64,000 nucleotides of DNA from NCBI RefSeq assembly GCF_032191835.1, contig NC_083230.1, positions 95,852,001 through 95,916,000 of the forward strand, written 5' to 3'. This document shows, piece by piece, positions 1 through 64,000 of the stretch (the stretch's first letter is position 1; each line of letters starts with the position of its first letter). The translations under genes were made by a program, and so were the position numbers. The notes under the pieces are model-generated. The model made no database searches. It saw only the letters and a program-made list of their open reading frames with translations, and had not been told where the DNA came from. The stretch is from Heteronotia binoei. Taxonomy: Eukaryota.

Positions 1-1587
1 AGACACCCTGTGAGGTAGGTGGGGCTGAGAGAGCTCTTACAGCAGCTGCCCTTTCAAGGACAACTCTTACAAAAGCTATGGCTGACCCAAGGCCATTCCA
101 GCAGGTGCAAGTGAAGGAGTGGGGAATCAAACCTGGTTCTTCCAGATAAGTGTCCACACACTTAACCACTACACCAAACTGGCTCCGGCATAATCAAAGT
201 CCTGCATAATCAATTTTTCTATTAAATACAAATCTATTTGTTCTTTATTCAAGCTATATCTCAGAATATTCTCCTTAAACCTGCTCATTAAGTTCACTTC
301 TATTGCAATACAAAACAAAAGGATACCATGTCTTAATAAATGTCTTCTGAATCTTATTATTTCCTTCTTGCATTGTCTTATAAAGTGTTATTTTATCCAT
401 CAGTACAGTGCATCAGACTTTGCAAGGTGCAACAAACTCTGTAAGACTCTGCAAGCCTCTTCCAGCTCTCTTTCGGCTGACTTTGAGACTTGTAACAGCG
501 GGAGGAATCCAGGGAATACTGACGTCATCAAACTTGAATAATATCAGAATTAGCACCAACTGTTTTTAAATTGTTTTAAATTTAATTGATTTTATTATGA
601 TGATGCACTGTTTTATGATGATTGTTGTAAGCCGCCCTAAGCCTGCCTCAGCGGGGAGGGCAGGGTATAAATTTAATAAAACCTAAAACCTAAACCTAAA
701 GGCCATTCATCAACATCGGGGAAGTATGGCTGTTTCCAAGCCTGCACCAATAATTGTCTTCCTATACCAGAAGATTTTAAAGCACATATTTCATTTCCTG
801 CTGTATATATATCTTGACGTAAGATACTCAAGAAAGCCAGAGCTATCTTACAACCTACAATTTTGTTTATCTCTTTGAATATATTAGTCCAGTATTTTTG
901 TGCCTGTAGGCACTACCACCAGATGTCAAAAATGCTGCCAATTCTTCTATTGCATAAGCAGCTATTATTAGAGGCTCCTGTCATTTTTGCTACTCTATCA
1001 GGTGTAAAAGATAATTAAAAGATATTTTCTTTAATACCTACATAATACTATATTTCTGAAATATCCTTATGCAATTTAAGACAAGGGACTCTAGTCTGAT
1101 TTAAAATATGCTAGCCACTATTTAAGGGCTGACAAAATGACAACAATGGTTTAGATGGGGTAATCTAGTAGTTATTGACTTGTTCTTCAAAAAGCTTTTG
1201 ACAAAGGGCTTCACCAGAGGTTCCTTCATGAACTTAGCAGTAATGACCTACACAGGGACTGATAATGGACTGATAATGGGCTAACAGGAAAAACAGAGAC
1301 ATAGACAGTGGAGGGAAGAAAGGAGTGGGGTCTCCCCAAAAGTTGTCTTTGAGCCAATTCTATATAATTTATTCAAAAATGCCTTCATGAAACAAACAAG
1401 TTTATGCCTTCATGAAACAAACAGATTACTGAAGATGATGAAAATATATTTAGACTATGAGGGGTGCTGAAAGGATCTTTCCAAACACTGTGAATCAACA
1501 ATGAAATGGCAAATGAAGACCAATTTAATTAACCCTAAAGTGATGTACACTGTGCAGAAAATCCTGACTTAACATTTTTATATAGTG

Positions 1588-1806
1588 GTGATAGGTGGAA
1601 AGTGACAGCAAGTGGCAGCCAACTGGGGACCCCACAGAGTTTTCAAAGTAAGAGACGAACAGAGGTGCTTTGGCATTGTCTGCCTCTGCATAGTGACTTT
1701 GGACTTCCTTGGTGGTCTCCCAATTAAGTACTAGCCATGACCAAAACCCTGCTTAGCTTCTGAGATCTGACAAGACCAGGATAGCCTGGGCTATCCAGGT
1801 CAGCAC
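1588..1806 (-). mobile_element. 5S rRNA-derived SINE (5S-Sauria-like)
   Basis: 5S-like head (cagatctcagaagctaagcaggg..ctagtacttaattgggagaccacc) plus Sauria-type tail. Other copies at about 10383-10578 (+), 23237-23452 (-) and 32915-33112 (-). Confidence 0.8.
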
Positions 1807-1829
1807 ACATGATTGGCCTGAACTAATTT

Positions 1830-2005
1830 GGAACATACAACAAAGTTAGAGTCCAGAGGCACCTTTAAAACCAATAAAGTTTTATTCAAGGTACAAGCTT
1901 TCGTGTGCATATACAAAAAAGCATATACCTTGAATAAAACTTTGTCTTAAAGATGCCACTAGACTCAGATTTTGTTCATCTGCTTCAGACCAACATGGCT
2001 ACCCG
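1830..2005. mobile_element. Foldback mini-element of two inverted PLE 3' termini
   Basis: Arms cacctttaa..aaagttttattcaaggta / taccttgaataaaactttgtcttaaagatgcc; the centre holds half a hammerhead (aagctttcgtgtgca). Confidence 0.75.
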
Positions 2006-3861
2006 CCAAATATAATCAGGAAAGTGTTACTGGAGGTATCCCAATACCAGTGTTGACTCAGTGTGCAGTAGCAGTGAAAAAAAGCAAATGTCATATTGAG
2101 ATTATTAGGAAGAGTTCTGAAAATAAAACCACCAGTACTGTAATGCTTCTATACAAATCTATGCCATGACTGTATTTCCATCCTTCTGTGCAGTTCTAGT
2201 CACCCCATCTCAAAAGGATACAGAGAAATAGGAAAATGGCAAACAAAGTAATCAAGACCTTAAAGCACATTCTGCATAAGGAAAGTCTCAAGTGACTGAA
2301 TCTTTTCAGCTCAGAAAAAAATACAACCAAGGGCAAGATAAAAGTTTATAACATTATGTAGGGATGGGAAAAACAAAAATAGAGAGAAATTTCTCACTCT
2401 CGTAACAGTCAAACTCAAACCATGACCTTCATGTCATCTCTTGATCTAGCTAGATAAGGCTCTTGGTGTGACCCACCAAGGTCTCTTCTTCTGAGCCACT
2501 CTCACCCTATGGGAGAAAAGTAAACACTTGCATTGACTCTCTGCAGAACATGACCCTACCACTTAAAGGATTAATTTCTGACCAGCAATGGTTTATGTTA
2601 AATAATTACTGCTGAAAGGAATAATTGCTTTTTGCTTTCCAGGCTGTTTGGGAAAAGAATATTCTGGGGTATTGTAATTACTTTTGCCTAGTCCACAGTA
2701 GGAGCCATTGACCTGAATGCCTTTTTCAAAGGGGATATGGCATGGTCACTTAATTCAGCAGGATGGCCACTACTTTTCTTGGCATATGGGCAAAGTGCAG
2801 AGAAAAATTTCTCAGCTGAAATGTAGAGAAGAGGGAGTATTCAGCAGTGGATGGGGTATTAAATTCAGACTGGGAACAGCCATGTCAAACTCCTACTCAT
2901 CTATAAAGCCTACCAAACACTTCATTGGTGGTTCAGCCTACCTCATACAGCTAATTAAAAGCATAAAATGGGATTGCTTCATTTTATTTATTTTCATTTA
3001 GTTTATCATAGACCGACTTTTAATAAAGAAGTCTCCAGAGTAGGTTTACAGCACACACACAAAATTCCATTAAAATTCTTTTTTCCCGTAGAGTTATTCC
3101 TCCATCACATCATTTTTTAAAAAACTGATTTTAAACACAAATATTATTCTGTATTTTTTTTTAGGAATAGCAGAATGTAAAAGTAACAGATAAAGTGATA
3201 CACTTCACAGGAATAAAACAGTGAGCTCAGTGCAAAGTCTGTCTATCATATATTTAAAGTATATGCTGAGTGCATACGTCTGTCTACTGCTTGAGGTGTC
3301 TCCCAACTGCCTTTCTTTTCTCCACTAACATAGTAATAGCCACTAGCACAGATGGCCTAAAAAGATGCATGAAGGACAGATCCATCAGTGGCTACTAGCC
3401 ACTGTGACTATAGGGAACTTCCACAATAAAAGTGCAAAACCTCTGAACACCAGTGCTAGGTGACTGCATCAGACAGAGGAAGACCTCAGCCACTGTGCCA
3501 AGTTTATTAACCCTCCAGGGCAACTGGTTGGCAACTGTGTGAAACAGGACGTTGGGTAAGATGGACTACAAGTCTGAGCCAGCAGGGCTCTTATCTGCAG
3601 CAAGCGCCTATGTATTTGTGTGCACAGGCTCCACTGCATAATCAAGACTGGGCAGTGCCTCTGTTAATTCAAACAAAGCTATGTAGAAAGGGTTCGTTAT
3701 AGACATTCAGCAGACTGCATTAACATTATGGGTAGGGGGTTCAATCCTGCTCCCCCCTGCATTTAATCAGTATAAGTGGATGTTTAGAGGTGTGAACTGG
3801 CGGAGACTGACCAAGAGAGAGATTTTGGGGTCATGGCAGATAACTCACTGAAAATGTTGAG

Positions 3862-4607
3862 AAAGTGTGCCTATGCTATGCTGGGAATTATTAGGAAGGA
3901 AATTGAAAATAAATCAAACCAGTATCATAATGCTCCTGTATAAATCGATGGTGTGGCCTCATTTGGAGTACTGTGTACAGTTCTGGTCACCACACCTCAA
4001 AAAAAATATTATAGCATTGGAAAAAGTTCAGAAAAGGGCAACTAGAATGATTAAAGGGTTGGAACACTTTCCCTATGAAGAAAGGTTAAAACACTTGGGG
4101 CTCTTTAGCTTGGAGAAACGTCAATTGAGGGGTGACATGATAGAGTTTTACAAAATTATGCATGGGATAGAGAAGGCAGAGAAAGAAGTACTTTTCTCCC
4201 TTTCTCACAATACAAAAACTCATGGACACTCAATTAAATTATTCAACAGCTGGGTTGGAACAGATAAAAGGAAGTATTTCTTCACCCAACGGGTGATTAA
4301 TACATGAAATTCACTGCCACAGAAAGCTGCAGCGGCTACAAGCATAGGCAGCTTCAAGAGGGGATTCGATAAATTTAAGGAGCAGCGGTCCATCAGATGG
4401 AACTCTCTGTCTGGGGCAGTGATGTTCTGTATTATTGGTGCTGGGGTGGGGAAGAACTGTGGGAGGGATTCTAGTGTCCTGGCCCCACTATGGACCTCCT
4501 GATGACACCTGGTTTTTTGACCACTGTGTGACACAGAATGTTAGACAGGATGGGCCACTGGCCTGATCCAACATGGCTTCTCTTATGTTCTTATGTTCTC
4601 TTATGTC
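3862..4607 (+). mobile_element. CR1 LINE 3' fragment
   Basis: LYKSMVWPHLEYCVQFWSPH..LEKVQKRATRMI..RLKHLGLFSLEKRQLRGD; 3' UTR hairpin region and (ttcttatg)n tail. Confidence 0.92.
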
Positions 4608-7600
4608 TAAAGACAGATATTTAAAGATATGTCTCTCTCCAGAATGGCAATTTTGGGAGAAAAAATTATTATACAAGAAATGATGGGTTTAGTGAATTTA
4701 CTGCACCCCACTCCAAAAGAAAAGACCCAAGAGATACTGCAGGACACTACCTCTGGCAGAATGTCAGTTAAAATGTCTGGGAAGTGGCAATTAAGGACAA
4801 AGAGCAGGAGAAACACTTTGTCAGGAGTTTTCTTGTTTTTAACCTAGAAGATTATATACTTTATAAAATTTATATGCTGTCTCTCCAGACTTGACGAAGG
4901 CAGTTCACAACAATAAAACACCACCAAACAAACAGGCAATAGAAAAACAAATTATACTAATAAAATACATTAACAACATAATCTGACGCAAACACGACAC
5001 TGCACTAGGTGCACCACCGGTCTGATCTAGTAGGGATCTTCATACGAGGAGGAGGCCAGAGAGGAGACCACAACAGACACCCTGTGGGGCCGAGAGAGCT
5101 CTGACAGAAACTGCTCTTGAAAAAACAGCTCTAAGAGAACTGGGACAGACCCAAGGTCACACCAGCAGCCGCATGTGGAAGGAAGACTGGGAAATCAAAA
5201 CTGGGTCTCCAGATTAGAGTCTACTGCTCTTAACCACTACACTAAACTGAGACCATCAGGAACACCAAACTTTGTTAACATCAATCTCAAATGAAACAGC
5301 CTGTCCAAAAGAAATGCATTCTAGAAGTGACAGTTTCCTAACTGCAATTTTATTTTAAACTAATTTAATTTAATTTAATTTTTTATTTATATCCCACCCT
5401 ATCCTGCAAGCAGGCTCACAACTGTAAAAACAAACATCAGGGTAAAATCATCATAAAACAGTTTCAATAAACCAGGGAAGCATATTCAAAGAGACAGACA
5501 CTATTTCAGACACTAGCTGTTGGAGGTAAAAAATCTTACAACTACCTCTGGCTTGACAACTGATGCACATACCAAAGTTCCAGCTGCTGGTGCCACATGC
5601 TGATCAAGAGATGTGAAGGCTGAGGACCTGAGCAGAAGTCTACATTGCTTTTAGCGTGCTAATGTGAGCACTGTCACTCCCAAGGTAAGAATGAATGCAC
5701 ACAGGAGCAGTAAATGGTATCAGTCTCTGCCTTACATCCTTCACACATGGCGCCAGACTCTGGAATGCATGTGCGGCAGCTACTAAGTCAGAGAATATTT
5801 ACCTGGGCTGACCAGCGGGATATAAATTATTAAGATAATACATAAAAGCCATCCCTCAAATAAACTTGCACTACAAAATGTAGTAAAAAGCCAAATGATG
5901 ACTGATCATTCCACTTCAACCTCCCTCCTCCAATCATTTTGTAGACTCTTTCCTGGATCAGAAGCAAAGCTGTGGATTACAGAAAAACAGCAGACACACA
6001 TGATGAAAAGGGAACAGAACAATTTAGGAGATCCTAGATTGAAGAAAGAAAAGTCATCCAGCCTGAGAAAGAGTCCTAAAAAACTCAAAAGCTTGCACAC
6101 TGTTTCCTGATGCACACTCTCAAAAAGCCATTTCAGTCTGAGTAAGAGAAATTCCACAATTCTGGTTATTGGAATTTGTCCATGGACCAACAGAGCAACT
6201 TGAAACTTGCAGCAATCTGTGTGTGTGGGGAGGGGGCTTTCCTTCCAGTATGGAGAATTTCCTTCTTTCCTTACACATCAAGCTGAATGAGAGTCTGAGC
6301 ATTTTTAAAAAGTAAACCAACTCCTAGGTTCAGTTACACCCCTCAATTATCACCACCAATGAGAAGTAAGCTTATTTTCCAGCATACCCAAAGGCTCAAG
6401 GCATGTATATTATAAGATAGATAAAAAATAGAGACAGCTTTGACTTTAGATTGAAAGCTATAGCAGCAGGAGAATGGAAATAAGCCATTACTACAACTCT
6501 CCACTCTGAGTCTGGGTCCCCCCCCCCCCTTTTCAAAATTTATTACTAGTTTCCCTCCCTATAATTTAGGCAGCAAAAAAAAATACCCATCTGTCTCAGT
6601 TGTTCCACTTGGGAATCTGGTCCTGGAAATTTAAAGCTTTTCAAAAAACTTATGGAACACTTTGTTGCTGTATCCAAGATGCAATGAAATGTTGTGATGC
6701 AATGAAAACACCATCACTGCAATTTTCCAGACAATGGAAATTTGTCACTGAGTGCTGTGAATGTACACACAATATTTTCCAGTATGGAGAATTTGCAATC
6801 CTTTACAGCCATATAGCAACCCGCTGTTGTGGTCAATTATGAATTGTGTGCCACAGATGAAAAACTGAGGCTAAAGGCAGCTCAAGGCAGTTGGGATGAC
6901 TGGAATAGAAAATCCAAATAAGCAACTCCAGGGGTGATAAAATTTCCCAATGTCCTTTTCAAAAAGTACCCCAGAACCTTATCTAATGACTGGGCTGGTC
7001 CAAATAGAGGCTAAAGGATAATGATTCACTTCTGGGAAGCACAAGGTATGTCATTAAGACCCAAATCTGATGACAGATTAGAACCCAAACCCAAACTTAG
7101 TCCCTGATCAGGGAATGATCCTGGCCTCTGATTGTGTACTAGGAGGAAAGGGTGTATGGGATGAGGGGGTATAGAGAGACAGAGAAATAGTATTTGTACA
7201 ATTGCCTGACAGGAAATAAAAAAGATATTACACAATCCAATTGCTACATCACTTTCAGACTATGTAGTTTTTGTTTGTCCTTTCAGGGTGAATTGAGAAA
7301 CTGATGATTATGCAACTTATATACCTAGCAATTCTGTTTCAATATTTCAGTTGGGTTTTTCCAAATTGGCACATGCCAAAGTCAAGGTAATGTCAAGGAC
7401 ACAAGAAATTATCCATGATTCACAGTGCACCATACTCATTAAGACTTCTGACAACTTTTCACCTTTTCAAGAACACAACCTTTCAATTGTACCGGTAACA
7501 TAAATGGTATTTCTTCATCAAGGATAAAATCATCTCATTTCCAGTAATTTTAATGGGGATTAACCATGTAGAATGAAGAATCAGCAGTTAATGCATTGTG

Positions 7601-7854
7601 GCAATGTTAAACAGACCTAGTATTCTCAAAACTCAAAAAAAGAAGAAAGTCGGAATCGAAGCTGCTTATATTCAAATAGTTTCTGCATTCTTTTATGAGC
7701 CCTGGAGCTCTCTCAGGCAAAGGGAAGCGGAGAGAGATTTCTCCACCATTGCCTCCACAGACTTTCCCCTAAAATCCAGCCAGTGTACTCAATAAGGGAT
7801 CACTCTTGTTAACTCCACACAAATTCCCCTAAGATCCAGTCGATGTACTTAATG

Positions 7855-7997
7855 GCTGCGGTCACATACACTAAATAATAATGCAACTTCAATCCACTTT
7901 CAGTGCACTTTCCAACTGGATTTTGCTAGTTCACACAGTAAAATCCAGTTGGAAAATGGATTGAAAGTGTATTATTTAATGTGTGTAATTGCACCCA
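7855..7997. repeat. Palindromic MITE-like hairpin
   Basis: ttccaactggatttt..aaaatccagttggaaa core inside aataatgca..caatcc / ggattg..gtattatt arms. Confidence 0.6.
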
Positions 7998-8199
7998 ATA
8001 AGAGAACTCCCCACCACCACCACCACCACCACCTCGTTATTTCACTGTAGTGGAAAGTGAGTTTTGAAGCTGCTGGGCATCCCAACGCCAAGTTTTCCTC
8101 ACGAGGTACCTCGTCCCCCAACACAACTCTGCCCCAGAACCACACCTGCCAAAGGCCATTCACTTTTTCTCCGCAGCTTCCCCGCCCCCCCCCCCCCCC

Positions 8200-8720
8200 A
8201 ATAATCAAGCAGACGCACAAATGCCACAAACTGTCCCCAAATACGGCTCGATGATAGGAGTCTGCAGGTTCCAACGACGCTGCCCGTTCGGGCCCCCTCC
8301 CTGGCCTCCTCCCCCCCCCCCTTCCAGCCCTCTCGCCCGTCGAGAGCCCCCCCCCCCCGTGCCCGAAGTTGCCCTGGGCTTGCAGAGCCGCGGCAAAGCG
8401 ACCCTTCTGCCCTGGATCCAGTTCGGCGGCGGCTCTCCGGAGCAGAGCCCTCGGCTCTGGCGCCCCGAATCCAGCCCCCGAGGAGCCCCGGCGCCTACCT
8501 ACCTACCTCGCTCAAGGGCAGTAGCCGGGCTGCCCCAAGTCTGCTTGTCCGTTCTCATCTTGGGGGACTCCAGCAGACTCAGCCTAGCAGCGGCGGAAGC
8601 ACTGAAAGCGGGCTCTGGTTGCATAGTTCTCTCTGGCTCCCCCACCCCCCTTTTGTTAGCAGAGTTCCTCACAGGCCAGTTTTTTAAAAAGCATTTCTCT
8701 CTCTCTCTCTCTCCTCCCCT
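8200..8720 (-). promoter_or_regulatory. CpG island/promoter with - strand first-exon donor (candidate DENND2A promoter)
   Basis: High GC and CpG with G/C runs. - strand donor GAG|gtaggtaggtag, exon ending at 8507. Gene identity is inferred only from human DENND2A-ADCK2 head-to-head synteny. Confidence 0.6.
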
Positions 8721-10382
8721 CCGCTCCAGAAAGGCTCAGCTTCCACTGTGAAACCTTTCCAGAGTCTCCAGTTTCTTGCCCAACAAAACCTCTCTTCCTC
8801 CTCCTGCTTTCTCCTCCCCAAACCATCAGTCCCTTATCTCCCCTGCTCCCGCCTTTTTGCAAGGGTTTATTTCCCCCCCTCCCCAACTTCGCCTCTCCCC
8901 TTTTCTCTAGCTTCTTTCCAAAGTTTAGGATGTGAATGCGCTCTCCTCTCCCTCCCCCTTTCTCTCCCCCTTCCTCTTTCTTCCCACCCTTCCCTAGCCT
9001 GACCCATCCTGACTCCTTTCCAGTGAGCTAATCTGCAGCTGGCTGAGGAACAGGCCCCATTGCCATGGAAACCCAGAATACTTGCGGACTTGGGGAAGCT
9101 ACAGTCAACAGGACTTTCGAACTGGACAACACGGGGGGCATCAGGGAAGAGAGTTAACCCGTTCTGCCCTGCTAACGCCCACCCACCCTTTCCCATATTT
9201 CTTTTCAGAGGTACCCAGCCGACTCATCTTTTTTTAAAAAAAGTTTTCTTTCTTGGGCCCAATTTATCCACCCGGATCAGTTATTGTAAAATGATTTAGC
9301 AAGCAATCCTAAACAGTCCCATTTGATTCCACTGGGCTGCCTCCCAAGAAACTGTTTCTAGGGCTGCAGCCAGAGCAGGAAGTGATGTTTGAGAGTGGTG
9401 GCTGAATCCATACCTTATTTAATTTTTTGCATATGGAATAATTAATGCAACCAGGGAACCTGACAGCCAACATCCACCAAAAAAAAAGCCCTGCCAAAGA
9501 ATATTTACTTTGGCATGCTTCAATGCCCTTTCTGGAAGGCAGAAACCCCTGTATTCCTCATACACAACAGGTGTGTTCCTGCCAAACAGGTAAGGTTGAA
9601 AGAGCATGTATTATTGCACTACTCCAACTATAGTGACATATGCTCACAATATATCACACCAGTGTTAGTAAACTTCCTGGAAAGATTAGAGCAGTTCTAC
9701 ATCTCTCTTTCTCTCTCTGATCTTTCTTCAGAAATAACTTGTAACATCACAAAATTTTGTATGAGGGCATACAGCAAAAGTAAGCAGATGGTTAAATCCT
9801 TAAAACAAGACTGGACTATAATGACATCTTTAACATCGTTTTTTGCCTTCAAAACCATAGAGTTTGCTCAAAAACTGGAGTGTCATCCTGCTGTTGGTGA
9901 TGTGATGATGTCACTCCCAGGTGATGTCATTGCATTGGAGATATCATGTAGTGTCTTCCCTGTTTGAGGGTGGGGTTCCCCCTGCTGGCCAGAGGTGGAT
10001 CAAAGCCTTCAAAAGCAGAGGAAACCCAGCTGGGACCTAAAACCCCTTTTTAAAGTTGATTTTGATATAGAAATAAACTGAATTTAATGTTTAATTCTGG
10101 TTCTAAGCTTTTGTGGGCAGGCACACTCTGAACCACCACTGTGATTGTGCAAAGCTTGAAAGGGGAAGGGCCTTCAATTTCATCCACTTTATCAGTTCAT
10201 CCACTTCTCCTCACCCCTTTTAATTAGCTAATTTGGGAGTAATTCATTCCTTGCCTCATTCATTTTACCCTAACCAAATCAATTCCCACTTATATACTGT
10301 AACCTTTAAAAGATGTAAAACTGAGAAAGAATTCCAATTGATCTAAAACCACACCTGATTTATAAGCACTCCCAAAATGGCC

Positions 10383-10578
10383 ACCCTGACCTGGATAGGC
10401 CAAGCTAGCCGCATCTTGTTAGATCTCAAAAGTTAAGCAGGTTCAGCCCTGGTTAGCGTTTGGAAGGGAGATCTCTGAGGAACAGCAGAAGCAGGCAATG
10501 GCAAACCACCTCTGAATATCTCTTTTCTTGATAACCCATAAGCCAGTTGTGACTTGATTGCATTTTCTACCACCACCA
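10383..10578 (+). mobile_element. 5S-derived SINE copy
   Basis: ccctgacctggataggccaagctagccgcatcttgttagatctcaaaagttaagcaggttcagccctggttagcgtttggaagggaga. Confidence 0.75.
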
Positions 10579-11335
10579 AAATGGCATCCACTTTGTTATT
10601 AATTTCCCTAATCTAATTTGGCATGATCCCAATTGACTAGGTGGATGGGTGCTGGTACCCTAAACCAATCATGTTATACTGGGCTGTCATCAGAGCACCA
10701 ACATTATTGTTACTGCTGTGGTGTCTGGATAGGTGCTATGACTGCCACCTATTGGACCAACAACTACATCCCTGAGGCTGTTTTTAGTTTTATTTTTATT
10801 ACATTATTTGTAATAAAAGGCAGATTACACAAGTGTGAATCAATACAATCAACAGGATAGAATGCCCAATAAGCAGCATAATAGGATTAGGATTGCTAAA
10901 ATCATTAAAAATGCTCAAGTATTAAAATGGCATGGGAAATAATACAGAAATTACATAGCAGGATAATACACACAGAGCAACAGATGGAAATACACATCAA
11001 TACTATACACAGTTCCTTTACCTTCCTTACAACATGTTTCTAGCCCTAGAACAAAGTTTAAATCCAGTGGCGCCTTTAAGACCAATGAAGATTTATTCTG
11101 GGTCTAGCCCTTGTGTAAGAATGCCCTCATGAATAATTCAGGTTTGCATAGTTTGTAGAAAGCCAGCAGAGTGGGAACTTTCCTGACCTTCTCAGGCAGA
11201 CCATTTCATAAGATGAGGACCACAACAAAGAATGGGCATGTACAGGCAATTTTTTTATCTTACCCATTTTCAGTGTGGCACCTGTAGAAGAAAGAAACTG
11301 TTGTGGTGGAGTATAATGAGAGAGATGGTCTCGTA

Positions 11336-11614
11336 CAGGGGTGGCCAAACTTGCTTAACGTAAGAGCCACATAGAATAAAGGTCAGATGTTTGAGAGCCT
11401 CAGGACATGAGCACCAGATGTTTGAGAGCCACAAGAAGGAAGGAAGGGTGGAAAGAAATCAAATAGGTGGGGGGAGGGAGACATAGAAAGAAAGCAACTT
11501 TAACTTTAAATGCATTCTTCCAGCCAGTCAACAGGGCAGTGGGGGCTTCAGGAGCCACACAATATGTGTGAAAGAGCCACATGCGGCTCCCAAGCCACAG
11601 TTTGGCCACCCCTG
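11336..11614. mobile_element. hAT MITE (TIR CAGGGGTGGCCAAAC)
   Basis: Perfect 8-bp TSD gtctcgta. Siblings at 33193-33555 (TSD gcttagat), 53914-54181 and 60019-60291. Confidence 0.88.
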
Positions 11615-12439
11615 GTCTCGTAGATATGAAGATCCAAATCCATGAAGGGCTTTGTATGTGATAGCTAATACCTGGAACTGAACCCGGTAGGGCAGCCTCC
11701 CCTATGCAGCCAATAGAGTAGCTGTAAAATGAAAGTAATATGCCCGGTCCACCAAGTTCCTTATAATAGCTGAGCTGTGGCATTCTGCACCAACTGGAGT
11801 CTCTGTGTTGACTTTAAGGAGAGACTGTAGAGTGCACTACATTATTTTAGTCTTAATTCCACTATAGCATGGATCCAGGTGACCAGATCAGCCAAATCAA
11901 GCTGGGGGACTATCTCCTTGACTAAATTATGTTGGAAGAAAGCATTTATTTCTGGGTTGCCTGCTTCACCAACATTAACTAGCTCTTCCAACAGTTATGT
12001 TGGATTCCATATCGCCTTTAGGCTCCTAACCAAGCCAACAAGGGTTAGCTGAGCCCCATCAGCGGGGGAACCACAATATCCTTTGAGATTTCTATCTCCC
12101 CAGCCAGCATTACCCCTGTCTTCTCAGGATTTAGTTTCAATTTGTTCACTCTTTACCATTTAACCCCAGCAGACAGGCAGCAATTCAGGGCCTGTACTGC
12201 ATCACCAGGAGATTTGGATACAGAGATATAGAGGTGAGCAGGGCTTTTTTTTTTTTTTTTGCAGAAAACACCTAGCACAAACTCATTTGCATATGAGGTC
12301 ACACCCCTGGCATCACCATTGTTTCATTCTGAACTTATTTGCATATGAGGCCACACACCCTGACATCAAGCCAGCTGGACTTTGTTCCTTTGCATTCCTG
12401 CTCAAAAAAAGCCTTGGAGCTGGGTGTTGTCAGCATATT

Positions 12440-12745
12440 AATGACAGCCACCTGCAGAACTGCCGATTATTTGTCCTAAGGTCTTTACATAGAACAGCAT
12501 GGGTGGGATAGGATTGCTCCCTGTAGAATCCCACAGGATAGGTCCCATGCTGATGACAACTGGTCTCCATAGGCAATCCTCTGAGTCTGTGTCCATGAGG
12601 AATGAATTGAACCAGCACCCCTCCACACACACACTCACTTCTGCCTCCAAACAAGATGGCATGATCCACTGTATCAAAGGCTGCAGATAAATCCAGAAGG
12701 AGCAACAAAAAGCCATGGCCTTTGTCCGCATTCGGACAGAGGTGA
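12440..12745 (-). mobile_element. L2 RT fragment
   Basis: GFRLGCGTEEALVALADHL..LLLLLDLSAAFDTVDHAIL. Confidence 0.85.
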
Positions 12746-14584
12746 TCAGCTAAAGCTACCAGGGCCTCCTCTGTCCCACAGCCCAACCTGAAGCCAGACC
12801 AAAAGGGTTCTGAGAATTGAATTATTGAAGGAGAGCTGGAAAAGAAAGGAAAGGAAGGGAACAACTGTGCTACCTTCGGGGTTTACTTTAGTAATGGAAA
12901 GGCAGGATATATGTTTGTCTAAAATAAATAAAATGTTCCCATTTATCCCAGGAGTCCTCAAGAGACTAGCAAGACTCACTACACATTTGCTTCTTTACTC
13001 CTTGTAATAAACCACAGAGAAGGGGTCCCCATCCTTGCTGAGCCTGTAAATCTTTGGGGATTTTGATTAAATATAGTGGGTGCTGGCACAAAATGGCTGC
13101 TGGCTATACAGGTTGGGTGGCCGCTTTCAAACGGGTACTCCTTGGAAAAGTGATGCTCCCTGGGCTCTTCTGAGGCACCAAGGAAGTGGAGGAAAGCTCA
13201 AGTCCTGGCTCTTTGTTTTGTGGAAAGAGATGTAGCTTGGTTTCAGTTTCCAAAGAAAGGAGAAGGTTTTCTCCCTGTGGGGACCACACAGAGAAGCTTT
13301 GAAGCTCAGGGACATCCAGTTAATGTTGCACATTTTAAAATACTTAACTTATCCCATACCTGATAGAAAAGCAAGATTACAATTTCCAGTTTTGCCATCA
13401 TACTGGTTAGGCAATTAGCATTGATGTATGCACCATGTGCCAACTGGCACAAGAAACCACGTTTCACCCCTAAGCAAAAGCATGGAGGAACAGTTCTGAT
13501 TGGAAGTTGTTGAGGTACAGGAACTGGCAACTTGAGGCTGCAGGTTTGGTTTGGGATTGGGGGAGGGAACAGGAGAGTGTGTATGGAGCAGCTAACTCAG
13601 CTCCCCTCCACACTCACATTAAGGAGGTGATATCCTTCATGTTCTCTTATTTGGTTACACCCGTGAATTCCTCTGTCTATGTGGAGCCTGATCATCTAAA
13701 TTGCTGTTTCAGCAAGACTATAAATCTGGGGCTTTGGGCAGCATTACCGCAGCCTTGGTTGTATGTAAAAAGCAGGAAGTCTAATTGGTTTGCAGCAAGG
13801 ACAACAGATGACAGAGTCATTCAAAACAAACAACACACAGTCACTTCAAGGTAGATGACTTCACAACAATATTGTGCAGATGCCCCCTTATTAGTTGCTG
13901 TTGTGGGGAGGGGGGAAGTGCAGGAGAACTTCAGTGTGGAAACAACTCAGGGTAAAAATGTTCCGTTTAAACTGGCTGAGTGACAGGAGTAGGTATGATG
14001 AACAGGGAACTTTCTTACATAAATCCCACTGAAACAACTACTAATCATATTTATTTGATTGTGTTGTAGAGCATGGATGGAACATATACAACCTGTGCTG
14101 TACCAGCTGCACTGGCTTCTGGTTCAGTACCAAGTCAGATTTCACCTTTCTTTCCTTTCCTTTGAGAACTTTTTCAATAGATAAATGCAAATGATAAGAA
14201 AAGAGGATACAAGGGCAACAGCAAAGTTATTAATGCTTTTTCTCTATGTGTGGGGTCTATATTCTAAAATATTATATCTTTGGCCTATTACCCTTGGCAT
14301 TGGTAGGCAGGGATTTGAATAAACTCCAAAGATTTCAGCTAGGCTCCTTGGAGAAGTGGACAACTTATTGCTTAGATACATATAGAATTCTGCCTGTAAA
14401 GAATAAGATTAATGTTACAATAATGGTATCCTGACCTTCTTCAAGTATACTCAGATAAAAAGTCATATGATATCATATAATGCAGAAATTTTTGAGAGGT
14501 AGGATTCTAAGGGACCTCTTGAACTTTGTAATGCTTCTGACTAAAGGTAGAAGGCCTATTTTGGTCACTTCCAGACTAGACTAG

Positions 14585-14885
14585 GCTACTAGACTAGACT
14601 ACTGTAACTCGCTCTATGCTGATCCAGAAACTGCAGCGGGTGCAGAATGCAGTGGTTTGCCTGCTGACTGCAGCGCCTTTACGGGTGGGCATTCGGCCGG
14701 TGCTCTGCAGTCTGCACTGGCTGCCCATTGAGTACTGGATCCACTTCAAGATTTCAGTTCTAACATTTAAAGCCTTAGGCAGCCTGGGACCAACATACCT
14801 GCGGGACCGTCTCCTTCCATATATGCCCAGGAGGCCGTTACATTCGGCCTCCCAACATCTGTTGGCCATCCCCGGCCCAAGAGAC
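14585..14885 (+). mobile_element. L2 RT C-terminal fragment
   Basis: LQRVQNAVVCLLT..LHWLPIEYWIHFKISVLTFKALGSLGPTYLRDRL. Confidence 0.88.
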
Positions 14886-15045
14886 GCAGCTGGAAAAGAG
14901 GAAGACCCGACATGAGATGGATTAACTCAAACATGGAAGCCATGGCCCTCAGGGTGCAAGACGTGAACTAGGCAGCTAATGATAGGATGCTCTGAAAGCC
15001 ATATAGGGTCGCCATAATTTGGAAGTGACTGAACGGAATTTATTA
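14886..15045 (+). mobile_element. RTE/Bov-B LINE 3' fragment
   Basis: ggaaaagaggaagacccgacatgagatggatt...atagggtcgccataa is the Bov-B-type terminus. Confidence 0.7.
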
Positions 15046-15289
15046 CATACACAGTTGCTGGTATTGCCTTTCCATCTGGTGGTACAGTGTTCCCTCTAAG
15101 CTGAGTTAGTGTGTGCTAGCTCACTGTTTTTAAGCTTCTGGCTCACACATTTTTTACTTAGCTCAGGAAAGATGGCCCCAGAGCAAACTAATTTATGCTG
15201 TAGCTCACAACTTTAATGCCAATAGCTCACAAAGTGGAATTTGTGCTCACAAGACTCCACAGCTTAGAGGGAGCGTTGCTGGTAGATAT

Positions 15290-15600
15290 CCTTCATATGT
15301 GGTGGCACTGTCTTCATGTTGTGAATTATTGCAATAATATATGTGAAAAACTGAGGAGAGGAATAGGGATTAATTTGCATTTGAATTCAGAGATCTTTCT
15401 ACTGAATCATGTATACAGTTTTCCCATGAAATATCAGGAAATTCCCTTAAATCTTATTATCACTGCAAGACTTGTTTTTGCGCAATATTGGAAGCAAAAA
15501 TACACTACCAGATATGCAGGAATGGTTGGAGAAAGTTAAAGAAGAAGCTTACTATTTCACAGAAAGGGAAGTGTTCTTTGACTTTTTATTGCTTATGGGC
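15290..15600 (+). mobile_element. L1-clade ORF2 C-terminal fragment
   Basis: HMWWHC..V..Y...I...L....EIFLL......NLIITARLVFAQYWK pattern. Confidence 0.7.
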
Positions 15601-15639
15601 ATCTGTTATTAATCAAATCAAGTTAAGCTTGTTTCTTAG

Positions 15640-15961
15640 NNNNNNNNNNNNNNNNNNNNNNNNNNNNNNNNNNNNNNNNNNNNNNNNNNNNNNNNNNNNN
15701 NNNNNNNNNNNNNNNNNNNNNNNNNNNNNNNNNNNNNNNNNNNNNNNNNNNNNNNNNNNNNNNNNNNNNNNNNNNNNNNNNNNNNNNNNNNNNNNNNNNN
15801 NNNNNNNNNNNNNNNNNNNNNNNNNNNNNNNNNNNNNNNNNNNNNNNNNNNNNNNNNNNNNNNNNNNNNNNNNNNNNNNNNNNNNNNNNNNNNNNNNNNN
15901 NNNNNNNNNNNNNNNNNNNNNNNNNNNNNNNNNNNNNNNNNNNNNNNNNNNNNNNNNNNNN
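15640..15961. other. Assembly gap (322 N)
   Basis: Run of n characters. Confidence 0.99.
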
Positions 15962-16300
15962 TCAGCTGGTAGATTTTTTTGTTGGAACACAATGGCATTT
16001 TGCCATGTCTGTGACATTCAAACTCTCTATTGCAGCACTTGAGGTTCATTTTATTGAGCAGTGTCCAAGAGTCCCAAACATCATGGACAAAGACCTCATT
16101 GTGTAAGACAATATGCAATACAGTATTCACTCTAAGGATCCTGGCCTACAAAAAGAAAAATAGCCTTTAACACAACACGGAAACAAACTCTTTTGGAAAG
16201 CATAGTTTTGTAAATTTGACTAGGAAGACAATCATTCTGTTTACATTGAACAGATTGAAACAGATTCCAGGTAACACCCTTCAGTGTTAATTGATCCTAC

Positions 16301-17174
16301 TGTGACGGTAAGGTATGGGTCAAACAGAAAACTGAAGACGCACAGAGCCTGAGTCAGGTGACCTGAGGGTGGGGGCCAGAGTGCTCGGAACTCTCAGTGA
16401 GTGAGAGATTGTCAGCTAATGGCTGAGGGAGGCAGTTAGTGCCTGTCAGAGTCTGAGAGAGTTGGTCTTTGAGGGAGCTGAGACAGTGGCTGAGGAGAGA
16501 AGCAAAGCTGACTGCTAGCTCTATAAAAACAGCAAGGGGCTGTGTGTGACTAAAAGGAAGAGTCACCGTGGAGACCTGAATGGTCACAGACACATACATA
16601 TCTCTTAAGAGCTAGAGAGGTGGTTGAGGGAATATATGTGGGTCTAAGAGTCTGAAGGGCTGGGAGTAGAGGCTCCAGTCGACTTGTAAGAGACTTGGCA
16701 CATCATACCCAAGAGGCCAGCTTTTGCTAGTGTTGGAGAGTGTTTATATAGGAACTGTGAACATGAGAGACCTAAGAAAGAAGAAATATATATTAGAAAG
16801 CCTGAAACAACTGAGCAATTTGTTAACTGTGTGAGAAACTTTATAGCCTGTGTATATATCTCCCATATCCCCAGTTTAAGACTTTGTGTTATAATAAATA
16901 TCTGTGGTTTACGTTAAAGTTCTCTGGTGCCCATAATTTGGGAAAACTGTCCAAACTGCTGTGGTCCCCTACGAAGTGAATATATATATCCATCTGAAAA
17001 TAAATACCCCGAAGAGACTAGAAGAGAGAAATCCATCATACCCACCCCTTGAGTTCTATAGTCCTGAGGTGAAAGTTAGAAAAGGAAGGACTGAGGAGGA
17101 GGAAGAGGGGCTGGGGTAGCCATAAACAGCACATAGAAGCGATCCAGTAAGACCGTGAGGCGGGTGCTGTCATA
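16301..17174 (+). mobile_element. Solo LTR (probably Gypsy/Ty3-like)
   Basis: Termini TGTGAC...GTCATA (CA changed to TA), 5-bp TSD cctac at 16296-16300 and 17175-17179. TATA-like ctataaaa at about 16521 and AATAAA at about 16894. Confidence 0.72.
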
Positions 17175-17379
17175 CCTACGTACAGAGTTTTTTTTTTCTT
17201 TCCCTTATTTTATATTGCACATTCCTACTGAGGATAATTTATTCCACATAAATAAATTTATTCCACAGAAAGAAGGTAGCTCCTAAGCATTCTGAGCAGC
17301 TATTGGGAATGAAGCTGGAGGTATGTCAACTTGAGACACTACAGTGTTATGATCAGAGTATCAAACTAGACCTTGGGAG

Positions 17380-17825
17380 TATGGTTGCCAACCTCCAGAT
17401 TGGGCCTGGAGATCCAGGGAGTATGGTTGGGAGTATGGTTGCCAACCTCCAGATTGGGCCTGGAGATCCATAGAATTACAAGTGATCACCAAACAACAAA
17501 GATCAGTTCCCCTGGAGAAAATGGCTGCTTTGGAGGGTGGACTCTATGACACTGTACCCAGGGCTTTTTTTGTAACAGGAACTCCTTTGCATATTAGGCC
17601 ACACACCCCTGGTGTAGCAAATCCTCCAAGAGCTTAGGGGGCTCTTAGTACAGGGCCTACTGTAATCTCCAAAAGGATTGGCTACATCAGGTACGTGTAG
17701 CCTAATATGCAAAGGAGTTTTTGCTACAGAAAAAGCCCTGACTGTACCCCACTGAGGTCAATCCCCTCCCCAAACCACACCATCTCCAGGCTCCACTCCT
17801 GAAGTTCCAAGAATTTGCCAGCTCA
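17380..17825. mobile_element. Non-autonomous DNA element (ggttgccaacc..gagatcagttcccctggagaaaatggc family)
   Basis: Duplicated 5' segment and nested MITE; sibling fragment at about 19200-19385. Confidence 0.6.
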
Positions 17826-18100
17826 GAGAGCCAGTTTGGTGCAGTGGTTAAGTGTGGGGACTCTTATCTGGGAGAACTGGGTTTGATTCCCCATTCCTCC
17901 ACTTGCAGCTGCTGGAATGGCCCTGAGTCAGCCACAGCTCCCGCAAGAGTTGTCCTTGAAAGGGCAGCTTCTCAGAGAGCTCTCTCACATAGTGTCTGTT
18001 GTGGGGGAAGAAGATAAAGGAGATTGTGAGCTGCTTTGAGACTATGATTCAGAGAGAAGGGCTGGGTACAAATCTGCAGTCTTCTTCTTCTACTACTACT
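17826..18100 (+). mobile_element. Squam3-like (Ther1/MIR-derived) SINE; representative of at least 11 copies
   Basis: gagagccagtttggtgtagtggttaag head, ggtttgattcccc B-box, CORE-like cctacctcacagggtgtctgttgtg, (ctt)n tail. Copies at about 1-186(-), 5070-5250(-), 24008-24225(+), 24274-24700(+), 29647-30042(-), 31109-31458(-), 40438-40660(+), 53368-53646(+), 55178-55592(-) and 61845-62120(+). Confidence 0.85.
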
Positions 18101-18834
18101 TGGGAGATCTAGGCTCACGTCTTTTCAGATCTATGAAGCTCACAGGATGACCTTGGGCCAGTAATTTTCTCAGCTTAACCAGATGCATAAAGCCGTTGAG
18201 AGGACAAAACTGACGAGGGGAAAACCATGTACCCTGTAAGCTGCCGTCAGCTTCTTGGAGGAAGGGTAGGGATATAAAAAATGAGTGGCATACAAAAATA
18301 CCCAGAATACATCTGGCCAGATACAGATTAAAGTTCTCCAGTGTTCTCTGCAGCCAGCCTGGGAAGTGGAGAAGTGCTAGCTAATAGAACTTCTCATTGC
18401 TCAGAGAAATTTTTACATGTAATAGATTTAAAAAACCCCGAGCTCTTTTAAAACCCCTTATGATCAGAGGCGCTTGTGGGGTAAAAGTAATGAATAGGTA
18501 TGTCCCTGATGCCTCTCTCAAGTCTGCTTCCAAACCATTACTTGCCTCCAACCAGTGAGCAGTGTGTTTTATGTGTGTGACATGTAAACATGCCCTGAAG
18601 AGGAACAGCAGTGGGAGAGACGCAAGGGCTCTGGAATGGGAAAAGAGCTAGCCATGAAAAACTAAGCCCTCCCCCTCTTCTCTTGCTTCTCCATTCTCCA
18701 TTGCCCCTACACTTCACAAAGGTTTGGATGAAGGTATACATTACATCAAGCATATTTAATTGCTGCAGACAGTAATTCCACTTCATTGAAATGAATATTG
18801 AGGATATTGTTCTAATGTGAATTAGGAAGGGGTA

Positions 18835-19200
18835 TTTATTTATTTAATTCTATTTGTATCCTGCCCTCCCCGCCGAGGCAGGCTCAGGGCGGCTCACATA
18901 TGCTCATGCGTATATACATGAGTATAGACATAAAATAAAAACAATAAATGCAATTTAAAACATAGAAATTAGCATTTCAGGTACTATGATCTTAAGTGAT
19001 GTTGCCTTGCTATTCCAGCTAGGTGTTCTCTGCAAAGCAAATCTTAGTGGTCCAGATGTTCTATGTAGAGCAGATTGCAAGAGGTGGTCCAGATATTTTT
19101 GGAGACTGTAGTAGCCAGCGGTCTAAATTGTGAATGCCTGGTGGAAGAGTGCCGTCTTACAGGCCCTGCGGAACTGTCCAAGCTCTCGCAGGGCCCAGGT
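18835..19200 (-). mobile_element. L2 3' fragment with tail
   Basis: cctgccctccccgccgaggcaggctcagggcggctcac tail, plus RT C-terminus text (agacggcactcttccaccaggcatt on the - strand). Confidence 0.7.
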
Positions 19201-20059
19201 GGTTGCTGGAAATCTCCTGGGATCACAACTGATCTCTAGGCAACAGAGATCAGTTCACCTGGAGAAAATGGCCACTTTAGAAGGTGGACTCTGTGGCATT
19301 ATACCCCATCGAAGTCCCTCCCCAACCCCTCCCTCCTCAGGCTCCACCCCCAAAATCTCCAGGTATTTCCCCACCCTAGGGATGGACCTTGTCCATAAGG
19401 ATCAAGAAACAGCTCAGTACGCATAGTAAAATGAAACTCAGGATATCAAGGCCAGGAAGCATACAATTCCACCTTATTTTCAGTCTGGTGTGCACATGCT
19501 GTGGAACTATTCCAAAATCATTTGATTTACAAGCCCAGTATTTTATACAAAGTTTTACGAAGACTGAACCTCAAAACGTATGATAAATTGATACTTTGGG
19601 GAATAACTAATTATGAACGATAACATTGGACTATTTTATTCTGGCATCTTAGTTATGACTCAGTGAAGTCAGAAAGGGCCCCCCTTCCAGTTCCCTAACA
19701 TAAATTCATTGTTCCTTCCTTCCCATTTAGCCTGGGCCATGAGGGGCTGCCACTAGAATCAGGATATTGGATGTAAATGAATCTTTGGTCTCAGTAGACA
19801 GGGTTGAAGTCATGCGTAAGATCTAACCAATCCAAGGATTGAATGCTTGACAAGAGCAGTGATCCAAATTTAAGGGGGGGGGAGCACACGGGAAAGATGG
19901 CCACCTAGCAGTCATGCTGAGCTATTGCATTTAAAACCCCAAACACAAAGTCATGGAATGCCTTTTGTTAGGACTCAGTAGGCAGCCGTGTTGGTCTGAA
20001 GCAATAGAACAAAACAGTAGACAAGTGCACCTTTAAGACTAACTAAGTTTTATTCAGAA

Positions 20060-20099
20060 TGTAAGCTTTCGTATGCTCTTAAGCAGACTTCATCAGACA
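20060..20099 (-). ncRNA. Minimal hammerhead ribozyme motif, second pseudo-LTR copy
   Basis: Reverse complement of the 22981-23020 motif. Confidence 0.75.
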
Positions 20100-22980
20100 A
20101 ATGGGAATGGAAGCAGCAATTCTTAACATAAGTGGGCAGTGTGGAATCATGGGAATGTTTTTACAAGATTAAAAGAATCACAAATAGGGATCTGTGTTTG
20201 TTAGTGTTAGGACAAAACAGGGCTGAAAAAACACTAGAGGGTGATAAAAAGCAGACTGCTGTCGTAGGGGTGCCATAAATCTAGGTAACATTCTGGCTTT
20301 GTTAGTTTAAATCAAGAGCATGGTTACTCAAGAGATTATAACATCTATATGGTTTGCCATAGGATGGATTGGGAACATTGGCTCTCCAGATTGGGGTAGG
20401 GAACATTGGCTCTCCAGATGTTTTTTGCCTACAACTCCCATCAGCCCCAGCTAGCATGGCCAATGGCTGGGACTGATGGGAGTTGTAGGCAAAAAACATC
20501 TGGAGAGCCAACATTCCCTACCCCTGGTATATGCAATAAGACAAACAGCCAATATCCCCCATTTGAGTATGTCAATACAAAAAACCAAAATATTTTGATA
20601 CACTGTTCTAAAAGAGAAATAATATAAGCTCTTAGAAAAACAGGGTGCATTAAAGTATAGTGGAAGGTGGGTTAGTATATGTAATGAGACAAACAGCCCA
20701 CATCCCTCATTTGAGCATGTCAACACAAAAAAACATTATTCTGATACTGTTCTAAAAGAGAAATACATTGGAACACTGTGGATGCACAGGTATACTCAGT
20801 GAGAGTTGGTTTAGTATATGTAATAAGATAAAAAAAAACAATATCCCTTTTCAGTTCTGGGGAGGTGTTTGTTCCAAGTTTCATGATAATTTGTAATTCA
20901 GCAATTTCTCTTTCCATTCTGTTCTTGAAGTTCCTTTGCAGTAAAACAGCTACTTTGAGGTCACCCATTGAATGCTCAGGAAGGTCAAAGTGTTCTCCAA
21001 CAGGTTTCTCAGTTCTGTAATTGCTGATGTCAGATTTGTGTCTCTTTATCCTTTGGCGTAGGGTTTGTCCTGTTTGCCCTATGTAGAGAACTGAGAGGCA
21101 TTGTTGGCATTTAATGGCATATATAATGTTGGAAGATGAACAAGTGAATGAGCCTGAGATGGTATAGTTAATGCTGTTAGGCCCAGTGACTGTGTTGTCT
21201 GGATTTATGTGGCAGCAAAGTTGGCACTTGGGTTTATTGCAAGCTCTGGTCCCGGTGTTCCTGCTCAGATGCGATGTTGTATTGTTGTGAGTGAGGAGTT
21301 GTTTGAGATTGGGGGGCTGTCTGTGTGCAAGGAAAGGTTTACCCCCCAGTACTTTTGAAAGACAGCTGTCACTGTCCAATAGAGATTGTAAGTTGTTGAT
21401 GATACGTTGAACTGTTTTCAGTTGAGAGTTGTGTGTGACCACTAGTGGTGCTTTGTTATTGTCTCTTCAGGGTTTGTAACAGGTTTTCTCTGGGTATCAT
21501 TCTGACTTTGTTAATCTGTTTCTTGACTTCATCAGATGGGTACTTTAGTTCCAAAAAGGTTTGTTGTAGATCCCTCAGGTGAGAATCTCTGTCAGTAGAA
21601 TTGGAGCAAATGCGGCTGTAGCGTAGAGCCTGGCTGTATACAATGGATCATTTGGGATGGTAGCTGAAGGCACGCAGGGATGTTTGTCGGTCAGTAGGTT
21701 TCCTGTATAAGGTAGTGCCTATGCGTCCCTCATGTATTTTTACAGTGGTGTCCAGAAAATGTATTTCTTGTGTGGACTGGTTCATTGTCAGGTTGATGGT
21801 AGGATGAAAGTCATTGAATGCTTGGTGGAATGCATCCAGGGCTTCTTTACCATGTGTCCAGACCATAACGATGTCATCACTATAATGCAGGTATAAGGTA
21901 GGTATGAGTGGGTGGGAGTCTAGGAAGCGTTGCTCCAAGTCAGCCATAAAGATGTTTGCATATTGTGGGGCCATGCGGGTGCCCATAGCTGTACCATTGA
22001 TCTGTAGGAAAAGTTCATTGCTAAACCTGAAGTCGTTATGGGTGAGAACAAAATGGCACAGTTTTGTGGCAAAGTCAGCTGTGTTTTTATCAGAGATTAT
22101 ATTATTTACAGCTTGTAATCCATCTTGGTGTGGGATGTTGGTATATAAAGATTCCACATTCATGGTAGCTAAGAAGGTTGTTCAAAGGTTGTATTTTTCT
22201 CAGAAAATCTGTAGTGTCACAAACATAACTAGGGGCACTGGTGGCATAGGGTCTTAGAACAGAGTCCATATATTCAGATACCCACTCAATGATAGTGCCT
22301 ATCCCCAACACAATGGGACATCCCGGGTTGCCTGGTTTGTGTATTTTGGGTAGAAGATAAAAATTACCTGGTCGAGGTTCCTATGATGTGTCTGACAGGA
22401 TCTGTTCCGGAATGCTCAGTGGTAATTCTTTTGTAATCTTGTTCAGTTCTTTTTTATATCCTGTGTGGGGTCCGAGTTCAGTGGTTTGTAAAATGAAGTA
22501 TTTGAGAGTTGCCTTTGAGCCTCCTTGATGTAGTCTAATGTGTTCATGATGACAACAGCTCTTCCTTTGTCTGCCTCTTTGACTGTAATATCCATATTGT
22601 TCCTGAGACTGTCTATGGCCTTCCTTTCAGCAAGGTTGAGATTTTGCTGTGTACGGTGTTATTTGTTGATCACATCTTATTTGTCTTATTTTGTCTTATT
22701 GCATATACCAGCCCATCCTATGGCAAACTAAATGGATGCTATAATCTCTTGAGTAACCATGTCCTCTATTTAAACTAACAAAGCCAGAATGTTACCTAGA
22801 TTTATGGCACCCCTACGACAGCAGTCTGCTTTTTATCACCCTCTAATGTTTTTTCAGCCCTGTTTTGTCCTAACACTAACAAACACAGATCCCTATTTGT
22901 GATTCTTTTAATCTTGTGGAATCATGGGAATGTTTTTACACTGCCCACTTATATTAAGAATTGCTGCTTCCATTCCCATT

Positions 22981-23020
22981 TGTCTGATGAAGTCTGCTTA
23001 AGAGCATACGAAAGCTTACA
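22981..23020 (+). ncRNA. Minimal type I hammerhead ribozyme motif in PLE pseudo-LTR
   Basis: UGU-CUGAUGA-AG-ucugcu uaag agcaua-C-GAAA-GC-UU-ACA. Helix I UGU/ACA; palindromic AGCU replaces helix III. Confidence 0.75.
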
Positions 23021-23236
23021 TTCTGAATAAAACTTAGTTGGTCTTAAAGATGCACTTGACTACTGCTTTGTTCTTTTGTTAGGACTAATCAAACAACTGA
23101 GCTAACTTTTGAGTCCTCAAGAATTCTTCAAAAGCAGGATGCCAAAGAAAAGGAAGGGAAGATGTTTCCAGTCTTACAGAGATCTGAAGAACTCAAAAAG
23201 CTTGCAAATTGCTTTGTGTTACTTTGGTTGATCCTA

Positions 23237-23452
23237 GGTGATGGTGGAAAGTGTTGTCAAGTCCCAGAGGACTTACAGGAACCCTATATGGTTTTATAAG
23301 GCAAGAGATGTTCAGAGGTTGTTTGCCATTACCTCCTTCCGCATCACCACCCTAGACTTCCTTGGTGGTCTCCCATCCAAATACAGACCAGGGCCAACCC
23401 TGCTTAGTTTTTGAAATCTCACAAGACTGGGCTAGCTTGGACAATCCAGAGC
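23237..23452 (-). mobile_element. 5S-derived SINE copy
   Basis: Same head and tail as 1588-1806. Confidence 0.75.
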
Positions 23453-24478
23453 AAATGGGGAGACCCATGTTCAAATCCCCACTCTGACACAGAAGGTTGC
23501 TGGATGATCTTGGCCCAGTGACAACCTTGGGTTCAACTTGTTGGAACAGACAATATCTGGTGTACAAAAAAAAAAAAAGAGGAGAGAGAGAGAGAAGACC
23601 CTGGAGGGGGCAGCAAGAAGACAGTTAGATAGTGAGGTCAGCAGACTCAGCACCTTCTCTCCTGTTGTGTGTCATTCCTTGTCTGTCTTCCAGATTGCTA
23701 CTCTCAGGGCAATTTTCCCCTTCTTCTCAGAAGTTCTACACTTAAATCTCTCCCTCTGTCTCACAGCTAGAGATAAAGCTAGAACCCTGTCTCTCCTCTT
23801 TACTATCAAGTATGTTAGTTCCTTAAAAAACTGCTATCTACACTTTAATCAGATTGTGCACACTTGCTGTCTTAATTACTCTGCCAACACAACCTACCCC
23901 ACAGGGTTCTTGTGAAGATAAAAATGGAGGGAACTCGATTTTGGAGATAAACACTTTTCCCCAAGGTATAAATACTTTTCAGCTGCAATCTTATGCAGAC
24001 TAGCTCAGGAGCCAGCATTGTGTAGTGGTTCTAATCTGGAGAACAGGGTTTGATTCCTCACTTCTCCACATGCAGCCAGCTGGGTGATCTTGGGCCAGTC
24101 ACAATTCTCTCAGGACTCTCTCAGCCCCACCAGGTTCCTGTTGTGGGGAGAGAAAAAGCAAAACGATTGTAAGCCCCTTTGAGACGCCTAAGAAAAGTGG
24201 GGTAGGGAAAAAATCGACTCTTCCACAGAGGTAGGGCTTAACTCAGAGTAAACACAACCGATGGTCACAAACTGGAGAGCCAGTTTGGTGTAGTGGTTAA
24301 ATATACAGACTCTTATCTGGGAGAACTGGGTTTGATTCCCCACTCCTCCACTTGCACCTGCTGGAATGGCCTTCGGTCAGCCAGAGCTATCACAGGAGTT
24401 GATAGGGCAGCTACTGTGAGAGCCCTGTCAGCTCCACCCACCTTACAGGGTATCTGTTGTGGGGGGAGAAGATATAGG

Positions 24479-24615
24479 GCAGGGGTGGTCAACGGCAGCT
24501 CTCCAGATGTTTTTTTGCCTACAACTCCCATCAGCCCCAGTCATTGGCCATGCTGGCTGGGGCTGATGGGAGTTGTAGGCAAAAAAACATCTGGGGAGCT
24601 ACCGTTGGCCACCCC
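24479..24615. mobile_element. Palindromic hAT MITE family 4 nested in a Squam3-like SINE
   Basis: 8-bp TSD gatatagg. Sibling at about 20392-20526 inside the PLE terminus. Confidence 0.85.
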
Positions 24616-24779
24616 GATATAGGAGATTGTAAGCCGCTCTGAGTCGCTGATTGAGAGAGAAGTGCGGGGTATAAATCTGCGGTCTTCTTCTTCTTCACCC
24701 TGGCGATTTTAAAAACAAGGTAGTAATAGCCTTCACTGCAGAATCTCATCACTCTCATCTAAGTCTTTTGGAATTAGGA

Positions 24780-25420
24780 CGATGCTTTCGTTTTTAAACG
24801 GCCGGAAACCCCCTATCCGTTGTTTTGACTGTACTAACACGGTCGCCCAGCTTTGGACAGGGTTGCTCCTTCGACAGAAGGGGTTCGCCGAAACACACAT
24901 TCCCCGGCAACTCACCGCGCCGCCGCTCGAGATTGCAGCATCCCCCGCCTCGGAGCCAAAGTCCCCTCACGCGGTCTCTTTAAGAGGAGGAGCCTCCACC
25001 TCCCACTGCATTGGCGGAAGTCGCTGGAACTGGAATGGTGCGAATCGTTTTGGTTCTCCCGCGGCGTTCTATGGCATCATTGCAGGAACCCCATCGAAGA
25101 CCACGTGGAGGGCTGAGATCTTGACGCGGAAGCTGCAGAGAGAGCCCAGATCCAGCGTTGCCTTTGAGAGCCGAGTTGTCATCGGTGCCAAGAGGAATGA
25201 ATGAATGAATCGATTTCCCCCCAAAAAGCAGCCTGGGCCGGAGATCAAAGCAGAAAAGGACGCGATTTTGCGATAATGAGCAGAGTTCAACGTGGGTCAG
25301 CAGCACCAACAACAAGGCGGAGAACTTGTGTCGGTTTGGAGAAGATGGATGAGCTTCGCGTCTCAAGCCGTCATTAATCCTGCTAGAAATCAGGCCTGCC
25401 CCATCCAGGGCGCCCTGATG
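24780..25420. promoter_or_regulatory. CpG island, ADCK2 promoter, probably bidirectional
   Basis: CpG-rich stretch immediately upstream of ADCK2 exon 1. - strand donor GCG|gtgagt at 24915. + strand acceptor-like sites at about 25604 and 25630 precede the ATG. Confidence 0.75.
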
Positions 25421-25682
25421 GGCAACGAACCGTGTAATACAGCCTATAAGAACTTGTTTTGGATTCTGTTATGTAAATACAGATTTTGGTAGTGACAGGT
25501 TCAGAGGGAGGGAGGCTGGGTGGGGCGGCTTTCTATTGCAACAGAGCTGCCTTCATTGCTGGGTATCACCTGTCGGTTCTTAACCTCTAAGCTCTTTCTT
25601 CCAGGGATCATTCTCAAATGTTTCCCACAGAGCTGAGAATTTAGTTGCAGCCTCACCTTCCCCCTGGATGTGTCCGATCCAG

Positions 25683-26648
25683 ATGACGCCCTGGCAATTC
25701 ACTGCCCGGATCTTCCTTCCTAACGTCAGAATACTGCGTTGGAGAAAGTTGTGTTTTCCAAGGAAAACGTGGGGGGCTCAGCCTGCCAGGTTCTTGTCTA
25801 ATCAGGCCCATGGCTGGGTTCGATCCAAAACCTTGGCAAAGATCACTTTAGGATCTTGCGGGGTGGGAGGGTTGTTTGGCAGTGTGAGCTGTGAAGGAAT
25901 TCCCCTGGAAGGAGCCTGTGTAGAAGTAGATGTACACATCAGTAATGGTGGGCCTTCAAGTAGTTTCTTCCAATGTATTGCAGCAGCTGTTTCTCTGACT
26001 CTCCGTTTCTGCTTTCTGTTGCTGAAATTTGGCCCGTTGTTTTGGCTTTACCCTGTCACCTACCTGTCTCCCACTTTTGCATCATTCTGGTTCCATCTTC
26101 TGCTAAAGGCCACTGAATCCTCTGGCCCTACTTACATTAAGCTGGGCCAGTGGGCAAGCACAAGGAGAGACCTTTTCTCGGAGGAGTTCTGCACCAAGTT
26201 CTCCAAACTCCACATCCAGGTGGCCCCTCATCCTTGGGCTTACACCCAGCATTCTTTGTGCAATGAATTTGGGGAAAACGGGGGTCAGATTTTCCATTTT
26301 GAAAGCCAGGAACCCATCGGCTCCGGCTGTGTCGCCCAGGTGTATAAAGCATACGTGGACATCTCTGCCCTTGGAGAGCCGCTGCGTAAAGATCTCTTGA
26401 AGAATTTGACAGTAGATTCTGCTTCGGAAGCCTGGCAGGTGTCTGGGGTCAGGGGACTCTTCAGATGGCTTTGGAAGAATAAGCAGGAGGAGTCTTCAAA
26501 AGCAGATGGTGCCCATTGTTTACTTCATGAAGATGGTCGACATGGAAGTGATAATCAGAGCAAACATCTTCCAGAACAAATGTCTGGATATCCTAGCATG
26601 CTGTCATCCTCTTCCAAAAGGAGTCAGCTTGTTCCAGTAGCCATTAAA
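25683..26648 (+). CDS. ADCK2: ADCK2 (aarF/UbiB-family atypical kinase 2) coding exon 1
   Basis: Begins MTPWQFTARIFL (ATG 25683; an in-frame upstream ATG is at 25668). Contains the UbiB KxGQ motif (SGPTYIKLGQWASTRRDLFS), GSGCVAQVYKA and VAIK, then donor AAA|GTAAGT at 26649. 322 codons, phase 0. Confidence 0.95.
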
Positions 26649-27387
26649 GTAAGTGATGTCTCCAATCGTGTGTGCAATCATATGCTTTTAAGAGGAACAG
26701 TGTGGTGAAGTGGTTAGAGGGTTAGTCTAGGTCAGAGACCATGCTTGGAATCTCCACTCTGCCATGGAAACTTATTGAGTGACCGTGGGCTAGTCATACA
26801 CATTCAGACGAACCTATCTCACAAGGTTGTTGTAAGGAATAAATGGAGGACAGGCAAGTGTTATAAATCACTTTGGGTCCCTGTTGGAGAGAAAAATAGG
26901 GTACAAAGAAAGTCAGTTTTTTTAAAAAAAAAACACCTTAAAAGCTTATAACTATGTTTTTTGTATTGACTTTTACCCTGTCCAATTTTCCAAGAAGCTT
27001 AGGATGATGGTGTACATGGTTCACCTCCCCTATTCTATCCTCACAACAGCCCTGTAAGGTAGGATATGCTGGGAGAGACTGGAGAGCTTTGTGGCAGCTT
27101 GGGGGGTTTGAATCTGGGACTTGCTTGTCCTCTTCTGACCGTCAAGCTATTATACAACACTGATTGATTTTGTGGATAATTTCCTTTACCAATGGTTCAG
27201 CTGAATGGAGTGCTAATTAACACATTTCTACAGATGCCTTGGCAACCAGTATCTTCAGGTAAGAAAATGAGAAGATGTTTCTCTCTTGCTTTTCTACTAT
27301 CTGCAGGGGCTGATGCTACCAGTGCGTATTAGTAAATCGTAATTCAAATTTAACTAAAGAAAACTTATTTACGTACAATAAAATTAA

Positions 27388-27681
27388 AGGAAAGGAAAGA
27401 TCCCCTGTGCAAGCACCAGTCGTTTCTGACTCTGGGTTGACGTTGCTTTCACAACGTTTTCACGGCAGACTTTTTATGGGGTGGTTTGCCATTGCCTTCC
27501 CCAGTCATCTACACTTTCCCCCCAGCAAGCTGGGTACTCATTTTACCGACCTCGGAAGGATGGAAGGCTGAGTCAACCTTGAGCCAGCTACCTGAAAACC
27601 CAGCTTCCGCCGGGGATCGAACTCAGGTCGTGAGCAAAGCTCAGTACTGCAGCTTTAACACTCTGCGCCACGGGGCTCTTC
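27388..27681 (-). mobile_element. Sauria SINE (tRNA head, Bov-B-like tail)
   Basis: On the - strand: agagccccgtggcgcagagtgttaaag A-box, gttcgatcc B-box, body gagtacccagcttgctgggg, tail ggggatctttcctttcc. Confidence 0.88.
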
Positions 27682-28876
27682 TATAAAATTAAAAGGCATA
27701 CTCAAAAGGAAGTGCACTGTGAAGAGCTAAACTACTCCAAGGCTCTTGAATGCTGTCTAAGAGCCAAAGAGCCCCTCTAAAGACCTTCAGGGCCTGGTTC
27801 AGGGGGGTTTCCACTGGCAAGGTGCTCCATAATATCCATTCGCTATATCAGTGACATCAGCTCAGCAACAAGTATTGTTTTAATGAAATGTATAGCCTGT
27901 TGGTTTCCCCAATTAACATATTAATTAAAACAAATAAAAATGACTGGGGCATAATCCACCAGAAAGCTCTGTGTAGGTCCGTCTTACTGAATGGAAGCTA
28001 TACCAGAACACTGCAGCAGTCTGTTTACTAGAAAAATAACATCTCCAGGTCTGTTTTTACCTGCATGTTTTGTTCTGGTTTGGGGAGCACCCATCTTCTG
28101 TTTGTCCTATTTTGATGTTTTGCCCCTTTTTGCTGTGTTCCTTCCCAAGTTTGCTTTGGAACAATCTTTTTGGAAAGACTGCTATCAAAGTGCCCTTGGA
28201 CACCATGCACCTGGGAAGGTGTGCATTTTTTGCAGGTCCTACCTGCATCAATACCATTTTCCTTAGCTCAGTCTCTGTGACCACTATTCCCTCCCCCCCC
28301 CAAACAAAAGAAGACTTTTTTTGGGGGGGGGGAGGTAATAGCTGGATCACTATAGTACTATAGTGTTAAAACACCCTGCTGCAACTGGTTTACAGCTTTC
28401 TTTTTTAAAGTAAGTCTCTAACCTTTTTCTCTGCAAAGTTAAAAGGGGGAAGGTACTAGCTGCACACTTCTGTTTATAACTCTACAACCAAAAGGGCTAG
28501 AGACTGAACTTCTGAAAAAAAAAATGAAATCTGGGAGCTCCTGTATTGTTGCAGCAGATCATTGTAATGCTGCATCTATCTAGCTGTTACTGATTTCGTT
28601 TTTTAAAAAACAGAAAAAATCCTCAGAGGAAAAAATGGTAGACATGGGAACTGAGACAAGGAAAATTGTGTGGATGCTCCGTTGTGACTGAAAATGTCTC
28701 TGCAGCAACAGCAGCAACAAAACCTACACAGCAATCACATACATGCAGAAAGCCCAAGTTTGTGAGTGGTTCATAGAATAATCATGAGCCTTACATAATG
28801 ACTGGCTTGTGGATGCTATATTGATATGTATTCTGTGCCCAGAGAATTGATCTGTCTTTATGTGTGTTGTGCCTAG

Positions 28877-29023
28877 GTACTGCATCCTGGATTAGTTCAC
28901 CAGGTTGAAATGGATCTGTTTCTGATGAAGATAGCTAGTCGATTCATTGAGCTTTTGCCTGGGCTCAAATGGCTCAGTCCAATCGAGATTGTGGAGGAGT
29001 TTGAGAAACTCATGACTCAGCAG
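28877..29023 (+). CDS. ADCK2: ADCK2 coding exon 2
   Basis: gcctag|GTACTG; VLHPGLVHQVEMDLFLMKIASRFIELLPGLKWLSPIEIVEEFEKLMTQQ; CAG|gttgga; 147 nt. Confidence 0.95.
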
Positions 29024-29802
29024 GTTGGAAGATATTCTGCATGGAGCAGGAGGCTGCTTTTCTTTTGGCCTTCTGCAATTTTTTGTTTGTTCACTCAGCC
29101 AAATTTCAGAAATGTGTGTTTGCTGAACTGCCTTTAGGGGCATAGATCATTCTATCCTATTGTGTGTATGTGAGAGTGTATATGTTTAATATGTTATGAA
29201 TAATACAATATTCTTCTCTGCTGTTTTTTGAGTTGGTGAGCCAAATTAAAATATTTAAAACCATAGCACCTAACAGTATAGACGAGCACCAGCATACAAA
29301 AGGATTAAACCACAACAAAATTTTAATACATTTCCAGTCAGCTGTGCAATAATTTAAAATGACATTAAAATGGTGCTCAAATATGTCTCACATAACACAG
29401 CAAAGATAAAATTGCTGAATCTTGATCTAAGTAAATTGATTAAGAAGTCTAGGGGGAAAAAACATAAGAGGACTGGGTAAAATGCGCATTTTAATTTGTT
29501 TATGGCAGGTTTAGTGTACAATATTAACCTTTGTATTTATGGCCAGTTAACAGTAGCCCCTCCCCCCCAGATACACATTTTTATCTCCAGGAAGTTTGCA
29601 AACTAATGGTATTAAGGGCTTTTTTTTAAAAAAGGCCAAAATAAATTGAAGAAGAAGACAACTGCAGATTTATACGCTGCCCTCCTCTCTGAATCAGAGA
29701 CTCAGAGCGGTTTACAATCTCCTATATGTTCTCCCCCCACAACAGACACCCTGTGAGGCTGAGAGGGCTCTCACAGCAGCTGACCTTTCAAGGACAACTC
29801 CT

Positions 29803-29914
29803 TGAACAATACCTGATCCCCTCGTCTGATGAAGTGTGCTTAGAGAGCACACGAAAGCTTACGTTCTAAATAAAACTTGGTTGGTCTTAAAGGTGAAACT
29901 TGACTCCTGCTTTG
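29803..29914 (+). mobile_element. 112-bp hammerhead-bearing PLE-terminus mini-element nested in a SINE
   Basis: CGU-CUGAUGA-AG-UGUGCU uagag AGCACA-C-GAAA-GC-UU-ACG, then an AATAAA-like signal and the PLE terminus. Flanked by the 16-bp direct repeat ttcaaggacaactcct (29787-29802, 29915-29930). Confidence 0.85.
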
Positions 29915-31849
29915 TTCAAGGACAACTCCTGCCATAGCTATAGCTAACCCAAGGCCATTTCAGCAGCTGTAAGTGGAGGAGTGGGGAATCAAACCCGTTT
30001 CTCCCAGATAAGAGTCTGCACACTTAACCACTACACCAAATTGCCCTACCTAACACTTAACCACTACACCTAACTTACAGAGAGAAATATTAACAAGTGA
30101 TTGAGGAGTGTATCTTAGTCTGTTCTCCCACCTCCCTTTAGAAACAAAGACAAGCCAATACAACTGAAAAATAAAAAAAATGTTCAAAATATGCAAATAG
30201 TTTTCCAGGACATAAATACTAACCCTCCTGTCATTTTTCATCCCATAAACTGAGGAACCCAATTCCCTCTTACCACTTCCCTTTACAACAGGCAGAACAT
30301 TAAGCAACATTTGAAAAACAAGATCACATTAACATCCTGCTTACCTAATCCCCAAATTCATTTCATTAATTCACTGCATTTTGATAGACTGCCTTCCAGT
30401 CAGTATACTCAAGGACAGAACTTAATGTGACACTTGGTACTGTGATTATTTTCTTGGAGGTTTTATTTTTTACTGGATGACAGCTACAAGGTTTGCTGTT
30501 TAAAGGGGAAGGCTGCCTGGTGCAACTCTCTCCCCCCCCCCCCTTGGTTTTCTTGCCAAATATCACTGTCCTCAAGTTACTATGACACACTTCTGGGTGA
30601 TGTCATCGTGTCAGCGATGTAGTGGGAGGTTCCGGACCGGGAGCTTGGCAGCTCTATATGCAAAGGAGTTTCTGCTGCAAAAAAAAGCTCTGGACAGGAT
30701 AAAAAAAGCATAGAGATGAAAAAGCAAATGCTGGGATGGAAGGAGAGTCAAATTAGGGTTACCAACAACCTGGAGAAAGAATGTCCTGTTCCTTTAACAG
30801 AGGCTTAATATACCGGGTGATGTTATTTACTTCTATGCCATAGGAAGCCCATTTCCACACATTAGGCCTCTGTTAAAGGGACAGGACATTTTTCTCCAAA
30901 CCTGTTGAAACTCCTGAGGCAAATGATTTCTGGTCCCAGCAGAGAAGGCCTTGCTCTCTGTTTCTGATGTTGATGTAGAATAGTTGCTGACAGGATCTAC
31001 TCTGGGAAGGGAGGAACCAAACAGGAGCCAGTTCCCAGGGTCTCTCCTCTTCCTCTGTACGAGGGCTTTCTACTTACAGCCACTCGCTAAGTGTTGGAGA
31101 GGGAAGAAGAAGATATTGGATTTATACCCCACCCTGAGACTCAGAGAGGCTTACAATCTCCTTTACCTTCCCCCACAACAGGCACCCTGTGAGGTAGGTG
31201 GGGCTGAGAGAACTCTCACAGAAGCTGCCCTTTCAAGGGCACCTCTGTGAGAGCTACGGGTGACCCAAGGCCATTCCAGCAACTGCAAGTGGAGGAGTGG
31301 GGAATCAAACTCAGCCCTGAGCCCCAGGAGTGGGGAATCAAACCCAGCCCTGAGCCACCTGGTGAGAAGGGCGGCATACAAATTACAAATAAACTAAACT
31401 AAACTAAAAACTTCTCCCAGATAAGAGTCTGAGCACTTAACCACTACACCAAACTGACTACAAAGTAAGCCGCCCTGATATTGTAAGCCGCCCTGAGCCC
31501 GCTTTGATGGGGTAGGGCGGGATGTAAATCAAATAAATAATAAAGCAACATGCGCTGTGTGAGTCATAGGTAAACTTGCCAGTGACCTGCAGAAAAATTG
31601 TCCTGCTCTTTTAATTTAATGTATGGAAGTCAACTGGTGAAGCTTTTTATGCATGCAAAATATGTGCTGTACCACAAAGACAGGTCCCCCTGCTGTGAAG
31701 CAGGTCACCCTGTACCTTCTTTTATTGATTGTTTGCACAGAAAATCAGTTCTGAATGATTACTGTACTACTACCATAGTGCAATACGCCAGCAATGGGGT
31801 AGATGTTGTATAAGTTCATCCTTTGTGCAGCCAGATCCAGGTGAGTACT

Positions 31850-31965
31850 TGTATTGGTCTGAAGCAACAAAATAAAGTTTGAGTCCAGTAGCACCTTTAT
31901 GACCAACAAAATTTTATTCAAGGTATGAGCTTCTTGTGCATGCACACTTCTTCAGATACAGTGAA
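31850..31965 (-). mobile_element. PLE-terminus mini-element with degenerate hammerhead
   Basis: On the - strand: GUAU-CUGAAGA-AG-UGUGCAUGCACA-aGAA-GCUC-AUAC, then ttgaataaaa...aaaggtgctactggactc...gcttcagaccaa. Confidence 0.75.
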
Positions 31966-32350
31966 TTGGAAGAAAACAATTCAGACCTACAGACAGAGGT
32001 TGAACATCAAATTAGCATATAACATAACGATATTTTGAGACGAAACAAAAATAACAAGTGTATGGGTCAACAGCTGCATGGGTTTAATTAAGGGGGAATA
32101 ACTGTTGAAGCAATAAATAGGTCAAAATAGGAGATAAATGTGTAAGAGAATCCTTTCTAATTGTTGGAAGTTAACTGAGACTCCTTTGTTCAGCCAGTAT
32201 GTAAATGTGTCTTTGAAGGGAATAAGAAACCCCAGATTGGCCTGCAAATGCTTTCCAGGGATGATTGTCACAAAAGGTAATTGTGCATTAGTCAGGTCTG
32301 GAGTATTGTTCAGACTACATTTCTACTTTTCTTCCTGGCTTGCTTTTTAG

Positions 32351-32479
32351 ATTGACTTGCGCTACGAAGCGAGGAACCTGGAGCGTTTCCACCATAATTT
32401 CCGAGATGAGGATTCTGTGAAATTCCCCATTCCACTTCTCCCTTTTGTCACAAGAAACATCCTAGTAGAGACATTTGAG
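32351..32479 (+). CDS. ADCK2: ADCK2 coding exon 3
   Basis: ttttag|ATT; IDLRYEARNLERFHHNFRDEDSVKFPIPLLPFVTRNILVETFE; GAG|gtgaga; 129 nt. Too short for the ORF track. Confidence 0.95.
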
Positions 32480-32914
32480 GTGAGAATGTTGCTGTAGAGC
32501 AGGCCAACTTCTGCAGTCTCTGGAATGCTTCTGTTCTCCAGGCAGTGGTCAGAATGATGGAAGCGTATTGTGCTGAATACGCCAACCTTTTCATGTTTCT
32601 TTAGATTCTTAAATCCCTAAGTCTTTCTTAAATCCTTCAGTGAACTTTAGGTGAGTGAACAAAAAGATTTCCCCAAAAGACTCACACAATCCCACCATCT
32701 CAAAGTGACTCTCACCAACCAAGAAGCACAGGCCTTTGCCCTCAAGTGTACAAACTAAACAGAGAGACCTTACAAGGGAAGGGGTATGGAGGCAGAAGAC
32801 AGAGGAAGGAGGTGATACAGCCCTTAGGCAGCTGGCAAAGACAGCCGGTAGAATGTCTTTCCTCTCACTTCTACTGTTTGGGGGAACTGGCTACACACCG
32901 GATTGTTCTTTCTT

Positions 32915-33112
32915 GCATGTGTAAATTGCCATCAAGTCACAGTGGAGTTATGGTGACCTTGGCAAGAGGCTTTCAAGGCAAGTGAGAAGCAGAGGCTGTT
33001 TGCCATTGCCTTCCTCCATAGTCTTCCTTGAAGGTCTCCCATCCAAGTACTAAGCAGGGCTAACCCTGCTTAGCTTCTGAGATCTGGTGAGGTTGAGCTA
33101 TACCAAGCCAGC
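32915..33112 (-). mobile_element. 5S-derived SINE copy
   Basis: tcccatccaagtactaagcagggctaaccctgcttagcttctgagatctg is the reverse 5S internal promoter region. Confidence 0.78.
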
Positions 33113-33192
33113 TTCCCTCCCTGTTCTTTCATGCAAGGAAGTAATACTGTGGTGGATGGCCAGGCAAGACTGGTTTTCATGAAAGCTTAGAT

Positions 33193-33555
33193 CAGAGGTG
33201 GCCAAACTTGCTTAATGTAAGAGCCACATAGAATAAACATCAGATGTTTGAGAGCTGCAAGACATGAACATCAGATGTAGGTAGGTAGGTAGGTAGGAAG
33301 GAAGGAAGGAAGGAAGGAAGGAAGGAAGGAAGGAAGGAAGGAAGATAGATGGGGGAGGGAGGGAGAGGTAGAAAGAAAGCAACTTTGACTTTAAATGCAT
33401 TCTGTAAACCACTGGCTGGCTTGGCTTGGACAAGTGATTTTAAGAGAAAAATGCCTTCTCCAAGCTGGACAACAGGGCGATGGGGTCTTTGAGAGCCACA
33501 CAATATGTGTGAAAGAGCTACTTGTGACTTCCAAGCTGCAGTTTGGCCACCCCTG
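33193..33555. mobile_element. hAT MITE with internal (TAGG)n(AAGG)n microsatellite expansion
   Basis: TSD gcttagat on both sides; microsatellite at about 33277-33345. Confidence 0.88.
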
Positions 33556-34160
33556 GCTTAGATCAAGCCATTGGATTGTATCAAGGAAGGGGACACAGCA
33601 GGGGGCTATCAAAAGTCAACTTGCTAACAGCAGAAACCTAAAAGAATACTCTAATGTATATACTTATTTATTTAAATTGAATTGGATTTTGCGAGTTCCC
33701 ATCTAGGCCTGGATTCTAGGGTGACCACTGACAAATATTTCATTTCATATCCAGGAGCTTGTATCTGTCCAAAATATTGTCTGATTGGGCATCTTTTTTT
33801 TTTACAGTTCTTGATCATAAAACCACAACTTCATTAAAGTCAGTGACAATGTTTTGTCTAGCAATGTGGAAGGTAACTGCTGCTGCCAGGCAAATGTGCT
33901 TGCTAGTAAATCTCTTGGAATCCAGTGTGAATGACTTCTGAGGAAACATGCATAAGACTGGGCTGTGACAGGCTTCTGAATGGCAGTTGTGGATAAGTGG
34001 AAATGTCTCATTCTGAACCCCGTGTAGGCTGTGCAGTCTCAATCGCAGGCATGTTGATTACAGCATCTTTGCTGCTTTCCAAAAGTCATGTGCTATGTTC
34101 CTGAAGTGTCAGGAAGGATTTCCACGGGGCTTCCCTGATTCTTCTTGGTCTCTTTTAAAG

Positions 34161-34256
34161 GCAGCTGCACCAGTGTCTCAGTATCTGCACACCGAGGTCA
34201 AAATGGCGCTGCGGCAGAAGTTAGCCAAGATGGGTATAGACATGCTGCTAAAGATG
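34161..34256 (+). CDS. ADCK2: ADCK2 coding exon 4
   Basis: ttttaaag|GCA; AAAPVSQYLHTEVKMALRQKLAKMGIDMLLKM; ATG|gtaaga; 96 nt. Confidence 0.92.
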
Positions 34257-34854
34257 GTAAGAGACCTTGACCTGTTTCTGCAGTCAACCCAGTTAGCTTA
34301 TCAGCCAGGAAGCTAGAAAGCTGCTTCAACTGAATCCAGTTTCTTCAGCCAGAAAACCCTAATTACATGACTGGAATGAATGACTCGGTGCTCTTGACAT
34401 GAGTATTGTATTTTGATTGTGGAATGTTGGCATTGCAGATCTTGAAGTTGTTGCCAAGTTAACAAGCTAATAGAATGCATATTGTCTGGAAAGGTCGAGT
34501 TACTAGTTTTTTGCAACAACAGTCTTGAATGGGGTCCAGCAAGATGCAAGAATTCCAGGCCCTGAGCCATGGAATGATCAGTCCAGATTTTCTCTGGTTT
34601 CTGATGGTGCAGATTATTTTAGATGCACAGATAATGGAAATATATGAATGTAATGTGCATGTTTTCAAATAAGCATTTAGAAATCTGAACTAAATGTACT
34701 GTGACTCAGAATTAGACAAGTTCATATGCTCAGTCTGAACTCTCTCATGCAGAAGGAAATGTTCTTGGGGCTGGCTCCTCCCCTTAGCAAACGACTCATT
34801 TGACTTCAGAAGCTGTGAGTGCATTTGCCAATGCTGTGATTCTCCATCCCTCAG

Positions 34855-35106
34855 GTGTTCGTGGATAACTTTGTCCATGCTGACCTGCACCCGGGGAATA
34901 TTCTGGTTCAGGGAGCACAGCACGCCAGTGATGCCCCTGAGGTCCGGACTAGCATGGTGGACCTGCTTGACACACTAATTTTGGAAGTGCAGCCTTCACC
35001 CTCCCCACTCCGACTAGTGCTCCTGGATGCAGGAATCATAGCAGAGTTGCAGGGGAGTGACCTTGAGAACTTCCGGGCCGTGTTTACAGCTGTGGTACTG
35101 GGACAG
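34855..35106 (+). CDS. ADCK2: ADCK2 coding exon 5 (catalytic loop)
   Basis: ctcag|GTG; VFVDNFVHADLHPGNILVQG...LRLVLLDAGIIAEL...AVVLGQ; CAG|gtgagg; 252 nt. Confidence 0.96.
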
Positions 35107-36447
35107 GTGAGGCCTTCTATGTTGTGGTACCCTAAAGAAAAAAGTCATGGTACTGTAATTATGTGCATAGATACTAGGTTATGGATCCACTGGCTTAGTC
35201 ACTGATGTGCCATGGGTTTGGGACTCTTGGCTCTCACTACTGAATTGGTTTGAACTGATCCTTTGGATTGCTTTTTGCCGCCTCCTTTTCAGATTTTCCT
35301 GGTTAGCCTGGAACTTCTGCTGCACTCTACCGCCGTTTTCTGCTTTTACTTTCCAGGCCTTAATATAAAGGCTGCCATTTTCAAATTCAGGACTAGGTGT
35401 CAGCTCCTCGAGGAGCTCTGGGAAAGAACCCACAGGAGCAGCTTCTTTAATCGAAGTGGTCAAGTGATGAGAAAATGTCAGTATCCCTGGTGCATCCTTG
35501 ATGTCCACGGTGACATTGGAAGCCACTGTGGGCTAGTGCAGAAGTGAAGTGCCCAGTTTCTTAAACAGGGTTAAGAGGGGAAGAGCAGGCCATGGGCTTG
35601 TATGGTCCAGTTTTTGTTTCCCTGTCCAGTATAGGGTTGCCAAGTCCAATTCAATAAACATCTGGGGACTTTGGGGGTGGAGCCAGGAGCAAGGTTATGA
35701 CACGCATAATTGAACTCCAAAGGGAGTTCTGGCCATCACATTTAAAGGGACTGCACACCTTTTAAATGTCTTCCCTCCATTGGAAATAATGAAGGATAGA
35801 GGCACCTTCTTTTGGAGCTCATAGAATTGGACCCCCTGGTCCAATCTTTTTTGAAACCTGGAGGGTGTTTTCAAGAGAGGCACTGGATGTTATGCTGCAA
35901 ATTTGGTGGCTCTACCTCAAAAAACACACACACACACCCCAGATACCTGTAGATCAATTCTCCATTATACCTTAAGGGAATCAGTCTCCATAGGGAATAA
36001 TGGCGTGCCCAGCAGACATTTCCCTCTCCCCCCGCACCGCTTTCTGATGACCCTGAAGCAGGGGGAGGGCCTCCAAACTGGAGGATCCCCTCCCCCTACC
36101 TGGGGATTAGCAAACCAAACGGGATGAACACAATAAAGTTAGGAAGCAGGGGAGACGTGTTCTACAAAAAAGTCAATTTCAGTGAAATTTACAAGAATAT
36201 GCTGCAGTTGCTCAGTACAAAGAATTTTTAAAAGACTCACTATTGAAGGAATATCTCATACTATTTTATAACATATAATGTACATATCCAAAATTATAAA
36301 TCAAAATTACAATAAAGCATTTGCCATTTTTCATCATGGAAGAGTCCATGTAAAGACTCCAAGGAGTGCAAAGTCTTAGTAGGTGCGCTTTGACCTCTCC
36401 TGATGGATGACGATGTTGTCTGTGATGTCAAAAACTACTTTGCAGCA

Positions 36448-37920
36448 GTTTTCCGAAACAAGGCAGCAAACAGCAAGACTTTATTGGCATAAAACAGATT
36501 TAGCAGTAAAATAGCAATATAAATAATATAAAATCCTAGATTATAGAGTACATAGGGAGCTAATATACATAAAATAAGTAAAATATATATGAGTCGAGTT
36601 TAGCCAAATTAAATAATTAAAACAAATAAATGTGGTCATTCCAGAATCATTCTCTGTCGTATTTCCATGGCCTGTTGGAGAAATCTAGCCACCATTAAAG
36701 TTACCTCAGCGCAAGTGTTATTTAAAAGTTTGTGGACTTTGCCTGAATCAGCACAGCCCAACATATCTGCTAAGATATCTTTCAGGTATATACAACGAAT
36801 ATCATCATAAAGAGGACAGTTCAATAATACATGGGAAATGGTTTCAATACACTTGGAATTACAAGGACAGTGTCATTAGAGTACTCAATCCTGTTAAATC
36901 TACCAAATAGGATAGCAGATGGTAATGCATTACATCTCATTAACGAGAACGCACGCTGTTGCTGTGGAGCTGGTAGAGAGGAGAAATACGACACTAATTT
37001 TCCTACTGAGAGAGGAAGTTCGAAATTCAGCGGGGAGCAAGACTTGTTGACCAGGCTATATAACGTTTGCATTTCAATATCTAGAATTCTGAGCTTAAGT
37101 TTCAAAAAAGCATCTTTTAAGGAAAGCATAAGAAGTGAATCTAAATCAATGCCCATAGATTTAATTTTCCTCTCAATAAATACTAGCCAATTTGACAAAT
37201 TAGATTCTGAGAGCAGTTGATATAAAAGGCTCTCTGAGTCAGAGTGGAAATGTAGCCTTAGCCAGTATTTAAGTGACATTAGCCATGCTTGTGTTTCCAC
37301 AAGATTCGTCCCTGTTTCTAAACACAAAACTTTGGGAATCCCAGAATTTTCCGTAGGAATTTTGATTGGTCACCTTCAATGTTATTAGCCAAGGCTGTGA
37401 TCCACACTGGGACCCCATATAAAAGCTGCGGTATCACTTTAGCCTTAAAGATTTTTAGCGCAGCTAGGATAAGCTGATTGCCTCTGCTGTAAAAGAAGCG
37501 CTGGATAGCTGCAACGCTAACATTGACTGACTTGTACATTATACAGTTACGATGATTAGTCCAAAGTGTGTTATATTGAAAATGAATTCCTAGGTATTTG
37601 TAGTATTTTACTTGTTCTATCTCTTTGCCACCTATTGACCATTGAGTTGGTTTAAGATTTGGAAAAAACAATTTTAGATTTGTCATAGTTCAATAGGAGC
37701 TTATTGTTGTTAAGGAAGGTGATAACAGCGAACAAGCAAACGCTTTAATCCAATTCTGGAACAAGATAGTAAGACTGTATTGTCCGCATATAACAGTAAG
37801 GGAACATGTCTGGCACCAAGTTTTGGACTATGATGGTCAGTATCTGACAAAAAGGGAGCAAGATAATTAAGAAAGAGGTTAAACAAAAAGGGGGCCAACA
37901 CACAACCTAAACAAGACAAC
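36448..37920 (-). mobile_element. Non-LTR retrotransposon RT and C-terminal fragment (RTE-X/Daphne-like; clade uncertain)
   Basis: GCVLAPFLFNLFLN, LLLYADNTVLLS, KYYKYLGIHF, LLYGVPVW; 3' end with aataaag near 36480. Confidence 0.8.
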
Positions 37921-37959
37921 AATGCTTTGGTTCATGCTTTTAGCTGCACGGACATTAAA

Positions 37960-38499
37960 TGCGCAGATGTGGAAGCAAGACAAAATACCAGAAAAATGGG
38001 ACTGGATTATGAAAACTATGCATTGGAGTTTTCACATTGGAGTGAAATGGACAAGCTGACTAGAATCTTAAAAGAATATGATTCAGAAAAATTTAAAAAT
38101 GAGTGGGGTAAATTTCAGATTTCATGATTTTTAACAATAGTTAAATGCAAGAGAAAACGTAAATGGACTTTAGTGAAAAAATGTGATTATGGGAATATAA
38201 CCTTTCTTATAAGGATAATAATCATAGTTAATGGTTTTTTCCTTATCTTTAATTTACTGTAGTTATAAGGTATTTTTTTAATGAAGATTCTTAAAATGTC
38301 AAATTACCTTTTATATATTTTTTTAGTACTTTGGGAATATTATGAGTAAAATGCACTGGAGGAGGTCACGAAAGGGGGGGGAGGGAGATGGAAAATATAA
38401 TGCAATGTATTGGTATTAAACATTTAGTAACAGTTGAATATTATAAAATGTTGCAGAATAATAAAAATTGTTTTTAATAAAAAATAAAAATAAAAAAAC
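37960..38499 (+). mobile_element. L1-clade 3' end with A-rich tail
   Basis: KIPEKWDW...EMDKLTRILKE...FKNEWGKF, AT-rich 3' UTR, AATAAA and A-rich tail ending at about 38498. Confidence 0.75.
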
Positions 38500-39340
38500 C
38501 TACTTTGCAGTACATTGAAGACTCAACACATGAGGCGATGTCTTTATAATGTAGTGTAAGTTATAACATGTTCCCTAGGTTTAAAAAGCCGTGTTTTAGT
38601 TGTAGACCTTCCTTGGAGACTTTTTCATGATGAAAAATGGCAAATGCTTTATTGTAATTTTGATTTATAATTTTGGATATGTACATTATATGTTATAAAA
38701 TAGTATGAGATATTCCTTCAATAGTGAGTCCTTAAAAAATTCTTTGTACTGAGCAGCTGCAGCATATTCTTGTAGATTTCACTGAAATTGACTTTTTTGT
38801 AGAACACAGGTCTCTCCTGCTTCCCACCTGGGGATTGGCAACCCTAGTCCAGCATGAGTTCCTTTGATCACTTTTGATTGGTTGCCTTAAACAGCTGAGC
38901 ACTGTCATTGTTAGGCACTAACCATGCTTAAGCAGTGTTCTCCTCTTGTACAGAGTATGAAGCAGGTTTGCAAGCCTTGGTTATGAGAGAATTCTGGTTA
39001 ACATTAGCAATAGTGCTGGCATGAGCATAATATTAAATCATAGGAATGGTAAATAAAGGGAAGATTCAAGCTGGAGAGAACTTGGGGTTGACTTCCAGTC
39101 CCTGACCCGTGGTAAGGAGATCAAGATTAACTTCTACACTCTGCTTTTTGCATCCTGGCCCATTCAGTCCAGTGGCTTCTTGGCTGTGTAGTTACCAGAA
39201 GCAGAAGATGGATTTGAACAGTTGACCCAGTATAGAAGAACAAGAAAACTGGATCCTTTGCAAGCACCACCTGTAGAAGTTTTGCTCAGAAAGGGATGGT
39301 GTCCAAGCCTGCCTCATCTTCTTTTTGGCATGATCTACAG

Positions 39341-39469
39341 GGGGAGAGAGTGGCAGAGTTAATCCTTCATCACTCCCGGGCTAACCAGTGCAAGGATGTG
39401 GAGAGATTCAAAGCAGAAATGGCAGAGTTGGTGATGAAAGCCAGGAGCAACACCATAGCCCTGGGAAAG
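39341..39469 (+). CDS. ADCK2: ADCK2 coding exon 6
   Basis: ctacag|GGG; GERVAELILHHSRANQCKDVERFKAEMAELVMKARSNTIALGK; AAG|gtcagt; 129 nt. Confidence 0.95.
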
Positions 39470-39816
39470 GTCAGTTGCCTAGCTAAATGATGAAGGGGAG
39501 GGGGCAGGGCAAATCCAGGAGGGGGCATTGCTCCTAGTGCCCGCATGTGGCTACAGGCCTGGATCGGAATACAGAGACAAGTAAGAAAATGCCCTGGTTC
39601 TCTACAGACAAGACAGATGGCTTCGGATCTCTTTATCTGATGTGACTTTTCTCTCTCTCTATTTTGCCTAAATAAAAGGAATTTCAAATGAAAATATGAT
39701 GTTGTGATTAGAGCAGAAATCCCCAGGCAAGTCATGAAGCTGACTGGGTAATCTGGGGCCAGTCATATTCTCTTAATCTGCTCATAGGAATATTATAAGG
39801 GTAAAATAGCAAGGAG

Positions 39817-40007
39817 CGGGGCTTTTTTTTGTAGCAGGAAATACATAATTTCCTTTGCATAATAGACCACACCTCACTGCTATAGCCAATCTTCCAAGAG
39901 CATACAGGGGTCTTAATACAGGGCCTTAGTAAGCGCCAGCAGGACTGGCTATATCAGGGCTGTGTGGCCTAATATGCAAAGGTACTCCTGCTACAAAAAA
40001 AGCTCTG
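39817..40007. mobile_element. Palindromic hAT MITE family 3 (CAGGGCTTTTTTTGTAGCAGG)
   Basis: Perfect TSD gcaaggag. Siblings at 17559-17740 (TSD actgtacc, nested in another DNA element) and 12239-12416. Confidence 0.83.
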
Positions 40008-40381
40008 GCAAGGAGAATAGAATGATGTACGAGCTACTTGGAGGAATGGCAGGATAAAAATGTAACAATACAGATAGTTGTTAAAAATACAGATAATGGA
40101 AATAATGAGGGCTGTCAGTCAAACAGAGATTTTGCCATGTAGTCTGTGCTTAAGGCCATTGGAGAAAAAATGGGACGGGGCGGAGATGCCCATCTGGGAT
40201 ATACAACAGCTTGATAGATGCTCTTGGCTATAGACCAAAATATTCAAAACACACTGAATGGATGTCTTTTTTTTTTACTGTTCCCTACCTGGTTCCATTG
40301 CTGACTTTTACGTTTACTGTTCCTAGTTTGTTGCAGTTAAGGTCTCTTGACCAGTGGCACTTCTAACGTTTTGTATTACAG

Positions 40382-40435
40382 CTCCAAGTAGCGAGCCTTC
40401 TATCCAGCGTCTTCAAGTTACTAATGACCCACAAG
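40382..40435 (+). CDS. ADCK2: ADCK2 coding exon 7
   Basis: tattacag|CTC; LQVASLLSSVFKLLMTHK; AAG|gtgaga; 54 nt. Confidence 0.93.
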
Positions 40436-42162
40436 GTGAGAGAACCAGGTTTTATTCCCCACTCCTCCACTTGCAGCTGCTGGAATGGTCTTGGGTTAGC
40501 CATAGCTCTTGCAGAGCTATCCTTGAAAGGGCAGCTTCTGGGAGAGCTCTTTCAGCCCCACCTACCTCACAGGGTGTCTGTTGTGTGGGAGAAAGGTAAA
40601 GGAGATTGTGAGCTGCTCTGAGATTCAGAGTGAAGGGTGAGATATAAATCCAGTATCATCATCACCACCATCCAGTTGATCTGTGTTGCCTGGTCCTGTA
40701 AGAGTCAGCCAGTCACTGACACCTGGCCCTTGGACAGCTGGCCATCTGACAACTGGATGACTGGAATCTCCACCCTGGGGGCAGAGACAGGAAGCAATTG
40801 CTCAGAAGGCATTGCTGGTGTCTCATGGGCGTTGCTATTCCCCCATAAGGCTTCTGGGTAGAGGGAGGGCTATTCGGCATGCCCAGATCTGGTCAGGGCC
40901 TTTAAAAGGCTCGAGGGAAGTGGCCAAGAATAGACCAGCTCTGACTTCCAGCTCAGAAAGGAGCAGAGTTCGAGGATGTGAAGTCAGGTGGTGCTCAACA
41001 CCCTTCCCATCAGCAGCCAAATGGACCCTGGAGCATGAAGGCTGCGCCCTGGGGATCTGACAATAGAAAATTTGATGGTCCTCCATTTATCAGTAGGACA
41101 GTGAAGGTGGGGTCCCCTGTGACAAGACAGACATTTCTGCAAACTCAGGATACTTTCCAAGAGTTCAGAAAAATATTAGTTTATAGATTAAAGAAGGGGG
41201 TGGGGAACCTAGATGGGATAATTGCTGCCATCTGGTAGGCATGGAATGTTGAAGGCACTTAAGAGTCAAATAGAGCAAAAAGAGGAAACCTGAGGGAGCT
41301 GGAAGAAATTAGTTCTGAAGATCCTCCAGCATTCTGGTGAGGGAGATTTGGGTCAGGTCAGGGAGAAATTTCTCAATTATTTACCACCATCTGGACATTT
41401 CCTTGATTTTGTAATAATAAGCTTCACCAGAAAGGCAGCTAAAGAGTTCCACTTACACACAAGATCAGAATTAATGCAAGCTTGGGAGACTCCATGGGTA
41501 TGCAGAAAAAATTAGTAGTCCATACACAGGAAAACACTCCTTTCCCATTCACCTAGTGAGGACTGAGGATGCTTTTTGCACTTGCAATATGGACAGCAGA
41601 TGAGAATCAGTTTTAGGGGGGAAAGGAAGGAAGAGTAAAACTGATCTATTGATTTGAACACATTTATTTGGCATGTCACATTCAATTGCATAGTCTGAGC
41701 CACTTGTATTTCTCAAATCTACAAAATTCAGAGATTTCACAAAGTGTTGCAAATGAGTTAAGTCCCTGGGTGTTGTATTCTGAGTCTACTACAAAAGTGT
41801 AAGTAAAAAAAAAAACCCAGCATCTTGTTCCCTCTCTACATCTAAATCTGACATAATTCCAGATGACAACTCAGCCTTAAAGGCTGCAAACTAGACTCTA
41901 TAAGTGTATGCAGCAGTTCCCAGGGTACTGGAAGTTACATCCGGTAACAAAAGAATTCTGTCTGATTGCATCTCAACCAGGATTTTCAAGCAAAATAAGG
42001 CTGCCAGAGTAATTTAAAGCATTTTCAAACCAGTGCACATGACAACCTACAAAGGAAAGTTGGTTGTGGAGGGGGCTCTCAGCCATGACAGCTGGTAGCT
42101 GGGAAGAGGAAAACCTTCAGCTGCTGCAGGATCTGAGATGGATGGAAGGAGGTTGTGGATTT

Positions 42163-42352
42163 AGACTGTAGCTAAATGGTAGACCATTCGTTTTCCATGC
42201 AGAAGATCCTGGGTTCAACCCCTGGCACCTCCAGTTAAAAGGACCAGGTAGGAGGTGATGGGGGAAAGCCCTGAGACCTGGGGAGGTCACTGCCAGTCAG
42301 AATAGACAACATCACCCTTGATAGACTCACCACAGGGCAGCTTTGTATGTTT
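42163..42352 (+). mobile_element. Squam2-like tRNA SINE; representative copy
   Basis: gtagctaaatggtagacca..gggttcaacccctggcacctccagttaaaaggaccagg. Other copies at about 45628-45810(+), 46589-46818(-), 48180-48378(-) and 49520-49720(-). Confidence 0.72.
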
Positions 42353-43023
42353 TGACTGATGCTGCTATTCCCTCTGACCTCTGTGATCACCATCTGGATC
42401 CTGTATTGGCTGTGTTTGCCATCTACCTTGCCTTTTTCATTCCGGCTCCAAGTAGCAAACTCACTAAAAATACTTTCATCTGTTCTGACATGTGACAGCA
42501 TCCCTAAGCCCTTGATGCTTATTATGTCCTTGTAGATCTTCTCATCCCTTTCCATCCCCACTTTCTCCTCACCTGCTGGCATTTGGATTGTCCTCTTGCC
42601 TGGCTGCACAGTCCTCCTTCCTTTGGCCCCAGCAGCATTGCAGGCATTTTCACTGTCTCAGGACAGAGAAAAAAGCTGAGTACAACAGTGGAGATGCTGA
42701 GGGGTGGCTACAGGATCATCTGGTTGTGCGCTCCTTCCCTAGTGTCCATGATTACTGGAATGAACCAAGCAAACCTCTGCCCTCTGCCCCTCTTGCAAAA
42801 TCACCTTTTGTTCCACATGACAGTTGGTGTGTCACATTGTTACTGTTAGCGGGCCATATTCTTTCTACCTAAAATGACTTTAGCCTTCACCTTTAATGTT
42901 TGCATTCCTATAACATTTCACACAATGCTCACTTTGTTCTTCATAAGGGGACAAATCTTGAAAACGTGTCCTTTGCTGAAACGGTAACGAGTTTCCTTAC
43001 TTCTCCTGTCTTTGTGCTTCCAG

Positions 43024-43167
43024 GTGAAGCTGGAGAGTAACTTTGCCTCTGTTGTATTTGCCATTATGGTGCTGGAAGGCCTCGGCCGCTCGCTGGACCC
43101 TGAACTGGATATCCTGAAAGCAGCGAAACCTCTTCTTGTCAAACCTTCAGGTTCCCTCCTGGAGTAG
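43024..43167 (+). CDS. ADCK2: ADCK2 terminal coding exon 8
   Basis: cttccag|GTG; VKLESNFASVVFAIMVLEGLGRSLDPELDILKAAKPLLVKPSGSLLE-TAG. Candidate AATAAA signals at 43570 and 44858. Confidence 0.95.
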   Translation: MKLESNFASVVFAIMVLEGLGRSLDPELDILKAAKPLLVKPSGSLLE

Positions 43168-44414
43168 CGGTCAGCCTGGCTCATATGTTTGGAATAGAAG
43201 GCAGAAACAGTCTATAGATGGAAGACTTTGCTGAGATTTATTACTCAGTTTATTTGTATCTGGTGCTGAAACCTTCCCACTGGATCCAGATGTTTGGATG
43301 TAATGAATGTAGTGCACTATAACAAAGTCAACCAAAAGTGTGTCCATTTTTTAGCTGTCAACAGTGGTAGACTGTCAGTTGGTCTGAAAACCATCGGGAA
43401 CCTAGAATGTTAAAAATGCCATTAGGGTACTCCATTTGGCCTTAACTACAAAGCAGTGGCTTTTGCCCAACAAGAGGGCCAGGAACAGAAATATGTTGTT
43501 TTTTACATATGCTGTTGGTGTATGTTCTTCTAAGTGCAACAATTTGTCTTGGGGAAGGTTGTATGTATTAATAAACGGTTTGAAGTAGGAAGAAGCTGTC
43601 TGTGTGGATGGTGCTACCTAGATGGGAAGGACAGTAGGAAGCTGTTTCTGGGATGCTGTGCATTTCCGGCTGTTCAAGTGTGCCTGTCTCTTGCGGAAGC
43701 ATTGCTACAGCTGGAAAACATTTCCATTCACAGTTCCATTGTCATATTTTCAGCACTGTATTTTGAATGGTTGAAACGTTCTTGCCATTCACAGTTTCCC
43801 TCTTCCCTCAGCATCCCTCAGGTTTTTTCCTGCAAGAGGCCATTGAGAACAGGAAGACTGGGAAGACATGTTATTTGGCTGGGGGTGGGTCCAGTACCTT
43901 CTGTGTGGATGAGAGGGTCTGTCTGCATACAGTAATTGAGGGAAGCTGCTATTTGAGGGACAAGAATAATCAGGAGACCAATTCTTATATTTGAGGTTGT
44001 ACCATAATATCTTGGTGGTGATCTCAAGAGACATTTTGGCCTCAGGTTAACAATTTTGATACTCTGAACTATTTCCTCTTAAGCCAGCTGTAGAACAACC
44101 AGTCTGCATTTCTTTTTGACACGGATGAGCCCCAGATTGAGTGGAGCTCTGCAAACTTAGGCATTGTTCATGCTTATGGCTAGTAGCATAGCCTGTCTTT
44201 ACTTGTGTAAGCATGTGGCGAGGGCTGGGACCATCAGGATGCATCCTTTCCACCTCCCATCTTCCTCCTAGGAGATGATGTCATTGGAATGGTCCTTGGG
44301 CTGGGTGTAGCTGGGAACTCCTCTCCAAACATGAGCTAGAGGAAACATGCCACCTATAAAGGGACACTCAGGGTCATCCTGCAAACACTGTCCTGGGAGT
44401 AAGCTCCATTAAAT

Positions 44415-44715
44415 AGACTTGAGTAGGACTTAAAACATAAGAGAAGCCATGTTGGATCAGGCCAATAGCCCATCCAGTCCAAAAAAACCAGGTGCTATCA
44501 GGAGGTCCATCAGTGGGGCCAGGACACTAGAAGCCCTCCCACTGTCCCCCCGCCCCCCCCCCAAGCACCAAGAATACAGACGAGCATCACTGCCCCAGAC
44601 AGAGAGTTCCATCAATACGCTGTGGCTAATAGCCACTATGGACCTCTGCTTCATATGTCTATCCAATCCCCTCGTGAAGCTGGCTATGCTTGTAGCTGCC
44701 AATACCTTTAAACCT
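44415..44715 (-). mobile_element. CR1 3' end fragment
   Basis: Reverse complement of the same 3' UTR and tail seen at 4330-4607. Confidence 0.85.
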
Positions 44716-46886
44716 GCTTGGGATTTCTTTCCTAAGGATAGCATCTAGCTCCTGAATGCTTGCACTGGTATACTGGCCTGCAATACTGAATTAACATCCT
44801 TGTGACACCTGCATAACATGATGATTTGTGACATCATACTAACAAAACACAACAATGAATAAATGGCATCTAAGCATTTATTTGTTTTTGCACCAAAGCT
44901 CAGAAAGGAATGGATATGTGCTTTTCAGGCTGCTTACCAGCAACCTCCAGAGTAAGGAGAGTGACTTCCCCTTCTAACCATTGTGAGTCTAGTCCTGATC
45001 AACAGGCTGATAACAAGCGTGATGAGAATCTTAAGTCAGGTGCGCCTTATTACCCTTAGAGCATTACTCTTGGTCCCAACAGCTTTAACATTGGTGAAAG
45101 TGACCAGATGGCTGTTGGAGGGGAGAACGACTTACACTGTAATACGTTTCTGGCAGGAAGGGCGGGATTTGAAAATATGATAGCCAATTTCATCTCTATA
45201 GAAAATTTTCAAGTGAGTTAAGCATATTTGTGGACTTAAGCAAAGTTAATTCATAGGTGGGGAGGGGAAGGAATGAAAAGACAATCCCTAAAGCGTGCCA
45301 GCATTAATGAAGAGGACAGGATGGAACCTTGTGACAGATCCAGTCATTGCAACATGAAGGTTTGAGAATGGCACGGCACATGCTTTACACTGAGAATTGC
45401 TCCTTGGAATCTCCAGTTGAAAGGTTCTCTGTAGTGTGATTTCAGAATTCCAAAGATACGCACAGGCTCAATAAGGCTGGGGTTCCCTGCTCTAAGCCAT
45501 TAGCTGTACACAGCCTCAGCGGATGGTTTCACCACCCTCAGCAGCATGCTGAATAGTCCTTGAGAAACACTGCCAATCAGAGCAGACAGTGGGGCTGGAT
45601 GGACCAGTGAATTGGATCATAAGGCCATTGGAGGGGGTGCACAGCTCAGTGGTACTCACTGCACTGTGTCTAGAATCTATGTTCAATTCCCAGCATCTCC
45701 AGTTAAAAGGACCAGGTAGAAGGTGATGTGCAAAACCTCTACCTGAGACCCTGGAGAACTGCCAATCTGAGTAGACAGCACTGAAGCGGATGGACAGCTA
45801 TTGGGGAACGGGTTAAAAGAATGTCTGCCTGAGACGTGGAAGAGACGATACAGTCACAGGAGGGAGTATTGGAACACCACCAGCCATCAAAATACCAGCT
45901 AAGGAGCACAGAGAAAAATCCTATGCAATACACACTTTTAAAAAAATGGCCTAAAGCAGATATTCTTGTGATATTACCCACCACCACCCAGGTACTCTAG
46001 CACAGTGTTCCCTCTAAGCTAGCTCACAGTCTTTAGCCTCCAGCTTACACATTTCTGTTTTAGCTCAGGAAGGATGACCCCTAATTTATGCAGTAGTTCA
46101 CAGCTTTAATGCCAGTAGCTCATAAAGTAGAATTTTTGCTCACAAGACTCTGCAGCTCAGAGGGAACATTGCTTTAGGAGATGCACCAACTACAATGCAG
46201 TGGCTGCTGCACTACCTACAGATGACCCCTGGGTTAGGTGTTCCAATCATTTGAACTTCACTTTCATAAGACACATGCCTAGAGATACAATCCCGTTCCA
46301 CTTTGGGGGCTGGGTTTGACTTTTCTGATGTACACCATGAGAACTCAGCAATTGGGTTTGACTTCAAGTAGTGCAGGATGCAAGAAAATGTCAGCCCTGC
46401 AAACCATGATGGTTTACAGGACCACCTTCTCTGGTTTCTCTAAGTCAGGGGTCCCCCATGTGATACAAGCATGGGACCAGTCCTTGGAATCTCCAACGGA
46501 AAGCTTCTCTTTAGTCGGACAGGAGACATCCTTGAGAACTACTGCCAATCAGCCAACGCATCACCTGACACTCACTGAGTGTTTTCAGAAAGTGGGTAGG
46601 GCCAAGTGAACACACACAAAGCTGCCTTATACTGAATTAGACTCTTGGCTCTATCAAGGTCAGTATTATCAACTCAGACCAGCAGCAGCTCTCCAGGGTT
46701 TCAGGCAAAGTTCTTTCACATCATCTCCTGCCTGATCCTTTTAACTGGAGATGCTGGGGCTTCAATCCGGGACCTTCTGCATGCCAAGCAGAGATTCCAC
46801 CACTGAGCCACAGCCCCTGCAAAGGGAATCTTTTGCTCATCACAGCACCTGATAGTCCAGTGGAGTTTCTACTGGCGCTGCAGATT

Positions 46887-47043
46887 TTAAAAAATTTGCT
46901 TTGGTGTCAGCTGCCAGGAGTGTCTCCTCTTTTCCAGGGTATTTTTTAAAATCGCCTCTCTTCTTTCCTGCACTTGGACTTCCTCTAGGTATGTGCAGAA
47001 GTCTGCCTCTTGTGGCAGCCATTTTGTGGTCATGCCCATCACC
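46887..47043 (-). CDS. Possible alternative terminal exon of the vWA/DUF4537-like gene
   Basis: ctgtaacag|G GTG ATG is in phase with the AG|gtgaga donor at 47351 and gives VMGMTTKWLPQEADFCTYLEEVQVQERREAILKNTLEKRRHSWQLTPKQIF-TAA. Confidence 0.3.
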
Positions 47044-47346
47044 CTGTTACAGAATTCCAAAGACACACACAGGCTCATTAAGGCTGGGGAGCCCTGCTCT
47101 AAGCCATTATCTGTACACAGCCTCAGTGGATGGTTTCACCATCCTCAACAGTGTGTTGAATGGTACACGTGAATGTTTCCAGATCCATTTTCCAAACGTT
47201 CATTTGCTGAAATGGCAGAGTCTTCATGATAGCAAAGAGGCCCAGAGCATGAGGAGCCTCTGCTCTCTGAGATACTGCTGGAGGTCCTCAGTTTCCTGTC
47301 TCTTCTTTTCTACTCGCTGGGACATCAAGTCTCGCTTCTGGAAGTC

Positions 47347-47445
47347 TCACCTTTTGGCAGCCACCTTCTTCTCCTTGGGGTCCTGTTCCTGCCCAGCAGC
47401 CTTCAAATTTCTCTGCATGGACTGCACCCTGTTCTTGAGTAGCTC
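47347..47445 (-). CDS. vWA + DUF4537-like gene, exon K (ends at in-frame TGA or at an overlapping donor)
   Basis: ttttttgcag|GAG; ELLKNRVQSMQRNLKAAGQEQDPKEKKVAAKR-TGA. A coding-like frame continues 40 codons to a second TGA at 47224-47226. See findings. Confidence 0.72.
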   Translation of the reverse strand, partial: ELLKNRVQSMQRNLKAAGQEQDPKEKKVAAKR

Positions 47446-47669
47446 CTGCAAAAAATGCCAGTAAAGGAATTTAAAATGCTGAATGTACCGGTATGTAGCT
47501 CTTCGTTCTGATGATGAAGAGCAGAAATGCAGTCAATGGAAATCTGAAACACTAAATGCTCCTTAATTGCAAGGGCAACTGATTGGATATTTTGTAATTC
47601 TTCACAACAGTTATTAAAATACAAAGCTGGTGTTAGCATCATTCAGTATTGTGAGTTTGTTTGTTTATT

Positions 47670-48045
47670 TATTTATTTAATTCGATTTTTAGCCCACCCT
47701 TCCCATAGGACAGGCTCAGGGCGGGTTACATCTTAAAAACAATCAACAATAAAAACAACAAAAGACCAATTTAAAATATATGACAGTAGAGACTAAAATG
47801 GCGGTTCTGCCTCACAGACATAGCCAGGTCCAGCACTGGGATGGAATGAAGTGGGGAGGCCGATAACAAGTGACATCCACTGCCTCAGTGAAAGCCTGGC
47901 AAAAGAGCTCTGTTTTACAGGCTCTGTGGAATTGGAGCAGATCCCGCAGAGCCCAGATCTCCAGGGGGAGCTCATTCCACCAGGCAGGGGCCAGGGCTGA
48001 AAAGGCCCCAGCTCTCATCGAGGTCAGATGGATGTCTCTGGGGCT
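47670..48045 (-). mobile_element. L2 3' fragment
   Basis: RAFSALAPAWWNELPLEIWALRDLLQFHRACKTELF plus the L2 tail. Confidence 0.85.
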
Positions 48046-48894
48046 GGGTATTATGCTGAAAATTCCAGAGGTCTTTTTTCAAAAGGAAGTTGCTAGTCCA
48101 AGCTTGGAAGTGTTTGCCCAGAGGCTGGTGAAAGAAACTGGCAAGTGGGGACAGTCCAATGATTAACAGATCTGAAGGAGATTTGTCTTATACTGAATCA
48201 GATCACTAGTCCATCAAAGTCAGTATTCTCTTCTCAGACTGAAAGCAGCTCTCCAAGGTCTCCAGTAAGGTCTTTCACACTACCTACTACCTCATCCTTT
48301 CAACTGGATATGCTGGGGATTGAACCTGGTACCTTCCGCATGCCAAGCATATGCTTTGTCACTGAACCCTGGTCCCTTCCCTCAGCATACCTCACTGGAT
48401 ATCCCCACAACCAGCAAAGGCACCAAAACCCACTCAAACTAAGTAAGCATATGCAACTTTTGCATAAAATTTACAGGCTTGCTGAATATAGGTGAGGAAT
48501 TTGGGCTGTCGATGCAGAATTTTGATTAAAAACTCCATTCCACAGATCTCATGGTTTCAAATTTGTACAAAACCCTTCTTAGGACTGAAGAGCTCAGTTC
48601 CATGGTAGTTCTGACATAAAACTCTGGAAATCACTCCCCCTCCATAAAAATAACCCAGGACAAACTATGCAAATGAAGCAGGTTTTAACCTGTTTGAAAA
48701 TAACCCAGAACAGACTATGCAAATGGAGCAGGTTTGAACATGCATGCTATAATTTATCTGGAAGCAGATTTCCTTGAGGCAGAACTTGGAATTTCTTGTT
48801 ATGCTGGAAATACATCCTGATTTATGTTTCATGTGTGCCTTTCCATACAATAAGACCTTTCTGAGAACCTGGCATTAAAGAGCATAGGCCTCAC

Positions 48895-49144
48895 CAGCCT
48901 TTTGTTATCCTGGGCATCAACTCTTTGCTTGCGTTCCATCAGCTGCTGGTCTCTCTGCCTGCGCTGCACCTTTAAAAACTCCAGCCTTTGACTCTCTTTG
49001 TTCTTTTCCTCCTCCCGCAAGCAGGATTCCTGCCTCATCTGCTCCTCTCTGGCAACCTGCAGCTTCGCCAGGCGCTGCTGGGCCCTCTCGCTGTTCTCTT
49101 GCTGCTTTTGTGAGCCTTGCAAGCTTCGCTGGAGCAATCGGTGC
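48895..49144 (-). CDS. vWA + DUF4537-like gene, exon J (coiled coil)
   Basis: gaaacag|G CAC; HRLLQRSLQGSQKQQENSERAQQRLAKLQVAREEQMRQE...DNKRL; CTG|gtgagg; 250 nt. Confidence 0.82.
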
Positions 49145-49998
49145 CTGTTTCCAGAAAGCATCAGAGGAAATGCTATACAAAGGAAAGCCCATCTTTTAGA
49201 CACAGTCAGTCTGAAAGGTGGGCTTTCTACCTTTTAGACATGGTCAGACAATGAAAACCAGTCATGTACCGAAGTGTTTCAATGTGCTGAACAAAATATT
49301 AACATACTGCCCTCTGCCTGCCTCTCAGCGCAGGGTGGATTGCAAGGTGGAACCTGGAAAGGGAATATAAAGTTTTGCTCCCATGTTTTGGGTAACAAAT
49401 TCATATCTGAAGTCTGCATTCTATACTAAGTTACATCAGACGGTTCATGGATCTTACCATACACAATTCCAAGAAACCACAGGTATAGAACCGTTTGACT
49501 GGAATTTGTGGGCGGAACTTCCCATGCCTTATATTGAATCAGATTATTGGTTTATCTTAGTCAGCATTGTCTACTAAGACTGGCAGCTATTCTCCAGGAT
49601 CTCAGGCACAGGAATTTTGCATTACCTATAACCTGACCCTTTCAACCATAGAGACCAGGGATTGAATCGGGGACCTTCTGCATGCCAAGCGATTCTCAAC
49701 CCCTGGACCATGACCCCTCCATGCAGGAAAGGCTTTCAACATTTTAATTTTATACTGATTGCCCTGGCTCCCACCTCTGCTTCTGGGCCCAGTTCAAAGT
49801 GCTTTTATAGGCTTTCATGCCCATCCTGGCCATAGGGACCTGGCTGTAGATTAAGAAGGATGGGCCCTGCCCTGTGATTTAGGCAAGGCTGAATGAGAGA
49901 AGTTACCTGATGAGCTTCATGCCTGAGGTGGAATTTGAATCTAGATCTCTTGAGTCCCAGTCTGGCACTCCAAGCCATTACATCAGTGGCACCATTAC

Positions 49999-50195
49999 CT
50001 TTTAATGTCACACAGCAGCTCTTTTTGGATGCATTCCTCCCGCTGCTTCTGCTCCTCTTTGAGCTGTCTCTGCTCTCGCTTCTGACGTCTGAACTCTATC
50101 CTCGCTGCTTCTCTTGGGCTATCCAGAGATGCTGCTGTCACTGGTACTCTCTGTGGGCGGAAAGGTCTCCAGAGTGGGACTGCTTTCTCCAAAGC
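49999..50195 (-). CDS. vWA + DUF4537-like gene, exon I (coiled coil)
   Basis: gtaaaag|GCT; ALEKAVPLWRPFRP...EFRRQKREQRQLKEEQKQREECIQKELLCDIK AG|gtaatg; 197 nt. Confidence 0.8.
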
Positions 50196-51104
50196 CTTTT
50201 ACAGCAAAGTAATACTGCACTCATCAAAATAGTTGGCCCTGGGTTTCAATAAGCATCGAATGGGCATTAAAAAAAAGTATCATTTACACTTTGCATTCTC
50301 CACTCATTTGCTTCCCAAAGCAGATTCTACATCTCACTTTTAAACCAAAAACCATAATGACAGTTAAAAGACACAAATGACCACTAAAAAACTCTACAGT
50401 GCTAAATCGATAGCAGCATTAAAACAGTAAAACAGTAGCTGCCATAAACAATATTAAAATAGAAACATTCTAAATAATAGCCACTTTCAGCCACAAATAT
50501 TGACAGCAAGCTAAACTAGCAAGGAAAGAGGGGGTGGGATTTAATGCACCACAGAATGCCTGGTTAAAATCATGCCTTTACTTGGTGCGGTAAACTTGGT
50601 AGATTTGAATATGGCTGATCACAGCGGCAAAGACATTTTATAGCCAAGTTGCCACAACAATCCAAACAGCCTGTCTTTAGTGGCCACCCACAATGAAGTA
50701 GGATGAGGACACACAAAACAGGGTCTCCATGGAAATAGGCAGTCAGGCTCACTTTGTGGGGAAGGGGAAGTACACAAATTGAAATAATAAATAAATAATG
50801 AAGGACATAGGCAGTCTTTCAAGCACTCTTGTCCCGGTCCTTTTTAGGCCTTTAAAGTAAAAACAGCATTTTTAAATTGTGTGTGGAAGTGAACTGGCAA
50901 CTCATACCATTCTTTCAACATTAGCAAGAGGCGTTCCCAGTAATTCACACCAGTTAGCAACTCTGCTGCTGCATTTTATGATATCTGAGGCTTCTGAACA
51001 GTCTTCAAGGGTAGCCCACACAGAGTGCATTACAGTAGTCTAACCCAGATGTGATCACAGCATGGACAAGCAGAGCCAAATTACTACAGGCAAGATATCC
51101 TTAC

Positions 51105-51304
51105 CTGTATGGCTGGTTCACTGTGACTTCTCCTCATATGCAAAACAGACTCAATAACAGACCTGTCTTCCTTCATTGACTGGTCCACCCAAACAAACGT
51201 AGCATCGACTTGAGGAATGGGTGCAATAAAGAGTTCCCAAGTACCTGGACGACTCTGGTGGAAAGGTTGGGCTGAAGCTTTATTCATGCTGGGCTGAGGA
51301 AAGA
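51105..51304 (-). CDS. vWA + DUF4537-like gene, exon H
   Basis: cataacag|TC TTT; FPQPSMNKASAQPF...VDQSMKEDRSVIESVLHMRRSHSEPAIQ; CAG|gtaagg; 200 nt. Phase 1 in, phase 0 out. Confidence 0.75.
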
Positions 51305-53367
51305 CTGTTATGCAAAGTAAAATTCATTATTAGGATGATGTTATTAAAAAGCAAAATCAAGCAGCAGATTTTATTTATTCCTTCTCAAGAGTGAGATAAT
51401 GTTGTCTCCCATACATTATCTTGCAAAGCAGCTCCATCAACTGAAATTCAGTACATGGTGCTGATGGCAGGGGCTATGGGTAAATAAAACCAAAAACAGA
51501 CACACAAGGGAAAGGAACAAGTGTCAAAAGGCAGAGTAAGGAACAAAGAGATAAGTCAGTAACAAGTGTTTCTTCCTTCTAGAGGTTTTTCCTCTGCCTT
51601 AGCTTCCAAACGGAAGTGCTTTTCTTTTCATTTTTGAGGGGGTGGGATTTTCCACATACTATAATTGTCCCATTTCCAGATTTTCCTTGTCCTTAAATAC
51701 ACTTCCCAAACCTGCTTTGCTCTGATCTTTTTTGAAAGTGCATACACCTTCTGGAAGGGATGGTCATATTTCTCTGCCCTGCCAAAGTCCCACCCACATC
51801 AATGCCATTTTCCCACCGTCAGCCCCTGCAGGGGCCATTCTCTCAGCATTTTCTTCCTGCTGTGCTATCAGAGGGCTTCTTGAGAGTTTAAAATTTGGTA
51901 ATTGTTGTAGTGTGATAATGATCTGTCACCACTTAACTACTCAAATTTTACTAAAATCGTTATAGCACAATCACTGCAGAGCATTTGTGGAAAGGAAAAG
52001 CTGGGGAGGAAGACAGAGGAAAGTGTGCAGAAAACTCCCATGGGTAGAAGGTCCATCACTAATGTACATGCAGCGCCTCTGTTATTTGCAGTGGTGATGA
52101 AGGCAACACATAATCCTCACTGTGCAGAAGCAGCCAAGCATTCACAGTTAATGGGGGTCAGGCCAATTCTTCCTTGCTGGGCCCTAGTACAACTAACCAG
52201 TGGCCCTTGGCCACTTGCTATCAGTCCCCTTGCTCTCAGTCCCACTGATAAGCCAGTACACATGCAAGAGGCTTCAGTAACCAGAATGGTGAACATTTCT
52301 AAAGAGACTTTCCTAGAACTGTCTTGGCCTATATTAAACAACAAGAAGAAAGGTGTGTTTTCTGTGCATTGCCATGTTTATTATTCTCTTGGTGGAATTT
52401 TTATCAGTTACCATGAGCATCCTTAGCAATAGTTCAGCAGCACCAATTTTCCCTAGAGGCAGAAATATCTCCCCCTTTCTGCTTCAGAAAAGGGAGCATG
52501 TTTGTTCATAACAACATGATGCATACCATGGTCTTCAATGGCAACACTGTGATGCCAGCATGTATAATGGTGAGAATGTTGGATTAGAATCTGGGATACT
52601 ATATACCTTACTTTGCTATAAAGATGACTGCCTGGACCGGTCAGGATTGTTGTGACAACAGAACAAGGAAGAGAGAACCGAATGCGCTGCAATGAGTTTC
52701 ATGAAGGAAGGGGGCGGGGGAAGGGCAGAATCTACCAGATAGTTTGATAGAACATCTTTGGCAATACAAATGATGCCCGTAAAAAGCTGGACGGGCAGGA
52801 AAAAGCTGGATCGGCAGCTCAAATGCTGGGATTGCAAACTGTAAGGTATACAAGAGCAGCCATGCATCTGATGGGTAATGGGAGACAATGTACTACCTAT
52901 GGCAGGGCTGACCTAGGCTGAAGAAGATAGCCTAGTGCTTGTAAACTGCATCAGAGGAAGAATGACTGTCTCTGCTCTTCTCCAAGGAGCCTAGAAAGGG
53001 ACAGCCAGTGCTACCCAAGGTATCACTAGCAGAATGCCTGCCTGCAGTTACTAAAACTCTTGTTCAGCTGCAGGTAACTGGAGGCTTATCCAGTCTCAGG
53101 GTCTTCTGAAAGGAAGAGGTAAGGCTGCAGATTAATTGGGAGGAGAGTGTTGGGGAAAGGCCGTCCCCTTCTAAGGCAGGAACTATAAGGAGAGGAAGGC
53201 TAAAGTAAAACCACAGACAGGGCTTGAGAGCAAGGATGTGGACTCTCAAGGACAAAAACAGAGGAGCCTGGGCAATCTGTCATGTCTGTCACCCTGTGAA
53301 TATGCTGGTATTTCAAGGCCTGTGTTTCATCTTACCAGCTGACTAGTATATAATTTCAATACCTCTC

Positions 53368-53646
53368 TGAGAGTCAGTTTGGTGTAGTGGTTAAATGTGC
53401 GGACTCTTATCTGGGAGAACCAGGTTTGATTCCCCACTCCTCCACTTGCACCTGCTGGAATGGCCTTGGGTCAGCCATAGCTCTGGCAGAGGTTGTCCTT
53501 GAAAGGGCAGCTGCTGTGAGAGCCCTCTCAGCCCCACCCACCTCACAGGGTGTCTGTTGTGGGGGAGGGAGATAAAGGCGATTGTGAGCCATTCTGAGAC
53601 TCTTCAGAGTGAAGGGTGGGATATAAATCCAATATCTTCTTCTTCA
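53368..53646 (+). mobile_element. Squam3-like SINE, near-consensus copy
   Basis: Full head-to-tail copy with tcttcttcttc tail. Confidence 0.85.
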
Positions 53647-53685
53647 CCATCTTGAAAGTAAGCAGAAAGCCCCAGATCTGCCTAC

Positions 53686-53791
53686 CTTCCAGTTCTTGCC
53701 AAGGTGTGCACTTGTCTGTGTTGACAGCTACATCATCTCTGGTGCCAGTGCCTTCTCTTGGATCTTCTGAAGCGCTCTCCTTCTGATGAGT
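53686..53791 (-). CDS. vWA + DUF4537-like gene, exon G
   Basis: ttccacag|ACT; THQKESASEDPREGTGTRDDVAVNTDKCTPWQELE G|gtaggc; 106 nt. Phase consistent. Confidence 0.75.
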
Positions 53792-53913
53792 CTGTGGAAA
53801 TCAGAAAAGAACCCCAAAATGGAATGGGACAGTGATGGATGTGCTGTAATTTGCCCCAGTGCTGTTGAGTTGTGTGGGAAAGATCTTGTACAGCACTAGA
53901 CGAGTTTCTACAG

Positions 53914-54181
53914 CAGGGGTGGCCAAACTGGCTCGGGATGTGGCTCTTTCACACATACTGTATGTGGCTCTTGAGCCCCTACCATCCTGTTGGCCAGATG
54001 TCTCTAGATCACTTCTTCAAGTGCATTGGAGAATAAATTTAAAGTTAAAGTTTTCCACCTCTCCCCCATTTATTTATTTTCCTTCCTTCCTCCCTACATC
54101 TGATGTCCATGTCTTGTGGCTCTCAAACATCTGGCAATTATTCTATGTAGCTTCTACATTAAGCAAGTTTGGCCACTCCTG
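53914..54181. mobile_element. hAT MITE (opposite orientation)
   Basis: TIRs caggggtggccaaac / gtttggccactcctg; imperfect TSD ttctacag / ttacacag. Confidence 0.8.
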
Positions 54182-54309
54182 TTACACAGTATTTTGGTAT
54201 GTTTATGGAAGTCTCTCATTCATAAACATATTTACCAGATGTTAACAGGTCATGAATGATGACCTGTTGTAATTGTAAGAACACAGGTCAAGTCTGCATA
54301 ATATTGTAC

Positions 54310-54866
54310 CTTGTTGGATATTGCAGCTTTGGTCTCTGACTCTTTACAGGATATTAAGTCTGCCACATTCTTCTTTTCCTTTGGCTTCCTGCTCTCTTTG
54401 TTCTCACTGTCTTCCAAAACGAACAGTCTCCCCCTGGCCAGCTGTTCTTCTACCTTCCTATTCAGTTCTTCCTTGGTCATGTCATTTCCTGGAATCAAGA
54501 AATCTTCTGGCTGAGCCAAAGTTATCGGGGAGCTAATACATTCCCAAGCTGGGGGGCAGAAATGCCAAAGGGGCACTTGGGGAGAAAAGTGGGTAGTGCT
54601 GACATGGGGGACCTTTGAAGCATCGCTCCAACCACTGCAATCCAAATGGCTGTGCCAGCAAGCTCCTGACGCTCGGTAACCCGGTGGCACAGTGTAGGGA
54701 TAATTTGGGTTTTGCTCCACCAACATCTGCCTGGCTGCTAATGGCATCTGGAGCTCCAGGATGATGCGTTCGCTCAGAGGAAGAGGGATCTTCACAGCAA
54801 TATCTGAGGGCACTTTCTTTGTCTTACCGTTCCAGAAATTTACCAGCACTTCACTGTTTTTAAAGG
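54310..54866 (-). CDS. vWA + DUF4537-like gene, exon F
   Basis: tctttgcag|CC TTT; EVLVNFWNGKTKKVPSDIAVKIPLPLSERIILELQMPLAARQMLVEQNPNYPYTVPPGYRASG...MTKEELNRKVEEQL...; AAG|gtacaa; 557 nt. Confidence 0.87.
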
Positions 54867-55631
54867 CTGCAAAGAGAAATGGGAGAGGGGGGACCACCTT
54901 TAGAAGCAGGCACAATCCACCTTCTCTTTTCTAATATGACACTGGCCCCTGAAGCTCTGTGGAATCCTACCTGAGCCAAGCAGGTTCCCCCTGTATGCGT
55001 AACCCTGTGGATGCCTTTCGTCAGTAAATGGAGCAGTTCAGAAGTTCTCATTGGCAAGTGGGGCGGATCTAGATCAGCTGTACCCTAAGGTGCATAAAGG
55101 GGGCAGGTTTTCTATCCTTGTGCCTTTAGGGTGTGGTTTGAGGCAGGGTGGGGAGACAGGAAGAGGGGGAGGAGGGGACTGGATTTATACCCCGCCCTTC
55201 ACTTGGAGTCTCAGAGCGGCTTACAATCTCCTTTCCCTTCCTCTCCCCACAACAGACACCCTGTGAGGTAGGTGGGACTGAGAGAACTCTGACAGAACTG
55301 CTCTTAAGAGAACAACTCTGAGTAAAGTAGTAAAGTAAAGTAAATTTATTTTTATATCCCGCCCTCCCCCGCCAAAGGCGGACTCAGGGCGGCTCACAGA
55401 CATGGAATACCATGATTTGGATAAAATACAATGTAAACAACAATTAAAATACAATTCAGTTACATGTTAATTAAAATGGGAGAACTTGTGACTGACCCAA
55501 GGTCACCCAGCTGGCTTGAAGTGGAGGAGTGGGGAATCAAACTCGGTTCTCCCAAATTAGAGTCCGCCGCTCTTACTCACTACACAAAACTGGATCTCTA
55601 TCTGTCTGCAAAGGGACACCAGCAGCAGTAC

Positions 55632-55863
55632 CTGAATGAGACGAGTCAGTCTCTGTGACCTGAAGGGCAGTGCCTGGGCCGTATCGTTCACCCTTCTTCT
55701 CCCATGGCGCCAGGACTCTGTCTCCCACAGCCACTGGCTGCCACCTGCCATCCTCATGATGGACGACATCATAGAGTGGTGTTTCTTGCATGCGAAAGTC
55801 AGCTTTAACTTTGGGAGCCTTTTTGGATCTCTCGAACTCAATTAGAATGTGTCCTCTAGAGCC
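55632..55863 (-). CDS. vWA + DUF4537-like gene, exon E
   Basis: ctcacag|GGC; GSRGHILIEFERSKK...VAVGDRVLAPWEKKGERYGPGTAL...HS G|gtactg; 232 nt. GDxVLAPWE...YGPG motif as in C11orf16/VWA3B. Confidence 0.85.
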
Positions 55864-56092
55864 CTGTGAGATGAAGTCACAGACCCTGCAAGTAACATAT
55901 GCTGTTCTGCCTTAAAATTAATGCAACAAAACAATCAAAATGGAACCAGTGTTACTTGCAGGGCAATCCCAAGCATCACACCCATCAAAGTCTATTGAAG
56001 TGAATGGGCTTTGAGGGTGTCACTGTGCCAAGGTCTGTGCTGTTCACCCAGCAGCCAGCACCATTTGGGGCAGATCAGATCAGACCTGGGAT

Positions 56093-56284
56093 CAGTGTTC
56101 TCTCAAAGCTGAGTCAGTGTGAGCCAGCTCACAGATTTTTAGCCTCCACTCACAGATTTTTGTCTTAGCTCAGGAAGGATGACCCTAGAGCACACTAATT
56201 GATGCAGTATCTCACAACTTTAACACCAGTAGCTCACAAAGTAGAATTTTTGCTCACAGGACTGTGCAGCTTAGCGGAACATTG
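56093..56284. mobile_element. hAT MITE family 2 (TIR CAGTGTTCCCTCTAAG)
   Basis: Perfect 8-bp TSD cctgggat. Siblings at 15085-15278 and 46003-46171. Confidence 0.85.
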
Positions 56285-57371
56285 CCTGGGATCAATTCAT
56301 TTACTTCGTTTGCACCCCACCTCTCTCTCCAGTGGGGACCCAGAAAGGCTTACCCTGTCCTCCTCTCCTCCACTTTATACTCATGACAATCCTACAAGGG
56401 AGGTTTAGCTGAGAGAATATGACTGGCCCAAGGTCACCCACTGAGTTTCCAGGGCACTAGTGGAGATTCGAACCTGGGTCTCCCAGATCCTAGTCTTAAC
56501 AGCTTGGGGGGCATTTTAGGGTGCAGTGGAAGTGGGGAGGTGAGATAATTGTGCTCCACAGGAAACAATTCTTCTGCCTATGGAATCACTCTGCCCAAGC
56601 CAAAAAGCCCAAGTCAAAACGTTTTACACCCAAATGAATGTTCTGTTTTCCAAAGTAAATGTAAAACATTCCATTGGAGATGTTTGTTATTTGCTTCAGC
56701 GCTAGTTAAAGCTTTGGCCACTGAGAAGCTTTGCTAGTGCTTGAAACTACATCAGGGTTGACACGACATGGTGCTGAACTCAGTGGTAATCTGGGAAGCC
56801 ACCTGAAGTAAACAAGCTATATCAGCTCTCTTTCCAATTGTGTGGATCTCTGCGAAACCTTATCTGTTTGAATGCAGGGAAAGGAGTCAGCTAGTGGCTG
56901 TTACCACCGGATCAGGGAAAGCAGTTCAGGCTCTCCCCTCACCCACAAAATTGTTCAAAAGTAGTTGAGAGAAGGGTATAGAAACAGGTCATCCATGACT
57001 GACCTTCTGTTTTTACCAGTATTTGCAAATGGCCAGATTTTCATCAGCCTGGATACCATAGTCTCTACGAAAGTGTTCACTTTCTAGAGCTAAGTAATGT
57101 TGACTAGCCCAATCAGTAAGTCTTTGGCCTCTGTGCCCTGCTTGTGGACTTCCCAGGAGCATCTGATTGGCTGCTGCAGGAAGCCAGGATGGTGAATGAG
57201 GTGGCCCACTGGTCTGATCTAGCAGAGCTCTGCTTTTGTTCTTGAATAAGGCACCCAAGAGCTAGACAGAGTAACATTTATTACATCTTTTGAGCTCCCC
57301 AAAGGATGATCAGAGGAGATACAATGAATATGTATCAGAGACAGATGCCCCCAAATAAATGTCAAATCCAG

Positions 57372-59775
57372 AGATAAGATAAGATAAATTTATTTTTTAT
57401 ATCCCGCCCTCCCCTGCCAAAGGCGGGCTCAGGGCGGCTCACGGACATGGAAGACCATGATATGCATGAAATACAATATAAATGAACAATTTTAAAATTA
57501 CAATTCAGTTAAAATACAGTTACTTGATTAATTAATTAAATAGATAAAACAGGTGCTATAAAGTGCTACAGATCACAATCATGGACAAGATGGCTGGATG
57601 GGTACAGATCCGTTTAGCCAGGTTCTGTCTCAAAAGCAAGTTGAAACAGAGAGGTTTTGCAAGCCCTGCGGAACTGATTCAGGTCCCGCAGGGCTCGCAC
57701 CATCTCTGGAAGTTGATTCCACCATCGGGGGGCCATTGCTGAAAAGGCTTGCTCTCTAGTTGTCTTCAGTCTAGCCTCTTTTGGCCCAGGGATTTTTAAA
57801 AGGTTTTGAGAGCTAGATCTCAGTGCTCTCTGGGGAACATATGGGGAGAGGCGGTCCCTAAGGTAGGCAGGTCCTCGGCCATGTAGGGCTTTAAAGGTGA
57901 TAACCAGCACCTTATAGCGAACACGGTACACAACCGGCAGCCAGTGCAGATCCCGCAGCCCAGGCCGCACGTGTTCCCACCGAGGTAGTCCCATCAGCAG
58001 CCTGGCTGCCGCGTTCTGCACTACCTGGAGTTTCCGTGTTCGGTATAAGGGCAGCCCCATGTAGAGGGCATTGCAGTAGTCTAATCTCGAGGTGACCGTT
58101 GCGTGGATCACAGTTGCTAGGTCGCTGCGTTCCAAGAAGGGAGCCAACTGCCTCGCCCTCTTAAGGTGAAAGAAGGCGGCTCTAGCAGTGGCAGCTATCT
58201 GGGCCTCCATTGATAAAGAGGACTCTAGTAGCACTCCCAGGCTCTTGACCATGCGCCCTGGTATCAGTGGCGCACCATCAAAAACCGGTAGGGTGACCTC
58301 CCCTCCCAGTCCGCCGCGGCCCACACAAAGGACCTCAGTCTTCGCCGAGTTCAACTTCAGCCCACTCAGCCTGAGCCAGTCAGCCACGGCTTGCAACGCC
58401 CGGTCCAGGTTTATAGGGACATCACCAGTCCGGTCATCCATCAATAGATAGAGCTGGGTATCATCAGCGTACTGATGACAACCAAGCCCGTACCTCCGTG
58501 CAATCTGGGCAAGGGGGCGCATAAAGATGTTGAACAACATCGGGGAGAGAACTGCCCCCTGAGGCACCCCACAATGAAGTGGGTGTCTCTGAGAGAGCTC
58601 CCCCACAATTGCCACCCTCTGTCCCCGACCTTCAAGGAAGGAGGAGAGCCACTGTAAGGCTAGCCCCCGAATTCCTGCGTCGGCGAGGCAGCGAGACAGC
58701 AGCTGATGATCGACCACATCGAACGCAGCCGATAGGTCTAACAGCAGCAGTACTGCCGAGCCGCCTCGGTCCAGTTGTCGCCGGAGGTCATCCATGAGGG
58801 CGACCAAGACTGTTTCTGTCCCATGGCCCGGGCGAAAGCCGAACTGGCATGGGTCTAGGACGGAAGCGTCCTCCAAAAACTCCTGTAACTGCAACGCCAC
58901 ACAGCCCTCTCGATAATTTTGCCCAAAAAGGGCAAATTTGAGACCGGTCGATAGTGTGCCAATTCGGCCAGGTCTGATGTAACTTTTTTCAAGAGAGGGC
59001 GGACCACTGCCTCTTTCAGGGATGTTGGAAAAACACCCTCTGAAAGGGAACGATTTATGATGTCCCGTATAGGACATCTTAGTTCCTCCTGGCAGGCTTT
59101 AATTAGCCAGGAGGGACATGGGTCCAGATCGCAAGTTGTGGATCGTGCAGTGCCAAGAATTCTGTCGACTTCCTCCAAGCTGAGCGGGTCGAAGCAATCC
59201 AGAGTTCAATCAGAAGACACGCATTGGGCCTCGAGTTCACTTACTGCATCTAAATTGGCAGGGCAGTCGTGGCGGAGCGATTGGACCTTATCTGCAAAGA
59301 ATTTCGCAAAAGCCTCACAGCCTATCTCCAATTCCTTAACTTTTGAATTGCCCTGTGGCAATGTTGTAAGATTCCGAATTATTCTAAATAATTGAGCCAG
59401 GCGCGAATTTGCAGATGCAATCTTAGCTGCAAAGAATGTTTTCTTTGCGGTCTTGACTGCCATCTCATAGGACTTCATAAACTTCCTATAAGATGTTCTA
59501 GTCGCTTCGTCGCGGGTACGCCGCCATTGCCTCTCTAGCCGTCTGAGACCTTGTTTCAGCTGGCGTAATTCCGGGGTATACCACGGGGCCAGCCTAGTCC
59601 GAGGTCGCAGAGGGCGTCGAGGTGCGATCTCCTCGATGGCCCTAGAGAGCCGGCTATTCCAAGTCTCAACTAGGCCATCGAGAGAGTCGCCAGAGGGCCA
59701 GGGATCCCGCAGGGCCATCTGGAACCGTTCCGGATCCATTTGGCTCCGTGACTGAGACCTGGATCCGGGAGGGGT
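57372..59775 (-). mobile_element. 5'-truncated L2-clade LINE, relatively young, two frameshifts
   Basis: ORF2 pieces in three frames. RT motifs QFGFRPGHGTET, LLDLSAAFDVVDH, GVPQGAVLSP, QYADDTQLY, SRLDYCN, LHWLP. 3' tail gtgagccgccctgagcccgcc...gggcgggatataaaaaataaa(ttatc)n. CpGs largely retained. Confidence 0.93.
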
Positions 59776-59808
59776 GCTCCCACACTTTGTTTCCTTAAAT
59801 ACACTTAC

Positions 59809-59986
59809 CTCCATGTGTTGGATGATGTGACCTCGATAGAAATATCCATCTATCTTTTTTCTGGCTAGGACTTGGATGCCCCTCTGCAAGTCATTAATTT
59901 TCAGGTGCCAGTCCTTGAAATCCTCCTTTGCAGCGTTGCTCAGCAGCATGTGAGGAGAACCAAGGCTCCATACACCCAAAGGACAG
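59809..59986 (-). CDS. vWA + DUF4537-like gene, exon D
   Basis: atctgcag|C TGT CCT; ...IQVLARKKIDGYFYRGHIIQHME; GAG|gtaagt; 178 nt. VLAR..DG..Y.G motif of Tudor-like DUF4537. Confidence 0.85.
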
Positions 59987-60018
59987 CTGCAGATACAGAA
60001 AAGGGACATGTTCTAGAA

Positions 60019-60291
60019 CAGGGGTGGCCAAACTTACTTAATGTAAGAGCCACATAGAATAAACACCAGGTGTTTGAGAGCTGCAAAACATGAATGTCAG
60101 GGAGGGAAGGAGGGGTGGAAAGAAAGCAACTTTAAATGCATTTTCCAAGATGCTGGCTGGCTTGGAGAAGTGATTTAAAGAGACAAATGCCTTCTCCAAG
60201 CCAGCCAACAGAATGGTGGGCACTTCGAGAGCCATGCTATACATGTGAAAGAGCCACATGTGGCTCCTGAGCTGCAGTTTGGCCATCTCTG
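60019..60291. mobile_element. hAT MITE
   Basis: TSD ttctagaa / ttctagga. Confidence 0.83.
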
Positions 60292-60449
60292 TTCTAGGAA
60301 GACTAAAACTCTAGACAACTGGGTTTGCGCAGATTAATATGAATCAAGCACAGCAAAGAAACGCAAAAACGATCGGTTCTTCACAGTACCCACTCAATGA
60401 TTAGCAAGACAATCAATTCATCTAAAAGATCCACAGTCCTTAAACTTAC

Positions 60450-60547
60450 CCTGCAGTGGTATGGTGACATGCTGGATGAGAGGAGAAGCTGCAGTGCTTA
60501 TTGATGCAATCAGGGTGGTGAATGCTTGCCACGCCTCCAGGATTAAT
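60450..60547 (-). CDS. vWA + DUF4537-like gene, exon C
   Basis: ctttctag|ATTAAT...; INPGGVASIHHPDCINKHCSFSSHPACHHTTA; GG|gtaagt; 98 nt. Phase 0 in, phase 2 out, matching both neighbours. Confidence 0.75.
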
Positions 60548-61044
60548 CTAGAAAGAAGACTGCAGAATCATGGGATGTGCCACCTAATCTGGGACCTTGT
60601 GACCTTTCAGTCTTTCTCAACAACTGGGCTCTCTAAAGCTGGCTCACACATGCATGCCCATCAATGCCATTGACTGCTTTTTTATACAGGCCTTCCTCTA
60701 AGGACTTCAGTTTGGCATATCCACTTTCTCTTCAACACAACCATGTGCGTTTGGTTAGACTGAGAGAGGGGGAAACTGACCCAAGGGCATCCAGCAAGCT
60801 TCCATGGTAGAGCAGGCATTAGGACCTGGGTGTCCTAGGTCCTAATCAGGCTCTCAAACCACTATATCACACTGACCTTTGTAACAGCTTGTATGTGGCA
60901 TAAAAGATCATGCAATGATCTGCAGGTATGAATGAGTCTTCATAACTCTCCTGCCACAGAGACAACTATCATGTTGCCAAATACATTCTCAAACACAGTA
61001 ATTTTCAATGAACCCAACTAAGCAATGTATTTGCATGCACAAAC

Positions 61045-61165
61045 TGGAATCATAGAATCATAAAGTTGGAAGGAACCTCCAGGGCCATCTAGTCCAACCC
61101 CCTGCACAATGCAGGAAATTCACAAATACTTCCCCCCTCCATGCCCCCAGTGACATCTGCTCCAT
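61045..61165 (-). mobile_element. CR1 3' tail fragment (second subfamily)
   Basis: gaatcatagaatcataaagttggaaggaacctccagggccatctagtccaacccc is the reverse of the (ttctatga)n CR1 terminus. Confidence 0.7.
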
Positions 61166-61203
61166 GCCTCAAATCAGTTCTGCAATATTTATTTCTCAAT
61201 TAC

Positions 61204-61572
61204 CTGATCTGCAGTCTCATCAGAGCTGAAGCTGATCCTCTGGAAAGAACCTCCAGACTCCTTGGCTATTTTCTCCAATATTTCTTGCAAGTGGTTTGTA
61301 GCGTCCCCTCTGTTTTGTACCAAGTATACAGTGTGGACGGGGCAGGCCTGCCCACTCTCCTCCTTTAAAAAGCGACATATTTCTTTGGCCACGCACTCCT
61401 GCAGCCCACTAGTGAATAGATAAACAGCCTGGCAACTGAAGCCTTCCAGTGCTGCTGCCACAGCACTCACGACACTGGCTCCATGGTCACACTGAAGGGT
61501 TCGGATCCAGGCAGCTGCTTCAGCAACACTGGCGAGGGAACATTTCACCAAAACATTTTGCCATTTTAAAAC
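61204..61572 (-). CDS. vWA + DUF4537-like gene, exon B (vWA domain)
   Basis: ctgcag|GTT; VLKWQNVLVKCSLASVAEAAAWIRTL...AVYLFTSG...PVHTVYL...LEKIAKESGGSFQRI...ADQ; CAG|gtaatt; 369 nt. Typical VWA3-type vWA pattern. Confidence 0.88.
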
Positions 61573-62276
61573 CTGCAGAGGAAGTTTAAGGATTATCTAA
61601 TGTGAAACAGAAGCACAAAAGTTGCCCATTTCAGAGAGTGCTTCTTGATAGTCTGGGCTTGTAGATGAGCATTGCTTGAAGTCAGAGACTGTATCACTGG
61701 CCAGCCTGCTTGTGTGGAAATGCCCTTGGAGAAAAATTGCTCATTCTATTGTACTATCTTATGACAATCTGTCTTATATATTGTTATCTTGCCCTTCCTC
61801 CATGAAGCGTAGGCTGGCATACATCACTCTCACTTCTTTATTCTCAGTTTGGTGTAGAGAGTCAATTTGGTCTAGTGGTTAAGTGTGCAGACTCTTATTT
61901 GGGAAAACCAGGTTTGATTCCCCACTCCTCCATATGCAACTGCTGGAGTGACCTTGGGTCAGTTATGACTCTGAGATGTTCTGCTCAAGAGTAGTTCTGG
62001 GAGAGCTCTCTCAGCCCCACCTATCTTACAGGGTGTCTGTTGTGGGAAGGGGAAGGGGATAGTAAGCCACTCTGAGACTCCTTCGGGTAGTGAAGGGAGG
62101 GGTATAGATCCAATCTCTTCTTCACAACAACCCATGAGGTGGGCTAGGTTGAGACTCTGTGACTGGCCCAAGGTCACCTGATAAGTTTCACAGCTGAAGG
62201 ATGATTTGAACCTGGATCATGCAAATCTTAGGCCAGCACCCTAAATGCTACAAAATGCTTTTAAGTTCTCTGTTAC

Positions 62277-62477
62277 CTGGTTGGCACAGCTGATAATGTT
62301 GAACATGCAATCAGTTGGCTTGCTGGCCAGTGAAAAGAGAGTTTTTATGAGGAGTTCTTTCAGGATACTTGTTTTTGAGGGCATTGTCTCCAAGGCACAG
62401 ATCACAAAAGTCACATTCTGTTCATGGATATCAGCTGTTAAGGGGGAAGTTGTACACTGAGGAGAAAGCTCAGCCAT
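62277..62477 (-). CDS. vWA + DUF4537-like gene, exon A (first recognisable coding exon)
   Basis: Acceptor ttgtttcag|TATAGAAATG (exon starts 62484, so an upstream exon exists). MAELSPQCTTSPLTADIHEQNVTFVICALETMPSKTSILKELLIKTLFSLASKPTDCMFNIISCANQ; CAG|gtaaca. Resembles vWA strand A/helix/FNII. The start codon is uncertain. Confidence 0.8.
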
Positions 62478-62999
62478 TTCTATACTGAAACAAAAAGAAA
62501 AAAAAAGATGACTGACCGCCCGAGTACATTTAGGCAATTTTTCAACTTATTAGCATTCCTCCTATAATATCCTCAGATTTCTTTCACCCCCCCGCCCGCG
62601 TGACTTGTTACCACAGATTTTGCTAGTTCTTTCACTTTCTTCACTAATTTAGTGCAGTACAACTAATTTTACTGCTTTTTAACAATAAAGCATTTTGCAC
62701 ACTTCAATGGAAAGAATATGTGACACATGCACATCAAATAGTGAAGAAACTGCAAATGGCAGGCAGATCTAGGGCTCCAGACACTTTGAAAAGCTTAGTA
62801 AAGAGAGAAAGAAAAAGACTGTGCGTCCTGGGAAATGAAGGTCAGACTCAGGGACATCTTCGAGACTCAGGCTGCAGTTCTCAGTTGGCAACCAAAACCA
62901 CATGTCCATCATAAAGCACATGAAGACTGCAGTACAATAACAAATCAACCATCTAGCATGACTACCAATCAGAAACTCAAGGGAAGCATATTTACAACT

Positions 63000-63165
63000 G
63001 CAGAACAAACTCTGAGTCCAGAAGCACCTTTAAGACCAACAAAGTTTTAGTCATGGTGTAAGCTTCCATGTGCACCTTGAATAAAACTTTGTTGATCTTA
63101 AAGGCACCACTGGAGTCAACCTTTATCCTGCTGCTTCATACAAGCACAGCTATCCCACCTGATTC
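63000..63165. mobile_element. Second foldback mini-element of PLE termini
   Basis: gagtccagaagcacctttaagaccaacaaagtttta ... ttgaataaaactttgttgatcttaaaggcaccactggagtc; same design as 1830-2005. Confidence 0.72.
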
Positions 63166-63861
63166 TATATTTAGCTGTGGCACGGTTTTTCATACCTGCA
63201 CAACTGAAAAGAGCTTTACACAGCACATGCAAAGTCAGTAGGAAGGCTGCCTCGGCGCATGGTTAGAGATTGTGCTACAATCATTCAGCAACCCTCTTTA
63301 ACTGTGTGCTTAACACAGCCATTGCACCAGCAACAATGAGATCCCGTTTCTCTCAATGGTGCGCAACACCCCCCACCCTTCAAAAAGAGGAGACCTCAAA
63401 GGCATATTTCTGCATATCAAACAACTGTAAAAAGTATTATGTCACACCGTCTCTTCTTGTTACACGTATTTTTGAAAACATGCAATAAAATGTTAATTGC
63501 AAAAAAAAACTACCAACAAAAATTACATCGATTTTTTTAATGGTCAGTTGTGGCCACCGTCCTCTTGCCCTTCCCGCCTTGTGCTTCTTCTCCAACTCAT
63601 TTTGTTTATATTGTATGTTACATGTTAAAAAGGAATATGGCGGACAAGAAGATCACTAGGAAATACATGTCCTTTTGTTTTGCCTAGACTTGTAGCAAGA
63701 GCAATTAACAGGCAACTTGTATAACCTTTTATTGGTTCGCACACAAATGGTATCCAGACCAAATGATCTTTCAATTTTTTTATTACACTATTTTGCCATT
63801 GGATCCTAACTTTGTATTCTTAGCCACTGCCTACCAGCTATATGTAGCTCTGCTCACTGTA

Positions 63862-64000
63862 CCCCATCCCCTCGTCTGTAGAAGTATGCATGCATACGAA
63901 AGCTCACGTTCTCAATAAAACGTTGTTAGTCTTAAAGGTGCTACTGGACTCCTACTTTGTTCTTTTGCTTCAGACCAACACGGCTGCCCACCTGGATCCA
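63862..64000 (+). mobile_element. PLE-terminus mini-element with hammerhead-like motif
   Basis: CGU-CUGUAGA-AG-UAUGCAUGCAUA-C-GAAA-GCUC-ACG, then aataaaa...gtcttaaaggtgctactggactcc...cagaccaacacggctgcc. Confidence 0.78.

What the first reader, a model, noticed from the sequence alone, without database searches (positions are those of the whole stretch)
22981..23020. Minimal hammerhead ribozymes with covarying helix I across a dispersed PLE-terminus family
Seen: CUGANGA-A-G-[helix II]-C-GAAA-GC-UH at 22981-23020(+), 20060-20099(-), 29823-29863(+), 31923-31959(-) and 63873-63908(+). Helix I changes in compensatory fashion: UGU/ACA, CGU/ACG, GUAU/AUAC, CGU/ACG. Helix II varies but stays paired or palindromic (UGUGCU/AGCACA, UGUGCA/UGCACA, UAUGCA/UGCAUA). 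Helix III is replaced by the palindrome AGCU. Established: PLE pLTRs carry minimal type I hammerheads thought to cleave as dimers. Inferred: at least two subfamilies (CUGAUGA/CUU and CUGAAGA/CUC) were under selection for self-cleavage while active, forming a ribozyme-bearing autonomous/non-autonomous system that may be uncatalogued in this lineage. This is my best candidate system in the window.
Basis: partly seen in the sequence, partly recalled or inferred. Interest (0 to 1): 0.8.

Follow-up and report, generated by a model that had tools for sequence, protein, structure and literature searches.

The report
Penelope-like retrotransposon ends with minimal hammerheads
The motifs are the known minimal hammerhead ribozyme motifs at the ends of decayed Penelope-like retrotransposon copies in a lizard genome, so this is real but ordinary repeat biology already described for reptiles.

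Summary
The five motifs exist at the stated coordinates. Only three keep an intact hammerhead core: A 22981-23020(+), B 20060-20099(-) and C 29823-29863(+). A and B are identical and come from one insertion. D has lost C11.1 and one A of GAAA. E reads CUGUAGA, not CUGANGA.

The element identity is proven. A decayed, 5'-truncated reverse transcriptase plus GIY-YIG endonuclease reading frame lies at 22673-20831(-), and B sits about 0.7 kb downstream of it. A is an inverted 5'-truncated partner. The whole head-to-head composite is flanked by a 14-bp target-site duplication. C is a 112-nt solo insertion with a 16-bp duplication. Copy ends are of two kinds, short or about 35 nt longer, which is the published "tail" signature of these elements.

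Homologous motifs downstream of related endonucleases in three turtle genomes covary in helices I and II: 6 of 11 pairs show double changes and 90.7% of cells are paired. RNA reads show no pile-up of ends at the predicted cut sites.

All of this matches Cervera & De la Peña 2014, Craig 2021 and Frangieh 2024. The small copies are truncated insertion products, not a separate non-autonomous system. The scan holds 61 first-reader notes of the same kind elsewhere in this genome. This is a new member of a known kind, of low interest.

The parts
19962..19975 (.). Left copy of the 14-bp target-site duplication CTTTTGTTAGGACT of the A/B composite insertion.
   Evidence: identical 14-mer at 23073-23086.
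19976..20059 (-). Module downstream of hammerhead B: conserved block (UGAAUAAAACUU..GGUCUUAAAGGUGC) plus the long tail ending ..CAGACCAACACGGCUGCCUACUG.
   Evidence: The block holds most of the columns that are invariant across all nine window copies.
20060..20099 (-). Hammerhead motif B. Core intact, C.U mismatch in helix II. Predicted cut between 20063 and 20062.
   Evidence: Identical to A.
20100..20830 (-). Non-coding pseudo-LTR stretch between the end of the endonuclease match and hammerhead B. It is interrupted by an unrelated hairpin repeat at about 20409-20508.
   Evidence: loose ends at 20409 and 20508.
20831..22673 (-). Decayed, 5'-truncated reading frame of the element: RT, a CX4CxxC linker (about 21209-21241) and a GIY-YIG endonuclease. 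It is spread over three frames with stops and corresponds to residues about 252-877 of an 881-aa relative.
   Evidence: RVT_1 1e-8, GIY-YIG 1e-5; translations; 5462 relatives; tblastn.
22713..23072 (+). Inverted, 5'-truncated partner arm A: last ~268 nt of the pseudo-LTR, the hammerhead and the block, with a short end and no tail. It is 93% identical to 20367-20002.
22981..23020 (+). Hammerhead motif A (the finding's coordinates). Predicted cut between 23017 and 23018.
   Evidence: The fold is weak (-5.5 kcal/mol, z +0.9).
23073..23086 (.). Right copy of the 14-bp target-site duplication.
29803..29914 (+). Solo 112-nt 5'-truncated insertion C with a short end, nested in another repeat. It is flanked by the 16-bp direct repeat TTCAAGGACAACTCCT (29787-29802 and 29915-29930).
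29823..29863 (+). Hammerhead motif C, the only copy that passes the strict descriptor. The minimum-energy fold gives helix I (3 bp) and helix II (8 bp).
   Evidence: (-13.2 kcal/mol, z -2.0).
31834..31995 (-). Copy D of the short-palindrome subfamily. The hammerhead remnant at 31923-31959 has a broken 3' box. The copy runs past the long tail (..CACCUGGAUC).
63845..64000 (+). Copy E of the short-palindrome subfamily. The hammerhead remnant at 63873-63908 has CUGUAGA. The copy runs past the long tail and is cut by the window end.
1832..2007 (.). Head-to-head pair of 5'-truncated copies: 1832-1910(-) with a short end and 1903-2007(+) with a long tail. Both break inside helix II and neither has a 5' box.
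63001..63165 (.). Head-to-head pair of 5'-truncated copies: 63001-63074(-) with a short end and 63074-63165(+) with a long tail.

Best explanation
These are the terminal modules of an old family of endonuclease-bearing Penelope-like retrotransposons (PLEs) in a lizard genome. The CX4CxxC linker places the family in the Neptune/Nematis type.

The module consists of four parts in order:
- the pseudo-LTR;
- a minimal type-I hammerhead, made of CUGANGA, one unpaired A, a 7-8 bp helix II closed by G10.1-C11.1, GAAA, the palindrome AGCU in place of helix III, U or C at position 17, and a 3-4 bp helix I;
- a highly conserved ~60-nt block (AAUAAAA..GGUCUUAAAGGUGC);
- an optional ~35-nt AC-rich tail.

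In a source element arranged in tandem, this module lies between one copy's endonuclease end and the next copy's reading frame.

Inferred from the published Anolis work: the element's protein binds its RNA near this module and cuts both DNA strands. It then starts reverse transcription at either of two internal sites. This would give short-ended or tailed copies, frequent 5' truncation, and head-to-head inverted pairs flanked by one target-site duplication.

Shown here: the anatomy, the target-site duplications, the two kinds of end, the inverted pairs and the covariation of both helices.

Inferred: while the source elements were active, the hammerhead helped process multimeric transcripts. 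Lacking helix III, it would need a second copy (dimer through AGCU) or the element's protein to reach the active fold.

The copies in this window are dead. Their reading frame is broken and two of the four independent motifs have core mutations.
For: Element identity:
- RVT_1 and GIY-YIG domains lie next to copy B.
- A three-frame reading gives RT, C-NKPK-C-QL-C and GIY-YIG.
- tblastn to full-length relatives covers residues about 252-877.
- There are 5462 relatives. The nearest are Zootoca vivipara (70-71%) and turtles (58-60%).

Insertion anatomy:
- A 14-bp duplication flanks the A/B composite and a 16-bp one flanks C.
- Three head-to-head pairs exist.
- In all three pairs the tail is present at one end only. 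This is as described in PMC8557442 and explained by two reverse-transcription start sites in PMC11167929.

Hammerhead:
- Only C fits the strict descriptor, against 0 hits in 300 shuffles.
- The fold of C reproduces helices I and II.
- The homologous motif lies ~450-700 nt downstream of the endonuclease in Caretta, Chrysemys and Pelodiscus.
- On 13 sequences, 90.7% of cells are paired against 18-45% when the partners are slid. Six of 11 pairs change on both sides, reached by 9 of 500 shuffles. The covariation score is 0.436 against 0.225, reached by 0 of 500 shuffles.
- Core position 7, the only free core position, varies U/C/A/G across copies and in read consensus.
- A full-length 881-aa relative has the same build upstream of its ATG.
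- All traits match the published features of metazoan PLE minimal hammerheads.
Against: - No Rfam hammerhead model matches, even at E up to 10 on 91 nt. This is expected for a motif without helix III.
- No excess of RNA read starts or ends lies at 20062/20063 or 23017/23018 (table 6).
- Most laid reads are 88-95% alike and equally frequent in both directions. They come from other copies of the family and give no strand information.
- The core is not always canonical in relatives. Chrysemys copies carry CCGAAGA (U4 changed to C), and Caretta and Chrysemys copies carry CCAAUGA or UCAAUGA.
- In Anolis the hammerhead was dispensable for insertion in vitro.
- The covariation sample is small (11 distinct rows), and the rows are related.
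Confidence: 0.9

Rival explanations
1. The conserved module is chiefly a protein-binding and reverse-transcription-start signal of the element RNA. On this reading the hammerhead-like shape is kept as structure (helix II hairpin plus short helix I), not for catalysis, and cleavage plays no part in the life cycle.
For: - The most conserved columns lie downstream of the motif, not in its core.
- No RNA ends lie at the cut site here or in Anolis.
- In Anolis, catalytic mutants did not change insertion in vitro, and cleavage needed the protein.
- Turtle copies carry a U4-to-C box in apparently young, identical copies.
- Craig et al. raise the possibility that hammerheads simply parasitize PLEs.
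Against: - Both core boxes, the G10.1-C11.1 pair, the AGCU palindrome and H17 (never G) are kept across lizard, three turtles and a distant full-length relative. Meanwhile the helices change by compensation and the free core position N7 varies. This pattern is hard to explain without the ribozyme rules.
- In Anolis, C3 and G8 mutants abolish cleavage and the double mutant restores it.
Confidence: 0.2
2. The short copies form a distinct non-autonomous, ribozyme-bearing element (a retrozyme-like family) moved in trans by the autonomous elements.
For: - Animal non-LTR retrozymes are reported to derive from the pseudo-LTRs of these elements, and were found in four of five reptiles sampled.
- C is a neat 112-nt unit with a target-site duplication.
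Against: - There is no direct tandem array of the unit in 64 kb.
- The short copies start at different points: 20 nt upstream of the motif, inside helix II, or after the cut site.
- They share their 3' ends with the coding copy.
- Three of them sit in head-to-head pairs typical of insertion by these elements.
- This fits random 5' truncation.
Confidence: 0.08
3. The match to the hammerhead rules is a chance resemblance inside an ordinary repeat.
For: - The loose pattern CTGANGA..GAAA alone is not rare: 12 hits against 5.5 expected.
- Rfam hammerhead models are silent.
Against: - The strict descriptor gives 0 hits in 300 shuffles.
- Both helices covary.
- The motif holds the same position relative to the endonuclease in four reptile species.
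- The build is identical to the published one.
Confidence: 0.02

Closest known systems
Minimal hammerheads in the pseudo-LTRs of metazoan Penelope-like elements (Cervera & De la Peña 2014, PMC4209133)
   Same: - Core boxes, an unpaired nucleotide between A9 and G10.1, and the G10.1-C11.1 pair.
- A long helix II (7-8 bp) and a short helix I (3-4 bp).
- No helix III loop, with a palindromic 15.2/16.2.
- Consensus families with compensatory changes.
- Most copies are solo or in opposite strands 100-700 bp apart.
- Reported in reptiles (turtle, snakes).
   Different: - This particular lizard family was not individually shown in the text read.
- Helix I is at the short extreme (3 bp) in most window copies.
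Poseidon_Ac (PAc) of Anolis carolinensis (Frangieh et al. 2024, PMC11167929)
   Same: - A lizard element with RT plus GIY-YIG and a minimal hammerhead at the junction of pseudo-LTR and reading frame.
- Two internal reverse-transcription start sites ~34 nt apart, giving tailed and untailed copies.
- Cleavage and extension of both DNA strands.
- No RNA-seq ends at the cut site.
   Different: - A different clade: PAc lacks the CX2-5CxxC linker that the window element has.
- A different motif sequence (CUGAGGA-U-G..GAAA-CG-UC).
- In PAc the reading frame starts inside the motif. In the full-length relative of the window family, the ATG lies ~85 nt downstream of the cut site.
Neptune/Nematis-type endonuclease-bearing Penelope-like elements (Arkhipova 2006; Craig et al. 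2021, PMC8557442)
   Same: - A CX2-5CxxC motif between RT and GIY-YIG.
- Pseudo-LTRs and an inverted 5'-truncated upstream copy.
- A 30-40 bp tail at one end only.
- A canonical hammerhead motif is present.
   Different: No phylogeny was run, so the clade is assigned from the linker motif only.
Animal non-LTR retrozymes (Cervera & de la Peña 2020; Li et al. 2026 preprint)
   Same: A type-I hammerhead derived from the pseudo-LTRs of these elements.
   Different: There are no tandem arrays in this window, and no circular RNA evidence was sought or found.

Membership tests
Minimal hammerhead of Penelope-like elements (Cervera & De la Peña 2014) | Conserved boxes CUGANGA and GAAA | tested here: met
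   Met in A, B and C. D (A-GAA) and E (CUGUAGA) are mutated remnants.
Minimal hammerhead of Penelope-like elements (Cervera & De la Peña 2014) | [quoted passage not shown] | tested here: met
   A-G...C is present in A, B, C and E. Helix II is 94.6% paired over 11 distinct sequences.
Minimal hammerhead of Penelope-like elements (Cervera & De la Peña 2014) | No helix III hairpin; palindromic 15.1-16.1 (AGCU) followed by H17 | tested here: met
   AGCU is invariant in all 13 aligned copies. Position 17 is U or C.
Minimal hammerhead of Penelope-like elements (Cervera & De la Peña 2014) | Short helix I with compensatory changes among copies | tested here: met
   Three of 4 helix I pairs change on both sides; 84.1% of cells are paired.
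Minimal hammerhead of Penelope-like elements (Cervera & De la Peña 2014) | Lies in the pseudo-LTR of an element encoding RT and GIY-YIG | tested here: met
   B lies ~0.7 kb downstream of the endonuclease remnant. The same arrangement holds in three turtles.
Minimal hammerhead of Penelope-like elements (Cervera & De la Peña 2014) | Self-cleavage after position 17 | tested here: inconclusive
   No pile-up of read ends lies at the predicted sites in three raw RNA runs. The libraries are ordinary cDNA at depth 20-80, so this is no proof of absence.
Canonical type-I hammerhead (Rfam Hammerhead_1 and relatives) | Match to the covariance model, including a helix III hairpin | tested here: not met
   There is no hammerhead hit at gathering score, at E up to 10 on 12 kb, or on 91 nt around C.
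Endonuclease-bearing Penelope-like element, Neptune/Nematis type | RT followed by a C-terminal GIY-YIG endonuclease | tested here: met
Endonuclease-bearing Penelope-like element, Neptune/Nematis type | CX2-5CxxC motif upstream of GIY-YIG | tested here: met
   C-NKPK-C-QL-C is read in frame 2 at about 21209-21241. The criterion comes from PMC8557442. No tree was built.
Endonuclease-bearing Penelope-like element, Neptune/Nematis type | Inverted 5'-truncated partner, 30-40 bp tail at one end only, target-site duplication | tested here: met
Non-LTR retrozyme | Head-to-tail tandem repeats of a hammerhead-bearing unit | tested here: not met
   All copies are solo or inverted; there is no direct tandem in the window.

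The most novel reading that the evidence does not exclude
In this reptile lineage of Penelope-like elements, the hammerhead core may be drifting out of catalytic use. Young, identical Chrysemys copies carry CCGAAGA (U4 changed to C), yet helices I and II, the AGCU palindrome and the downstream block stay conserved from turtles to lizards. Either a U4C core is tolerated when the element's protein assists folding, or the module now serves mainly as an RNA-protein recognition and reverse-transcription start signal.
Probability: 0.2. Interest if true: 0.4.

Novelty: new member of a known kind. Interest (0 to 1): 0.15.

Why it matters
It matters little beyond annotation. The case shows that a reader without tools can recognise these ribozyme motifs. 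It also gives a clean textbook example of the insertion anatomy of a Penelope-like element: a head-to-head pair, a one-sided tail and a target-site duplication. The homology of the whole module between lizards and turtles, and the non-canonical box in turtle copies, could feed the open question of whether these hammerheads cleave in vivo at all.

Tried and rejected
- **Rfam scans.** Runs at gathering score and at E up to 10 gave no hammerhead hit. This was rejected as evidence against the motif, because the models require helix III.
- **Loose pattern CTGANGA..GAAA.** It is not significant alone: 12 hits against 5.5 expected.
- **Exact look-ups of the nearest Zootoca proteins P0001, P0002 and P0011.** None is on record.
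- **Zootoca locus L001.** Its pseudo-LTR is interrupted and holds no hammerhead of this family.
- **Metagenome scan for more reptile copies.** It found none, only chance matches and other families from unknown eukaryotes.
- **Downstream of copy D.** A search for remnants of the element's reading frame found none.
- **Target-site duplications.** None could be found for the pairs at 1.9 kb and 63 kb or for D.
- **RNA reads.** They could not show strand or cleavage.
- **Not attempted.** The species was not identified (run names are coded) and no clade tree was built.

Full report
**Observation**

- A (22981-23020+) and B (20060-20099-) are identical: UGU-CUGAUGA-A-G-UCUGCU-UAAG-AGCAUA-C-GAAA-GC-UU-ACA. 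Both boxes are intact, but helix II has a C.U mismatch.
- C (29823-29863+) is canonical throughout.
- D (31923-31959-) has lost C11.1 and one A of the GAAA box.
- E (63873-63908+) reads CUGUAGA, so the essential A6 is changed. This is why the plain pattern search did not return it.

A strict minimal-hammerhead descriptor finds only C in the window and nothing in 300 dinucleotide-preserving shuffles. The loose pattern alone is not significant.

They form two head-to-head pairs, at 1832-1910(-)/1903-2007(+) and 63001-63074(-)/63074-63165(+).

**What it is**

- Between B and A, on the minus strand, lies a decayed reading frame. It has a reverse-transcriptase domain (21648-22163, RVT_1 1e-8) and a GIY-YIG endonuclease (20720-21442, 1e-5).
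- Read in three frames, it runs from about 22673 to 20831. It matches residues about 252-877 of an 881-aa full-length relative. The element is therefore 5'-truncated and broken by stops and frameshifts.
- Upstream of the GIY-YIG core it has C-NKPK-C-QL-C. This fits the CX2-5CxxC linker that marks the Neptune and Nematis clades and is absent from Penelope/Poseidon.
- A search of 1.84 billion representative proteins gave 5462 relatives. The nearest are from the lizard Zootoca vivipara (70-71%) and from turtles (58-60%).
- Hairpin repeats scoring on the Anolis-derived mir-5408 model fit a squamate genome. An earlier first-reader note calls the genome a lizard.

**Insertion anatomy**

- Arm A (22713-23072+) is 93% identical to 20367-20002. 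It is an inverted, 5'-truncated copy of the end of the pseudo-LTR, the hammerhead and the downstream block. It abuts the truncated 5' end of the coding copy.
- The whole composite is flanked by the 14-bp direct repeat CTTTTGTTAGGACT (19962-19975 and 23073-23086). A and B therefore arose in one insertion event and count as one observation.
- C is a 112-nt solo insertion flanked by a 16-bp direct repeat.
- Copy ends are of two kinds. The short kind ends ..CUUUGUU (A, C and the minus members of both small pairs). The long kind is about 35 nt longer and ends in the AC-rich ..CAGACCAACACGGCUGCC.. (B, D, E and the plus members).
- In each head-to-head pair the tail is present at one end only.
- Craig et al. 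describe exactly this for these elements: an inverted 5'-truncated copy and a 30-40 bp tail at one end.
- Frangieh et al. explain it for the Anolis element PAc. Its protein cleaves and extends both DNA strands, and it starts reverse transcription at two internal sites about 34 nt apart.

**Is the hammerhead real?**

- Homologous motifs lie 450-700 nt downstream of related endonucleases in Caretta (L002), Chrysemys (L003) and Pelodiscus (L122). They are followed by the same conserved block (AAUAAA..GUUAGUCUCUAAGGUGC).
- I aligned 13 sequences (11 distinct) and counted pairs for helices I and II:
  - 90.7% of cells are paired, against 18-45% when the partners are slid.
  - Six of 11 pairs change on both sides. 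Only 9 of 500 shuffles reach this.
  - The covariation score is 0.436 against 0.225 for shuffles. None of 500 shuffles reaches it.
- Helix I alone takes the forms UGU/ACA, CGU/ACG, GUAU/AUAC, GCAU/AUGC, UGAU/AUCA and UCAU/AUGA.
- The only free core position, N7, is U, C, A or G across copies.
- The loose-end consensus of RNA reads from other family copies reads CCUCGUCUGA(C/U/A)GAAGUGUGC. The reads also show both subfamilies with intact boxes, so E's CUGUAGA is a private mutation.
- The minimum-energy fold of C gives helix I plus helix II (-13.2 kcal/mol, z -2.0). A and D fold poorly.
- A full-length 881-aa relative (L123) has the same build about 85 nt upstream of its start codon: ACAC-CUGACGA-A-G-AGCU-AGG-AGCU-C-GAAA-GC-UU-GUGU. 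AAUAAAA follows directly, and an AC-rich stretch lies just before the ATG.
- This explains why D and E run on past the tail (..CACCUGGAUC). The read loose ends show other family copies doing the same.
- Every one of these traits is on the list that Cervera and De la Peña gave for metazoan minimal hammerheads of these elements. They also reported such motifs in reptiles.

**What is not shown**

- Rfam hammerhead models do not match. This is expected without helix III.
- Three raw RNA runs of the same species label lay reads over the whole stretch. Most reads are 88-95% alike and equally frequent in both directions, so they come from other copies of the family and give no strand information.
- No place with many read starts or ends lies at 20062/20063 or 23017/23018. 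Frangieh et al. saw the same in Anolis. They also found that cleavage in vitro needed the element's protein and was dispensable for insertion.
- In turtles the 5' box is not always canonical. Three identical Chrysemys copies have CCGAAGA, and other copies have CCAAUGA or UCAAUGA.
- So the fold has been under selection, but cleavage in vivo remains unproven.

- Two subfamilies are supported.
- A separate non-autonomous system is not. The short copies begin at different points, share their 3' ends with the coding copy and sit in head-to-head pairs. This is what 5' truncation during insertion produces.
- There are no direct tandem arrays of the retrozyme kind in the window.
- The scan itself holds 61 first-reader notes on hammerhead-bearing Penelope-type inserts elsewhere in this genome. 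The family is therefore abundant.

**Verdict**

This is a real feature, correctly recognised in kind and overstated in detail. It is a typical member of a family described in 2014 and dissected biochemically in a lizard in 2024. The copies in this window are dead. Interest is low.

Noticed in passing
window 22918-22937 versus 20143-20162: A 20-bp segment (GGAATCATGGGAATGTTTTT) is exactly inverted between the two arms of the A/B composite, while the flanks stay collinear. It is either a small inversion after insertion or a template switch.
   Followed up: partly
window 20417-20500, 24507-24590 and 28280-28346: These are perfect-hairpin repeats of the miniature inverted-repeat type. The first two score 60-68 bits on Rfam mir-5408, below its gathering score of 90. 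One sits inside the element's pseudo-LTR, and read loose ends at 20409 and 20508 show it is a separate repeat.
   Followed up: partly
L003 589-638(+), 537-586(-) and 47292-47341(+) (Chrysemys picta): Three identical turtle copies of the homologous motif carry CCGAAGA (U4 changed to C) instead of CUGANGA. Helices I and II are perfect. This suggests a non-canonical or inactive core in a young turtle subfamily.
   Followed up: partly
L123 133-171 and 257-2902: A full-length 881-aa relative on a 2.9-kb ENA metagenome contig has an intact reading frame. A minimal hammerhead lies ~85 nt upstream of the ATG. The organism is unknown.
   Followed up: partly
metagenome loci L005, L007, L017-L025 and others (contigs Ga0210040_*): One metagenome holds more than 35 contigs carrying two other minimal-hammerhead families of the same A-G / AGCU build, for example UUGAC-CUGAAGA-A-G-AACAG..CUGUU-U-GAAA-GC-UU-GUCA. 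They presumably come from Penelope-like elements of a eukaryote in that sample.
   Followed up: no
window 57614-59077(-): A 487-aa open reading frame has a reverse-transcriptase domain (RVT_1 3.8e-31). It is only 24% identical to a Penelope-like RT, so it is probably a LINE.
   Followed up: no
window 46746-46817(-): A tRNA-like sequence scores just above the Rfam threshold (31.8 bits). It is probably the head of a SINE.
   Followed up: no
window 23339-23448(-): A weak 5S-rRNA-like match (26 bits, E 0.078, below threshold) lies just right of the composite insertion.
   Followed up: no
window 11048-11097(-): This is a further remnant of the conserved downstream block (AGAATAAATCTTCATTGGTCTTAAAGGCGCCACTGG), without a hammerhead.
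   Followed up: no
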